Notes under the pieces: model-generated | Told to the model about the DNA's origin: nothing | Seen by the model: only the letters and a program-made list of their open reading frames with translations | Databases searched by the model: none | Translations under genes and position numbers: made by a program | Shown here: positions 1-64,000 of the stretch, one piece after another | How the letters are laid out: each line of letters begins with the position of its first letter | Numbering within the stretch: the first letter of the stretch is position 1 | Origin: Alphaproteobacteria bacterium | GTDB lineage: Bacteria; Pseudomonadota; Alphaproteobacteria; Geminicoccales; Geminicoccaceae | Assembly (NCBI GenBank): GCA_046541805.1 | Contig: JBKHCM010000001.1 | Location: forward strand, 20,612 to 84,611 | DNA length: 64,000 nt | Direction of reading: 5' to 3'

Positions 1-531
1 GGCGATCGAGCTCACGCCGTCGACGAACAAGAGCGCCGAGTGGTCGAGCGCGTCGAGGACGTCGCGCACCGCCGCCACCGGCGAGGTCACGCCCGTCGCG
101 GTCTCGTTGTGGGTGACGAAGACCGCCTTGATCCGCCCGCTCCGGTCGGCCTCGAGCCGGCGCGCCATCTCCTGGACGGGCAGGGCCTCGCCCCAGGGGG
201 CGTCGACCACCTCGACGTCGAGGCCGAGCTTGGTCGCCATCTCGACCCAGAGCATCGAGAACTGCCCGTGGCGGCCCATCAGCACCTTGTCGCCCGGGTT
301 GAGCGTGTTGGTGATGGCGGCCTCCCAGGCGCCGGTCGCCGAGCCCGGAAAGAAGAACATCCGGCCGCGCTCCTGTTGGAAGACGCGCTTGACCCCCGCG
401 AACAGCGGCTTGGTCGATTCGCCGTAGTCGTGGGCGCGCATGTCCTGCATCGGCACGTTCATGGCTTGGCGGACCCTTTCCGGCACGTTGGTCGGCCCCG
501 GGATGTAGAGGTGGGTGATCCCTGTGCGCAT
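1..531 (-). CDS. class V (AGXT/SgaA-like) aminotransferase, serine-glyoxylate/alanine-glyoxylate type; 5' part only, gene runs off the left edge
   Basis: Not in the ORF track because it has no stop inside the window. My translation of the minus strand from ATG (529-531) reads MRTGITHLYIPGPTNVPERVRQAMNVPMQDMRAHDYGESTKPLFAGVKRVFQQERGRMFFFPGSATGAWEAAITNTLNPGDKVLMGRHGQFS..., a typical N-terminus of this PLP family. Third codon positions are almost all G/C. Confidence 0.8.
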   Translation of the reverse strand, partial: MRTGITHLYIPGPTNVPERVRQAMNVPMQDMRAHDYGESTKPLFAGVKRVFQQERGRMFFFPGSATGAWEAAITNTLNPGDKVLMGRHGQFSMLWVEMATKLGLDVEVVDAPWGEALPVQEMARRLEADRSGRIKAVFVTHNETATGVTSPVAAVRDVLDALDHSALLFVDGVSSIA

Positions 532-652
532 GATGCCTTGCCCCGCTCGTCCGCTGTTGGGTTTGGAGGACCGTTGCGGCGGTCCACGCCCGAGGGGTAA
601 CCGCGCGCGCCGCGCGCACGAAGAAAAACCGGGTTGGCGTGTCAGGCTTGTG

Positions 653-686
653 GTTTACCCCGCCACATGATGTAAACTTGTCAAAA
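653..686. promoter_or_regulatory. candidate operator in the divergent aminotransferase/regulator intergenic region
   Basis: Locally AT-rich. Inverted repeat GTTTAC (653-658)-N13-GTAAAC (672-677) overlaps AAACTTGTCAAAA (674-686). That sequence resembles the AACTTTGCAAA-type boxes I recall for RamB/PrpR-class regulators (recalled consensus, not scored). Confidence 0.3.
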
Positions 687-692
687 GCCGTG

Positions 693-2114
693 ATGACAGG
701 GGGTAGCTTGCGCGTCCGCAAAACCTTCGTGGGCCCGAGGCTGCGCCAGCTCCGCAAGGAGCGCGGCCAGAGCCAGGTGGACATGGCCCGCGCCCTCGGG
801 GTCAGCGCCTCCTACGTCAATCTGCTGGAGAACAATCAGCGCTCGCTGTCGCTGCCGGTGCTCCTGCGCGTCGCCGAGGTCTACGGCGTCGACTGGCGCG
901 ATCTGTTGCAGGACGACGCGCCGACGACCCTCGCCGACCTCAAGAACGCGCTCGAGGACCCCGTCTTCGGCGACGACAAGCCCGACCTGCAGGAGCTCCG
1001 TGCCGCCCTCGACCACAGCCCGCGGCTGGCGCGCACGCTGTTGAACCTGCACCGGGCCTACCGCGCCTTGAGCGAGGAGCTGCTGTTGGCCACCGAGGGC
1101 GGCGAGGCGCCCTCCTATCAGAGCGTCGAGACGGTCGTGCACGACCTCTTCCGGCGCCACCGCAACCACTTCGACGCGCTCGAGCGCGCCGCCGAGCGCT
1201 TTCGCGCCGGCGAGGACATCGCCCCCGACGAGGTCTACGCCCATCTCAAGCGCCGCCTCGCCGAGCGCTTCGGCATCGAGGTCATCCCGACGCCGACCCG
1301 CGAGCTCCCCCATACGCTTCGCGCCTACGACGAGACGACGGGGCGCATCCGGCTCTCGGACGCGATGGATTACCCCAACAAGGTCTTCCAGCTCACCCAC
1401 GTCGCCGGACTCCTGGAGTACCGCGAGGTCATCGACCGCATCATCACCGGCGGCGGGCTCGCGGGCCCGCGCGAGCAGGCGCGCTGCCGGGTCGAGCTCG
1501 CCAACTACCTCGCCGCCGCGGTGCTGATGCCCTACGAGCTCTTCCTCGCGGAGGCCGAGGCCAGCGCCTACGACATCGACCACCTGGCCGCCCGCTTCGG
1601 CGTCTCCTTCGAGCAGGCCTGCCACCGGCTGACCACGCTGCAGCGCGACGGGGCGCAGGGCGTGCCGCTCTTCTTCGTGCGCATCGACCGCGCCGGCAAC
1701 GTCACCAAGCGCTTCAACGCCACCAGCTTCAACCTCGCCCAGTACGGCGGGGCGTGCCCGCGCTGGGACATCCACCAGAGCTTCGCGATGCCGGGCCGCA
1801 TCCTGCCGCAGTTCGTCGAGCTCCCCGACGGCTCGCAGTACTTCACGATCAGCCGCACCGTCGACCGCCCGGCGCTGGACCGCCACAGCCACGACCATCG
1901 CCTCGCCGTCACCCTCGGCTGCGCCATCGAGCACGCGCCCAAGCTGATCTACGCCCAGGGCTACCAGCTGGGCGATCCGGGCCTCGCCACACCGATCGGC
2001 ATCAACTGTCGGCTGTGCCCGCGCCAGCACTGCCCCCAGCGCGCCCAACAGCCGCTGCATCTGGACCTGCCGATCGACGAGCGGCGGCGAGGGCATACCC
2101 GGTTCGAGAGTTGA
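693..2114 (+). CDS. XRE-family HTH regulator fused to an ImmA/IrrE-type peptidase-like domain and a Cys-rich C-terminal (DUF2083-like) domain; ScfR/RamB/PrpR class
   Basis: ORF 639..2114. N-terminal FVGPRLRQLRKERGQSQVDMARALGVSASYVNLLENNQRSLS is a Cro/C1-type HTH. C-terminal GACPRWDIHQ...CRLCPRQHCPQRA is a cysteine cluster. ATG 693 is preferred over GTG 639 because 639-692 is AT-rich, promoter-like DNA. Confidence 0.8.
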   Translation: MTGGSLRVRKTFVGPRLRQLRKERGQSQVDMARALGVSASYVNLLENNQRSLSLPVLLRVAEVYGVDWRDLLQDDAPTTLADLKNALEDPVFGDDKPDLQELRAALDHSPRLARTLLNLHRAYRALSEELLLATEGGEAPSYQSVETVVHDLFRRHRNHFDALERAAERFRAGEDIAPDEVYAHLKRRLAERFGIEVIPTPTRELPHTLRAYDETTGRIRLSDAMDYPNKVFQLTHVAGLLEYREVIDRIITGGGLAGPREQARCRVELANYLAAAVLMPYELFLAEAEASAYDIDHLAARFGVSFEQACHRLTTLQRDGAQGVPLFFVRIDRAGNVTKRFNATSFNLAQYGGACPRWDIHQSFAMPGRILPQFVELPDGSQYFTISRTVDRPALDRHSHDHRLAVTLGCAIEHAPKLIYAQGYQLGDPGLATPIGINCRLCPRQHCPQRAQQPLHLDLPIDERRRGHTRFES

Positions 2115-2356
2115 GCCGAGGCGCTGGGGCGGTGCGGCCCGCGCTACACCGCGCCCCACCGCTGATCCCCGAGGCATCGGCGCAACCCGCTACGGTCCAC
2201 GCGGGGTTTCTCACGCCCGGCCAGTGGCTCGCCGGGCCCGCCGCCCGGGCACCGACGCCGCGATGAACGCTCGCGAACCGCGTCGTTCATTCCATGGTAA
2301 TTTTTTCGGTGGGGCCGCGACAAATAGACCTCACCGACATATCGACTATTTCCGAG

Positions 2357-2371
2357 CGAATACTGTATTCG
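2357..2371. promoter_or_regulatory. perfect 15-bp palindrome CGAATAC-T-GTATTCG, candidate operator upstream of the 2527 gene
   Basis: Read directly. It lies in the only AT-richer patch (about 2290-2380) of the 412-bp gap between the regulator and the next gene, about 155 nt upstream of ATG 2527. It is followed by a direct repeat GTACGCG...GTACGCG (2371-2390). Confidence 0.4.
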
Positions 2372-2526
2372 TACGCGACGGGTACGCGTGGGTCGACGGC
2401 CGCCACGGTGGGGTCGGCGCCAGCGGGCGTGCCCGCGGCGGCCACGCTGGAGCCAACGGTCGAACCGCGGCCGATCGGCGGGTCTCGCATCGCCGCGCCC
2501 CGGCCGCCCCTGGGGAAGCTGACGCC

Positions 2527-4428
2527 ATGGTCATGGTGAAGAATCGCTACGCGTCCTTCGCGCTGCCGGCGGAGGTCGAGGAGATTTTCGCTGCCGCCCC
2601 CAAAGTGACGATGGCCGGCACCCTTGCCGAGCTCGTCGCGCTCTCGACCCGCGACGCCGAGGGCGGCTGGCACGACGTGGCCTACGACGTGCCCGGCCAC
2701 GGCCGCGTCGTCGAGGCCGTCGTCTGCCGTGCGAAGAACGGCGTCGTCGCCAACTACACCGAGGCCTACATGCGCCGGCGCGATCCGGACTGCATGGTCA
2801 TCGGCGACGAGCGCCCGACCGACAAGCCCACCTTCGAGCAGCGCTTCGAGCAGCCCTTCGCGCCGGTCCGCCGCCGCGCCTTCGAGTGGCTGAAGACCCA
2901 GCCGCTCGCGGCGTACCCGTTCTACGCCGGCCTGCCCGGCAAGGGCACGCCCGCGATGGTGGTGGCCCCCGACAACGCCGGCTTCTTCGCCCTCGGCCTC
3001 GCGCTGTTGCAGGGCATCATCCCGCCGGAGAAGGTCCCCGAGGACTTCGAGCCGCAGGCCGTCATCTACGTCGTCCCGCCCTTTCGCCACACCGACTTCG
3101 ACGGCAAGCAGGTCGTCGTGCACAACCGGACCGAGGCCGGCCACGAGCTCTTCAGCTTCAACCTCTACCCCGGGCCCAGCGCGAAGAAGGGCGTCTACGG
3201 GGTGCTGTTGAACCTGGGCGAGCACGAGCATTGGCTGACGATGCACTGCTCGACCGTCCGGCTCGTCACCCCTTACGGCAACAAGCTCGTGATCTCCCAC
3301 GAGGGTGCGAGCGGCGGCGGCAAGAGCGAGATGCTGGAGCACGTCCACCGCCGGCCCGACGGTGCGCTCCTGATCGGCCGGAACCTGGAGACCGAGGACG
3401 AGCAGACGCTCGCGCTGCCGCAGGCCTGCGAGTTGCAGCCCGTCACCGACGACATGGCGCTCTGCCACCCGTCGCTCGATAAGGGCAACGGCCGGCTGAC
3501 GCTGATGGACGCGGAGGACGCCTGGTTCGTGCGCTGCAACCACCTCGACCACTACGGCACGGACCCGCATCTCGAGGAGCTCTGCATCAACCCGCCCGAG
3601 CCGCTCTTGTTCTTGAACGTCGAGGGTCATCCCGGGGCGACCTGCCTCATCTGGGAGCACACCGAGGATGAGCCCGGCGTGCCGTGCCCCAACCCGCGCG
3701 TCATCATCCCCCGGCGGATCATCCCGCGCGTGGTCGAAGGTGCCGTCGACGTCGACGTCCGCAGCATGGGCGTGCGCACCCCGCCCTGCTCGCGCGACCT
3801 GCCCACCTTCGGCATCATCGGGCTGTTCCACGTCCTGCCGGCGGCGCTCGCCTGGCTCTGGCGGCTGGTGGCGCCGCGCGGCCACGCCAATCCGAGCATC
3901 GTGCAGACCGAGGGCATGACGTCGGAGGGCGTGGGCTCCTATTGGCCCTTCGCCACCGGCCGGCGGGTCGACCAAGCCAACCTGCTGTTGAACCAGATCG
4001 TCGAGACGCCGCGGGTCCGCTACATCCTGGTCCCGAACCAGCACATCGGCAGCTGGCGCGTCGGCTTCATGCCGCAGTGGATCACGCGCGAGTATCTCGC
4101 CCGGCGCGGCGGCGCGCGCTTCGAGCCCGACCAGCTCCGCCCCGCCCGCTGCCCGCTGTTGGGCTTTACGCCCGGCAACATCGTCGTCGAGGGGCGCACC
4201 ATCGGCACCCAGTTCTTCGAGGTCGACCGCCAGCCCGAGGTCGGCCCCGAGGCCTACGACCAGGGGGCCGCGCTGCTCGCCGCGTTCTTCCAGCGCGAGC
4301 TCGCGCAGTTCCTCGTGCCGGACCTGCTGCCGCTGGGCCGGCGCATCATCGAGTGCTGCCTCGAGGGCGGGACGACCGCGGACTACATGGCGGTGCTGGA
4401 CGTCCCCGTCTTCGAGGTCGACGAGTAG
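2527..4428 (+). CDS. large uncharacterised P-loop protein with a PEP-carboxykinase/HPr-kinase-like motif set (probably DUF4914 family)
   Basis: ORF 2224..4428. Start moved to ATG 2527 (MVMVKNRYASF...), which is preceded by GGGGAAG; the upstream part of the ORF is low-complexity. Motifs in order: HEGASGGGKSEMLEH (Walker A), VTDDMALCH, FVRCNHL, LFLNVEG, CPNPRVIIPRRIIP. High GC3 throughout. Confidence 0.75.
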   Translation: MVMVKNRYASFALPAEVEEIFAAAPKVTMAGTLAELVALSTRDAEGGWHDVAYDVPGHGRVVEAVVCRAKNGVVANYTEAYMRRRDPDCMVIGDERPTDKPTFEQRFEQPFAPVRRRAFEWLKTQPLAAYPFYAGLPGKGTPAMVVAPDNAGFFALGLALLQGIIPPEKVPEDFEPQAVIYVVPPFRHTDFDGKQVVVHNRTEAGHELFSFNLYPGPSAKKGVYGVLLNLGEHEHWLTMHCSTVRLVTPYGNKLVISHEGASGGGKSEMLEHVHRRPDGALLIGRNLETEDEQTLALPQACELQPVTDDMALCHPSLDKGNGRLTLMDAEDAWFVRCNHLDHYGTDPHLEELCINPPEPLLFLNVEGHPGATCLIWEHTEDEPGVPCPNPRVIIPRRIIPRVVEGAVDVDVRSMGVRTPPCSRDLPTFGIIGLFHVLPAALAWLWRLVAPRGHANPSIVQTEGMTSEGVGSYWPFATGRRVDQANLLLNQIVETPRVRYILVPNQHIGSWRVGFMPQWITREYLARRGGARFEPDQLRPARCPLLGFTPGNIVVEGRTIGTQFFEVDRQPEVGPEAYDQGAALLAAFFQRELAQFLVPDLLPLGRRIIECCLEGGTTADYMAVLDVPVFEVDE

Positions 4429-4433
4429 CGCGG

Positions 4434-5306
4434 GTGGAGCAGTTCGACACCGCCTTCGGCAAGCTGCGCCGGCCCGCCTTCGACCAGGTGCCCGCGGCGC
4501 ACCGCCACCGGCTCATGGGCGTGGACTACGCCCGCATCGCCGGCAAGCAGGGGGGCGAGCTCTACGTCACGCGCCACGGCTGGGCCTGCCTCGATTCCGT
4601 CCTGCCCAGGGCGTGGTTCGTCGACGACCGCTTCAAGAAGGTGGGTCGAGCGCTCGCCGGCGCCACCGGCGCCGTCTACCGCGTGCCGGTCGACCACCAC
4701 GCGCGCGAGGACTTCGCACTGGTGGTGAAGTTCAGCCGCGCCGCGCAGGACATCCGGGTCACCATCCTCGACCAAAGCGCGCATCTGGACGCGCTCGAGC
4801 ACGAGCGCATCGAGGCGGCGGCATTCCTCTCGCCGTTCGAAGAGTTCGCCAACCTCGTCAAGCTGCGCATGGCGGCGGGCTCGGCCGTGCGCACCGAACT
4901 TCCGCTCGCGATCTACTCACCGCCGACGCGCTATGCCGACTGGCAGCTCGGGCGCCATTCCCACCTCTGCAGCCGCATGAACCGCGCCCTCGCCGCCGCG
5001 CAGGCGGACGTGCCCGAACAGCACCGCGTCACCTACGATTGGGAACGGCTCTACATCCTGCTCTATCGCTGGATCGACGGCGTCGACGCCGAGGTCGCGG
5101 CGCAGACCGGGCTGATCACCAAGGAGACCATGGTGGCGCTCGGCCAGGAGGCGCGGGCGCGGCTGCGCGCGCTCGGCTGGATGGTCTGCGACCACAAGCC
5201 CCGCCACGTCATCGTCCGCCCATCGCGGCGCGGGCACGGCCCCGTGCGTCGCGGCGACCGCATCCCCTGGGCGCTGATCGACTACGAGTTGCTCGTGCCG
5301 GTCTGA
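4434..5306 (+). CDS. atypical protein-kinase-like fold protein (Kdo/WaaP/RIO-like), function unknown
   Basis: Tail of ORF 3684..5306. GTG 4434 lies 5 nt after the upstream stop; alternative start ATG 4515. Kinase-like signatures: FALVVKFSR (beta3 Lys), ILLYRWIDG, MVCDHKPRHVIV (DxKPxN-type catalytic loop with His), WALIDYELL (DFG-equivalent). Confidence 0.7.
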   Translation: MEQFDTAFGKLRRPAFDQVPAAHRHRLMGVDYARIAGKQGGELYVTRHGWACLDSVLPRAWFVDDRFKKVGRALAGATGAVYRVPVDHHAREDFALVVKFSRAAQDIRVTILDQSAHLDALEHERIEAAAFLSPFEEFANLVKLRMAAGSAVRTELPLAIYSPPTRYADWQLGRHSHLCSRMNRALAAAQADVPEQHRVTYDWERLYILLYRWIDGVDAEVAAQTGLITKETMVALGQEARARLRALGWMVCDHKPRHVIVRPSRRGHGPVRRGDRIPWALIDYELLVPV

Positions 5307-5330
5307 CGACCATCCGTCGCGCCGGTCGGT

Positions 5331-5350
5331 GAGGACCGGCGGCGGTCCTC
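5331..5350 (+). terminator. GC-rich hairpin 25 nt after the kinase-like gene (possible terminator, no clean U-tract)
   Basis: GAGGACCG-GCGG-CGGTCCTC, an 8-bp perfect stem. The T-rich GGTTTCGTTTCC follows only about 15 nt later. Confidence 0.35.
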
Positions 5351-5401
5351 GTCGGTGCCGTGATCCGGTTTCGTTTCCCCCTTGAGGGCACGCTCCTCTA
5401 A

Positions 5402-6040
5402 TCTTTCGAGGTCGGCGTCGGGCTCGCCGGCGACAACCTGAAAAAGGCCACCGTCTTCACGTTGCCGGGGTGTGGCGGCAAGTCCTTCGCCATCAGCGCC
5501 GCCGTGCTCCAAGGCGTCACGCTGCCGATCACGCCCCTGCAAATCCGCCGGGACGACGTGGTGAGCTCGGTCGGCCGCACCCTCGCCTTCGCGCCGGCGG
5601 AGAAGGCCATCATCCCGCGGCGACGCCGGCGTCGTCGGCGTCTTCGCCTGGACGCGCGCACGGCGCGCCGCGCGAAGACGGGCGGCCCTAGGCGGTGGAC
5701 ACGCTGGTCATCATGGAGATCGTCTACCGATTCAGCGTCCGCGATTTGGGTGCGCTGTCGCTGGCGCTCGCCGACCTCACGGGCATCCGGCGCGCGCCGG
5801 ATGCCGTCGGCACCGTCGCGGCCGTGCCGCTCGTCTTCACCTATGCGCCGTTCATGGAGTTTCCGTTCGACATGCGCCCCGTCGATCTCGTGCACGGCCT
5901 GGAGATTGTCGCCGTGAGCGTGGCGCTCGTCGTCGTGGTGGCGGCCGTGAAGTCCCGGCGCCGCGCCTTCGAAGACGAGCGTGCCGCCAGCGTGCGGCGG
6001 GCGACGTCGGTTCGCACCCCACGACCAAGGGAGGCGGGTC
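5402..6040 (+). pseudogene. coding-like DNA with a broken reading frame (possible decayed gene or sequencing errors)
   Basis: Plus-strand codon usage is typical of coding DNA (GTC, GGC, CTC, GCC, GAC, AAG...) in frame 2 from 5402 to about 5615 (EVGVGLAGDNLKKATVFTLPGCGGKSFAISAAVLQGVTLPITPLQIRRDDVVSSVGRTLAFAPAEKAIIP). That stretch has no ATG/GTG start, only TTG 5462. The signal moves to frame 0 at about 5616-5660, then to frame 1 from GTG 5695 (VDTLVIMEIVYRFSVRDLGALSLALADL...VAVSVALVVVVAAVKSRRR). Frame 1 has no stop until 6417. Confidence 0.3.
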
Positions 6041-6878
6041 ATGAGGAGCTTGCTGGTCGCCACGGATCTGTCGGCGCGCTCCGAGTGGGCGCTGGCACCG
6101 GCGATGGCGCTGGCGCGGGAGCGGGACGCGAAGCTGGTCGTCGTCCACGTCGTCGACGACGACCTCCCACCGGCGCTCGCCGACGCCCAGGCGGACGAGG
6201 CGGGGCGCCTGTTGCGGGCCCGCTGCGACGCCCTCGCCGAGGGCGGCCGCCCGGAGGTCACCGTCGGGCCGGGCGCACGCCGATATCCAGGTGGCGGCCA
6301 CGCGGCACGGCGCCGCGTGGGTGGTCCTCGGCACCCATCGCCACGACCCCTGGCGCGACATGTTCCGCGGCACGACGGCGGAGCGCGTCGTGCGCACCTG
6401 CGCGGTGCCCGTGCTGATCGTCCGCGACCCGGTGAAGGGTCCCTACGAGCGGGTGCTCGCGGCCGTCGACTTCTCCGTCTTCGCCCGCCGCGCCGTCGAG
6501 TTCACGCTCGGCTTTTTGCCGAACGCCGAGGTCGAGCTGATCCACGCCTTCAACGTGCCCTTCGGCGGGTTCCTCAAGGGCGAGGACACGCGCGACCAGA
6601 TGGTGGCGGAGATCGACGCGCGCGTTCGCAAGCTCCTCGACGAGGAGATGGCGACCTTCCTCGCCCAACTCGACGACGCCGCCGGGCAGCTGCGCGGCGT
6701 CATGCTCGAAGGCGGCGTCCGCGAGGTCCTCATCGCCAGGGTCCAGCAGACGGCGCTCGACCTGCTCGTCATCGGCACGCACGGCAGATCGGGGCTCGCG
6801 CACGCGGTCCTGGGCAGCGTCGCCGAGGACCTCCTGCGCAGCCCGCCCTGCGACGTCCTCACCGTCGGCGCCCGATGA
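6041..6878 (+). pseudogene. tandem-domain universal stress protein (UspA family) interrupted by an apparent 1-nt frameshift near 6266-6273
   Basis: ATG 6041 is preceded by AAGGGAGG and gives MRSLLVATDLSARSEWALAPAMALARERDAKLVVVHVVDDDLPP...EVTVGPG. The USP sequence then continues in another frame (ORF 6291..6878: ADIQVAATRHGAAWVVLGTHRHDPWRDMFRGTTAERVVRTCAVPVLIV...LLVIGTHGRSGLAHAVLGSVAEDLLRSPPCDVLTV). The junction lies in the G/C run GTCGGGCCGGGCGC. Confidence 0.7.
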
Positions 6879-6881
6879 CGG

Positions 6882-7754
6882 TCAGCGGGCTTCGTCGCCA
6901 AAGGGGGCGCCGTCGATAAGGGTCGGCGGGACGATCAAGAGGTCGCGGTCGCTCTCGCGGAGCAGCCGCGAGGTGACGCTGCCGAGGACCAGACGGCCGA
7001 GGCCGCGCCGAGCGTGGGTCGCGGTCACGACGAGGTCGACGTCGAGGCGGGCCGCGGCCTCTTCCAGGGCCGCCACCGGCTCGCCGGCGACGACGATGAC
7101 GTCGGCCACGTCGGGCTGGCCAGCGGAGACGCTGGCCAGGTGACGACGCAACGCCGCCGCGGTCTCCGCCTCGTGCGCCTTGATCCCCGCCTCGGGCACA
7201 CCCGCGGAGGCCATCTTTGCCGAGGCGAACGGATCGAAGGCGTGCAAGAGGCTCACATGGGTGGGCGCGGCCGCGCCGAAGCGGTGCAGGAGCGCGAGGA
7301 TCGCCGGCCCGGGCTCGGCCTCCACCCCGACGAGCGCGTGCACGTAGGGCGTCGCGGCGGGGCCGCGGGCGATCAGCACCGGCACGCTCGCGACGCGGAC
7401 GAGGCGCTCGACGGTCGTGTCGAGGAACAGCGCGCGCAAGAGCGAGCGCCGATGGTCGCCGACGACGAGCAGGTCGGCCGCGACGTCGACGGCGGCGCGA
7501 GCGATCGCGACGAAAGGGTCGCCGGTAACCACGCGCATTTCCTGCGCGAGGTCGGCGAGACCGCCGGCCTCGCGCGATAGCTCGCGTTCCGCGATGGCGG
7601 TCCGCTCGGCGACCACGTCGGCGGGCGCGTCCTCGTCGACGACGTGCACGAGCGCGAGCCGGGCCTCGGCCAGGCGGGCGAGGCTGGCGGCGCGGGCGAG
7701 CGCCGCCTCCGAGCGCTTGGAGAAGTCGCTCGCGGCCAGGATGCAGCGGATCAT
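6882..7754 (-). CDS. tandem-domain universal stress protein (UspA family)
   Basis: ORF 6882..8060 trimmed to ATG 7754 ([28 protein letters not shown]...VVTATHARRGLGRLVLGSVTSRLLRESDRDLLIV). The start overlaps the stop of the upstream Kef-type gene in an ATGA. Confidence 0.85.
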   Translation of the reverse strand: MIRCILAASDFSKRSEAALARAASLARLAEARLALVHVVDEDAPADVVAERTAIAERELSREAGGLADLAQEMRVVTGDPFVAIARAAVDVAADLLVVGDHRRSLLRALFLDTTVERLVRVASVPVLIARGPAATPYVHALVGVEAEPGPAILALLHRFGAAAPTHVSLLHAFDPFASAKMASAGVPEAGIKAHEAETAAALRRHLASVSAGQPDVADVIVVAGEPVAALEEAAARLDVDLVVTATHARRGLGRLVLGSVTSRLLRESDRDLLIVPPTLIDGAPFGDEAR

Positions 7755-9445
7755 GCCCGCGCCTCGTGCTTGGCGTCGTCCTTGAGCTCGGCGCCGCGGG
7801 TGTCGTCGAGCTCGACCATGCGTCGCGCGGCCGTCGTCGCCGCGTCGTCGAAGGGGTAAAGCACCAGATCCACGCCCGCCTCCGCCAGCCGCCGGCCCTG
7901 ATCCGGCTCGCGGGCGATGAGTGCGGTGCGGCCGTGATAGCCGTGCGCGCGGATCGCCGCGAGGAGGCCGTGACCCGGGTCGGTGTGGTTCAGCCGCAAC
8001 GTGCCGAAGGGCACGGCCAGGACGAGCCAGCGGGTCGTGCCCAGCGGCAGCTGGTCCCAAAAGGCGTGCTCGTTGACGTCGCCGTAGCGGACCCGATGGC
8101 CGCTCAGGCGCGCCTCGCGGACGACCGTGGGGTCGAGGTCGACGCCGAGCACGGTGTAGCCCGCGTCCTCGAGCTGCTCGTAGAGCCGGATCCCGACGCG
8201 TCCGAGCCCGAACAGGATGACGTCGACCGGGGCCGTGTCGTCGTCCTCGCCGGCGCGCTCGCGCTTAAGGCTGAAGTCGAAGATGGCGAGCGCCGGCTTT
8301 GCCCACGCGTAGAGCTCGTGCGAGTAGGTGATCATGTAGACCGATGCGGCGATGGTCACCAGGCCCACCAGGGTGACGAGGCCCACCGCCGCCTCGTCGA
8401 CATGCCCGAGCGCCAGCCCCATCGCCATGAAGATCAACGAGAACTCCGAGATCTGCGCCACCGTGAGCCCGCACAGAAAGCCGGTGCGCACCCGGTAGCC
8501 CATGGCACCCATGATCACGACGACGATGAGCGGGTTGCCGATCAGCACGAACAGCGAGAAGACCACCGCGCGGCCGGTGTCCGCTCCGAGCGTGTCGAGA
8601 TCGAGCGTCGTGCCGATGTAGAGGAAGAAGAAGAGCAGCAGGAAGTCCCTGAGGGCCGACAGCCGCGCCGAGATCATGTCGCGATAGGTGGTCGAGCCGA
8701 GCGAGACGCCGGCGGCGAGGCCGCCCAGCTCCTTGCCGATGCCGACGAGGTCGCCCACCGCGGCGGCCGCCGCCGCCCAGCCGATGGCGAAGATGACGAG
8801 GAGCTCGGGCGTGCGGGCGAAGCGCGCGGTCAAGGGCTCCGCCAGCCAGCGCACGAAGACCAAAAGCCCGGCGACGAGGCCGACCAGCCCGGCGATGACG
8901 GCGAGCAGGTCGCCGCCCTTGCCACCGGTGCCGACGCCGAGGGTCGAGAGCCCGACCATCGCGACCACGACCACGATGTCCTGAACGATCAAAAAGCCGA
9001 GGGCGATCCGACCGTGCAGCGTCTCGAGCTCGCGCTTGTCGCTCAACAGCTTCACGATGATGATCGTCGAGGAGAAGGTCAGCGCCACGGCGACGTAGAA
9101 GCTCGTGACCATGTCCAGGCCGAGGGCGAGGCCCAAGACGAATCCGATGCCGGCGGTGAAGGCGACTTGGCCGAGGCCCGTGGCCACCGCCACCGGACCG
9201 AGTTGGCGCACCAGGCGCCAATCCAGCGTCAAGCCCACGAGAAAGAGCAGCAGCGCGACGCCGAGCTCGGCGAGGAAGGTGATCTGCGCCACCGTCGCCG
9301 GCGCGGCCTCCAAGAACGCCGCCGCCGCGATGCCGACGACGATGAAGCTCACGACCACGGGCTGGCGCAGCGCCGTGCCGAGGAGACCGACGGCGGCCGC
9401 GATCAGCAGCAAGAAGGCGATCTCGTGAAAAACGTAGTCGTGCAT
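7751..9445 (-). CDS. Kef-type cation/proton antiporter (CPA2) with C-terminal RCK/TrkA-N domain
   Basis: 564-aa ORF with about 12 hydrophobic segments (MHDYVFHEIAFLLLIAAAVGLLG...), followed by VILFGLGRVGIRLYEQLEDAGYTVLGVDLDP (Rossmann GxGxxG). Confidence 0.85.
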   Translation of the reverse strand: MHDYVFHEIAFLLLIAAAVGLLGTALRQPVVVSFIVVGIAAAAFLEAAPATVAQITFLAELGVALLLFLVGLTLDWRLVRQLGPVAVATGLGQVAFTAGIGFVLGLALGLDMVTSFYVAVALTFSSTIIIVKLLSDKRELETLHGRIALGFLIVQDIVVVVAMVGLSTLGVGTGGKGGDLLAVIAGLVGLVAGLLVFVRWLAEPLTARFARTPELLVIFAIGWAAAAAAVGDLVGIGKELGGLAAGVSLGSTTYRDMISARLSALRDFLLLFFFLYIGTTLDLDTLGADTGRAVVFSLFVLIGNPLIVVVIMGAMGYRVRTGFLCGLTVAQISEFSLIFMAMGLALGHVDEAAVGLVTLVGLVTIAASVYMITYSHELYAWAKPALAIFDFSLKRERAGEDDDTAPVDVILFGLGRVGIRLYEQLEDAGYTVLGVDLDPTVVREARLSGHRVRYGDVNEHAFWDQLPLGTTRWLVLAVPFGTLRLNHTDPGHGLLAAIRAHGYHGRTALIAREPDQGRRLAEAGVDLVLYPFDDAATTAARRMVELDDTRGAELKDDAKHEARA

Positions 9446-9602
9446 TGCCTGCCCCCCGCCGCCCTTCCCCCGCCGTCGCAGCGCTCACGCTATCGGCGGG
9501 GTCGCAAGCCGACAACGTTAACCGGAGACGGCGGCACGCGCGAGCGGCGGCGAGGGCCGGCTGATCCGGCGCGCGAGGCGGTGACGCCGGGTGGCGGGCC
9601 CC

Positions 9603-10940
9603 TCAGATCGCCGCCTGGAGGCCGTCGCTGACCTCGTCGAGGACGGCGGCGAGCAGCCGTTCGTCGTCGGCTTCCACCATCACGCGGAGCAGGGGCTCCG
9701 TGCCCGAGGGACGCACGACGAGCCGTCCGTGGCCGTTGAGCTGGGCCTCGCCCGCCTCGATCACGCGGGTGATCTCCGGTCGCGACATGTCGGGCCGTGC
9801 CGGCACGCGGATGTTCTTCAAGCGCTGCGGCAGCGGCGTGAAGGCGCGGGTCACCTCCGAGAACGGACGCTCCAACTCGACCATCACCGCCATCACCTGT
9901 AATGCCGCGACGAGGCCGTCGCCGGTGGTGGCGTAGTCGCCCAGGATGATATGGCCCGACTGCTCGCCGCCGACGTTGAAGCCGCCGGCGCGCATCGCCT
10001 CGACGACGTAGCGGTCGCCCACCTGGGTGCGCACGGTCTCGAGCCCGAGCCCGGCGAGGAAGCGCTCGAGGCCGAGGTTCGACATCTGCGTGCAGACGAC
10101 GCCGCCGCCGTTGAGGCGGTCCTTGCCGTGCCAGGAGCCGGCGATGAGCGCGATGAGCTGGTCGCCGTCGACGAGCTGGCCCTTCTCGTCGACCATGACG
10201 ACGCGGTCGGCGTCGCCGTCCAAGGCGATACCGAGATCGGCTTCCTCGCCGATGACCCGTTGGCGCAACTGGGTGGGTTGGGTCGAGCCGCAGCCGTCGT
10301 TGATGTTGAAGCCGTTGGGCTCGGTGCCGATCTCGATCACCTCGGCGCCGAGCTCCCAGAGGATCTTCGGCGCGACGCGGTAGGCCGCGCCGTGGGCGCA
10401 GTCGACGACGACCTTGAGGCCGGCGAGGGTCAGCTCGCGCGGGAAGGTCGACTTGCAGGCCTCGAGATAGCGCCCGAGCGCGCCTTCGAGCCGGTCGACC
10501 CGGCCGAGGGCACGGCCGTCGGCGAGCTCGGGGGTGGCGGCCATGCGCCGCTCGATCTCCGCCTCGATCTCGTCGGAGAGCTTGAAGCCGTCGGGGCCGA
10601 AGAGCTTGATGCCGTTGTCGGCGAAGGGGTTGTGCGAGGCCGAGATCATGACGCCCAGATCGCAGCGCAAGGACGGCGTCAGATAGGCGACCGCCGGCGT
10701 CGGCAAGGGACCCAAGAGCGTGACGTCCATGCCGGCGGCGACGAAGCCGGCGGTCAGGGCCGGCTCCAGCATGTAGCCCGAGCGCCGGGTGTCCTTGCCG
10801 ATGACGACGCGGTTGCGGTGCTTGCCGCGGGTGAACAGCGCACCGGCCGCGTAGCCCAACTTCAACGCGACCTCGCAGGTCATCGGGTGCCGGTTGGCCG
10901 TGCCGCGAATACCGTCCGTGCCGAAGAGTTCCCGCGCCAT
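9603..10940 (-). CDS. glmM: phosphoglucosamine mutase
   Basis: [21 protein letters not shown]..., [19 protein letters not shown] (active-site Ser), [19 protein letters not shown]. The ORF-track N-terminal extension to 11363 is R-rich and rejected. Confidence 0.95.
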
Positions 10941-11355
10941 CTTCGCCTCGATGCGTTGCTTCCGGGCGCGGTTGTAGGCCTTTAAGAGGATGGCGAAAAG
11001 CGCCGGCGGGTGGCGCGATCGGCCGAACGGCGTTCGATCGCCGCCGCATCGCCGCCGACGCCTTGTGGCGAGGGCCATCGCGCGACGGTCGCCGCGACCG
11101 CGGCTCGGCGTAGGTCCAGCGGGTACCGGAACGACGCCGGAGCCGGAGCTGGACGCGCCTGCCGATGCGCCGCTTGACGTTTCTCCTGCGCCGCGCCGGG
11201 CGCGCGGTCTAAATGTGGTCGAGCCGCTACGCGCTCGCCGCCGGGCTCGGCTTCGGACCGCGCTCGAGCCGCGCGGTGCCGCGGGACCATCTTGCGCTCC
11301 TGGCCGAGGTCCGCACCGCCCGGACCGCCGTCGCCGAGGCCGCGTTCGCCCCGCC

Positions 11356-13053
11356 TTACGCACTCCAGGGCAGCAGCCCCAGCCGGTAGCGGTGATCGAG
11401 GAACTGCAGGACGCCGACGATGGCGAGCACGGCCAGAAGGCACAGCACCGCCACCGCCGAGGCCAGCACGGTGTAGCCGCCGTCCTCGAGGTTGAAGACG
11501 ACGACGCCCAGGGTCTCGCTCCCCGACGACCAGAGCAGCGCCGAGACGGTGAGCTCGTTGTAGGCGGTCATGAAGACCAAAAGCGCCCCGGCAGCGGCGG
11601 GCGCCAGCAGGAGCGGGCCGACGACGCGCACCAGCCGCTGCAGGAGGCCGGCGCCGTCCAGCTGCGCCGCCTCGTCCAGCGCGCGGTCGATCTGCTGATA
11701 GCCGGCGAGCACCGGCGTCAGCGCGAGCGTCAAGAAGCGCGCCAGATAGGCCGCGAAGATGATCCACAGCGTGCCGTAGAGCGAGACGCCCACCACCGGC
11801 AGCGGGCGCAGGAAGATGAGGATGCAGGCGACGCCGAGGACGACGCCCGGCAGCGCGTAGGGCAGCTCGATGATCGGGCGCAGCGCGCGAGCGAAGCGGC
11901 TCGCGCGCCAGACGATGAAGTAGCCGAGCGGCAGTGCCATGGTCATCAAGACGACCGCGGCGCCGCCGGCCAAAAGCGTCGAGTTGGCGAAGGCGCGGCG
12001 CGTCACGTCCTGGCGGATCAAGACCTCGACGTAGTTCTCGAGCGTCACCGTCGCCGGGGTCAGGCGTACGCCGTAAGCCGGCACCAGCGAGGTCGCCACC
12101 AGCGCCAGCAAGGGCGCGATCAGGAGCAGCGCGATCAGCGCCCACGCCAGAGCTTCGAGCCACGGCCGCCAGCGGCCGAGCGCCACCCGATAGGCCCGCG
12201 CCGACCCCTCGAGGCTGGCGACGTCGCGGTGGCGCAAAAGCCATGTCTGCACGAGGACCCCGGCTGCGGCGATGACGCCGATGAGCACCGAGAGCACCGC
12301 GACCTCGGCGACGACCTGGGGGCCGAAGCTGGCGAGCCGCTGGTAGATCAGGACCGGCAACAGCGTGTGCGCGGCCGGGATGCCGAGAAAGGCGGCGATC
12401 CCGAAATTGCCGATGGCGGAGACGAAGGCGAGCGCCGTGCCGGCGATCAGCGCCGGCGCCAGCAGCGGCAGCACGACGTAAGCGAGCGCCTGGCGGCCGC
12501 TCGCCCCCATGACGTAGGCGCTCTCGACCAGCTCGCCCGGCAGCTGGCTAAGGCCGGCGCGCACGGTGAGGAAGACCAAGGGCGCGTGCTGGATGCCCAA
12601 GAGCAGGATGATGCCCGCGCGCGAGTAGATCGGATTGGGGCTGCCCGGCGCCGGCGCGATGCCGAGCGCGTTCAAGAGCGCGCTGCCGGGACCGAAGAGC
12701 TGGGTCCAGGCGAGTGCGGTGATCGGCGGCGGGATCAACAGCGGCAGCACGAAGCCGAAGACGAGCAACGTGCGCCCGCGCGCGTCGGTGGCACCGACCA
12801 GGAGCGCGAAGGCCGTGCCCATCACCAACGACAGGAGCGCGGAGAAGAGCGCCGCGTCGAGCGAGTTGAAGGTGGCGTTCCAGGTGCTGCGCGCGGTCAG
12901 CACCTCGCGGGCGACTGCCGGGTCGAGCGCGCCGCCCGGAAAGATCGCCTCCTGCGCGAGGCGGAGCATCGGCCAGAGCGCGAGGACGAGGACGACGCTC
13001 GCCAGGAGGGCGAGGGCGAGGCCCTCGCCCCCCGGCCGGCGGACGACGGTCAA
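11356..13053 (-). CDS. fused two-domain ABC transporter permease (iron(III)/thiamine FbpB/ThiP-like)
   Basis: 565 aa, about 12 TM segments, two repeated permease halves. Confidence 0.85.
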
Positions 13054-13057
13054 CGGC

Positions 13058-14041
13058 CTACTGGCCGAAGATCTCGACGAAGCGCTGCTTGTTGGCCTGG
13101 TCGTCGGCGAGCGCCTCGCCGGCGTCGAAGGGCATGAGCGCGATCTCGTCGCGCGGCGGGAAGCCCGTGGGCGGGCTCACCTCGGGATGCGCCGGCAGAT
13201 AGCCCTGGGACGCCGCGAGCTCTTGACCCTCGCGGGAGAGGAGAAAGTCGACGAAGGCCTCGGCCGCCTCGGGATTGCGGGCGGTGGAGAGGATCGCCAC
13301 CGGCTCGGTCACCGCCGACACCCCCTCGGTGGGGAAGACGAAATCGACGGGCGAGCCGTTCTGCGCCTCGCGGATCGGCAGGAAGTCGACGACGACGCCG
13401 TAGAGCTTCTCGCCCGAGGCGACCGTGCGGAAGACGCCGCCGTTGCCGCCCTGCGGCTGGATGCCGTTCGCCGCCAGCGCCTCGTAGTAGTCCCAACCGA
13501 AGTCCGGGTGCGAGACCACCGTCTCCATATGGATGGCCGCGGCGCCCGAGGTCAGCGGGCTCGGCATCGCCACTTGGTTCTCGGCCGCGTCGGCGGTGAG
13601 GTCGTGCCACGAGGTCGGCGGCGTCGGCGCGGCGTCGTTGTAGACGATGCCGGTGGTGATCAGCTTGGTCGAAAAGTAGTGGCCCTCGGCGTCGTGGAGC
13701 GCCGCGTCGTAGGCCTCGGTGGGTGCCTCGGGATAGGCCATGAGCCGGCCTTCCTGGGCGAGGCCCTCCATCGTCACGGTGTCGGCGATCAACAGCACAT
13801 CGGGTTGCGGGTCACCGGCGGCGAACTCGGCGCGCAGCTTCGCCATCATCTTGGTGGTGCCGTCGCGCACCCACTCCACCTCGACATCGGGGTGCGCCGC
13901 TTGAAAGGCGTCGACCGTCGCCTGGGCGTCGGCGTTGGGCTGGCTGGTGTAGAGCACGAGCGTGCCCGACTGGGCGAAAGCGCTCGGCGCGCCCAAGGCG
14001 AAGGCCACGCCGGCAAGCGACGCGAGCAGGCGCTTGGTCAT
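13058..14041 (-). CDS. periplasmic ABC substrate-binding protein (Fe3+/solute-binding family 1 type)
   Basis: ORF 13058..14143 trimmed to ATG 14041 with a GGAGGA RBS. Signal peptide MTKRLLASLAGVAFALGAPSAFAQ, then SGTLVLYTSQPNADAQATVDAFQ... Lies 4 nt upstream of the permease. Confidence 0.85.
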   Translation of the reverse strand: MTKRLLASLAGVAFALGAPSAFAQSGTLVLYTSQPNADAQATVDAFQAAHPDVEVEWVRDGTTKMMAKLRAEFAAGDPQPDVLLIADTVTMEGLAQEGRLMAYPEAPTEAYDAALHDAEGHYFSTKLITTGIVYNDAAPTPPTSWHDLTADAAENQVAMPSPLTSGAAAIHMETVVSHPDFGWDYYEALAANGIQPQGGNGGVFRTVASGEKLYGVVVDFLPIREAQNGSPVDFVFPTEGVSAVTEPVAILSTARNPEAAEAFVDFLLSREGQELAASQGYLPAHPEVSPPTGFPPRDEIALMPFDAGEALADDQANKQRFVEIFGQ

Positions 14042-14623
14042 CAAGGTCCTCCTCTGGTACTTCCGCTGCCGCTTACGCGCAGATTGTGACACAGCGATGA
14101 TACGCGGCGACGGGCACAACGCCGGTTCGCTGCACTCGTTCAAGCTGAAACTTTACTCCGGCTCTTCTGCCCGGGATCCACCGACCATGCGCCGAGCGAT
14201 CTCGGGTGGCAGAGCCCCGATGCCGTACCCTCGCTTGCCGTTCGCGCGCCTCGCGCTCGCGGTCACCTTGATCGGCGCCGCAGCCTTGGCCTTCGCCGCC
14301 GAGCTGTTGCCCGGCGCGGCGATGTGGCGGCCATCGCCCGGGCGTTGCGCCGACCGCTCGCGACGCGCGCCGGGCGGCGGTGCGCGCCCAGCGCGCGCGG
14401 CGAGCCGCGCCGAGCGCCGGCGTCATTGCGGCAACCGCCGCCGGGTGCCGCCCAGGTAGGACACGCCTGTCCTGGTGACTGTCGAGGGCCCGAGCGGCAT
14501 GCGCCAGCCGACGGCGTCGCCGACATCCAAGGGGCACAAGGCACCTCGGTCGGAGATGGAGACGAAACTCGGATGGAGGGCGACGCCAAGCCTCGGATGT
14601 TGACGAGGGGTTGAGGCAGGGGC

Positions 14624-14995
14624 TCAGCCCGTAGCGGCGAAGCCGCGCCCGCCCGGCCGCGTGTAGGCCCCGCGTGGCGGGCTGAAGATGTCGAGGATGC
14701 GCGCGCCCGCGGGCCCGGCGATGAAGTTGTGGGGCATGCCGCAAGGGATGTGGCAGACGTCGCCGGGGCCGACGTCGAGCTCCTCCTGGCCGACCAGCAG
14801 CACGCCGCCGCCCTCGATCACCACCGCCCACTGCTCCTCTTCGTGGTGGTGCTCGTCGCCGGCGGCGTTGGGCGCGCAGGTCAGCACCGACAGCATCGCG
14901 TGCTTGCCCCAGAAGAGCTGGGTGTCGAGGCCGTCGGCCAGCGTGCGGGCGAGCCCGCCCTGCGGATCGTTCAGGTTGAAGCGCTGGACCGCCAT
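14624..14995 (-). CDS. cupin-domain protein
   Basis: 123 aa. GDEHHHEEEQWAVVIEGG...GPGDVCHIPCGMPHNF gives the two cupin His motifs. Confidence 0.75.
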   Translation of the reverse strand: MAVQRFNLNDPQGGLARTLADGLDTQLFWGKHAMLSVLTCAPNAAGDEHHHEEEQWAVVIEGGGVLLVGQEELDVGPGDVCHIPCGMPHNFIAGPAGARILDIFSPPRGAYTRPGGRGFAATG

Positions 14996-15026
14996 CGTCG
15001 TCTCCCCTGATCGCCAGGGGGAAAGC

Positions 15027-15230
15027 CTAGTCGATGCGGCGCCCCGCGCGAAGGTGGTGCTCGGCGGTGAGCCGGATCTCGCCCGCGCCCGCGACCAGCG
15101 CCATCACCAGCGCCTGCGTCCACCAGAAGGCGGCAGCCTCGTCCCGCCCACGACCCTGCTCGCGCGCCGCCTCGTCGGCGTAGAGCTCTGCGAGCTCGGC
15201 CTCGCCCGGGGCCGCGCCCGCGAGCTCCAT
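15027..15230 (-). CDS. small hypothetical protein (67 aa)
   Basis: Tail of ORF 15027..16535. ATG 15230 lies 8 nt after the Rieske gene stop. MELAGAAPGEAELAELYADEAAREQGRGRDEAAAFWWTQALVMALVAGAGEIRLTAEHHLRAGRRID. GC3 is very high. No family recognised. Confidence 0.45.
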   Translation of the reverse strand: MELAGAAPGEAELAELYADEAAREQGRGRDEAAAFWWTQALVMALVAGAGEIRLTAEHHLRAGRRID

Positions 15231-15238
15231 GGCGGCGC

Positions 15239-16423
15239 TCACGGCGCCAGCAACCGGCCGGCGACCCAACGGTGGAAGGCGTGGGTCGGCGGGTCCATCG
15301 CCGGCGAGAACCGCCCGCCGTCGAAGGCGGGCGAGGCGCGGCCGGCCTGCATGCCCTCGACGACGGCGACGTCCTCCTCGAAGACCTCGCGCCAGAGCTC
15401 CCGCGAGCGCCGGCGCAGCTCGCCGAGGGCGGCGTCCGTCGCGGCGTCCTCGAGGTAGTAGAGCCGGACGTGCTCGGCGGTGCGCGCCACGCCACGCGGC
15501 TCGACCAGGATGGCGAAGCCCTGATCGCGGTGCAGGCCCATGAGCAGGTTCGGATAGAGGGCGACGTACTCCGCGCCGGTCGCCCAGAAGTCGTCGAGGC
15601 CCGCAAAGCCTGGAAAGCGCCGGCCGGCCGCGTCGAGCGTGGGCTGGTAGGCGCGGGTGAGCTGGCCCGAGAACGCGCCCGCCTCGACGATGTTGTTGTG
15701 GTCCTCGAGCCGCGAATAGCTGTTGAGGCCCGGATGCACCCACGGCAGGTGGTAGGCCTCGACGTAGTTCTCGACCGCGAGCTTCCAGTTGGCCGCGAGC
15801 TCGAGGGTGAAGGCGCCCTCTTCCGGCGCCGGCGCGCGCAGGCGGGCGAGGTCGAAGCCGGCCCAGCGGCGGGCCAGCGGGTCGATCCAGTCCGCGAAGG
15901 CGGGCGCCTCGCCGTCGAGATCGACGAAGACGAAGTCCCACCAGACCGCGCTGCGCACCGGGACCAGGGCGAGCGCGCTCTTGTCGATGTCGGGATGGAC
16001 GTTGCAGCCCGGCCCGCCGACATGGGGCGCGATCATCAGCTTGCCGCCGTGGTCGTAGCACCAGGAGTGATAGGGGCAGCGGATGACGTTGGCGAAGCGG
16101 GTGGGCGCCGTCGCCAGCTTCATGCCGCGGTGACGGCAGACGTTGTGGAAGACGCGCACGCCGCCGTCCTTGGCGCGCAACAGCAAGAGCGGCGCACCGC
16201 CGAGCTCGACCGGGCGGGCGTCGCCGGGCGCGGGCACGTCGCTCGCGAAGCCGACGCAGGCCCAGCCGCGCCGCCACAGCCGGCGCTCTTCGAACGCGGC
16301 GAAGTCGGTGTCGGTGTAGGCGGCGTTGGGCAAGCCGCGGGCGCGCCCGATCGGCGCGTCCACCGCCATCAAGCCCTCGACGAAGCCGCCGTCGAGGCGT
16401 GTCGCCGCCGCGATGTCGCCCAT
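15239..16423 (-). CDS. Rieske [2Fe-2S] non-haem iron oxygenase alpha subunit (choline-monooxygenase/ring-hydroxylating family)
   Basis: CRHRGMKL...CPYHSWCY Rieske motif. NWKLAVENYVEAYHLPWVHPGL catalytic domain. ATG 16423 is preceded by GGAGGGGG. Confidence 0.85.
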   Translation of the reverse strand: MGDIAAATRLDGGFVEGLMAVDAPIGRARGLPNAAYTDTDFAAFEERRLWRRGWACVGFASDVPAPGDARPVELGGAPLLLLRAKDGGVRVFHNVCRHRGMKLATAPTRFANVIRCPYHSWCYDHGGKLMIAPHVGGPGCNVHPDIDKSALALVPVRSAVWWDFVFVDLDGEAPAFADWIDPLARRWAGFDLARLRAPAPEEGAFTLELAANWKLAVENYVEAYHLPWVHPGLNSYSRLEDHNNIVEAGAFSGQLTRAYQPTLDAAGRRFPGFAGLDDFWATGAEYVALYPNLLMGLHRDQGFAILVEPRGVARTAEHVRLYYLEDAATDAALGELRRRSRELWREVFEEDVAVVEGMQAGRASPAFDGGRFSPAMDPPTHAFHRWVAGRLLAP

Positions 16424-16573
16424 GCCCCCTCCACACCGCACAAAGGCCGGAAAACCGCGGCGAACCTACGCGGCGGCAAGCTGCCGCTCTCGCGCAAGCG
16501 CGACATCGGGCGTCCAAGCTGCGACGCGCCCGCACCCCTGGCCGGCAGCGGCGCAGCGCCTTACATCGCGCCC

Positions 16574-17743
16574 ATGCAGACGCTCAGCTTCGAAGCCGTG
16601 GTCGTCGGCGGGGGACCCGCCGGGCTCTCCGCCGCCCTCGCCCTCGCCCGCGCCGGCCGCGCCACGGCGCTGGTCGATCCCACCGCCGATGCCCTGCCGC
16701 CGGCGGGCCGGACCACCGCCGTGATGGCCCCCCAGGCGGAGTTCCTGCGGGAGCTCGGGGCCTGGCCCGCGGCCGCCGAGGACGCGCCGCTGCGGGGCCT
16801 GCGCATCGTCAACCGCGGCGACGGCGACGAGGAGGTGCTCTTCCTCGCCGACGAGCTCGACCTCGACGCCTTCGCCTGGAACGTGCCGAACGCGGCGCTG
16901 GTCGAGGCCCTGCGTGCGGCCGCGGCGGCCGCCGAGGTCGTCACCCTTCCCGCCCGGCTCGCCGAGGTGGACCGCCGCCGGGGCAATTGGCGGCTTGGCC
17001 TCGACGACGGCCGCCAGCTCGACGCGACGCTCCTGATCGGCGCCGACGGCAAGGCCTCCCGGGTGCGCTCGGCCCTCAAGATCGACGCCCGCCGCCACGA
17101 CTACGGCCAGATCGCCAACACCGCCAAGCTCGCCATCACCGGCGGCCACGACAACGTCTCCACCGAGGTCCACAAGCCGGGCGGCCCCTTCACCACCGTG
17201 CCGGCGGGGCCCGCGCATGTGAGCTTGGTCTGGCTCGAGCCGAATGCGGCGGGCGAGCGGCTCGCCGGGCTCGACGACGCCGCCTTCCTCGACGCCTGCA
17301 TGGCCGAGGATCGCGGCCACCATGGCCGAATGGACGAGGTCGAGGGCCGTGCCGCGGTGCCGGTGATCGGCCTTTTGGCGGAACGGCTGGCGGGGCCGGG
17401 CGCGCTCATCCTCGGCGAAGCGGCCCACGCCGTCTCGCCCCTGGGTGCTCAGGGCTTCAACCTCAGCCTGCGCGACGCCGCCGCCTTGGCCGAGCTCGCC
17501 GCCGGGCCGGGCTTCGCCAAGGCCGAGCGGCTCTGCCGCTACGAGCGCGAGCGTCTCGCCGAGACCCGCCTCGTCTTCTGGTTCGTCGACGCGCTCAACC
17601 GCTCGGTGCAGCGCCCGGAGCTGGCGTTGCGGCTGTTGAGCGGCGTCGGGCTGCAGGCGGTGAGCGCCTGGGGGCCGGTGCGCCGCGCGGTGATGGCGCG
17701 CCTGCTCGAGCCGCACGTCTTCTCCCGCACGGCGAGGTCCTGA
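16574..17743 (+). CDS. FAD-dependent monooxygenase, UbiH/UbiF/VisC/Coq6 family
   Basis: Real part of ORF 15272..17743. MQTLSFEAVVVGGGPAGLSAALALARAG (GxGxxG), LIGADGKASRVR, GEAAHAVSPLGAQGFNLSLRD. Confidence 0.85.
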   Translation: MQTLSFEAVVVGGGPAGLSAALALARAGRATALVDPTADALPPAGRTTAVMAPQAEFLRELGAWPAAAEDAPLRGLRIVNRGDGDEEVLFLADELDLDAFAWNVPNAALVEALRAAAAAAEVVTLPARLAEVDRRRGNWRLGLDDGRQLDATLLIGADGKASRVRSALKIDARRHDYGQIANTAKLAITGGHDNVSTEVHKPGGPFTTVPAGPAHVSLVWLEPNAAGERLAGLDDAAFLDACMAEDRGHHGRMDEVEGRAAVPVIGLLAERLAGPGALILGEAAHAVSPLGAQGFNLSLRDAAALAELAAGPGFAKAERLCRYERERLAETRLVFWFVDALNRSVQRPELALRLLSGVGLQAVSAWGPVRRAVMARLLEPHVFSRTARS

Positions 17744-18135
17744 TGCGCGAGCGTCTCACCGTCTACTACAACGGCGCGTGCCCGATCTGCGGCGCCGAGG
17801 TCCGTCACTACCGCGCGCTCGCGGCCAAGAGCGAGGCGCCGCTGGACTGGGTCGACATCAGCGCCGAGCCGCGCGCGCTCGAGCGCTGGGGCATCGACGG
17901 CGAGGGCGCCAAGCGCCGGCTCTACGCCGTTGAGGCCGACGGCAGCCTGGTCGGCGGGGTCGAGGCCTTCGCCCGCCTCTGGGAGCGCCTGCCGCGTTAC
18001 CGTGCGTTCGCGCGCGTCGCCCGCACGCCGGGGCTCCGTCCCTTCGCCGAAGTGCTGTACGAGCGCGTGCTGGCGCCCGGACTCGTGCGCTACAACGCTT
18101 GGCGCGAGCGGCGGCGGGCCCGCGCCGCGGCTTGA
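17743..18135 (+). CDS. thiol-disulfide oxidoreductase DCC family (DUF393)
   Basis: MRERLTVYYNGACPICGAEVRHY. The start overlaps the upstream stop (TGATG). Confidence 0.8.
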   Translation: MRERLTVYYNGACPICGAEVRHYRALAAKSEAPLDWVDISAEPRALERWGIDGEGAKRRLYAVEADGSLVGGVEAFARLWERLPRYRAFARVARTPGLRPFAEVLYERVLAPGLVRYNAWRERRRARAAA

Positions 18136-18416
18136 GCCCGCCGTCTCAGGCCCAAGCCGCGCGGGCGACCTCGGCGCCGGCCGACGCGGCATCAACTCGG
18201 CCACGACCGGCTCCTTTCGGAGCGGGAGTTGGGCGACGGCGCGGGCGAGCGCGTCTTGGAGCCCGGCGCGGACGCGGTCGTGGTGCGTCGCGAACCGCGG
18301 TGCGCTCGAAGGCCGGTGCACGTCCCGTGCGCGCCAGGATCACCGTCTTCAGCGCCCGCTCGAGATCGTGCGGAACCGGCTCGCGCCGGCGTGCGCTGCG
18401 GTGAGCGGGGCGCGGC

Positions 18417-19154
18417 TCAGGGGAAGGCGCAGGTCTGCGCCGTGACCTCGACGAAGCCGCGCTCGGCGTGGGGCCGCACCTGAAAGCGCCATTCGCGGTC
18501 GCCGTCGACCAGGCGGTGCGTCAGCGGCAGCGTGCCTTCGGCGAGGCTCACCGCGCCGTCGAGCTTCAAGAACCGGATCGAGACCGGCTCGGCGGCGTCG
18601 AACCACGCCTCCGCTCGACCGTCGTCGTCGCGCGCCGCCGCACCCTGCCCGGTGACGGTGATGCGGCCGTCACCGAAGGCGACGGTGTTGTCGCGGCCGA
18701 CGGCCACCGGCGTCGTCAACAAAAAGCGCTTGGTTTCGACCGCCTCGGCGCACGCCTCACGCGCCTGCACCTCGGCGAGGACGAAGCGCAGCCGCTCGGC
18801 CGGCATGCCGCCCTCGAGGCGCCGGTCGATCAAGGTCAACAGCTCACGGCGCTCGCCGGTCGGGACGTCGCGCTGGTAGCGCTCGGCGATGGCGTGCGCC
18901 CGCTCGCGCGCCGCCCGCTCGCGCTCGCTCGCCGTGAGCGCCTCCTCGCGGGCGTCGATGATCTCCCCCTCGAGAGCGGCCACTTGGTCGCCGAGGCGGT
19001 CGAGCTCGGCCTGGTTCTGCGCCCGGCCGCTCTCGTAGGCGACGAAGCCGGCGACCCCGACACCGCCGAGCACCAGGAACCAGCGCACGACACGCATCAC
19101 CGCCTGCCGCCGCCGCTGCCGGCGCGTGAAACCCAAGGTCGAAAACGTTCGCAT
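18417..19154 (-). CDS. hypothetical membrane-anchored coiled-coil protein
   Basis: ORF 18417..19292 trimmed to ATG 19154, 2 nt after the ppsR-like stop. One TM segment (VVRWFLVLGGVGVAGFVAY), then a heptad-like region (AELDRLGDQVAALEGEIIDAREEAL...) and a beta-rich C-terminus. No family recognised. Confidence 0.6.
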   Translation of the reverse strand: MRTFSTLGFTRRQRRRQAVMRVVRWFLVLGGVGVAGFVAYESGRAQNQAELDRLGDQVAALEGEIIDAREEALTASERERAARERAHAIAERYQRDVPTGERRELLTLIDRRLEGGMPAERLRFVLAEVQAREACAEAVETKRFLLTTPVAVGRDNTVAFGDGRITVTGQGAAARDDDGRAEAWFDAAEPVSIRFLKLDGAVSLAEGTLPLTHRLVDGDREWRFQVRPHAERGFVEVTAQTCAFP

Positions 19155-19156
19155 CG

Positions 19157-20041
19157 TCAGTCGTCGCCGTCGTCCTGCTCGCCCCCGGCCAGCACGGTGC
19201 GCAGGTCGGGATTCACGCGCTCCTGATAGAGCTTGTAGATGGCGGCGGCGGTCTCTTCCACCGACCGACGCGTGACGTCGATGGTGGGCCATCCGTGACG
19301 TGCGAACAACCTACGCGCGAACCGGAGCTCCTCGCGCACGCGGTCGAGCTCGGCGTAGTCGCCACCGTGGCGGGCGCTGGCGCGGAGCTTGGCGTCGTCG
19401 AGGCCGAGCATGCGCTGGCGGTTACGCCGGATCTCGACCAGAAGATCGGCCTGCAGCGTCAGCCCCACCACCAGGTTGGCCTTCAGCTTGGAGAAGTCGA
19501 CGAGCGGCGGCCGTTCCGGGACCAGTGGGATGTTCGCCGCCTTGATACCGCGATTGGCCAGGTACATGCAGGTCGGGGTCTTGCTGGTGCGCGAGACGCC
19601 GAGAACGATGACATCGGCGTCGTAGATCTTTTCGGGCTGCTGGCCGTCGTCGTGACGCATGACGAAGTTCATCGCCTCGATGCGCGAGAAATAGTCGTCG
19701 TCGAGGACGTACTGGCGGCCGGCGCGGGCCTTGGCCTCGTGGCCGACCGCCTGGCTCACGGTGTCGATCAGGCCGTCGAGGACGGGCACACAGGGCACGC
19801 CCCGCTGTGCGCAGTGCGCCATGAGCTGATCCCGCAGGCCCGGTTCCACCAAGGTGAAGACGACGATGCCGGGCAGCGCGTCGATGAAGTTGAAGACGCG
19901 CTGGAGCTGCGGCTCGGTGCGGATGAAGAACCAGACGTGTTCGATCGGCGTGACCGTGTCGAACTGGGAGATCGCGGCCCGGGTCACCGTGGTGACGGTC
20001 TCACCGGTGGAATCGGAGATGAGGTGCAGATGCAGCCGCAT
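19157..20041 (-). CDS. ppsR: pyruvate,phosphate dikinase / PEP synthase regulatory protein (DUF299, PDRP/PpsR family)
   Basis: MRLHLHLISDSTGETVTTVTRAAISQF...VIVLGVSRTSKTPTCMYLANRGIKAANIPLVP (P-loop). ORF trimmed to ATG 20041. Confidence 0.9.
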   Translation of the reverse strand: MRLHLHLISDSTGETVTTVTRAAISQFDTVTPIEHVWFFIRTEPQLQRVFNFIDALPGIVVFTLVEPGLRDQLMAHCAQRGVPCVPVLDGLIDTVSQAVGHEAKARAGRQYVLDDDYFSRIEAMNFVMRHDDGQQPEKIYDADVIVLGVSRTSKTPTCMYLANRGIKAANIPLVPERPPLVDFSKLKANLVVGLTLQADLLVEIRRNRQRMLGLDDAKLRASARHGGDYAELDRVREELRFARRLFARHGWPTIDVTRRSVEETAAAIYKLYQERVNPDLRTVLAGGEQDDGDD

Positions 20042-20454
20042 GGACAACCGCCCGAACGTCGCCGAGGGAAAGGGGGGACAACTCGGCCCCGGCGCCGCCG
20101 CCGTGCGGCGGTTGGGGACGGGGACGCGTTTGCGCACAATCCCGCTCACCTGTGTACGCGTGATCCACCGCCTCTGCACGACGGGTGTTGTCCGCCGAAG
20201 GTCGCGGCTTCCATCCACCGCATCCCCGTTTTACGCCCGCGCTCGAAGACGGCCCTGGCCGCGCGCATCCCGGCGTCGTACCGATGGCCGTCCCCAGCGG
20301 GTCCGGGTTTTCCCGGACGGACGGGACAGCGGTGAGGGATTGTGGATGCGGGCTTATCCTCGCGATCGCATGTGCCTACCACCTACCTCCACCTTTTCTC
20401 TTCATTGAAAAGAGAGGGGAGACGGATCGGCGGAACCGGGGACGAAAGGGAAGG
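20042..20454. other. candidate chromosomal replication origin (oriC/Cori-type)
   Basis: Divergent gap between the DUF299 gene and hemE. DnaA-box-like 9-mers: TGATCCACC (20161-20169), CCATCCACC (20211-20219), GCATCCACA (complement of 20341-20349), TTATCCTCG (20354-20362). AT-rich hairpin-capable stretch at 20391-20417. See finding. Confidence 0.6.
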
Positions 20455-21495
20455 ATGGCGATGAAGCCGCTCTTGGCCGCCCTCAGAGGCGAAGCGATCG
20501 ATCCGCCGCCGGTATGGCTGATGCGTCAGGCCGGTCGCTATCTGCCGGAGTACCGCGCGGTCCGCGCCGGCGCGGGCAGCTTTCTCGATCTGTGCTACAA
20601 CCCCGCACTCGCCTGCGAGGTGACCCTGCAACCGATCCGCCGCTTCGGCTTCGATGCGGCGATCCTGTTCTCGGACATCCTCGTGGTTCCGCACGCGCTG
20701 GGTCGCCCGCTGACCTTCGTCGAGAACGAGGGGCCTAAGCTGACGCCGCTCGGCGACCCCCCCGACGCCGAGCTCGACGCCATGGCGGCGGCGGCGATCC
20801 ACGACCATCTGGCGCCGGTGTACGCCACCCTCGAGAGGGTGAAGGCGGCGCTGCCCGCCGAGGTGGCGCTGATCGGCTTCGCCGGCGCGCCTTGGACGCT
20901 CGCCTGCTATATGGTCGACGGCCAGGGCTCGAAGGAATACCTCAAGACCCGGCTGATGGCGGCGCGCGAGCCCGAGCGCTTCGCCCGGCTGATCCAGGTC
21001 CTCGAGCAGGCGTTGATCGCCTATCTCTGCCGTCAGATCGAGGCCGGCGCCGAGGCGGTGAAGCTGTTCGACAGCTGGGCCGGGGTGCTGGCGCCCGACG
21101 GCTTCAGGCGCTGGTCGCTCGAGCCGCTGCGGCGGATCACCGCCGGCATCAAGGCCCGCCATCCGGACGTCCCGGTCATCGTCTTTGCGCGCGGCGCCGG
21201 GGTGCAATACCCCGCCGTCGCGGCCGAGGTCGGCTGCGACGGCATGGCGCTGGACACCGCCGTGCCGCTGGACTGGGCGGCCCGCACCCTGCCGGCGCGG
21301 CCGACGCTCTCGGGCAATCTCGATCCCGTGCTCCTGGTCGCCGGCGGCGCGGCGCTCGATGCGGCGGTCGACCGCATCCGCGCCGACGTCGCCGGCCGGC
21401 CGCACATCTTCAACCTGGGCCACGGCGTCGTGCCGCAGACCGACCCGGCGCACGTCGCCCAACTCGTCAGGCGTTTGAGGGAACCGCGTCGATGA
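20455..21495 (+). CDS. hemE: uroporphyrinogen decarboxylase
   Basis: MAMKPLLAALRGEAIDPPPVWLMRQAGRYLPEYR...ILFSDILVVP...; GAAAGGGAAGG lies upstream of ATG 20455. Confidence 0.95.
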   Translation: MAMKPLLAALRGEAIDPPPVWLMRQAGRYLPEYRAVRAGAGSFLDLCYNPALACEVTLQPIRRFGFDAAILFSDILVVPHALGRPLTFVENEGPKLTPLGDPPDAELDAMAAAAIHDHLAPVYATLERVKAALPAEVALIGFAGAPWTLACYMVDGQGSKEYLKTRLMAAREPERFARLIQVLEQALIAYLCRQIEAGAEAVKLFDSWAGVLAPDGFRRWSLEPLRRITAGIKARHPDVPVIVFARGAGVQYPAVAAEVGCDGMALDTAVPLDWAARTLPARPTLSGNLDPVLLVAGGAALDAAVDRIRADVAGRPHIFNLGHGVVPQTDPAHVAQLVRRLREPRR

Positions 21496-21926
21496 TGACC
21501 GACTGGCTGTTGTGGAGCCGCGCCCTGCACATCTTGGGCTTCGCCGCCTGGCTGGCGGCGCTTTGGTATTTGCCGCGGCTCTACGTCTACCACTCGGCGG
21601 TGCCGGTGGGCTCCGACGCCTCGGAGACCTTCAAGGCTATGGAACGCCGGCTGATGAAGGCGATCGGCACGCCGGCGATGCTGTGGACCTTCGCCTTCGG
21701 CCTGGTGGCGACGACGGTCGGCTACCATTGGACGTCCGGCTGGCTGCACGTGAAGCTCTTGCTGCTCTTGGGCCTCGCCGGCTTTCACGGCCTGTTGGCG
21801 GCGGACCTCAAGAAATTTGCCCGAGACGAGCGGCCGCGCTCGGAGCGCACCTACCGGATCCTGAACGAAATCCCGACGGTGCTGTTCATCGTCATCGTCA
21901 TCCTGGCCACCTTCAAGCCGTTCTGA
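21492..21926 (+). CDS. hemJ: protoporphyrinogen IX oxidase HemJ (UPF0093/CopD-like membrane protein)
   Basis: MMTDWLLWSRALHILGFAAWLAALWYLPRLYVYH...; four TM segments. ATGA overlap with the hemE stop. Confidence 0.8.
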   Translation: MMTDWLLWSRALHILGFAAWLAALWYLPRLYVYHSAVPVGSDASETFKAMERRLMKAIGTPAMLWTFAFGLVATTVGYHWTSGWLHVKLLLLLGLAGFHGLLAADLKKFARDERPRSERTYRILNEIPTVLFIVIVILATFKPF

Positions 21927-21969
21927 CGCCCCCGGGCGCCCGGCGGCGCGGCCCGCGCGCCGCGCGGGT

Positions 21970-21998
21970 TTGACAGGCGCCGGGGATTTCCGTATGCG
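21970..21998 (+). promoter_or_regulatory. candidate sigma70-type promoter for rho
   Basis: TTGACA (21970-21975), 17-nt spacer, TATGCG (21993-21998). It follows a short GC hairpin after hemJ and would give a leader of about 175 nt. Confidence 0.4.
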
Positions 21999-22178
21999 AA
22001 GGGCGTTCAAGCGTACATCCTTCTTCGAGAAGTCCCTCCCCTGGCTACCCAACCGACGACGCGCAGGCGCCGTTCTCGGTCGCGGTCGGATCGCGCCGGC
22101 TCCGAGAACGCATCGGACGAGATCTTCGACATCGAGAACGACACGGACGGCGAAGCGGAGACCCCGCCGCCGGCCGAC

Positions 22179-23441
22179 ATGCCGGGCTCGATGAGTCTCA
22201 CCGACCTCAAGCGCCGCCCCCCCGACGAGCTGCTGCGCTACGCCGAGGAGATCGGCATCGAGCAGGCCAGCACGCTCAAGAAGTCCGACCTGATCTTTGC
22301 CACGCTCAAGAAGCTGGCACAGACGGGCGTGCCCATCCACGGCGAGGGCGTGCTGGAAATCCTGCAGGACGGCTTCGGCTTTCTCAGGACGCCCGAGGTC
22401 AACTACGTCGCCGGCCCCGACGACATCTACGTCTCGCCGAGCCAGATCCGTCGCTTCGGGCTGCGCTCCGGCGACGTCGTCACCGGCCAGGTGCGCGCGC
22501 CCAAGGAGGGCGAGCGGTACTTCGCGCTTCTCAAGGTCGACAGTATCAACTTCGACCGCCCCGAGACGGCGCGGCACCGGGTCCATTTCGACAACCTGAC
22601 GCCCTACTACCCGACCCAGAAGCTCGACCTCGAGGTCGAGGGCCAAAAAGACTACTCGACCCGGGTCATCGAGATCGTGGCGCCGTTGGGCAAGGGTCAG
22701 CGGGCGCTGATCGTGGCGCAGCCGCGCACCGGCAAGACGGTGCTGATGCAGCACATCGCGCACGCGATCACCTCCAACCACCCCGAGATCTACCTCATCG
22801 TGCTGCTCATCGACGAGCGGCCCGAGGAGGTGACCGACATGCAGCGTACGGTGAACGGCGAGGTGGTCTCCTCGACCTTCGACGAGCCGGCCACGCGGCA
22901 CGTCCAGGTCGCCGAGATGGTCAGCGAAAAGGCCAAGCGTCTCGTCGAGCACGGCAAGGACGTGGTCATCCTGCTCGATTCGATCACCCGGCTCGCACGC
23001 GCCTACAACACGGTGGTGCCGAGCTCGGGCAAGGTCCTCACCGGTGGCGTCGACGCCAACGCGCTGCAGCGACCCAAGCGCTTCTTCGGTGCCGCCCGCA
23101 ACATCGAAGACGGCGGCTCCTTGACGATCGTCGCGACGGCGCTGATCGATACCGGCTCGCGCATGGACGAGGTCATCTTCGAGGAGTTCAAGGGCACCGG
23201 CAACGCCGAGATCGTTCTCGACCGCCGCCTCGCCGACAAGCGGACCTACCCCTCGATCGACATCAACAAGTCCGGCACCCGCAAGGAGGAGCTGCTGGTC
23301 GATCGGGCGACGCTGTCGCGGATGTGGGTGCTGCGCCGGATCCTCAGCCCGATGGGCGTCGCCGACGCGATGGAGTTCCTGCTCGACAAGATGAAGCACT
23401 CCAAAAACAACGCCGACTTCTGGGAATCGATGAACAGCTGA
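22179..23441 (+). CDS. rho: transcription termination factor Rho
   Basis: [22 protein letters not shown]..., [25 protein letters not shown] (Walker A), [10 protein letters not shown]. The start could also be ATG 22191. Confidence 0.95.
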
Positions 23442-23488
23442 GCTGGCCCGACCGCCGCGGTGGTGGCGGTTAATGGGAGGAGGACGGC

Positions 23489-24040
23489 ATGCGGATCGTC
23501 GCGGCGACGATGTTGGCGGTCGCGCTTTGGTTCGCGGCGGGCGTCGCCGCCGGCGGCGCGCAGGCTGCTGACGCCGCGGTGATCGACGCGCGCGTGGACG
23601 CGGCGTTGACGGACCTGCGCCAGCTCGGCCCCGGTACCGCCGAGCTGCTCGACGAGGCCGCCGGCGTGCTCGTGATGCCGCGGATGACGAAGGGCGGCTT
23701 CATCCTCGGCGGTCAGTACGGCGAAGGCGTCCTGCGCGTCGACGGCGAGACGGTCGCTTATTACAGCCTCGCTGCGGGTTCCCTCGGACTGCTGGCGGGG
23801 GTCGAGACCTTCAGTCAGGCGCTGTTGTTCATGACGCCCGAAGCGCTCGCCGAGTTCCGCGCGGCCGCGGGCTGGCGAGCCGGTGCCGGCACCGAGGTCA
23901 CGCTGCTGCGGGAGGGTTTCGACATCAACACCAGCACCGACGTCGCGAACCGCCCGATCATCGCCATCGTCTTCGGCCAAAACGGTCTTTTGGCGGGCGC
24001 GAGCGTCGAGGGGGCGAAATACACCCGCATCGAGCGGTGA
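23489..24040 (+). CDS. secreted SYLF (Ysc84/DUF500) lipid-binding domain protein
   Basis: Signal peptide MRIVAATMLAVALWFAAGVAAGGAQA. KGGFILGGQYGEGVLRVDG...SLGLLAGVE pattern. GGGAGGAGG RBS. Confidence 0.7.
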   Translation: MRIVAATMLAVALWFAAGVAAGGAQAADAAVIDARVDAALTDLRQLGPGTAELLDEAAGVLVMPRMTKGGFILGGQYGEGVLRVDGETVAYYSLAAGSLGLLAGVETFSQALLFMTPEALAEFRAAAGWRAGAGTEVTLLREGFDINTSTDVANRPIIAIVFGQNGLLAGASVEGAKYTRIER

Positions 24041-24537
24041 TGGGGAGCGCGCGCGCCCGGCCGGCGCTGGCGGCGATATTCTGGCGGGTGGTGCTGACGA
24101 TCGCGTTTCCGCTCGATCAGCGCTGGCGGGTGTGGCGCGGCTGCAAGCTCGGCGGTGCCTTCGTCGCGATCCGCGCCCCCGACGACGTCCTCGTGGTGCG
24201 GCATTCCTACCGCCCGCGCCTCGACTTCGTGGGTGGCGGGATCAAGCGCGGTGAGAGCGCCCGCGACGCGGCCGTGCGTGAGGTCCGCGAGGAGATCGGG
24301 GTGACACCGCCGCGAGCGGCGCTCCGCGAGCTGGGGCGGGTGCGCCGCGGCTTTCGCGCCGTCGACGAGGTCGACACGCTGTTCGAATGGCGGGTGGAGC
24401 GGCTGCCGCGCCCAAGCGTCGACGGCCGCGAGGTGGTCTGGGCCGGCGGCTTGCGCAGCCGGCCCTTCGACCGCCGCGACCAAGCGATCACGGTGCGCTG
24501 GTATTTACGCCGCATCGCGCCCGACCTGGCAGCGTGA
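24040..24537 (+). CDS. NUDIX hydrolase
   Basis: Nudix box GGGIKRGESARDAAVREVREEIGV. The start overlaps the upstream stop (GTGATG; GTG 24037 is also possible). Confidence 0.8.
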   Translation: MGSARARPALAAIFWRVVLTIAFPLDQRWRVWRGCKLGGAFVAIRAPDDVLVVRHSYRPRLDFVGGGIKRGESARDAAVREVREEIGVTPPRAALRELGRVRRGFRAVDEVDTLFEWRVERLPRPSVDGREVVWAGGLRSRPFDRRDQAITVRWYLRRIAPDLAA

Positions 24538-24762
24538 GCCGGGATCGGTGCCGCTACCGTGAAGCTTCGACGGTTGGTTACGGACGCACCGAACGCACCA
24601 GCGCGCACGGGTGTCGGCGCGGGCGATCACGCCGCGGCGCGCGCCGCTGCCCTCGGCCTCGATCGCCGCTCTCGGTTGGCTGGCGGCGCTCGGGCTGAGG
24701 TGGGAGACGGCGCTGACGCGCATCGCGATCAATGCCGTTGCGCTCCCCCACGCCCGGCGGCG

Positions 24763-24785
24763 CCGAAACGCACCGGCTCGGTGCG
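24763..24785 (-). terminator. weak hairpin plus TTT after the DUF1150 gene
   Basis: On the minus strand: CGCACCG-AGC-CGGTGCG followed by TTTCGG. Confidence 0.35.
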
Positions 24786-24792
24786 CGCCACG

Positions 24793-25011
24793 TCAATGCG
24801 CGTCGGCGGCCTCGACGTTCTGCTGGCCGAGGAAGGCGAAGGCCATCTCTCGGGTCTCCGCCACCGCCACCTGCTGGCCGTCGGCTTGGTGGATGGCGTA
24901 GACGCGCTTGCCTTCCTGGTCCACCGGCTTCACGTAGGCGTCGGCCGCGGGCCAGACGAACAGACGGTCGTCGCCGTGGGGGTGGTGGGTGTTCCGTGGA
25001 TCGGTCTGCAT
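24793..25011 (-). CDS. small DUF1150-like protein (72 aa)
   Basis: Only the last 72 codons of ORF 24793..27162 are credible. MQTDPRNTHHPHGDDRLFVWPAADAYVKPVDQEGKRVYAIHQADGQQVAVAETREMAFAFLGQQNVEAADAH, preceded by GGAGG. The pattern (AY[VI]KPV...[VY]AIH.ADG...A......A...A.......VH) matches my recollection of DUF1150. Confidence 0.6.
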   Translation of the reverse strand: MQTDPRNTHHPHGDDRLFVWPAADAYVKPVDQEGKRVYAIHQADGQQVAVAETREMAFAFLGQQNVEAADAH

Positions 25012-25161
25012 GGCACCTCCGATGCCTCCGCCCGTCAACGGCGCGCGAGGCGTTGGGTTCCGCGTCCGGCCCGCGACGGCGCCGGACGCCTCGGTCACGG
25101 CCATGAGATGGGCGCGGCGAGGAGCCGACGCAAGTGTCGCTCGATGGTTGAGGAAGGCTGC

Positions 25162-25788
25162 ATGATCGAGCTGCAACGACCCGAGCTGCGCCTGGTCCTG
25201 GCCTCGGCGAGCCCGGCACGGCGCCGGCTGTTGGAGGCGGCCGGCCTCGTCTTCGCGGTGCGCACGAGCCCGGTCGACGAGGCGTTGGTCCGCGAAGGCC
25301 TCAAGGCCGACGGCGTCGGCGGCGACGAGGCGGCGGTGGCGCTGGCCTCGCTCAAGGGCGAGCGCGTGGCGCTGGGGGCGGCGCGCGACGAGATCGTCCT
25401 CGCCGGCGACCAGCTGCTCGAGACCGCCGATGGTGCCTGGCCCGACAAGCCGGAGGACACCACGGCGCTCGAAGCCCAGCTCGCCCGCCTCGCCGGCACC
25501 ACCCACACGCTGCACACCGCCGCCGTGCTCTTTCGCGGCGGCAGCCGGGTCTGGCACCACGTCGCCAGCCCGAGGGTGACGGTGCGCGCGCTCTCGCCGG
25601 ACGCCATCCGTCGCTACGTCGCCGTCACCGGCGACGACGTACTCGGCTGCGTCGGTGGCTACCAGCTCGAAGGGCTGGGCGCGCACCTGCTCGCGAACAT
25701 CCGCGGCGACGCCTTCGCGGCGCAGGGGCTGCCGCTGCTGGCGGTGCTGGCGGCATTGCGGGCCCAGGGCGTCCTCTGGGACGGTTGA
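25162..25788 (+). CDS. maf: Maf-like nucleoside triphosphate pyrophosphatase
   Basis: LVLASASPARRRLLEAAGL...GAYQLEG-type motif (GGYQLEGLGAHLL). ATG 25162 follows GAGGAAGG; ATG 25144 is also possible. Confidence 0.85.
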   Translation: MIELQRPELRLVLASASPARRRLLEAAGLVFAVRTSPVDEALVREGLKADGVGGDEAAVALASLKGERVALGAARDEIVLAGDQLLETADGAWPDKPEDTTALEAQLARLAGTTHTLHTAAVLFRGGSRVWHHVASPRVTVRALSPDAIRRYVAVTGDDVLGCVGGYQLEGLGAHLLANIRGDAFAAQGLPLLAVLAALRAQGVLWDG

Positions 25789-25801
25789 GAACAACGCCGC
25801 G

Positions 25802-26410
25802 ATGGTCGTGGTCGGCCTCACCGGCTCGATCGCCATGGGCAAGTCGACGACGGCCGGCATGTTCCGCGCCTTCGGCTGGCCGGTCTTCGACGCCGATCTC
25901 GCCGTGCACGACCTGATGCGACCGGGCGGTGAGGCGGTGGCGGCGGTGCTCGCCGCCTTTCCCGACGTCGCCAGCCCCGCGAGCGGGATCGACCGCGCCG
26001 AGCTCGGCCGGGCCGTGTTCGGCGACCCGGCGGCGCTGAAGCGGCTCGAGGCCGTCGTGCACCCGCGCGTGCGCCGCGCCGAGGAGCGCTTTTTGGCCCA
26101 CGCCCGACGTCGCGGCGAGCGCGCCGCGCTCTTGGACATCCCGCTGCTGTTCGAGGGTGGCGGCAGCCGGCGCTGCGATCTCACCGTGGTCGCGAGTGCG
26201 TCCCGCCACCTCCAGGCGGTGCGGGCGCTTGCCCGGCCGGGGATGACGCGGGCCCGGCTCGACGCCATCCTGGCCAAGCAGATGCCGGACCGCGAGAAGC
26301 GCCGGCGCGCCGATTTCGTCGTCCGCACCGGCCTCGGCCGGGCGGTGGCGCTCGCCGACGTGCGCGCGGTGGTCCGCATCGTCGAAGCCCGGGACCAGGA
26401 GAGGCGGTGA
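25802..26410 (+). CDS. coaE: dephospho-CoA kinase
   Basis: [21 protein letters not shown] (P-loop), [16 protein letters not shown]. Confidence 0.9.
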
Positions 26411-27096
26411 TGCTGCGTGAGATCGTGCTCGACACCGAGACCACCGGTTTGGCGCCCGAGGCGGGCGACCGCATCGTCGAGATCGGCTGCGTCGAGCTGG
26501 TGAACCACGTGCCGACGGGTCGCACCTACCACCAGTACCTCAACCCCGAGCGCGCGATGCCGGCGGAGGCCTTCGCGGTGCACGGCCTCGGCGACGACTT
26601 CCTCGCCGACAAGCCGCGCTTCGGCGAGATCGCCGACGCGTTCTTGCGCTTCGTCGGCGATGCCGGGCTGGTCATCCACAACGCCGAGTTCGACATCAAG
26701 TTTCTCGACGCCGAGCTCGTCCGGGCGGGCCGCCCGCCGCTGGGCTTGGCGCGGGCGACCGACACCCTCGCCCTCGCCCGCAAGCGCTTTCCGGGCGCGC
26801 CGGCGAGCCTGGACGCGCTCTTGAAGCGCTTCGAGGTCGACGGTTCGGCGCGGGTCCTGCACGGCGCCCTTTTGGACTGCGAGCTTTTGGCCGAGGTCTA
26901 TCTCCACCTCCTGGGCGGCCGGCAGCCGGGCTTCGCCTTCGCCGCGGGCGAGCCGGCGCGCGCCGTCGCCGCCAAGCGCAGCCGGCCGCGGCGCGCGCCC
27001 CGCCCGCACGCGCCGAGCGCGCAGGAGCTCGAGGCGCACCGCGCCTTCGTCGGCGGGCTCGACGATCCCTTGTGGGCGCGCTTCGAGGACGGCTGA
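26410..27096 (+). CDS. dnaQ: DNA polymerase III epsilon subunit (3'-5' exonuclease)
   Basis: [10 protein letters not shown] (ExoI), [13 protein letters not shown] (ExoII), [14 protein letters not shown] (ExoIII). The start overlaps the coaE stop. Confidence 0.9.
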
Positions 27097-27100
27097 AGCG

Positions 27101-27122
27101 GGGCGACTTCGGTCGCCTTTTG
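27101..27122 (+). terminator. intrinsic terminator after dnaQ
   Basis: GGGCGAC-TTCG-GTCGCC followed by TTTT. Confidence 0.6.
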
Positions 27123-27211
27123 GCGCAGGCGCGGCTTCGCTAAGCAGGCGCGACAGCGACACCCCGCCGGCGAGCCCCCGTCGGCCCCGCCCTGCTCACG
27201 GGAGACCCCCA

Positions 27212-28429
27212 ATGGCGAAGATCAGCGTCAAGAACCCCATCGTCGAACTCGACGGCGACGAGATGACCCGGATCATCTGGGACTTCATCAAAAATAAGCT
27301 GATCCTACCGTACCTCGACATCGAGCTCTTGTACTACGATTTGTCGATCGAGAACCGGGACGCCACCGACGATCAAGTCACCGTCGACGCCGCCAACGCC
27401 ATCAAGCAGCACAACGTCGGGGTGAAATGCGCCACCATCACGCCCGACGAGGCGCGCATGGAGGAGTTCGGGCTCAAGCAGATGTGGCGCTCGCCGAACG
27501 GCACGATCCGCAACATTCTGGGCGGCACCGTCTTTCGCGAGCCGATCATCTGCCAGAACGTGCCGCGGCTGGTGCCCGGCTGGACCCGGCCGATGATCAT
27601 CGGCCGCCATGCCTACGGCGATCAGTACCGCGCCACCGACGTCGTCGTCCCCGGCCCGGGCACGCTCACGATGACCTTCACCCCGGCCGACGGCTCGGCG
27701 CCGATGGAGTTCGAGGTGTTCAAGTTCCCGGGCGGCGGTGTCGCCATGGGGATGTACAACCTCGACGAGAGCATCCGTGATTTCGCCCGCGCCAGCTTCA
27801 ATTACGGCCTGATGCGCGGCTATCCGGTCTACCTGTCGACGAAGAATACGATTCTCAAGAAATACGATGGCCGCTTCAAGGACCTGTTCCAGGAGGTGTT
27901 CGACGCCGAGTTCGCCGATCGCTTCAAGGCCCAGGGGCTGACCTACGAGCACCGCCTGATCGACGATATGGTCGCCTGCGCGATGAAGTGGTCGGGCGGG
28001 TTCGTCTGGGCGTGCAAGAACTACGACGGCGACGTGCAGTCGGACACCGTGGCGCAGGGTTTCGGCTCGCTCGGTCTGATGACTTCGGTGCTGATGACGC
28101 CCGACGGCGAAACGGTCGAAGCGGAGGCGGCGCACGGCACCGTCACCCGCCATTTCCGCCAGCACCAGCAGGGCAAGGAGACCTCGACCAACCCGATCGC
28201 CTCGATCTTCGCCTGGACCCGTGGCCTGCAGTACCGCGCCAAGATCGATGGCACGCCGGAACTCGGCCGGTTCGCCGAGACCGTGGAGAAGGTCTGCGTC
28301 GACACCGTCGAGAGCGGCAAGATGACGAAGGATCTGGCGCTGTTGATCGGTCCCGAGCAGCCCTGGCTGACCACCAGTCAGTTCCTGGATGCCGTCGACG
28401 TCGGCTTGAAAAAGGCGCTCGCGGCCTGA
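27212..28429 (+). CDS. icd: NADP-dependent isocitrate dehydrogenase (homodimeric, eukaryote-like ~405-aa type)
   Basis: [36 protein letters not shown]...[40 protein letters not shown]. Confidence 0.95.
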
Positions 28430-28456
28430 GCCGCGCCGCCCGCGTGCGCGTCGGCC

Positions 28457-28490
28457 AAGGCCCGCCCCGGTGGCGGGCCTTACCTTTTGT
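28457..28490 (+). terminator. intrinsic terminator after icd
   Basis: AAGGCCCGCC-CCGGT-GGCGGGCCTT followed by ACCTTTTGT. Confidence 0.7.
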
Positions 28491-28734
28491 AGCTGCGGCT
28501 TTGCGTAAAATGTTTTCAAAAAACTTGAGAAAATCCTGCAACATGGCGAAACAAAACTAAAATTTGGATGAAAGGAAGACTGAATTCGGTGAACTTCGGA
28601 AATTTTATACTTTCGGATCGTCGGTTTTGGTCTTGCCATCGCGTCAAGGTTGTATTAACAACCGAGGCGTTAGCCAGACGGTGCTTCCCTCCCACAGCCT
28701 TCCCCGCGCGGCTTCGGCCGCCGGGGATCTTTTC
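28491..28734 (+). ncRNA. candidate small RNA or cis-acting leader (AT-rich island ending in an orphan terminator)
   Basis: 28491-28660 is strikingly AT-rich for this genome. There is a hairpin GGTTGT-ATTA-ACAACC (28648-28663) and a C/U-rich CTTCCCTCCC (28684-28693), then the terminator at 28701-28734. No credible ORF. The 5' end is unknown. Confidence 0.3.
28701..28734 (+). terminator. orphan intrinsic terminator (UUCG tetraloop) not preceded by a gene
   Basis: TCCCCG(C)GCGGC-TTCG-GCCGCCGGGGA, an 11-bp stem with one bulge, followed by TCTTTTC. The orientation only works on the plus strand. Confidence 0.65.
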
Positions 28735-28773
28735 GGGGGACAGCCGTCGTTCACCGGCGAGAGGACGCACGCG

Positions 28774-28980
28774 ATGCGTGATCTGGACCTGCTTGATGCC
28801 GCCCCCTTCGTCGACGTCGTGCCCGAGGCGGTGCACATGGACGTCGAGAACGGTCTCATCACCGCCGCGCTGATGACCGCGACCGCGTTCCGTATGAAGG
28901 ACATGGAGGGGCTGCTGCTGGCGCTGCGGACCCTCGCCGCCGCCGTCGATCGCTTCGAGCGCGCGCGCGACCTGCTATGA
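28774..28980 (+). CDS. small hypothetical protein (68 aa) upstream of hslVU
   Basis: Last 69 codons of ORF 28564..28980. ATG 28774 follows GAGAGGA. MRDLDLLDAAPFVDVVPEAVHMDVENGLITAALMTATAFRMKDMEGLLLALRTLAAAVDRFERARDLL. High GC3, in contrast to the AT-rich 5' part of the ORF. Confidence 0.55.
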   Translation: MRDLDLLDAAPFVDVVPEAVHMDVENGLITAALMTATAFRMKDMEGLLLALRTLAAAVDRFERARDLL

Positions 28981-29055
28981 GCGTCGCTTGACGCTCGCCT
29001 GAACGGGCCCCAAATGCGGCGGTGACCACGCCGCTCCCGGAGCCCGCCGTTGGCT

Positions 29056-29619
29056 ATGTTCTCTCCAGCGTCCGCCGTGGCGGACGCGCTGCACGGCACG
29101 ACGATCGTCACCGTCCGCAAGGGCAGCCAGGTCGTCGTCGCCGGTGACGGTCAGGTCAGCTTCGGCAATACCGTCATCAAGGCCGGCGCCAACAAGGTCC
29201 GCCGGCTGCGGTCCGACATCCTCTGCGGCTTCGCCGGCGCCACAGCCGACGCCTTCACCCTGCTCGAGCGGCTCGAGGAGAAGCTCGAGCGGCACCCGGC
29301 CCAGCTCAAGCGCGCTTGCGTCGAGCTCGCCAAGGACTGGCGGACCGACCGCTTCCTGCGTCGGCTCGAGGCGATGATGATCGTTTGCGACCAGGACGAG
29401 ACGCTGCTCTTGACCGGCGTGGGCGACGTGCTCGAGCCCGAGGACGGCATCGCCGGCATCGGCTCCGGCGGTGCCTACGCGCTCGCCGCCGCCCGCGCCC
29501 TCTTGGACGTCGAGGCGATGGACGCCGAGGCGATCGCCCGCCGCTCCATGGCGATCGCCGCCGACATCTGCATCTACACCAACGCCAACGTCGTCCTCGA
29601 GAAGCTGGAGCTGGCATGA
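29056..29619 (+). CDS. hslV: ATP-dependent protease subunit HslV
   Basis: ...[41 protein letters not shown]...[17 protein letters not shown] 29050 is also a possible start. Confidence 0.95.
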
Positions 29620-30920
29620 CCGCGCTCACGCCCCGCGAGATCGTCTCCGAGCTCGACCGCTTCATCGTCGGCCAGGGCGAGGCGAAGCGCGCGGTGGCGA
29701 TCGCGCTCAGGAACCGCTGGCGGCGCCAGCAGCTCGACGACGCGCTGCGCGAGGAGGTCCAACCCAAGAACATCTTGATGATCGGACCGACCGGCTGCGG
29801 CAAGACCGAGATCTCGCGCCGCCTCGCCCGCCTCGCCCAGGCCCCCTTCCTCAAGGTCGAGGCCACCAAGTTCACCGAGGTCGGCTATGTCGGCCGCGAC
29901 GTCGAGAGCATCGTGCGCGACCTGGTCGAGGTCTCGATCACGATGACCCGCGAGCGGATGCGCCAGGAGGTCCGCGCCCAGGCCGAGCTCAACGCCGAGG
30001 AACGGGTGATCACCGCCCTCGTCGGCGACAACGCCGGCAAGGAAACGCGCGAGAAGTTCCGTCGCATGCTACGCGACGGCGAGCTCGCCCAAAAGGAGAT
30101 CGACCTCGACATCCAGGCCGGCAGCGAAGGCATGCCAGCCTTCGAGATCCCCGGCATGCCGGGGGCGCAGATGGGCATGGTCAATCTCGGCGACATCTTC
30201 GGCAAGGCCTTCGGCCAGCGCACCAAGCGCAAGCGCATGACCGTGTCCGAGAGCTACGACGTGCTCTTGGCCGAGGAGAGCGACAAGCTCCTCGACCAGG
30301 AGACCGTCACCAAGGAAGGCCTCAAGGTCGCCGAGAACAACGGTATCGTCTTCGTCGACGAGATCGACAAGATCACCGCGCGCGAGGGCCGCTCCGGCGA
30401 CGTCAGCCGCGAGGGCGTGCAGCGCGATCTGCTGCCCTTGATCGAGGGCACGCAGGTCTCGACCAAGCACGGCGTGGTCAAGACCGACCACATGCTCTTC
30501 ATCGCCTCGGGCGCCTTCCACCTCGCCAAGCCGGCCGACATGCTGCCGGAGCTGCAGGGGCGCTTGCCGATCCGGGTCGAGCTCGCCGGGCTCGGCCAGG
30601 CCGATCTCAAGCGCATCCTGGTCGAGCCGGAAGCGAGCTTGGTGGAGCAGTACAAGGCGCTGTTGGCGACCGAGGGCGTCGAGCTCGACTTCACCGACGA
30701 CGGCATCGACGAGCTCGCCCGGCTCGCCCACGCGGTCAACAGCCAGGTCGAGAACATCGGCGCGCGCCGGCTGATGACGGTGATGGAGCGGGTGGTCGAC
30801 GAGATCAGCTACACCGCGTCCGACCGCGGCGGCGAGACCGTGATGATCGACGGCGCCTATGTGCGCGAGCGGGTGGCCGACCTCGTCGACACCGGCGATC
30901 TTTCCAAGTTCATCCTCTGA
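29616..30920 (+). CDS. hslU: ATP-dependent protease ATPase subunit HslU
   Basis: [69 protein letters not shown] overlap with hslV. Confidence 0.95.
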
Positions 30921-30941
30921 GCCGGGGTCCGGGAGCCGGCG

Positions 30942-32021
30942 GTGGCGATCCCGGAACGGCGCGCCGAGCAGATCGCCGCGTTCGCCGCCGTCCTCTTGTT
31001 GGCATCGGCCGCCTTTGCGGTGCTGCGCCCGTTCGTCGTGCCGATCCTTTGGGCCTTCGTCATCGCGCTGGCCTCCTGGCCGGCGTTCGAGCGGGCCCTG
31101 GTCTTCACCGGCGGGCGCCGCACCATCGCCGCCGCCGTGATGCTCGCCGCCCTCGCCATCGGCCTCCTGTTGCCGGTCGCCCTCGCCGGTCTCGGCCTGT
31201 CGCGCAGCGTGCCGACGGTCGTCGGTCAGGGCCGCGCGCTGTTGACGAACCCGCCCGACCCGCCGGCGTGGCTCCTCACCACGCCCGTGCTCGACACCAC
31301 CGTCGGCGCGGTCTGGCAACAGGTCGCCAGCGACGACTTCACCCTCGGCGAGACCCTTGAGCCCTATGCCGGTCGCATCTCCAGCTTCCTGCTCGATGTG
31401 GCGACCGGCATCGGCAACGGCCTGTTCCAGCTCGGGCTCAGCCTCTTGATCGTCTTCTTCCTCTACCGCGACGGCGACTTCGTCGCCGAGCAGGTGCGCC
31501 GGCTGTTCGCGCGCGTCGCCGGCTCGCGGGCCGAGCGGCTGTTGCGCGAGGCCCACGGCACGATGATCGGCGTGCTCTACGGCATCATCGGCACGGCCTT
31601 GATCCAAGGCGCGCTCGCCGCCTTTGGCTTTTGGATCGCCGACCTGCCGGCGCCGTTCCTCTTGGGCATGCTCGCCGCCATCGTCGCACCCATCCCCTGG
31701 GGCGTCGGCCTGGTGGTGTGGCCGGCCGCGCTCTGGCTGGCGAGCGAGGGGGCCTACGGCGCGGCCATCTTCGTCTTCATCTGGGGGATCGCGCCCGTCG
31801 GCGTCGTCGACAACGTCGTGCGGCCGCTGTTCGTGCGTCGCTCCAGCCGCCTGCCCTTCGTCCTCGTCGTGCTGGGCCTGATCGGCGGCGCCCTCTACGC
31901 CGGCGTCGTCGGGCTGTTCCTCGGCCCCGTGATCCTCGCCGTCACCTATGCCTTGGTGCGCGAATGGGCGGCGGAAGAGCGCGAGCGTCTGGCCGATGCC
32001 GGCGACCGCGCGGCCGAATGA
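30942..32021 (+). CDS. AI-2E family transporter (PerM/YdiK-like permease)
   Basis: 359 aa, about 8 TM segments, typical ...LYRDGDFVAEQVRRL... and C-terminal ...GLFLGPVILAV region. GTG start. Confidence 0.85.
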   Translation: MAIPERRAEQIAAFAAVLLLASAAFAVLRPFVVPILWAFVIALASWPAFERALVFTGGRRTIAAAVMLAALAIGLLLPVALAGLGLSRSVPTVVGQGRALLTNPPDPPAWLLTTPVLDTTVGAVWQQVASDDFTLGETLEPYAGRISSFLLDVATGIGNGLFQLGLSLLIVFFLYRDGDFVAEQVRRLFARVAGSRAERLLREAHGTMIGVLYGIIGTALIQGALAAFGFWIADLPAPFLLGMLAAIVAPIPWGVGLVVWPAALWLASEGAYGAAIFVFIWGIAPVGVVDNVVRPLFVRRSSRLPFVLVVLGLIGGALYAGVVGLFLGPVILAVTYALVREWAAEERERLADAGDRAAE

Positions 32022-32934
32022 GTCCGCCCCCCGAGCCGCTCGTCGCGACCGCTCGTTGGCGCACGCGCTCACGGTGCATGACGTAGAGCCCGCTGCCCGC
32101 GATCAGCCCGGCGCCCAGATAGGTATAGATGTCCGGCAACTCGCCGAAGAGGACGAAGCCCGCGAGCGTCGCCCACAGCAGCTGGGTGTAGGTGAAGGGC
32201 GTGACCAGTGAGGCCGGGGCGCGGGCGAGGGCGGCGATCATCGCCAGATGACCGAGCGCCCCGAAGCTGCCCGCCAGCACCATGAGCGCCCAGCCGGCGG
32301 CGTCCGGCGCCTGCCAGACGAAGGGCAGCATCAGGCTCGAGGCCAAGACGCCGACCAGGCAGGAGTAGAAGAGGCTGACGCGGGGCGCGGCGCTGTCGCC
32401 GACGATGCGGGTCGTGATCTGATAGCAGGCGTAGGACGCCGCGCACAGCACCGCCGCGATCGCGGCCGGGTGCATCGCGTCGAGGCCGGGGCGGATGATG
32501 ACGAGCGCCCCCGCGAAGCCGGTGGCGACGGCCGCCCAGCGCCGCAGGCCCACCGCCTCGCCGAGGGCGAGAGCCGCCAGCGCGGTGACCATGACCGGCG
32601 TCAGGAACATGATCGCCGCCACCTCGGCGAGCGGCAGCCAGCGCAGTGCCAGAAAGGACAGCAAGGTCGCGGCGAACATCAAGAGCGAGCGGGCGAACTG
32701 CACCCGCGGCCGCGCCGTCGCCACCACCCCGTCGAGCCGTCCGCGCAGCAGGATCAAGACGATGACGAGGTGGAAGGCGTAGCGGCCCCAGACGATCTGC
32801 GGCGTCGACAGCTCCGTGGAGAGCAGCTTCACCGACGCGGTCATGCCGACGAAGCAGGCCGCGGCGACCATCATCAACAGGGCGGCGATGCATTCGGTGG
32901 CCGGGACCGTCCGCTCGCGCCGCACCTCCTGCAT
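31942..32934 (-). CDS. EamA/DMT-family transporter
   Basis: ORF 31942..33027 trimmed to ATG 32934. Ten TM segments in two EamA repeats. The 3' end overlaps the convergent AI-2E gene by 80 nt. Confidence 0.8.
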   Translation of the reverse strand: MQEVRRERTVPATECIAALLMMVAAACFVGMTASVKLLSTELSTPQIVWGRYAFHLVIVLILLRGRLDGVVATARPRVQFARSLLMFAATLLSFLALRWLPLAEVAAIMFLTPVMVTALAALALGEAVGLRRWAAVATGFAGALVIIRPGLDAMHPAAIAAVLCAASYACYQITTRIVGDSAAPRVSLFYSCLVGVLASSLMLPFVWQAPDAAGWALMVLAGSFGALGHLAMIAALARAPASLVTPFTYTQLLWATLAGFVLFGELPDIYTYLGAGLIAGSGLYVMHRERVRQRAVATSGSGGGLIRPRGRRHRPDARALPPPIRAPRHR

Positions 32935-33063
32935 CGCCTCGATGTCTCCCGCGCGGGCACCCCGGCGCGGCCCCGCCCAAGCCGTTGTCGTTCGCCGAGA
33001 CCAGGCCGGTCGCGGGCGGTTTGGCAACAGCCCGAGCGCATGGCACGCATTCGCCGCCGCGGC

Positions 33064-33996
33064 TCACGCCCCGCCGGCCGCGCCACCCGGCGCGGGCATG
33101 CCGGAGCCGACCGCTTGCACGGGCGGGCGATTGACCTCGCGGAACACCTCCGCGACGTGCTCGAGACGGTCCGCCAACGGGTTGGTCTTACGCCACACCA
33201 TGCCGATCGTCCGCACGGGCCGTGGCGCCGGCAGGCGGGCGACGGCGACTGCGGCGGAGCGCGTCTCGATGGCGACCGCCATCTCCGGCACCAGCGTCAG
33301 CCCGATGCCCGCCGCCACCATCTGCACCAGGGTGGAAAGCGAGCTCCCCTCCACCAGGTCGCGCGGATCCAGACGCGACATGTTGCAAAAGGAGATCGCC
33401 TGCTCGCGAAAGCAGTGACCCTCCTCCAGCAACAAAATCCGCATCCGGCCCAGCATGTCGGCGTCGGGGACCGGATCGTCGGCGTCGGCGAGCGGTCGCA
33501 CCAGCACGAACTCTTCCTCGAGCAGAGGCATTTCGGTCAGCGCCGGCTCGGACACCGGCAGTGCCACGATCGCGGTGTCGAGGCGGCCCTCGGCGAGATC
33601 GTCGACGAGTTTCTGCGTCACCGCCTCGCGCGGGCGCACGTCGAGCCCCGGGTGGCGCCGCGCCAGCTCCTTGATCAGGCTCGGCAGGAGGTAGGGCGCC
33701 ACCGTCGGGATGAGGCCGATCCGGAGCCGGCCGGTGAGCGGACCCTGGGCCGCGCGCGCGAGGTCGCCGAGCTCGTCCACGGCGCGCAGGATCTCGCGTA
33801 CACGGATCTCGAACGCCTCGCCGAGGCTGGTGAGGCCGACCCGGCGGCCGCCGCGTTCGACCAGCGGCGCGCCGATCGTGTCCTCCAGCTCCTTGATCTG
33901 CACGGACAGGGCCGGTTGCGACACCCCGCAGGCCACCGACGCGCGGCCGAAATGACGGTGGCGGGCGAGGGCGTCGAAATAGCGGAGGTGCTTCAT
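33064..33996 (-). CDS. oxyR: LysR-family hydrogen-peroxide sensor/regulator OxyR
   Basis: MKHLRYFDALARHRHFGRASVACGVSQPALSVQIKELE (HTH). LLEEGHCFREQAISFC matches the OxyR redox pair (E. coli LEDGHCLRDQAMGFC, Cys199/Cys208). Divergent from katG. ATG 34011 is an alternative start. Confidence 0.85.
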   Translation of the reverse strand: MKHLRYFDALARHRHFGRASVACGVSQPALSVQIKELEDTIGAPLVERGGRRVGLTSLGEAFEIRVREILRAVDELGDLARAAQGPLTGRLRIGLIPTVAPYLLPSLIKELARRHPGLDVRPREAVTQKLVDDLAEGRLDTAIVALPVSEPALTEMPLLEEEFVLVRPLADADDPVPDADMLGRMRILLLEEGHCFREQAISFCNMSRLDPRDLVEGSSLSTLVQMVAAGIGLTLVPEMAVAIETRSAAVAVARLPAPRPVRTIGMVWRKTNPLADRLEHVAEVFREVNRPPVQAVGSGMPAPGGAAGGA

Positions 33997-34011
33997 CGAA
34001 ATGCCGATCAT

Positions 34012-36367
<2,356 letters not shown>

Positions 36368-36393
36368 CGCCGCGCGCCCGACGCGGATCATCG

Positions 36394-36426
36394 AACGGCG
36401 GCCGGGCGTTCCGGCCGCCGTTTTTC
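36394..36426 (+). terminator. intrinsic terminator after katG
   Basis: 12-bp perfect stem AACGGCGGCCGG / CCGGCCGCCGTT, 5-nt loop, then TTTTT. Confidence 0.8.
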
Positions 36427-36453
36427 GTCGTCGCGAGCCCGAAAGCGGCGGCG

Positions 36454-37451
36454 TCAGCCCTCGTCGTTCAGATGGCACGCCGACCAGCGGCCCGGCGCGA
36501 TCTCCTTCAAGGCCGGCCGCTCGACGCGGCAGCGCTCAAAGGCGTGGGGGCAGCGGGGGTGGAAGTGGCAGCCCGAGGGCGGGTCGATCGGGGACGGGAT
36601 CTCGCCCTTGATCGGCTGGTAGTCGCGCGGCCGCGCCTCGAGCCGGGGCACCTCTTCGAGCAGCGCCACCGTGTAGGGGTGGTTGGGTTCACGGAAGAGC
36701 GCGTCGGTGGGGGCGGTTTCGACCACGCGGCCCAGATACATGATGACGATGCGGTCGGAGATGTGCTCGACGACCGAGAGGTCGTGGCTGATGAAGAGGT
36801 AGGTCAGGCCCAGCTCGTCCCGGAGCTTCATGAAGAGGTTCAAGACCTGCGCCTGGATCGAGACGTCGAGGGCGGCGATGGCCTCGTCGCAGACCAGGAA
36901 CTCGGGGTCCACCGCGAGCGCGCGGGCGATGCCGATGCGTTGGCGCTGGCCGCCGGAGAACTGGTGCGGGTAGCGCTCGGCGTAGGACGGATCGAGCCCG
37001 ACCCGCCTGAGCGCCTCGGCGACGTGGGCCTTTTGGTCCTTCGTGCCGCTCACGAGGCCGTGGAAGCGCGGCGCCTCGCCGACGATGTCGGCGACGGTGA
37101 GGCGCGGGTTCAGGCTCGCGAAGGGGTCCTGGAAGATCATCTGCACGGCGAGCTTCGCGCGGCGGCGCGCGTCGCCTTGGAGCTCGTCGGGGATCTTGCC
37201 GTGCCAGCGGACGGTGCCGGCGCTCGCCTCCAGCACGCCGGCGACGATGCGCCCCAGGGTCGACTTGCCGCAGCCGCTTTCGCCGACGAGGCCGAGCACC
37301 TCGCCCTTGGCGACGGAGAGGCTGACGTCGTCGACCGCGTGCACCACCTGCGTGCGGTAGTTGGCACCGAGCACGTTGGCGAGGCGCTCGGCGAAGTCGA
37401 TGGATTTGACGAAGCGCTTCGAGACGTTCTCGAGCGCCATCACGGTCTCGG

Positions 37452-37455
<4 letters not shown>
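36454..37455 (-). CDS. oligopeptide/dipeptide ABC transporter ATP-binding protein (OppF/DppF type)
   Basis: GLVGESGCGKSTLGR (Walker A), FSGGQRQRIGIARAL, LVCDEAIAALD, C-terminal CHFHPRCPHAFERC. Confidence 0.9.
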
Positions 37456-38431
<976 letters not shown>

Positions 38432-38435
<4 letters not shown>

Positions 38436-39388
38436 CGCCGCAGCCTCGGGTTCAAGACGTCGCGGAGTTGATCGCCGACGAGGTTCAGCGAGACGACGGC
38501 GACCAGCAGCGCGATACCGGGAAAGAAGCTGATCCAATAGTCGCCCGAGAGCATGTAGCTGTAGCCGTTGGAGATCAACAGGCCGAGCGACGGCTCGGTG
38601 ATCGGCACCCCGACGCCGAGAAACGACAGCGTCGCCTCGAGCGCGATGGCGTTGGCGACCTGCACGGTGCCGACCACGATCACCGGCGGCAGGCAGTTGG
38701 GCAAGAGATGGCGAAAGACGATGCGGCGGTCGGAGAGCGCCAGGCAGCGCGCCGCCTCGATGTATTCCCTGCGGCGCTCCACCAGCGCCTGGCCGCGGAT
38801 CGTCCGCGCGTAATAGGCCCACTGGACGATGATGAGGGCGATCAGTACCTTGTCGACGCCGCGGCCCAGGACGGCGAGAAGGATCAACGCCACCAGGATC
38901 GCCGGAAAGCTCAGCTGCAGATCGACGATGCGCATGATGAGGCTGTCGATCCGCCCGCCGTAATAGGCCGCGAGCAGGCCGAGCGAGCCGCCGATCAGGA
39001 TGGCGATGAAGGTGCTCATCGCCCCGATGCCCAAGGAGATCCGCAGGCCGTAGATGATGGCCGAGAGCAGGTCGCGGCCCTGGTCGTCGGTGCCGAGCCA
39101 GTAGGTCATGCCGTCCATCGACTGGCTCAAGGGCGGCAGGCGGCCGTCGAGGATCGAGAGCTGGGCTTGGTCGTAGGGGTTCTGTGGCGTGATCAGCGGC
39201 GCGAAGATCGCGGCGAACGAGAGCGTGACGACGACGGCGAGGCCGAGCAAGGCCACCGGGCTCTGGCGGAACTCGCGCCAGAAGCGGGCGACCGGCGGCT
39301 CGGCCACGGGCGCCGCGGCGATCTCGACGACCTCGTCGACGTCGCCGATGTGGACCTCGCCCGGGCGGAGCTCGCTGGCGTCGGTCAT
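38432..39388 (-). CDS. peptide ABC transporter permease (OppC/DppC type)
   Basis: ORF 38432..40435 trimmed to ATG 39388 (MTDASELRPGEV...). WLGTDDQGRDLLS motif, six TM segments. Confidence 0.9.
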
Positions 39389-40362
39389 CCCTTGCTCTCC
39401 GTCAGCCGGACGCGCGGATCGAGCGCCGAATAGGCGAGGTCGACCAGGAAGTTGATCAGGATGAAGACCAACACCGTCAGCATCAGATACGCCACCACCA
39501 CCGGCCGGTCCAAGTTGACGATGCTGTCGACCAACAGCTTGCCCATGCCGGGCCAGGCGAACACCGTCTCGGTCACCACCGCGAAGGCGATGACGTTGCC
39601 GAGCTCGAGGCCGAGCACGGTGACGACCGGGATCAGGATGTTCTTGAGCATGTGGACCATGATCACCCGGCGCGGGTGGAGGCCCTTGGCGCGGGCGAAC
39701 TTGACGTAGTCCATCATCATCACCTCGCGGGTGCCGGCGCGGGCGAGGCGGATGACGAGCGCCGTCTTGTAGAGCGCGACGTTGATCGCCGGCAAGAGGA
39801 GGTGGCCGAGGCCGTCGAGCGTCAAAAAGCTCACCGGCACGCCGAAGAGCTCTCGCGTCTCGCCGCGCCCGCCCGCCGGCAGCCAGCCGAGGATGACGGC
39901 GAAGAGCATGATCAGCATCAGCCCCTGCCAGAAGTTCGGCAGCGAGAAGCCGAAGATCGAGCCGGCCATGATGGTCTTGCCGGTGGGGCCTTCCGCGCGC
40001 AGCCCGGCGATGACGCCCAAGGGCACGCCGACGACGGCGGCGATGAGCATGGCGACGACGGCCAGTTCCATCGTCGCCGGCAGCCGCTGCAGGATCAGCT
40101 CGAGCGCGGGCTCGTTGTGGACGAAGCTCGTCCCCATGTCGCCCGCGAGCATGTTGCCGACGAAGACGAAGAACTGCTTCCACAGCGGCTCGTCGAGGCC
40201 GAGCCGCTCCATCGCCGCCGCCATCTCGGCCGGGGTGGCGTCGGGGCTCACCATCATGTCGATCGGGTTGCCGATGGCGTAGACGCCGACGAAGACGAGC
40301 AGCGCCATGACGGCGACGACGACCAGGCTCTGCGACAGCCGGCGGATGACGTAGACCAGCAT
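39385..40362 (-). CDS. peptide ABC transporter permease (OppB/DppB type)
   Basis: MLVYVIRRLSQSLVVVAVMALLVFVGVYAIGNPIDMM... (ATG 40362). EAA-type loop ...DYVKFARAKGL.... Confidence 0.9.
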   Translation of the reverse strand: MLVYVIRRLSQSLVVVAVMALLVFVGVYAIGNPIDMMVSPDATPAEMAAAMERLGLDEPLWKQFFVFVGNMLAGDMGTSFVHNEPALELILQRLPATMELAVVAMLIAAVVGVPLGVIAGLRAEGPTGKTIMAGSIFGFSLPNFWQGLMLIMLFAVILGWLPAGGRGETRELFGVPVSFLTLDGLGHLLLPAINVALYKTALVIRLARAGTREVMMMDYVKFARAKGLHPRRVIMVHMLKNILIPVVTVLGLELGNVIAFAVVTETVFAWPGMGKLLVDSIVNLDRPVVVAYLMLTVLVFILINFLVDLAYSALDPRVRLTESKG

Positions 40363-40516
40363 ATGCGGACGGGCTCCCGAGTGCGGGCGGCAGCCTGCCA
40401 CCCCCGGCACCGCCGCGCAAACACGCCGTCAACATCCCGCGAGGTGGACGGAAGGCGGCTTGTGCCGCGCGCGCAGGAGCGTATTTCGGCGCTGGAGCCG
40501 AAGGAGGGCAAGTCCG

Positions 40517-42571
40517 TTGCTAGCGCGCCTGTTGATCCTGCTGGCCGTGCTCGTGCCGCAACTCGCCTCCGAGGTCGCCGGCGCCGAAAGCGTGCGCACC
40601 GACCGCGTCACCGCGCGGCTGGTCGCCGAGGCGGCGCAGGTGGCGCCGGGCGAGACCGTCTGGGTCGGCCTCCATCTCGACATCGTCGACGGCTGGCACA
40701 CCTACTGGCGCAATCCGGGCGACAGCGGCGAGGCGACGTCGCTCGACTGGAGCCTGCCGGAGGGTGTGGTCGCCGGCGACATCGTCTGGCCGCACCCCGA
40801 GGCCCTGCCCTTCGGCCCGTTGGTGAACTACGGCTACGAGGACGAGGCGCTGCACCTCGTGCCGATCACCCTGCCCGCCGACTGGCCCGCGGGCGAGCCT
40901 CTGCCGCTCGAGGTCGACGCCCGCTGGCTCGCCTGTGATGACATCTGCGTGCCGGAGGAGGGCACCGTCGCCCTCACCCTGCCGACCGGGGCGACGACCG
41001 AGCCCGACCCGACGTCGGGATCGCTCTTCGAGCGCTTTCGCGCCCAGGTGCCCGAGCCGGCGGGCTTCGACGTCACGGCGACGGGGGGCGAGCGGCCGGA
41101 GCTCGTCGTCGAACGGGAACTCCCCCGCGGCGCCAAGGCACACTTCTTCCCCTACGACACCGGCGTCGTCGCGCCCGCGGCCGAGCAGCGTCTGAGCCGC
41201 GGTGGCGAGAGCTTCACCCTGCGCCTGGAGGCGGGGGGCGACGCCGCCCCGGAGCGCCTCGCCGGGGTCCTCGTCGTGAGCGAGAGCTTGGGCGCGCAGA
41301 CCTTCAGCGAGGCGTTCGAGATCGCCCCGGAGGTCACCGCCGCGCCCGCCGCCGCGAGCCCGCCGCTCGGCTTGCTCGCGGCCATCGGCCTCGCCCTCGG
41401 CGGCGGGTTGCTGTTGAACCTGATGCCGTGCGTCTTTCCCGTGCTGTCGATGAAGGCGCTCGCCCTCATCCAGACCGGCTCGGCCGAGCGCCGCCGCGCC
41501 CGCATCGAGGGGCTGGCCTACACCGCCGGCGTGCTCGTGACCTTCCTCGCCGTCGGCGGCGCGCTGGTCGCCGCACGGCTCGCCGGCGTACAGGTGGGCT
41601 GGGGCTTTCAGCTGCAATCGCCGCTGATCGTGGCCGCCCTCGCCTATCTGTTGTTCGTCATCGGTTTGAACCTCTCGGGCCTGTTCGAGCTGACGGGCCC
41701 CGCGGGCCTGGGCGGTGGGCTCGCCCGCGACGGCGCCGGGGGCGCCTTCTTCACCGGCGCGCTCGCGGTCGTGGTCGCGACGCCGTGCACCGCTCCGTTC
41801 ATGGCCACCGCACTCGGCTTCGCGCTGGTGCAGCCGCCGCCGGTGACGCTCGCGGTCTTCGCCGCCTTGGGCCTCGGCCTCGCCCTGCCGTTTCTCGTGG
41901 TGAGCCTCGTGCCCGCCCTCGCCCGCCGGTTGCCGCGGCCGGGACCCTGGATGGTGCGGCTGAAGCAGGGGCTCGCCTTTCCGATGTACGCCTCCGCCGC
42001 GTGGCTGGTCTGGGTGCTGGCGCGCCAGGCCGGCCCGGACGCCGTCCTCGCCGTCCTCGGCGGGGCGACGCTGTTGGCGTTCGGGCTCTGGCTCGCCGCC
42101 CCGGCCGAGCGCCGGCCGCCGCGGGCGGCACGGGCGGTGGGCGTCGTCGCCGCGGTGGCGGCGCTGGCACTCCTGGCGGTACCGGCGGCGCTGCGGCTCG
42201 ACGCGATGGCGGCGGGGACGGGAGCACCCGGCGAGGCCTGGTCGAGCGAGCGGCTGGACGCCGCCCGCGCCGCGGGCGAGCCGGTGCTGGTCAACATGAC
42301 CGCCGCCTGGTGCCTCACCTGCAAGGTCAACGAGCAGGTGGCGCTCTCCGGCGCTCGCTTCGCCGGCGTGCTGGAGCGCACCGAAACCCGTTACCTGGTC
42401 GGCGACTGGACCAACCGCAACGCCGCGATCGGCGCCTATATCGACCGTTTCGATCACCCGGGCGTGCCGCTCTACGTCGTCTACCCCGCGGATGGCGGCG
42501 AGCCGGAGGTCTTACCCCAGGTGCTCACCCCGGGCACGATCGCCAACGCGCTCGAGGCCGCCTCCGGTTGA
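40517..42571 (+). CDS. DsbD-family thiol:disulfide interchange protein (N-terminal DsbD-alpha-like domain, CcdA-like membrane core, C-terminal thioredoxin domain)
   Basis: ORF 40460..42571. TTG 40517 follows AAGGAGGG and gives a signal peptide LLARLLILLAVLVPQLASEVAGA. WHTYWRNPGDSG, CDDICVPE, NLMPCVFPVLS, TPCTAPFM, C-terminal TAAWCLTCKVNE. Confidence 0.85.
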   Translation: MLARLLILLAVLVPQLASEVAGAESVRTDRVTARLVAEAAQVAPGETVWVGLHLDIVDGWHTYWRNPGDSGEATSLDWSLPEGVVAGDIVWPHPEALPFGPLVNYGYEDEALHLVPITLPADWPAGEPLPLEVDARWLACDDICVPEEGTVALTLPTGATTEPDPTSGSLFERFRAQVPEPAGFDVTATGGERPELVVERELPRGAKAHFFPYDTGVVAPAAEQRLSRGGESFTLRLEAGGDAAPERLAGVLVVSESLGAQTFSEAFEIAPEVTAAPAAASPPLGLLAAIGLALGGGLLLNLMPCVFPVLSMKALALIQTGSAERRRARIEGLAYTAGVLVTFLAVGGALVAARLAGVQVGWGFQLQSPLIVAALAYLLFVIGLNLSGLFELTGPAGLGGGLARDGAGGAFFTGALAVVVATPCTAPFMATALGFALVQPPPVTLAVFAALGLGLALPFLVVSLVPALARRLPRPGPWMVRLKQGLAFPMYASAAWLVWVLARQAGPDAVLAVLGGATLLAFGLWLAAPAERRPPRAARAVGVVAAVAALALLAVPAALRLDAMAAGTGAPGEAWSSERLDAARAAGEPVLVNMTAAWCLTCKVNEQVALSGARFAGVLERTETRYLVGDWTNRNAAIGAYIDRFDHPGVPLYVVYPADGGEPEVLPQVLTPGTIANALEAASG

Positions 42572-42858
42572 TCGTGGCCGCGGCGGCGACGAGTTCTCGG
42601 CGAGCGAGGGCGCGCGGCTTCGAACGGGTCGAGAGCCTCGGCGGCGAGCCCTTCGCCCGTGCCGTGCTCGCGGCCGAGGCGCCGCACCCTTCGCGCCTGC
42701 ACGTCGCCCGCACGGCCGCTGTGGACGACCACGTCCAAGCCGGCGCCAACCACGTCCATTCCGTGTGGAACGACCGCCGCGACGTCTGCGCCGAGGATCG
42801 CCCGCATCGCCACCACCGCCTCGAGCACGGCGGCGACCTGGGCAGCGGCTGCGCGCTG

Positions 42859-44241
42859 TCAGCGGGGCCGGACCTCGAACAGCGGGATCGGGTTCGGGTA
42901 GGTGGTGACCACCGCCAGCGGCTCGATCGCGACGTCGTCGACGATCCGGAGCTCGACGTCGCGCAGGGTACGGGCGACGGCGAGCGTCGCCTCGGTGAGC
43001 GCGAACTGCGCACCGATGCACACCCGCGGCCCGGCGCCGAAGGGCATGTAGGTGTACTTCGCCGGCGCCTTGGCCGCCGGCAAAAAGCGCGTCGGATCGA
43101 AGACGTTCGGCTGGTCCCAGTAGGCCTCGTGGCGGTGCAGGACCCAGGGCGCGATGCTGACGAGGTCGCCGGCCGCGACCTTCTCGCCCGCGACCTCGTC
43201 GTCGCCTCTGGCCTCGCGCACGATCAGGAACGCCGGCGGGAACAGGCGCAGGCTCTCGTCCACCACGGCGCGGGTGAGCGGCAGGTCGGCGACGGCGTCG
43301 GGCGCCCCCTCCGCCGAGAGGTCGCGGGTGGCGGCCTCGCGGGCGACGGCCGCCTGCAGCCGCGGCGCGCGGGCGAGCATGATGAACGCCCAGAGCACGG
43401 TGAGCGCCGTGGTCTCGTGGCCGGCGATGATGAAGGTGGCGAACTGATCCCTGAGCTCGTCCAGCTCGAAGCCGCGGCCGGTCTCGGGATCGCGCGCCTC
43501 CGCCATCAGGTCGAAGAGATCGCGCCTGGCACCTTCGCGCGGCATGCGCTTTCGGGTCTCGACCATGGCCTGGATGAAGTCGAGCCAGCGGCGGCCCTGG
43601 CGGCGGCGGATGAGCTCGGCCGGCCCCGGCACCGAGGCCGGCAGCAGGATGTCGGAGGGAAAGGGCGCGCCGTAGTCGCGGCCGTAGGTCTCGAAGAGCT
43701 TTCTGAGCTGCGGGCCGCGGCGCTCCATCGCGGTCGAGAACATGGCGCGGCCGGCGACCTCGATGGCGAGGCGCTGGATCATCGGCATCAGATCAAACGC
43801 GCCCACGGCCTCGGCCTTGAGCCGGCGGACCTCCTGGTCGAGCACCTCGGCGGTAGTGCGCGCGACGATGCGCATCGCCCTCGGGGTGAAGGCCGGTGCC
43901 AGCGTCCGGCGCTGAAAGCGCCATTGCTCGCCCTCGCTCAAGAACAGCCCCTCGCCGAGCATCGGGCGCAGAATGCGGAAGGTGGCCGGCGTGCGGGTGT
44001 AGTTCTCCGAGTTCTCGACCAGCACGCGCTTGATGCCCACCGGGTCGTTGGTGAAGACCGAGCGCTGGCCGAAGAACGGGCCCGCCATCGTCATTTGACG
44101 AAAGGCATCGCGCCCGTAGAGCGCGAGCATGTTGCGCCGCATCGCCAGCAGCATCTCGGGCCGGGTCAGCGGGCCGACCGCCGGCGTCGGCGCTGGGGCC
44201 TCGAGGCGCTCGAAGGTGTCGAGGGCTTCGGCGTCGGGCAT
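42859..44241 (-). CDS. cytochrome P450 (CYP4/CYP102-like class)
   Basis: Real part of ORF 42859..45600 (ATG 44241). AGHETT (I-helix), ESLRLFPP (ExxR), haem loop FGAGPRVCIGAQFA. Confidence 0.9.
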   Translation of the reverse strand: MPDAEALDTFERLEAPAPTPAVGPLTRPEMLLAMRRNMLALYGRDAFRQMTMAGPFFGQRSVFTNDPVGIKRVLVENSENYTRTPATFRILRPMLGEGLFLSEGEQWRFQRRTLAPAFTPRAMRIVARTTAEVLDQEVRRLKAEAVGAFDLMPMIQRLAIEVAGRAMFSTAMERRGPQLRKLFETYGRDYGAPFPSDILLPASVPGPAELIRRRQGRRWLDFIQAMVETRKRMPREGARRDLFDLMAEARDPETGRGFELDELRDQFATFIIAGHETTALTVLWAFIMLARAPRLQAAVAREAATRDLSAEGAPDAVADLPLTRAVVDESLRLFPPAFLIVREARGDDEVAGEKVAAGDLVSIAPWVLHRHEAYWDQPNVFDPTRFLPAAKAPAKYTYMPFGAGPRVCIGAQFALTEATLAVARTLRDVELRIVDDVAIEPLAVVTTYPNPIPLFEVRPR

Positions 44242-44283
44242 CAAGGTTCCTCCATCCACAGCTTCGTTACGTAGGGCGCGGCG

Positions 44284-45297
44284 GTGCGGATGCCCAGGCA
44301 CTGGCTCGCGGGCGTCTTGGCGGGGGGACTCGGCGTCGCGGCGCACGCGGCGGAGCCAACCGACTGCCGCGCCGTGCGCCCGGTCGACGCGGCGGGCGAG
44401 CGCGTCGTCGGGGTCGAGGACATCGCTTATGACCCCGCCCGCGAGCGGCTGATCCTGTCGGCCTACGACCGCCGCGCCGTCGCCCGCGCCCTCGCCCGCG
44501 ATGCGCCCGTGCCCCAGGGGGGGCTCTATGCCCTGCCGCTGGCGCGGCTCGCCGGCGGCGAGGTGCGCGTCGAGCCGCTGGCGGTGGCGGGGCTGCCGCC
44601 CGGTGGCCTGCGCCCCCACGGCATCGCGCTCGCCGACGACCGGCTGGCGGTGGTGAACCGCACCGTCGCCGCGGGGCGGATCGCCCCGGTCGTCGACCTC
44701 TTCCGCGTCGATGGCCGGGGGTTCCGCCACATCGCGCGCCTCGCCGAGCCGCGACTGTGCGGGCCCAACGACGCCGCCTTCGCCGGCGACGGGCGGCTGC
44801 TCGTGACCAACGACCGCGGTGCCTGCGGCGGCCCCGCCTGGTGGTGGGAGCGCCTGGCCAACCGGCCCGCGAGCTTCGTTATGGCCTTCGACGGCGACCG
44901 CGGCGCGGTCCTCGCCCGCGGCTTTCGCTTCGCCAACGGCATCACGGTGACGCCGTCGGGCCCCGTCGTCGCCGCCACCCGCGGCCGCCGGCTGCACCGG
45001 CTCGGCGGCGCCAGCGTGGCGCTGCCCTTCGCGCCGGACAACCTGAGCGTCGACGGCGCCGGCGCGGTCTGGGCCGCGGGGCCGGTGAGCCTTTGGCGCT
45101 ACGCCGCCTTTCGTGCCGGCTGGTTGGCCTCGCCCGGGGCGTCGGGTCTGGCGCGGCTGACGGCGGACGGCGCGCTCGCCACGTTCACCGTGCCGGCGGC
45201 GGTGCTCGGCGGCGTCACGGTGGCGGTGCCGGTGGGCGACCGCCTGATCATGGGCGCGGCCTACGCCGACCGGCTGGCGCTCTGCCGCCGACCCTGA
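44284..45297 (+). CDS. secreted paraoxonase/arylesterase-like six-bladed beta-propeller protein (SMP-30/strictosidine-synthase superfamily)
   Basis: Signal peptide ...HWLAGVLAGGLGVAAHAAEP. GPNDAAFAGDGRLLVTNDRG and FANGITVTP resemble the PON motifs PNDIV..G...FY.TNDHY and .NGI. The start may be ATG 44290. Confidence 0.55.
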   Translation: MRMPRHWLAGVLAGGLGVAAHAAEPTDCRAVRPVDAAGERVVGVEDIAYDPARERLILSAYDRRAVARALARDAPVPQGGLYALPLARLAGGEVRVEPLAVAGLPPGGLRPHGIALADDRLAVVNRTVAAGRIAPVVDLFRVDGRGFRHIARLAEPRLCGPNDAAFAGDGRLLVTNDRGACGGPAWWWERLANRPASFVMAFDGDRGAVLARGFRFANGITVTPSGPVVAATRGRRLHRLGGASVALPFAPDNLSVDGAGAVWAAGPVSLWRYAAFRAGWLASPGASGLARLTADGALATFTVPAAVLGGVTVAVPVGDRLIMGAAYADRLALCRRP

Positions 45298-45414
45298 GGC
45301 GCCGCGCTCGGGCCGGGCGCCCGCACCGATCGCTGCCGCGAGCGCGATCGGGGGCTTGCCAAGATCGTCCCGGACGACAGATTGTGTGGGTGCAATCGAA
45401 AGGGGAGAAACTCG

Positions 45415-45582
45415 ATGCGCGTTGTCGCCCTCGCCTTCGCCCTGGCGCTGATCGCCGCCAACACCGCCAGCGCGGGCTGCTGGAGCGCCGGTCAAGTCGC
45501 CGACACGAGCGACCGGACGGTCACCACGGCCGAGGCGCCGATCCAGACCCCGCTGCCCGAGACCGCCGACGGCGAGTCCTGA
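45415..45582 (+). CDS. small secreted or lipoprotein-like peptide (55 aa precursor)
   Basis: ATG 45415 follows AAAGGGGAG. MRVVALAFALALIAANTASAGCWSAGQVADTSDRTVTTAEAPIQTPLPETADGES has a signal peptide with ASA-G or A-G-C cleavage options. GC3 is high. Confidence 0.55.
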   Translation: MRVVALAFALALIAANTASAGCWSAGQVADTSDRTVTTAEAPIQTPLPETADGES

Positions 45583-45600
45583 GCCGGCGCCGATCGGCAC

Positions 45601-45643
45601 GCCACGAACGGCGTCGTTCCATGCGAACGGCGCCGTTCGTGGC
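45601..45643. repeat. nested inverted repeat between convergent genes (probable bidirectional terminator hairpin)
   Basis: 13-bp arms GCCACGAACGGCG / CGCCGTTCGTGGC. Inside are two tandem 14-bp palindromes, GAACGGCGTCGTTC (45606-45619) and GAACGGCGCCGTTC (45625-45638). Confidence 0.5.
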
Positions 45644-45654
45644 GGAAGCGCGGC

Positions 45655-46323
45655 TCACGCCCAGCGCTCCAAGAGGGCCGCGACCTCGGCGAGGTTGGCG
45701 GCGTGCGCATCGGCCGCGAGCGTGCGGACCGGCACGTCGGTGTAGCCGCCCTCGACCAGGACCACCGCGACGCCGGCGGCCCGGGCGGTGTCCCGGTCGG
45801 TGACACTGTCGCCGACGAAGACGCTCGCATGCGCTTCGGCGCCGAGCGCCGCGAGGGTCGCCAGCAGCGGTGCCGGGTCGGGCTTGCGCACCGCGAGGCT
45901 GTCGCCGCCGATGACCGCGCCGAAATACCCGGCGAGCTCGAGCCGCTCGAGGATGATCCGGGTGTGCGCGATCGGCTTGTTGGTGCAAAGGCCCAACCTG
46001 ACGCCCCGGCCGGCGAGCCCGGCGAGGACGTCGCGGGCGTGCGGCATCACCGTCGTGTGGGTGCACGGCGCCTCGAGATAGAGCTCACGAAAGCGCTCGG
46101 TGTAGCGGGCCGCGGCGGCCTCGGAGAGCGGTATGTCGACGGCGGCGAAGGCCCGCTGAACGAGCCGGGTGGCACCCTCGCCCACCATCGCCGTCATCTT
46201 CGCGAGCGATACCGGCGGCTGGCCCTCCTCGGCCAGGAGCCGGTTCACCGCCGGATGCAGGTCGGGCACGCTGTCGACGAGGGTGCCGTCGAGGTCGAAG
46301 ACCACGGCGTGATCGAGGCGCAA
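45655..46323 (-). CDS. gph: HAD-superfamily phosphoglycolate phosphatase
   Basis: VVFDLDGTLVDSVPDL (motif I), LCTNKP (motif II), FVGDSVTDRDTARAAG (motif III/IV). Confidence 0.75.
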   Translation of the reverse strand: MRLDHAVVFDLDGTLVDSVPDLHPAVNRLLAEEGQPPVSLAKMTAMVGEGATRLVQRAFAAVDIPLSEAAAARYTERFRELYLEAPCTHTTVMPHARDVLAGLAGRGVRLGLCTNKPIAHTRIILERLELAGYFGAVIGGDSLAVRKPDPAPLLATLAALGAEAHASVFVGDSVTDRDTARAAGVAVVLVEGGYTDVPVRTLAADAHAANLAEVAALLERWA

Positions 46324-46468
46324 AGGTTCACCTCCTGAAGCTGTCCGTTTACAAGGTGTTCACAAGTCGTGGTGCCTGCGTCGCTCTGCCGCGTGGTGCG
46401 ATTACCGTTGCACCATGCCCTCACGGCTGTGAGATATGTGCCGCTTAGTCATCATGGAGGCGTTGTCC

Positions 46469-47131
46469 ATGGCCAAAGTCCTCGTCGCCGACGATCACCC
46501 GCTCTTCCGCGAAGCGCTGCGCGTCGCGCTCGGCGACGCCTGTGAGAGTGAGGACAACACGATCTTGGAGGCGCAGGATCTCGACGGGATCAAGTCGGTC
46601 GTGGCCGACAACGAAGATCTCGACCTGATCCTGTTGGATCTCAAGATGCCCGGGGTGACCGGATTCTCCGGCCTGGTCGACCTGCGCCAAACGCATCCGG
46701 AGATGCCCGTGGTGGTGGTCTCGGCGACCGAGGAGCCGAAGACCATCCGCGAGGCCATCACCTTCGGCGCCGCCGGGTTCATCCCGAAGTCGCTCGGGCG
46801 CCGCGAGATCGCCAAGGCCATCCAAGCGGTGCTCGACGGCGAGATCTTCCTGCCGGAGAGTGTGCGCGACGACGGCGACGTCGACGACGACGAGCGCCAG
46901 CGCCTCGAGATCGCCAAGCGCATGTCGACGCTGACCCCGCAGCAGATGCGGGTGTTGACGCTCATCGCCGAGGGCAAGCCCAACAAGATCATCGCCTACG
47001 AGCTCGACGTCGCCGAGACCACCGTCAAGGCGCACATCACGGCGATCCTCAGGAAGCTCAAGGTGCACAGCCGGACCCAGGCGGTGCTGGCGGCGCAGAC
47101 GCATTTCTCGAAGGAATCGATCCCGACCTGA
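46469..47131 (+). CDS. NarL/FixJ (LuxR-type HTH) response regulator
   Basis: MAKVLVADDHPLFREAL...LILLDLKMPG (REC). C-terminal LTPQQMRVLTLIAEGKPNKIIAYELDVAETTVKAHITAILRKL. Confidence 0.85.
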   Translation: MAKVLVADDHPLFREALRVALGDACESEDNTILEAQDLDGIKSVVADNEDLDLILLDLKMPGVTGFSGLVDLRQTHPEMPVVVVSATEEPKTIREAITFGAAGFIPKSLGRREIAKAIQAVLDGEIFLPESVRDDGDVDDDERQRLEIAKRMSTLTPQQMRVLTLIAEGKPNKIIAYELDVAETTVKAHITAILRKLKVHSRTQAVLAAQTHFSKESIPT

Positions 47132-47176
47132 GACGGGGTTGCGCCCGCGGGGTCGCGCCGCCGGTCGCCCGGCTCC

Positions 47177-48559
47177 TCACCTGTCCTCGCCGCGCTCGAT
47201 CAGCAGATGTGACAAGAGCGAGCGCAGCCGGCCCGGCCGTACGGGCTTGTTGAGCACCGAGCAGCCCGCCGCGTCGATCCCCTTGCGCACCTCCGCGGTG
47301 CGGTCCGCGGTCACCACGATCGCCGGGATCTTGCGGCCGAGATCGCTGCGGATCGCCGCCACCGTGTCGAGCCCGGTGGCGTCCTCGTCGAGATGGTAAT
47401 CCGCCACCACCACGTCGGCCGCGAGCCCGCTGTCGGCCAAGGCCTTCTCCGCGCGCGCCCCCGAGGTGCCGGTGATCACCCTGCAGCCCCAGCGCTCGAG
47501 CACGGTCGCCATCGCCTCGAGGATGGCGGGCTCGTTCTCGATCACGACGACGACCTTGCCGGCGAGGGTGCTGCCGGCGGGGTCGTCGCCGCTGCGCCGG
47601 CGCGCGGTTTCGGGCGCGGCCCAGCGCAGGACCGGCACGGTGACCGCGAAGCACGAGCCCTTGCCCTCGGTCGAGCGCACGCTCAAGGGGTGGTCGAGCA
47701 TCCGCGCGATGCGCTTGACGATGGCCAGGCCGAGCCCGAAGCCGCGCTCGTAGTCCTCCGCCGCGCCGACCAGCCGGCGAAACTCCTCGAAGATCTCCTC
47801 GAGCTTGTCCGGCGGCATGCCGGCGCCGGTGTCGTGCACCTCGATGCGGACGTGGTCGCCGTCGCGGCGGCAGCCCAACAGCACCTTGCCGTCCTTGGTG
47901 TAGCGGATGGCGTTGGAGAGGAAGTTGCGGATCACCCGCACCAGCAGGTGGCCGTCGGTGCGCGCGGTGCAGCGGATCGGGACGTGGCGCAGCGCGAGGC
48001 CGTGGCTCTTGGCCACCGGGGCGAACTCGGTCGCCGCCGCGGCCAGAAGCTCGCCCAGGTCGACGTCCTTGATGGCCGGCGTCATCACGCCGGCGTCAAG
48101 CTTGGAGATATCCAACAACGCGCCCAAGAGCCGCTCGACGGATTCGAAGGCGGTGTCGACATGGCCGATCAGCCGGCGCTGCTCGTCCGTCTGCTCGGTG
48201 TCGGCGAGCGCGGAGAGAAAGAGCCGGGCGGCGTTGAGCGGCTGCAGCAGGTCGTGGCTGGCGGCGGCGAGAAAGCGCGTCTTCGAGAGGTTGGCCTCGT
48301 CGGCCTGCTGCTTGGCCTCCTCGAGGGCCTGGTTGAGGCGCTGTTGTTCCTCCAGGGCGTGCTTGAGCTCGGAGGTGCGTTCGTTGACCCGCCCCTCGAG
48401 CAAGATCGCCGTCTCGAACAGCGAGAAGTCGTTGCCCTGCAGGTCCATGCTGCGCTCGACCCGGCCCATCAGGACCTGGTTGATCTTGCGCAGCTTGGCG
48501 TTTTCGGCCTCGAGGAGCGCGGTACGGCTGGTGCGTGCGCTCTGCTGTTGTCCCTTCAC
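47177..48559 (-). CDS. soluble hybrid sensor histidine kinase (coiled coil-HisKA-HATPase-REC)
   Basis: H-box FLAAASHDLLQPLNA. N, G1 and G2 boxes (FLSNAIRYT, DTGAGMP, GFGLGLAIV). C-terminal REC VVVIENEPAILE...VVVADYHLD...NKP. No TM segment. Confidence 0.9.
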   Translation of the reverse strand: MKGQQQSARTSRTALLEAENAKLRKINQVLMGRVERSMDLQGNDFSLFETAILLEGRVNERTSELKHALEEQQRLNQALEEAKQQADEANLSKTRFLAAASHDLLQPLNAARLFLSALADTEQTDEQRRLIGHVDTAFESVERLLGALLDISKLDAGVMTPAIKDVDLGELLAAAATEFAPVAKSHGLALRHVPIRCTARTDGHLLVRVIRNFLSNAIRYTKDGKVLLGCRRDGDHVRIEVHDTGAGMPPDKLEEIFEEFRRLVGAAEDYERGFGLGLAIVKRIARMLDHPLSVRSTEGKGSCFAVTVPVLRWAAPETARRRSGDDPAGSTLAGKVVVVIENEPAILEAMATVLERWGCRVITGTSGARAEKALADSGLAADVVVADYHLDEDATGLDTVAAIRSDLGRKIPAIVVTADRTAEVRKGIDAAGCSVLNKPVRPGRLRSLLSHLLIERGEDR

Positions 48560-49692
48560 CGAGTCTCCCGTCCGATGGCCACGCCGGTGAACGTCTGGTT
48601 GACGTGCATCGCGGCGAACTGCTCACCGAACGTATTGAATCCCACGACCGCGTTGTCACGCATGAGCTGACTGGCGAGCGCGAGCGTGCCGCTTTCCTGC
48701 ACGTGCAGCCGGCGCAGGATGGAATCGAAGGCCAGCACCAGCATCGGCGGGCCGAGCTGGCGGTGCAGCTCGTCGAAGAGCCCCTTCAGGTTGCCGAGCA
48801 CGTCGCGCTCGTCGGCGGTGGTGAGGACGAGGCCCTCGTCGATCTTGGCGTAGAACGACAGCGAGCCGTCGGGGTGCGCCTGCTGCACGGCGCGCACGCA
48901 TTCGGCGCCGCCGAGCTTCACCACCAGCGGATGGGTGGCGAAGGTGGTCGGGCCGAGCTCGGCGACCGCCAGCTCGTGGACGCGGGCGTATTCCTCCACC
49001 GCCGGCGCCGCGTTGAACTCGCGCACCAGTCGCTTGGAGGAATCGGCGTCGGTCACCACCAGCTTGCGGTCGCCGGCGACGAAGTTCTGGCTGCGGAACA
49101 CCCGAAAGCGGTATTTGGTCTCGATCAGCACCAAGACCGCGGCGTCGGTGTGAAAGCGGCCGCGGGCGAAGACGGCGGTGCGCTCGAAGGCGAGGCGGTC
49201 CGCCGCCGAGCCGCCGAAGAGCGGGACCCCGTCGAGGGCGTTGCCGATGCAGCTGGCGACCAGCTCCTCGCGGGTGCTCAGCCCGTCGATCAGCATGAAG
49301 CCGAAGACGTCCTCGCCGAGATTGCGGCCCTCGGCGGCGAGGCGGTCGGCGAGGTCGACGGCGAAATGGGTCGCCCGGCTCATCTCGAGCTGGTCGAGGT
49401 GCTCCAGCACGTCGGCCGCGCAGTGAAAGGCGAAGCGCTCGAACGCGACCGCGGTGACGCCGTCGTCGGTGTAGCCCGCGGGGCCGATCTCGCCGGCGCT
49501 GGTGCAGCCGATGACGCACGCTTGCGGATACGCCGCCGCCAAGGGTTCGGCGAAGGCGGGCTGAGCGAAGCGCGGGGCGCAGAAGAACAGCACCAATGCC
49601 GGGTTCCAGGCGCCCAGATCGGCCACCAACTGGGCGGCGGCCGCCTCAGGGTCCTCGAGCGTCGTCGCGGCGCGGTGCACCGCCTCGACCAT
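48556..49692 (-). CDS. FIST_N/FIST_C sensor-domain protein (NosP-like)
   Basis: ORF 48556..49746. ATG 49692 follows GGGGAGGG. ...ALVLFFCAPRF...GCTSAGEIGP...FGFMLIDGLS...GGSAAD...GFNTFGEQ is the typical FIST pattern. Its stop overlaps the kinase start by 4 nt. Confidence 0.8.
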   Translation of the reverse strand: MVEAVHRAATTLEDPEAAAAQLVADLGAWNPALVLFFCAPRFAQPAFAEPLAAAYPQACVIGCTSAGEIGPAGYTDDGVTAVAFERFAFHCAADVLEHLDQLEMSRATHFAVDLADRLAAEGRNLGEDVFGFMLIDGLSTREELVASCIGNALDGVPLFGGSAADRLAFERTAVFARGRFHTDAAVLVLIETKYRFRVFRSQNFVAGDRKLVVTDADSSKRLVREFNAAPAVEEYARVHELAVAELGPTTFATHPLVVKLGGAECVRAVQQAHPDGSLSFYAKIDEGLVLTTADERDVLGNLKGLFDELHRQLGPPMLVLAFDSILRRLHVQESGTLALASQLMRDNAVVGFNTFGEQFAAMHVNQTFTGVAIGRETR

Positions 49693-49915
49693 GGGCCCTC
49701 CCCAACGCGCAGGCGACGGCGCCACGGCGGTCGCGACGTCGCCCACAAGGATCGACTTCTAGAGCTTAGCAATCCGCCGCCCCGCGCCCCCCCTCGACCT
49801 TAGCCGCTCACCCATCCGCACGACGGGGCCGGCGCGCCGGCGGTACCCTTTCGCGCGCGCGCCGGCGAGCGTATATCCGGCGCGGGTTCCTCGAGCGGAG
49901 TCGATCAGCTCTTCC

Positions 49916-50437
49916 ATGACGTGGCAACGCGCTTTCGTCCTCGCGGGCTTGGGGCTCGCCGGGCTCGTGCCGGTGTCGGTCCCCGCCGCCGAGCAGACCT
50001 TCATCGCCGCCTATCGTGACTGGGGCCTCTTCGAGTACGCCAATGACGACGAGCGGCTCTGCTTCATCACCAGCGAGCCCACGCAGCAGGACGGCGACTA
50101 CGAGCGGCGCGGGCCGCCGGCGCTGTTGGTGACCCGCGTGCCCGACGAGCCGGAGCTCGACGAGGTCAGCGTGCAGGTGGGCTACACCTTCGAGGAGGGC
50201 AGCGACGTCGAGGTGGTGGTCGATGGCGAGGAGCGCTTCGACCTCTTCACCCAGGGCGAGTACGCCTGGACGCGCAGCCCCGAGGACGACGACGCCCTGA
50301 TCGAGGCGATGAAGGCCGGCCTCGAGATGACGGTGCGCGGCACCTCGACCCGCGGCACCTATTCGCTGGACACCTATTCGCTTTTGGGCTTCACCGCCGC
50401 GTACGATGCCATGGACCGGACCTGCAGCCCCGAATGA
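49916..50437 (+). CDS. periplasmic protein, invasion-associated-locus-B (IalB)-like
   Basis: Signal peptide MTWQRAFVLAGLGLAGLVPVSVPAAEQ. The size and its position upstream of rlmN fit IalB-family proteins of alphaproteobacteria. The sequence match is by recollection only. Confidence 0.5.
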   Translation: MTWQRAFVLAGLGLAGLVPVSVPAAEQTFIAAYRDWGLFEYANDDERLCFITSEPTQQDGDYERRGPPALLVTRVPDEPELDEVSVQVGYTFEEGSDVEVVVDGEERFDLFTQGEYAWTRSPEDDDALIEAMKAGLEMTVRGTSTRGTYSLDTYSLLGFTAAYDAMDRTCSPE

Positions 50438-51561
50438 GCGCCGCCTCGCCCAGCTCGCGCCACGCCGACGGCCCGCTCGGCCTCGACCGCCCCGCGCTCG
50501 CGGCGGTGCTGGGCGAGCTCGGCGTGCCTGAGCGTCAACGGCGGATGCGCACGCAGCAGCTCTGGGGCTGGCTCTACAGGCGGGGCGCCGGCTCGTTCGC
50601 GGAGATGAGCGATCTGCCGGCGGAGCTGCGCGCCGCCCTCGCCGAGCGCCTGCCGTGGCGACGGCCGACGGTCTCGGCCGAGGAGGTCTCGCGCGACGGC
50701 ACGATCAAGTGGCTGGTCCGGCTGGGCGACGGCCGCGAGGTCGAGGCGGTCTTCATCCCCGAGCCCGACCGCGGCTCGCTCTGCATCTCGACCCAGGTCG
50801 GCTGCACGCTCGCCTGTTCTTTTTGCCACACCGGCACGATGAAGCTCGTGCGCAACCTCAGCGCGGCGGAGATCGTCGAGCAGGTCCGCCTCGCCCGCGA
50901 CCGACTGGCGGACTGGGACGAGCGGGGGCGGCGACGGCTCACCAACGTCATCGTCATGGGCATGGGCGAGCCGCTGTTCAACTGGGACAACCTGAAGGCG
51001 GCGCTGCGCCTGGTCATGGACCCGGACGGCATCAACCTCTCGCGGCGGCGGATCACGGTCTCCACCTCCGGCGTGGTGCCGCGGATCGGCGACGTCGGCG
51101 CCGAGCTTCGCACCAAGCTCGCGATCTCGCTGCACGCGGTGCGCGACGACCTCCGCGACGAGCTCGTGCCGCTCAATCGGAAGTGGCCGATCGACGCGTT
51201 GCTCGACGCCTGTCGCGCCTATCCCCACGAGGGCCGCGCGATCACCTTCGAATACGTCATGCTCGATGGCGTCAACGACGGCGACGCCGAGGCGCGCGCG
51301 CTCGTCCGCCGGCTCGAGGGTTTTCCCGCCAAGGTCAACCTCATCCCCTTCAATCCCTGGCCGGGCGCGCCTTACGCGTGCTCGCCGCGCGAGCGCATCG
51401 CCGGCTTCGCCCGCATCCTCGAGGACGCGGGCTTCCCCTCGCCGGTGCGGACCCCGCGCGGGCGCGACATCCGGGCCGCCTGCGGGCAGCTGAAGACCGC
51501 GAGCGAGCGGGCCCGGCGCGGGCCCGCGGCCGTCCGCCCCACCGTTTCGGAGACCGTTTGA
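50434..51561 (+). CDS. rlmN: 23S rRNA/tRNA (adenine-C2)-methyltransferase, radical SAM
   Basis: CISTQVGCTLACSFCHTGTMK (CxxxCxxC), MGMGEPLFNWD, ITVSTSG, RDIRAACGQL. ATGA overlap with the upstream gene. Confidence 0.95.
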   Translation: MSAASPSSRHADGPLGLDRPALAAVLGELGVPERQRRMRTQQLWGWLYRRGAGSFAEMSDLPAELRAALAERLPWRRPTVSAEEVSRDGTIKWLVRLGDGREVEAVFIPEPDRGSLCISTQVGCTLACSFCHTGTMKLVRNLSAAEIVEQVRLARDRLADWDERGRRRLTNVIVMGMGEPLFNWDNLKAALRLVMDPDGINLSRRRITVSTSGVVPRIGDVGAELRTKLAISLHAVRDDLRDELVPLNRKWPIDALLDACRAYPHEGRAITFEYVMLDGVNDGDAEARALVRRLEGFPAKVNLIPFNPWPGAPYACSPRERIAGFARILEDAGFPSPVRTPRGRDIRAACGQLKTASERARRGPAAVRPTVSETV

Positions 51562-51562
51562 G

Positions 51563-53305
51563 ATGCGCGCGATCGGCCGCTGGTTCGCCCGGCTCGTCAC
51601 CGGGCTGGCCTTCGCCTGCCTTCTGCTCGTCGTCACCTTGGTCGGTCTGGGCTGGTGGGGGGCCTCGCGCCTGGACGAGCGCGAGGTCGCGGTCCCCGAG
51701 AACGTCGTCCTCGTCGCCGACTGGCGCGGCGGTGTGGCGGAAAAGAGCCGTGGGCCGACGCCGTTCGCCGCCCTCGGGCTCGACGGCGAGCCACCGTTGC
51801 CGGATGTGCTGCGCGCGCTGGAGCGCGCCGCCGACGACCCGCGCGTGCGCGGGCTGGTCGTGCGCACCGACGGCGCCGGCTTCGGCCTGGCCCAGGCCTG
51901 GGAGCTGCGCCGGGCGGTGCAGAGGCTGAACGAGGCGGGCAAGTTCACCGCGATCTACGCGGACACCCTGGGCGAGCTGCAGGGCGGTATGGTGGGCACC
52001 TACCTCGCTTCCGCCTTCGAGCACGTTCAGCTCCAGCCCCTGGGCTCGGTCGGCTTCACCGGGCTGAGGCGCGAGCAACCCTATCTCGAGCGGCTGTTGG
52101 ACGAGCTCGAGATCGAGTTTCAGGTGGTCAAGCGCGAGGCCTTCAAATCGGCGTTGGAGAGCTTGACCCGGGCCGGGCCCTCGCCCGAGAGCGAGGCCAT
52201 GACCGAAGCGCTGCTCGACGGCCTCTTCGCCGAGTTCGTCGACGGCGTGGCCGCGGGTCGTGGGCTGGACCCGAAGGCGGTGCGCGCCGCCATCGACGCG
52301 GCACCGCTCCTCGCCGAGGACGCCCGCGAGCGCGGGCTGATCGACGCCGTCGCGCACCTCCCCGAACTCGAGACCACCGCCGCGGAGGCCACCGGCACCG
52401 ACGAGCGCCTGCCGCTCGCGGGCTATCTCAGGAGCGACGCCTTCGCCGCCGCCGAGGAGGCGCCGGTGGTGGGCTTCGTGCACGCCGTGGGCCAGATCCG
52501 GCGCGGCGACAGCGACGACCCGTTCGGCGAGCTGGAGATCGCGGGCGACACCGTGGCCGGAGCCATCGACGCGGCGCGCGAGGCCGAGGTCGACGCGCTC
52601 TTGTTGCGGGTGAGCTCGCCCGGCGGCTCGGCCGTGGCCTCCGAGACGGTCGGCGCCGCCGTCCGCCGCGCCAAGGACGCCGGGATTCCCGTCATCGTGT
52701 CGATGGGCGACGTCGCCGCCTCGGGCGGCTACTGGATCGCGATGGACGCCGACCGCATCCTCGCGGCACCGACGACGCTCACCGGCTCGATCGGCGTCAT
52801 CCTCGGCAAGCCGGCCTTCGGCGCGTTCCTGGACGATCTCGGCATCGACGTCGACGGCTCCGGCCGCGGCGCCAACGCCGGGCTCGGCTCGCTGGTGGAG
52901 ACCTGGGACGAGCGCGAGCTCGCCAAGGTCAACAGCCTCGTCGACGATCTCTACGACGCGTTTCTCGAGGGTGTCGCGCGCGGGCGCGGCATGGAGGCGG
53001 CCGCGGTCCGCGGCGTCGCCGGTGGCCGCGTCTGGCTCGGCCAACAGGCGGTGGCCAACGGGCTCGTCGACGAGATCGGCGGGTTCAACGACGCGGTCAT
53101 GGCGGTGCGCACCGCGCTCGACGTGGCGCCGGACGACGCGCTGACGGTGCAGGCCTTTCCGCGCCCCCGCGGCCCCTTGCCCGCCGCGCTCGAGGCGCTC
53201 GAGCGCTTCACCCGGATCACGGGCGAGCTCGACGCGCGCTGGCACCAGCTCACGGCCCGCCCCGAACTCCGCTTCCAGGCCCCGGCGCTGCCCGGCGACC
53301 GCTGA
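51563..53305 (+). CDS. sppA: signal peptide peptidase SppA, 67K (two-domain S49) type
   Basis: N-terminal TM segment. Two ClpP/S49-like halves. VIVSMGDVAASGGYWIAMDADRI (Ser nucleophile region), GSIGV. Confidence 0.85.
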   Translation: MRAIGRWFARLVTGLAFACLLLVVTLVGLGWWGASRLDEREVAVPENVVLVADWRGGVAEKSRGPTPFAALGLDGEPPLPDVLRALERAADDPRVRGLVVRTDGAGFGLAQAWELRRAVQRLNEAGKFTAIYADTLGELQGGMVGTYLASAFEHVQLQPLGSVGFTGLRREQPYLERLLDELEIEFQVVKREAFKSALESLTRAGPSPESEAMTEALLDGLFAEFVDGVAAGRGLDPKAVRAAIDAAPLLAEDARERGLIDAVAHLPELETTAAEATGTDERLPLAGYLRSDAFAAAEEAPVVGFVHAVGQIRRGDSDDPFGELEIAGDTVAGAIDAAREAEVDALLLRVSSPGGSAVASETVGAAVRRAKDAGIPVIVSMGDVAASGGYWIAMDADRILAAPTTLTGSIGVILGKPAFGAFLDDLGIDVDGSGRGANAGLGSLVETWDERELAKVNSLVDDLYDAFLEGVARGRGMEAAAVRGVAGGRVWLGQQAVANGLVDEIGGFNDAVMAVRTALDVAPDDALTVQAFPRPRGPLPAALEALERFTRITGELDARWHQLTARPELRFQAPALPGDR

Positions 53306-54125
53306 CGCCGGCGCCGGCGAGGTCGCGCACGGCGCAGCGGCGAACCGGCCGACGGCGGATGCGGCGATGGAGCTGTCGAGCGCGTCGCGTCGATCGTCGG
53401 ATCTTGCAGCGACCGGTACGCCGCGGCGACCGGCAGCGATCCCGGCGCCGAGGACGCTCGTCCGCTGCACCGCTCACTCGAGCTCACGGCGAAACGGACC
53501 GCAAGCCAAGGTCGCGACGGCCAGGGGAGCGATCCGGGCTGACACCGGATCGGCGACGTCGACGACGCCCGGCGGCGGGCGTTGGCGTCGGCCGAACGGG
53601 CGGCGAGCGGCGCCGCGGACGACCCGCCGGGCCCGGCGATGCCGGGCGCCGTCCCCACCTTCGCCCGCCACGACGGCACGGCCCGCGTCCCGTCGAGGGC
53701 GCTCGGGCGCGATTCGACCTCGGCCTCGCCAGCGCGCGGCAGCGACGGGCGAGGACAGCGCCGCCGCCGATCCCTTCATCCGCGCGCCGGAGGCGCGGCC
53801 GCACGCGGCTTGGATGGACCGCAACCTCGCCCCGGCCCGGCGCGGGGCGCCATGCGGAGGCCGAGGCGGCGTGCCGCAACGGTTGGCGCGCGACCCGGCG
53901 CTGACGACCCGCCGGTACCGCGAGGCGAGGGTGGTCTCGCCGCGCGCGCTGGACCGGATCCGCGCCCAGCTGCGCGCTCGGCGTGCGACAGACGCGACGC
54001 CGGCGGCACGCCGTACGCTAGCGCGCGCTCGCGCGCCGCGCCGCGACGCGCCGGTGACGCGCTCTTTCGAGAGCCCGACGCGCCCGCTATAACCCGCGCT
54101 CGATCCGTCTTCGTGTGAGCCCTCC

Positions 54126-55181
<1,056 letters not shown>

Positions 55182-55205
55182 GCTTTACCGGAGCAGCCGT
55201 CCGCG

Positions 55206-57848
<2,643 letters not shown>

Positions 57849-57922
57849 GTGCGCCGGGGCTTGCCAGCGGGCCCGGACACATTCAACGAAGAGGAAAGCA
57901 CTCTCGCGGGGGAGGAATCGCC

Positions 57923-59083
57923 GTGTTCTACCCATGGTACGAGTGGCAACGCGGGCTCTGGTCGCCGGTCCTCGAGGCGACCGCCTGGGCCGCCCGGCCG
58001 GCCCAGCTGATCGCGCCCCTTCAGCTCGCCGGCGAGGATCTGGCCCGCCGGCTCGCCCGCGCCGGCGAGCCGGTGGAGAGCGATCTCGGCGCCTTCGTGC
58101 GCGGTGACGTCGGCGGCCCGTTCGACAGCAGCGCGCGCGAGCTCGGGCCGTTCGCGACGCTGTGGCGGTTTCGCGGGCCCCGCGGCGGCGGCGCGCCGGT
58201 GGTCCTGGTGCCGCCGTCCTCGGGCTACGCCTGCGGCGTCACCAGCCCGTTGATCGCGACGATGCTCCGCCACCGCCCCGTCCTGGCGCTGGACTGGAAG
58301 GACGCGCGCCTCGTCCCGCCGCAGGCGGGTCCCTTCGGCCTCGGCGATCAGGTGGCGGCGGTCGAGCGCGCGGTGGCCGACGCCGGGCCCGGTGCCATCG
58401 TCGTCGGCCTCTCGCAGTCGGTGACGGCGGCGGTCGCCGGTGCCGCGCTCGCCGCCGAGGAGAGCACCGCACCGGGGGCGCTGGTCCTCTTGGCCGGGCC
58501 GTTCGACACCCGCGGGGGCAAGGACGCCTTGAGCCTGTTCTTGCGCAACCAACCGCTGGCGGCGATCGAGGCGCAGTTCACGACCTTCGTGCCGCGGCGC
58601 TATCCCGGGGCGGGGCGGCGGGTCTATCCGGGCCTGTTGCACCTCTTCGCCTACGCTTTCGGCAACAGCCCCGCCTATCTGGAGATGCAGGCGGGGCTGA
58701 TCGCCGAGCTCGTCGCCGGCGAGCCGGGCGAGCGCGCCCGCGAGCACCGCGACCTGCACAGCCTCGCCGACGTCCCCGCCGAGCTCTTCTTGGACACCAT
58801 CTCTGCGGTCTACCGCGAGCACGGGTTGGTGACCAACCGGCTCGCCTTCCACGGCCGCCGCGTCGACCTCGCCGCGCTGGAGGGCGTGCAGCTGTTGACC
58901 GTGGAGATGACCGCCGACGAGTTCGTCGGCAAGGGCCAGGTCCACGCCGCCGTCGACCATCTGCGACACGGCGGCGCCCGCCGGGTGACCGTGGAGGGCG
59001 GCCGCCACCACGAGGTCTTCACCGGCGAGCGCTTCTTCGCCGCGGTGGCACCGCATCTGGACCACCTGATGGAGGCTGCATGA
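57923..59083 (+). CDS. phaZ: intracellular polyhydroxyalkanoate (PHB) depolymerase PhaZ
   Basis: ORF 57845..59083. GTG 57923 follows GGGGGAGGA. VFYPWYEWQRGLWSPVLEATAWAA resembles MLYQLHEFQRSILHPLTAWAQA of Ralstonia PhaZa1. YPGAGRRVYPGLL resembles YPGHGRRVYPGFL. Confidence 0.8.
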   Translation: MFYPWYEWQRGLWSPVLEATAWAARPAQLIAPLQLAGEDLARRLARAGEPVESDLGAFVRGDVGGPFDSSARELGPFATLWRFRGPRGGGAPVVLVPPSSGYACGVTSPLIATMLRHRPVLALDWKDARLVPPQAGPFGLGDQVAAVERAVADAGPGAIVVGLSQSVTAAVAGAALAAEESTAPGALVLLAGPFDTRGGKDALSLFLRNQPLAAIEAQFTTFVPRRYPGAGRRVYPGLLHLFAYAFGNSPAYLEMQAGLIAELVAGEPGERAREHRDLHSLADVPAELFLDTISAVYREHGLVTNRLAFHGRRVDLAALEGVQLLTVEMTADEFVGKGQVHAAVDHLRHGGARRVTVEGGRHHEVFTGERFFAAVAPHLDHLMEAA

Positions 59084-59547
59084 CCGCCTACCGGGTGCTG
59101 TTCGTCTGCACCGGCAACATCTGTCGCTCGCCGACCGCCGAGGCGCTGTTGCGCCACCATGCTGTCGATCTTCCGATCGCGTCGGACAGCTGCGGGATCA
59201 GCGCGGAGGAGGCGGGCAACCCGCCGCACCCGATGACCGTCGCCGAGGCCGAGCGCCGGGGCGTCGCCATGCCCGACCGCCGCGCGCGGCGGATCACCGC
59301 CGCCGACTTCGCGGCGAGCGATCTCGTGGTGGCGATGACCCGCGGCCACGAGGCGCGGCTGTTACGGCTCAAGCCCGACGGGGCGCGCGGCGAGATCCGC
59401 CGGATGATGAGCTTCGCGCCCGGCCTCGAGGACCAGGACGTGCCCGATCCCTGGTACGGCGACCGCAGCGCGTACGTGCACGCCTTCGACCTGATCGAGC
59501 AGGGCGTGCTGGGCCTCATCGACGCGCTCAGGCCACGTCTTGGTTGA
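59080..59547 (+). CDS. low-molecular-weight protein-tyrosine phosphatase
   Basis: VLFVCTGNICRSPTAEAL (CX5R(S/T) P-loop), DPWYG (DP loop). ATGA overlap with phaZ. Confidence 0.85.
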   Translation: MTAYRVLFVCTGNICRSPTAEALLRHHAVDLPIASDSCGISAEEAGNPPHPMTVAEAERRGVAMPDRRARRITAADFAASDLVVAMTRGHEARLLRLKPDGARGEIRRMMSFAPGLEDQDVPDPWYGDRSAYVHAFDLIEQGVLGLIDALRPRLG

Positions 59548-60388
59548 GGCGGCGACGCTGCTCGGCCGCCGGGTCGAGCGCTTGCGGCGGCTCGGCGGCG
59601 GCTGCCTCTTCGACGTCCGCGCCGCCGATCTCGACGACGGCACCCGCGTCGTCGTCAAGTCGGGCGCCGGCGGGATCGCCGGCCAGCTGGCGCTCGAAGC
59701 GCGCATGCTCGCCGATCTGCGCGCCGCCGAGGTCGCGGTGCCCGAGGTTCTCGCCGTCGACGACGATCGGCTCGTCTTGAGCTGGATCGACCACGACGGC
59801 GGTGGGCTGGACCGCGCCGGGCGCGCCACGCTCGCCGATCAGCTGGCGGCGCTGCACGCCCGGCCGCAGCCCGGTGGCTTCGGCTACGACTACGACACGG
59901 TGATCGGCAGCCTGCCGCAGCCCAACCCGGCCGCGCCCAGCTGGTGCGCCTTCTTCCGCGCGCACCGCCTGCTCGGCCCGGCCGAGCGCGCGCGCGAGGA
60001 GGGGCTCTTGGACGCCGGGCTCCACCGCCGGCTGGAGGCGCTCGCCGCGCGGCTGGAGGAGCTGATCGTCGAGCCCCCACAGCCCGAGCTGCTCCACGGC
60101 GATCTCTGGGCCGGCAACGTCCTCGCCAAGGGCGGCCGGCCGGTCGCCTGGATCGACCCGGCGGTCTACCGCGGTCACGGCGAGATGGAGCTGGCCTTCG
60201 CCCTCCTGTTCGGTCCGCTCGATCGCCGCAGCGTCGAGCGCTACGCCGAGCGGCGGCCGCTCGCGCCGGGCTTTGAGCCCACGCGCTGCGCGATCTACCA
60301 GCTCTACCACCTGCTGAATCATCTGCGCCTGTTCGGCCGGGGCTATCTCGGCGGGATCGCCAACCGGCTGGAAAGCCTTGGCCTTTAA
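59540..60388 (+). CDS. fructosamine/ketosamine-3-kinase family protein
   Basis: LGGGCLFDV, LEARMLADL, GFGYDYDTVIGSLPQPN, LLHGDLWAGNVL, DPAVYRGHGEMELA. TTG start overlaps the phosphatase gene by 8 nt. Confidence 0.8.
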   Translation: MVEAATLLGRRVERLRRLGGGCLFDVRAADLDDGTRVVVKSGAGGIAGQLALEARMLADLRAAEVAVPEVLAVDDDRLVLSWIDHDGGGLDRAGRATLADQLAALHARPQPGGFGYDYDTVIGSLPQPNPAAPSWCAFFRAHRLLGPAERAREEGLLDAGLHRRLEALAARLEELIVEPPQPELLHGDLWAGNVLAKGGRPVAWIDPAVYRGHGEMELAFALLFGPLDRRSVERYAERRPLAPGFEPTRCAIYQLYHLLNHLRLFGRGYLGGIANRLESLGL

Positions 60389-60457
60389 GTCGCGAGCGGT
60401 CAGCTTGCCCGAAGACGAGGGTTCGCGTATGAGTTGATTTCAACAGGAGCTCGACCC

Positions 60458-61297
60458 ATGCCCGAGACCGCCGCCCGCAACGTCATCCGCACCATCGCCG
60501 ACGCCGACGCCGCCGTCGCCGGCATCGGCCCATCCGGCCGCGCCGGCGGCTGGGGGCGGGCGGCGAGCGGCGATGCCGGGCTCGCCGAGCCGCGCGCCGG
60601 CGGCTTCGAGGTCGATCGGCTGTTCGCCGGGGTCGGGCCCAACCATCTCTTGGCGCGGCTGACGGGCGAGGGGACGGGCGAGCTCGACGACGTCGACATG
60701 CTCGAGGTCCTGCTCTTTCTCTCGGGCTGCCGTGGCGAGGCCCGCGCGGTGGCGACACGGCTGGTCGAGCGCTTCGGTTCGCTCGGCGGCGTGCTCGGGG
60801 CGACGACGCTGCAGCTGCGCCGGCTCGAGGGTGTGAGCGAGACCACGATCTCGATGCTGAAGGCGACCCAGGCGGCGCTCAGGCGGGTCCTGCGCGGACC
60901 CTTGGAGGAGCCGATCACGATCGGCTCTTGGCGGGCGCTCACCGACTATCTCGGCGTCGACATGCGCTACGAGCGGGTGGAGACGCTGCGTCTGCTCTTT
61001 CTCGACCGCAAGAACCACCTGATCCGCGACGAGACCATGCATCGCGGCACGGTCGACCATACGCCGCTCTATCCCCGCGAGGTGGCGCGCCGCGCCCTCG
61101 AGCTGCAGGCCTCGGCGCTGATCATGGCGCACAACCACCCTTCGGGCGATCCGAGCCCCTCCACCACCGACATCGAGACCACCAAGCAGGTCCAACAGGC
61201 GCTCGCGGTCCTCGGTGTCACCCTCCACGACCACATCATCCTCGCGCGCCGTGGCGTCCGCAGCCTGCGGACGCTCGGCTACATCGCGACACGTTGA
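60458..61297 (+). CDS. radC: RadC-family (JAMM/MPN+) protein
   Basis: ATG 60458 follows AGGAG. LLEVLLF-type HhH region. JAMM motif IMAHNHPSGDPSPSTTDIETTKQ. Confidence 0.85.
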   Translation: MPETAARNVIRTIADADAAVAGIGPSGRAGGWGRAASGDAGLAEPRAGGFEVDRLFAGVGPNHLLARLTGEGTGELDDVDMLEVLLFLSGCRGEARAVATRLVERFGSLGGVLGATTLQLRRLEGVSETTISMLKATQAALRRVLRGPLEEPITIGSWRALTDYLGVDMRYERVETLRLLFLDRKNHLIRDETMHRGTVDHTPLYPREVARRALELQASALIMAHNHPSGDPSPSTTDIETTKQVQQALAVLGVTLHDHIILARRGVRSLRTLGYIATR

Positions 61298-61725
61298 TGC
61301 ACCCCGCGCGCTCATGCGTCGACGCGAGGCTCGGCGATGGTAGCTAAGAGCTGGGTTCGCCGTCGACGAACGCACCCGGACCGAGCCGATGCCGGTAACG
61401 GAGATCGCGATGACGGGGGCTGAGCCGCGCGGGGGCGCCGCGCGCGACCTCGCCCAACCCGACGCGATGCGCGTCGAGGTGAACGCCGACGCGGCGGGTG
61501 AAGGTGCTGTCGACGACTACCGACGGCGCCGCGCCGGTCGCGCCGGCCACGGCGTCGGCGCGCCGGCTGACATCGCGCGCCGCCCGACGCCGGACACCCG
61601 CGGAGCCGCGCCGGTGGCGTCCACCGTGGTCTCAGGTCTTGCCTTGGCGAGGCTTGCGTTTTCTGCCATGTCTTTGGCAGTGCAGCATAAGCTGCGAGAC
61701 GGGTCCTGCTGGAAGGGGTGACGCG

Positions 61726-62166
61726 GTGGTCGACAGCGCGGGGTACTACATCGACGATCTCGAGGTCGGCATGTCGGCGGTGTTCGGCAAGACCATCACC
61801 GAGGCCGACATCCTGATGTTCTCGGGCGTTTCCGGCGACACGAACCCTGTGCACCTGGACGAGGAATACGCCGGCTCGACGATGTTCGAGGGCCGGATCG
61901 CTCACGGCATCCTGGTCGGCAGCCTGATCTCGACGGTGCTCGGGACCCGATTGCCGGGGCCGGGCGCGATCTATGTCAGCCAGAACCTGAAGTTTTTGGC
62001 GCCGGTACGTGCCGGCGATACCGTCCGCGCCCGGGCGACGGTCACCGAGATCGACGTCGAGAAGAAGCGCGTCAAGATGGATACCGCCTGCTTCATCGGC
62101 GATCGCGCCGTCGTCACCGGCGAGGCCGTGCTGATGGTCCGGCGCCGGCCCAAGCCCAAGGAGTGA
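61726..62166 (+). CDS. MaoC-like (R)-specific enoyl-CoA hydratase (PhaJ-type hot-dog fold)
   Basis: Tail of ORF 61498..62166. GTG 61726 follows GGAAGGGG. FSGVSGDTNPVHLDEEYAGSTMFEGRIAHG (hydratase-2 motif). Confidence 0.8.
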   Translation: MVDSAGYYIDDLEVGMSAVFGKTITEADILMFSGVSGDTNPVHLDEEYAGSTMFEGRIAHGILVGSLISTVLGTRLPGPGAIYVSQNLKFLAPVRAGDTVRARATVTEIDVEKKRVKMDTACFIGDRAVVTGEAVLMVRRRPKPKE

Positions 62167-62172
62167 CGCGGC

Positions 62173-64000
<1,828 letters not shown>

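Follow-up and report, generated by a model that had tools for sequence, protein, structure and literature searches.

HPr kinase/phosphorylase (HprK/P) and PEPCK belong to the same P-loop superfamily; the Walker A signature of HprK is GxSGxGKSE, and the enzyme can use PPi. We know of no dedicated kinase-fold partner for a bacterial PEPCK, whereas one clade of the DUF4914 family described below carries one. A kinase fold tied genetically to one branch-point enzyme is seen in AceK/isocitrate dehydrogenase and in plant PEPC kinase. The PEPCK of plants is itself controlled by phosphorylation (PMC10441589).

The gene pair described here lies in a window of 64,000 nt, which is the whole stretch of DNA that was analysed and to which all coordinates refer. 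A first-pass annotation had proposed a PEPCK/HprK-like P-loop protein followed by a kinase-fold protein, preceded by a palindrome and a regulator gene and with an aminotransferase gene nearby. The motifs listed for both genes and the three neighbouring features are all present, at the positions given below.

Results

Gene 1 (plus strand, 2527..4428; ATG at 2527, TAG ending at 4428) encodes a protein of 633 aa. Its assignment to DUF4914, originally given as probable, is borne out by a score of 1021.7 bits against Pfam PF16260 (cut-off 25.7 bits), in a full-length match of residues 13-623 to profile positions 1-611 of 612. The protein carries, in order, GASGGGKSE (260-268), VTDDMA (306-311), FVRCNHL (334-340), LFLNVEG (361-367) and CPNPRVIIPRRIIP (387-400). 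This order had been likened to that of the motifs of E. coli PckA, and at the sequence level the parallel exceeds chance: when a profile of diverse DUF4914 sequences was compared to PckA by hhalign, residues 26-617 were colinear with PckA 2-540, at a probability of 94.6% and an E-value of 7e-8. A Foldseek search with the structure model yielded 112 matches at E<=1e-3, and the 50 listed are all PEPCK, of both the ATP and the GTP type; the best of them has an E-value of 6.7e-12 and a probability of 1.0, with TM-scores of ~0.28 and a sequence identity in the fold alignments of ~13%. The model itself is poor (pLDDT 61, and below 50 in the catalytic core), and the residue mapping given below therefore depends on the profile alignment. 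Fold search and profile comparison together confirm gene 1 as a divergent, full-length member of the PEPCK superfamily. The PEPCK_ATP model (PF01293) remained below its threshold (12.4 vs 26.5 bits, E 0.064, residues 70-267 only), and neither phmmer nor hmmsearch against PDB sequences found PEPCK. As previously suggested, searches of Pfam, NCBIfam, PDB sequences and the literature turned up no characterised enzyme corresponding to either gene of the pair, and the literature yielded no paper on DUF4914.

As judged by the alignment, DUF4914 has retained three elements of PEPCK: its P-loop, the positions of the Mn/Mg ligands and the NxR motif for the substrate. Y214, K220/K221 and H240 align to PckA Y207, K212/K213 and H232, while S262-K266-S267, D308/D309 and N389-R391 align to S250-K254-T255, D268/D269 and N331-R333. 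All of these are invariant in family members down to 27% identity with the exception of H240, which at least 90% of the sequences share. The P-loop (260-268) aligns to PckA GLSGTGKTT and fits the kinase-1a pattern GxxGxGK[ST], with S262, G263 and K266 invariant throughout the family. The equivalents of the PckA metal ligands K213/H232/D269 would be K221/H240/D309, on sequence-level evidence, and R391 of the NPRV motif, aligned and invariant, would be that of PckA R333. No position could be assigned to the counterpart of PckA R65, as the alignment is gapped or of low confidence at that point; the invariant R83 and R85 are candidates only.

The likeness to PEPCK (E. coli PckA as well as the vertebrate and mycobacterial enzymes) thus comprises a two-domain architecture, with an N-terminal domain and a C-terminal one that binds the nucleotide through the P-loop, colinear over nearly the whole length of DUF4914, and the motifs YxGxxKKG, MHCS, GxSGxGK[ST], DD and NxRV. 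The DDMA of DUF4914 resembles VGDDIAW, which we take to be the corresponding motif of GTP-type PEPCK. The differences are a P-loop ending in GKSE where PEPCK has GKTT or GKTN, invariant residues peculiar to the family (E63, R187 and E330), an insertion of ~25 residues (279-305) that separates the P-loop from the DD motif, and the failure to reach the PEPCK_ATP threshold. As these invariant residues and the insertion are accompanied by an HprK-style P-loop, another substrate or phosphoryl donor is possible.

The same P-loop signature, together with the kinase fold of gene 2, would also fit a signalling module in which DUF4914 is an HprK/P-like protein kinase/phosphorylase and its partner a second protein kinase. 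We regard this as very unlikely. HprK proteins are defined by a match to the Hpr_kinase catalytic domain and a length of ~310 aa, whereas DUF4914 has no Hpr_kinase match in Pfam at E<=0.1 and is about twice as long. No HprK appears among the 50 listed fold matches; the likeness to PckA extends over the N-terminal domain and over the Mn-ligand and substrate motifs, which are absent from HprK; PTS/HPr genes are absent from the neighbourhoods examined; and the protein keeps an identity of at least 70% between phyla, as metabolic enzymes typically do. DUF4914 was accordingly rejected as an HprK, with which it shares only the spelling of the P-loop, and of the proposed PEPCK/HprK likeness the PEPCK half is retained.

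Gene 2 (plus strand, 4434..5306) encodes a partner protein of 290 aa and starts at a GTG at 4434, five nt past the stop of gene 1; its homologues begin with MEQFD at the same place. It belongs to no Pfam family, and searches of Pfam, NCBIfam and PDB sequences gave no match. Nor did any of the 36 members collected match a kinase family (Pkinase, Kdo/WaaP, RIO1, APH and others) at E<=1, and hhalign comparisons with WaaP, WaaY and AceK gave E-values of 0.06-0.7. Its AF2 model is confident (pLDDT 88.9, pTM 0.89), and the top 50 Foldseek matches are all kinase-fold structures, with probabilities up to 1.0, which upholds the kinase fold proposed for it; the best match is WbdD (E 5.9e-4), at TM-scores of only ~0.3, and AceK is found among the low-ranked matches. 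The partner motifs are VVKF (97-100), CDHKPRHVIV (252-261) and LIDYE (281-285). In the model, a Gly-rich loop GATGAVY (76-82) comes before strand 81-85; K99 and E137 are within strand 95-100 and helix 134-148, respectively; and D253-H-K-P-R-H258 and D283 come after strands 249-251 and 279-281, respectively. The loop and all of these residues are invariant in the 36 partner sequences, as are the D(Y)E positions, with His258 standing where the catalytic-loop Asn is usual. The model thus describes a protein-kinase-like fold with the canonical catalytic set in order, that set being assigned by position and without residue-level structural superposition.

The chain ends 7 residues past D283, the Asp of the "DFG" position, and the conserved core stops at DYELLVP; some homologues continue into C-terminal tails that lack conservation. 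With so early an end after the metal Asp, the partner lacks an activation segment and substrate-docking helices: by the criterion used for Ser/Thr kinases, no activation segment, APE motif or alphaF-alphaI helices follow the DFG position. At the other end is a conserved extension of 75 residues. The partner shares the bilobal fold and the order of catalytic residues with WbdD, WaaP/WaaY and RIO/Bud32-type kinases, and its weak alignment to WaaY (E 0.06) puts the hinge and the catalytic loop in the expected register; it differs from them in the His for Asn, the truncated C-terminus, the N-terminal extension and the lack of a Pfam kinase family. It is a small, previously unclassified kinase-fold protein.

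The expected synteny of the two genes was found, in one direction. At 53 of the 59 partner loci found, which span Alphaproteobacteria, Chromatiaceae, Verrucomicrobiota and Planctomycetota, the partner gene immediately follows DUF4914 on the same strand; the gap has a median of 12 nt, and of the 27 gaps that could be measured 25 are 3-17 nt long. The partner is present at only 10 of 80 metagenomic DUF4914 loci, however, and most DUF4914 genes are without it. Of 58 partner-linked DUF4914 proteins, 53 fall in one clade spanning four phyla, to which the partner is largely confined, and the pairwise divergences of the two proteins correlate (r = 0.87). Four DUF4914 positions (D408, N489, F564 and L601) are specific to the partner-linked clade, and none was found that is a Ser, Thr or Tyr. 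In two Planctomycetota loci, divergent partner homologues directly follow a SpoIIE/PP2C protein phosphatase gene.

A regulatory kinase is one explanation for this pairing. A second, which we consider possible but rather less probable, is that DUF4914 is a PEPCK-fold enzyme and the partner a small-molecule kinase of the same pathway, or a tightly bound subunit without a regulatory role. The best structural match is the kinase domain of WbdD, a sugar phosphorylator; the missing activation segment and docking helices are those by which protein kinases bind protein substrates; partner-linked DUF4914 has no phospho-acceptor residue of its own; the four clade-specific positions could form an interface; and the first 60 residues of the partner are strongly conserved without a kinase counterpart. 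Against this, the absence of the partner from 70 of the 80 metagenomic loci is more easily explained by an optional regulator than by a pathway step or subunit that DUF4914 could not do without. Divergent homologues are paired with a PP2C protein phosphatase, and the genes that recur around the pair include none for the synthesis or use of a phosphorylated small molecule. The occurrence of the two genes as a cassette in several phyla also agrees with horizontal spread, as of an anti-phage defence or toxin-antitoxin-type module made of a P-loop NTPase and a kinase. This we hold to be extremely improbable: neither protein has a PADLOC match, no plasmid copies were found, the surroundings consist of genes for metabolism and its regulation and not of defence islands, and DUF4914 is highly conserved and usually single.

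Neighbouring genes were counted over about 134 DUF4914 loci, the window included. Adenylate kinase lies next to DUF4914 in 15 loci. Among the other neighbours, a PYC_OADA (PYC/OAD) carboxyltransferase and MpsC are present in 8 loci each, pyruvate kinase in 4, PurK/PurE in 3-4, and the bicarbonate transporter SbtA, a PEP-mutase/ICL-family enzyme and a dicarboxylate symporter in 3 each; a beta-carbonic anhydrase gene lies just downstream in 4. PurC likewise recurs near DUF4914. Each of these is absent from most loci, and many DUF4914 genes are solitary. MpsABC supplies bicarbonate (PMC6689103, PMC8552792). These recurring neighbours point to carboxylation at the PEP/oxaloacetate node, and the gene context favours PEP, oxaloacetate and inorganic carbon over C2 (glyoxylate) metabolism. 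Of the C2/C3 metabolite suggested by the first-pass annotation, the C2 part is disfavoured.

The same neighbours bear on the possibility, raised above, that in DUF4914 the PEPCK scaffold serves some other reaction, be it a carboxylation or decarboxylation of another kind, one with another enol-phosphate or keto-acid substrate, or one with an unusual phosphoryl donor such as PPi, ADP or AMP. Its classification in a Pfam family apart from PEPCK, the invariant residues and the insertion peculiar to it, the GKSE spelling shared with HPr kinase/phosphorylase, the extra adenylate kinase gene, the recurrence of PurK/PurE/PurC and PEP-mutase-family genes and the unplaced R65 equivalent would all suit such a reaction. 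Set against this, those PEPCK residues in contact with metal, transferred phosphate or substrate that could be aligned are all conserved, and pyruvate kinase, the oxaloacetate-decarboxylase-type carboxyltransferase and the dicarboxylate symporter indicate PEP and oxaloacetate specifically. We consider a different reaction possible but rather less probable.

Upstream of the pair lies a RamB/ScfR-like regulator gene (plus strand, 639..2114) with HTH_3, Peptidase_M78 and ScfRs domains (Pfam 2.4e-13, 2.1e-21 and 2.9e-63, respectively). Its score against the NCBIfam RamB equivalog is 414 bits for a cut-off of 700 bits; since the architecture is present, we place it provisionally in the RamB/ScfR class and not as a RamB orthologue. 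Divergent from it, and given for context only, is the 5' part of a class-V aminotransferase gene (Aminotran_5; minus strand, 1..531), whose translation begins MRTGITHLYIPGPTNVPERV and which runs off the window start; in the source genome the same gene encodes 398 aa with PF00266 (L148, 4902-6098). The 412-nt intergenic region before gene 1 contains an AT-richer stretch (plus strand, 2290..2375; GC 49.5% locally vs 71% in the window), a likely promoter/operator zone in which no match to the sigma-70 consensus was found. All 18 positions of one block of it, CGACATATCGACTATTTC, are identical in L001, the closest relative. Within this stretch, 155 nt upstream of the ATG of gene 1, is the perfect palindrome CGAATAC-T-GTATTCG (2357..2371), a candidate operator. 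It occurs once in the window, even when up to 2 mismatches are allowed, and is the sole AT-rich perfect palindrome with 7-nt arms (0.35 expected); such palindromes of any composition number 110, against ~66 expected. Taken alone, the palindrome is statistically weak.

The link that had been proposed between regulator and palindrome found no support in the comparison. In none of 139 related loci from other organisms (among L001-L140) is the regulator present, so that it adjoins the pair in this lineage only, and in L001 the palindrome arms pair at just 5 of 7 positions; a regulatory link is therefore without comparative support, and both elements are best described as lineage-specific, unproven candidates. 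A leader block, GGTCGAACCGCGGCCGATCGGCGGGTCTCGCATCGCCGC (plus strand, 2463..2501), is kept in L001 with one difference over its whole length and has no Rfam match; its conservation carries little weight because the two genomes are close relatives. A weak terminator-like hairpin (plus strand, 5384..5408), ~80 nt past the partner stop codon and possibly marking an operon end, is the sole such site in 2050-5700; it is not significant, as shuffled sequence yields 1.1 +/- 1.1 such sites.

Discussion

From the folds, conserved residues, synteny and recurring neighbours established here, we infer the substrate, reaction direction and nucleotide of DUF4914 and the kinase target of its partner as follows. 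The pair probably works in CO2-dependent PEP/oxaloacetate metabolism, the support for catalysis by DUF4914 coming from gene context. Our tentative main reading, to which we give a probability of roughly 45%, is that DUF4914 is a PEPCK-type enzyme acting at PEP/oxaloacetate and that the partner is its dedicated kinase regulator. The two genes would form an operon. In DUF4914, the P-loop would handle the transferred phosphate, the Lys/His/Asp set would ligate the active-site metal and the NxR arginine would hold the substrate. Most likely, DUF4914 would interconvert PEP + CO2 and oxaloacetate with the help of a metal and a nucleotide, or catalyse a very close analogue of this reaction, which would probably run in the carboxylating (anaplerotic) direction and be tied to the adenine-nucleotide pool. 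The partner, a putative minimal atypical kinase fold with its ATP-binding and catalytic set intact, may have been recruited by one DUF4914 clade and then co-inherited with it.

As a dedicated regulator, the partner would most likely phosphorylate DUF4914, much as AceK acts on isocitrate dehydrogenase and PEPC kinase acts on plant PEPC and PEPCK. The parallel is proposed as one of function only: no sequence relation of the partner to AceK was detectable. The resemblance to PEPC kinase includes size, both proteins being hardly more than a bare kinase domain.

Two features, a P-loop spelled as in HprK and the extra adenylate kinase gene that recurs beside DUF4914, hint at an unusual phosphoryl partner (ADP/AMP or PPi). 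A bolder and, in our view, doubtful version of the main reading is that DUF4914 represents a fourth, unrecognised class of PEP-carboxylating/carboxykinase enzyme, maybe with ADP/AMP or PPi as its partner; in a single clade that has spread horizontally, the enzyme would be switched by a minimal kinase of its own, a member of a new kinase-fold family. Were this true, the class would occur widely among uncultured Verrucomicrobiota, Hydrogenedentes, Chloroflexota, purple bacteria and others, and the partner of DUF4914 would be a bacterial counterpart of plant PEPC kinase.

The gene pair and its surroundings

Two genes on the forward strand make up the locus: gene 1, running from an ATG at 2527 to a TAG at 4428 and encoding a 633-aa DUF4914 (PF16260) protein, and gene 2 (the partner; 4434-5306, 290 aa), which starts with a GTG five nt past the gene 1 stop. 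The window has a GC content of 71% and, by an exact match to the partner protein (P0001), belongs to an uncultured alphaproteobacterium; the codon-position GC pattern of both genes (GC3 of 0.96 and 0.93, respectively) is that of real genes of the host genome. No promoter-like or terminator-like site was found between the two, and a weak hairpin downstream of gene 2 (5384-5398) was no better than chance expectation. Upstream of the pair lies a regulator gene (639-2114), and divergent from it a class-V aminotransferase gene that runs off the window start. In the source genome, the sequence upstream of the window contained no glyoxylate or serine-cycle cluster, and neither the window nor 1.87 Mb of related loci contained a canonical ATP-type PEP carboxykinase (PEPCK). 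The first-pass annotation, made from the sequence alone, had described a PEPCK/HPrK-like protein and a kinase-fold protein behind a palindrome; the peptide motifs that it quoted were all found, in the order stated, and its finding proved to be real and its interpretation essentially right.

The approximately 1 kb past the operon (5307-6290) holds no convincing gene. Public gene callers differ there, proposing either a 234-aa ORF on the forward strand, for which the gene-caller record gives no Pfam match, or a 221-aa ORF on the reverse strand; neither the latter nor a 151-aa forward ORF (5462-5914) had a Pfam match. The same stretch carries an Arg-codon-rich CGN run, read as poly-Arg in two frames. 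Beyond it, and unrelated to the pair, are two convergent universal-stress-protein genes (6291-6878, forward; about 6882-7754, reverse), a Kef-type Na_H_Exchanger and TrkA_N transporter gene (7751-9445, reverse) and a phosphoglucosamine-mutase-type gene.

DUF4914 as a probable PEPCK-fold enzyme

Gene 1 displayed a full-length Pfam match to DUF4914 (1021.7 bits) and a match to PEPCK_ATP below threshold (E 0.064); NCBIfam yielded no match for either gene. PDB sequences were searched with gene 1, both as a single sequence and as a profile, and with gene 2; the only matches were thymidylate synthase and L14, at E values of at least 0.3. Two database searches for DUF4914 each scored at least 8000 clusters at 90% identity. 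Throughout the best 120 of the first search, identity to the window protein was at least 71%; they belonged to Rhodoplanes, Thiocapsa, Halochromatium, Lamprobacter, Verrucomicrobiota and Methylacidiphilales, and were all named only "DUF4914 family protein". The second search, in which a 56%-identical member served as query, added Hydrogenedentes, Chloroflexota/Anaerolineales, Bryobacteraceae and Limisphaerales. The family is compact, as 1.84 billion cluster representatives, searched exhaustively, yielded only 674 relatives (165 at E≤1e-30); among the 150 relatives listed, many were much shorter than full length. One cluster representative, P0242 (831 aa), has a 215-residue Arg/Ser-rich N-terminal extension outside its DUF4914 match, which is its sole family match; a mis-called start explains this extension more probably than a genuine fusion does.

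The AlphaFold model of the protein was poor (pLDDT 61, below 50 in the catalytic core) because the input alignment, composed of sequences at least 70% identical, was too shallow. A Foldseek search with this model nevertheless yielded 112 PDB matches at E≤1e-3 (best 6.7e-12), the best 50 of which were PEPCKs without exception, of both the ATP and the GTP types. A more diverse alignment, built from the representative search with members down to 27% identity, was compared with PckA, the ATP-type enzyme encoded in the E. coli K-12 genome. The hhalign match had a probability of 94.6% (E 7e-8, 240 columns), and under relaxed settings DUF4914 residues 26-617 were colinear with PckA 2-540. In this alignment Y214 of DUF4914 corresponds to PckA Y207, K220/K221 to K212/K213, H240 to H232 (in the sequence MHCS in both proteins), S262, K266 and S267 to S250, K254 and T255, D308/D309 to D268/D269, and N389-R391 to N331-R333. 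The aligned residues are invariant throughout the DUF4914 family except for H240, which is kept in at least 90% of the sequences; established structural work on PckA assigns to their counterparts the binding of substrate, Mg-nucleotide, active-site Mn2+ and the phosphate that is transferred. Alignment is unreliable around PckA R65, for which the invariant R83/R85 of DUF4914 are candidate equivalents. Unlike PEPCK, DUF4914 has an insertion of about 25 residues (279-305) between the P-loop and the DD motif, and E63, R187 and E330 are invariant specifically in this family.

The DUF4914 P-loop also departs from that of PEPCK, reading GKSE, as it is spelled in HPr kinase, and a signalling role resembling that of HprK has therefore to be considered. 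This role is unlikely, since no Hpr_kinase match was obtained, the best 50 fold matches were all to PEPCK, and the similarity extends over PEPCK-specific domains and motifs. Of the "PEPCK/HPrK-like" description, the PEPCK part was thus borne out by fold, profile and motifs, and the HPrK part was not. Taken together, the Pfam, Foldseek and hhalign results indicate, with a probability of roughly 90%, that gene 1 encodes an enzyme of PEPCK fold whose active site is PEPCK-like; that PEP and oxaloacetate are its substrates is an even bet. The paper library searched contained no paper on DUF4914, and all its database names are generic. What is new here is a lineage of the PEPCK superfamily with its catalytic residues intact and an activity predicted from them.

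A kinase-like fold in the partner

No match for the partner was found in Pfam (above threshold), NCBIfam or PDB sequences, and none of 36 family members touched a kinase Pfam family, even at E≤1; its 355 homologues retrieved by database search are all unnamed. Its AlphaFold model, built from a 36-sequence alignment, was confident (pLDDT 88.9, pTM 0.89), and the 50 best Foldseek matches in the PDB were all kinase-fold proteins, with probabilities of up to 1.0. These included the WbdD kinase domain (E 5.9e-4), CDK4, Myt1, FIKK13, YabT and PknB, with AceK ranked lower; TM-scores were only about 0.3. Sequence and predicted structure together place the invariant residues at the positions required by a kinase: a Gly-rich GATGAVY (76-82) before a strand, K99 in the next strand, E137 in the long helix that follows, and D253-H-K-P-R-H258 and D283-Y-E, each after a short strand. 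In a comparison of the partner profile with E. coli WaaP, WaaY and AceK, hhalign was not significant, also with the profile enlarged to a Neff of 3.2; the alignment with WaaY (E 0.06) had the hinge and the catalytic loop in the expected register. A weak TY-Chap3 match (E 3.7e-4, below threshold, in 10 of 36 members) was judged spurious because it is located on the C-lobe helices of the kinase.

The kinase fold proposed for gene 2 on first reading is thus very probably correct. The partner differs from kinases in having a His in place of the catalytic-loop Asn and a conserved 75-residue N-terminal extension, and in that its conserved chain ends 7 residues past D283, so that it has neither the activation segment nor the helices that come after it.

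Conservation and spread of the pair

A search for the partner over one genome per species identified 59 loci, in Alphaproteobacteria (Geminicoccaceae, Rhodoplanes), Chromatiaceae, several Verrucomicrobiota orders and Planctomycetota. DUF4914 lay directly upstream on the same strand in 53 of them; of the six exceptions, two were cut by contig ends and four had other neighbours. The gap between the genes was 3-17 nt (median 12) in 25 of the 27 cases in which both ends were measurable. In the reverse search, of DUF4914 against metagenomes, the partner was within reach in only 10 of 80 loci (tblastn and HMM). The expected synteny of the pair thus holds from partner to DUF4914, but not from DUF4914 to partner.

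A neighbour-joining tree was built from 98 full-length DUF4914 proteins, of which 58 were partner-linked; 53 of these formed one clade, which contained a single partner-less sequence. The five outliers had much more divergent partners (33-39% identity by tblastn), one of them on the opposite strand and one upstream. Pairwise identities of DUF4914 and of the partner across loci were correlated (r = 0.87, 1431 pairs). One DUF4914 lineage thus recruited the partner, kept it and carried it between phyla, and DUF4914 itself can do without it. The partner would represent a new, truncated family of kinase-fold proteins, coupled to one horizontally spread DUF4914 clade.

Genomic neighbours

The ORFs of 139 loci were clustered and the cluster representatives scanned against Pfam. 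Adenylate kinase, single or as a tandem fusion, was found near DUF4914 in 15 loci, with the partner present or absent; MFS transporters occurred in 10 loci, and a PYC_OADA/HMGL carboxyltransferase of the oxaloacetate decarboxylase / pyruvate carboxylase 5S type and MpsC in eight each. Pyruvate kinase was found in four loci, as was beta-carbonic anhydrase (three just 3' of DUF4914, and one, in locus L085, 3' of the partner); PurK and PurE in three to four; and the SbtA bicarbonate transporter, a PEP-mutase/isocitrate-lyase-family enzyme, a dicarboxylate symporter and EPSP synthase in three each. None of these genes recurs in more than a minority of the loci, and some DUF4914 genes are solitary. 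MpsABC supplies bicarbonate and is functionally exchangeable with carbonic anhydrase (PMC6689103, PMC8552792). The neighbours converge on PEP/pyruvate/oxaloacetate and on inorganic carbon, and both themes fit a carboxykinase in the carboxylating direction, in which DUF4914 would run. Recurrence of an additional adenylate kinase suggests a DUF4914 reaction that is sensitive to the AMP/ADP/ATP balance. A defence or toxin-antitoxin role of the pair is unlikely, as PADLOC gave no match, no plasmid copies were found, and the neighbours are metabolic.

On metagenome contig Ga0224486_100004 (L084, 4409-10701), genes for an MpsC-like protein, adenylate kinase, a second MpsC-like protein, DUF4914, PurK and PurE form a compact cluster on one strand. 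In Chloroflexota GCA_016860845.1 (L143, 8001-16713; also L144), a Tn7-like element with TnsA-like, Mu-transposase_C/TnsB, TniB, HTH and TniQ genes begins about 750 bp past the DUF4914 stop; the highly conserved DUF4914 gene might mark the attachment site of a transposon guided by TniQ.

Regulators and the upstream palindrome

The ScfR/RamB-class assignment of the regulator upstream of the pair (639-2114) was supported by its HTH_3, Peptidase_M78 and ScfRs domains; its RamB NCBIfam score was 414 bits, against an equivalog cut-off of 700 bits. None of the 139 related loci of other organisms carries this regulator; they include L001, the closest relative of the window locus (DUF4914 90% and partner 86% identical), with 1.1 kb of sequence upstream of the pair. 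The regulator was found again only in same-strain assemblies, in which the intergenic sequence is identical. Regulators vary by lineage: LysR in 10 loci, MarR in Rhodoplanes, and the RamB-like protein in the window's strain only. In 21 loci, e.g. L035 (5315-6196) and L048 (7046-7963) of Verrucomicrobiota/Planctomycetota, an AraC-family regulator with a PocR sensor domain is divergent from the pair; in those lineages a small-molecule ligand presumably exerts control.

The palindrome CGAATAC-T-GTATTCG (2357-2371), 155 nt before the DUF4914 ATG, is alone among the perfect 7-arm palindromes of the window in being AT-rich (0.35 expected) and lies within a locally AT-richer intergenic stretch. In L001 it reads CGGATAC-C-GTATTCA, with five of seven arm positions pairing. 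A block beside it, CGACATATCGACTATTTC, is conserved in L001, as is a GC-rich 39-nt block in the DUF4914 5' leader (2463-2501; one difference), which contains self-complementary CCGCGG/CCGATCGG elements; this conservation means little, because the two genomes are too close. Rfam gave no match in the leader or the whole window, and no sigma-70 promoter match was found. The palindrome does not contain a core of the TTTGCAAA type, as reported for RamB/PrpR. It is a reasonable candidate for an operator; its tie to the neighbouring regulator is unsupported by any result here.

Role of the partner

The reading ranked first is that the partner is a dedicated regulator of DUF4914, on which it would act as a regulatory protein kinase. 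In favour of a regulatory role, the partner is optional for DUF4914 yet tightly coupled to it where present, its catalytic set appears intact, and two divergent Planctomycetota homologues adjoin a SpoIIE/PP2C phosphatase, not DUF4914. These last, the most divergent found (39-40% identity), lie directly 3' of the gene for this 442-aa phosphatase, with which they make up a two-gene unit of phosphatase and kinase-fold protein (L056, 2873-5773; L057, 3868-6265). In plants, PEPCK is phosphoregulated, and PEPC kinase phosphorylates it in vitro (PMC10441589). A close second is that the partner is a small-molecule kinase or a structural subunit: it is most similar in fold to a sugar kinase, it lacks the elements on which protein substrates usually dock, and a search for a phospho-acceptor found no Ser/Thr/Tyr specific to partner-linked DUF4914, a clade set apart only by D408, N489, F564 and L601. 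Phosphorylation of DUF4914 by the gene 2 product is put forward as a tentative proposal, with the odds somewhat against it.

Significance

The PEP-pyruvate-oxaloacetate node controls carbon flow among glycolysis, gluconeogenesis and the TCA cycle, and its enzymes (PEPC, three PEPCK classes, PYC, PPDK/PEPS and malic enzymes) are commonly held to be well catalogued. DUF4914 is abundant and extremely conserved, and retains the PEPCK catalytic residues; if it does act at this node, metabolic reconstructions for many environmental phyla would have a gap there, and DUF4914 would be a candidate biocatalyst for CO2 fixation. With the partner, the kinase-like superfamily would gain a new family. Bacterial kinases genetically linked to one enzyme of central metabolism are rare, and the partner would join AceK among them.
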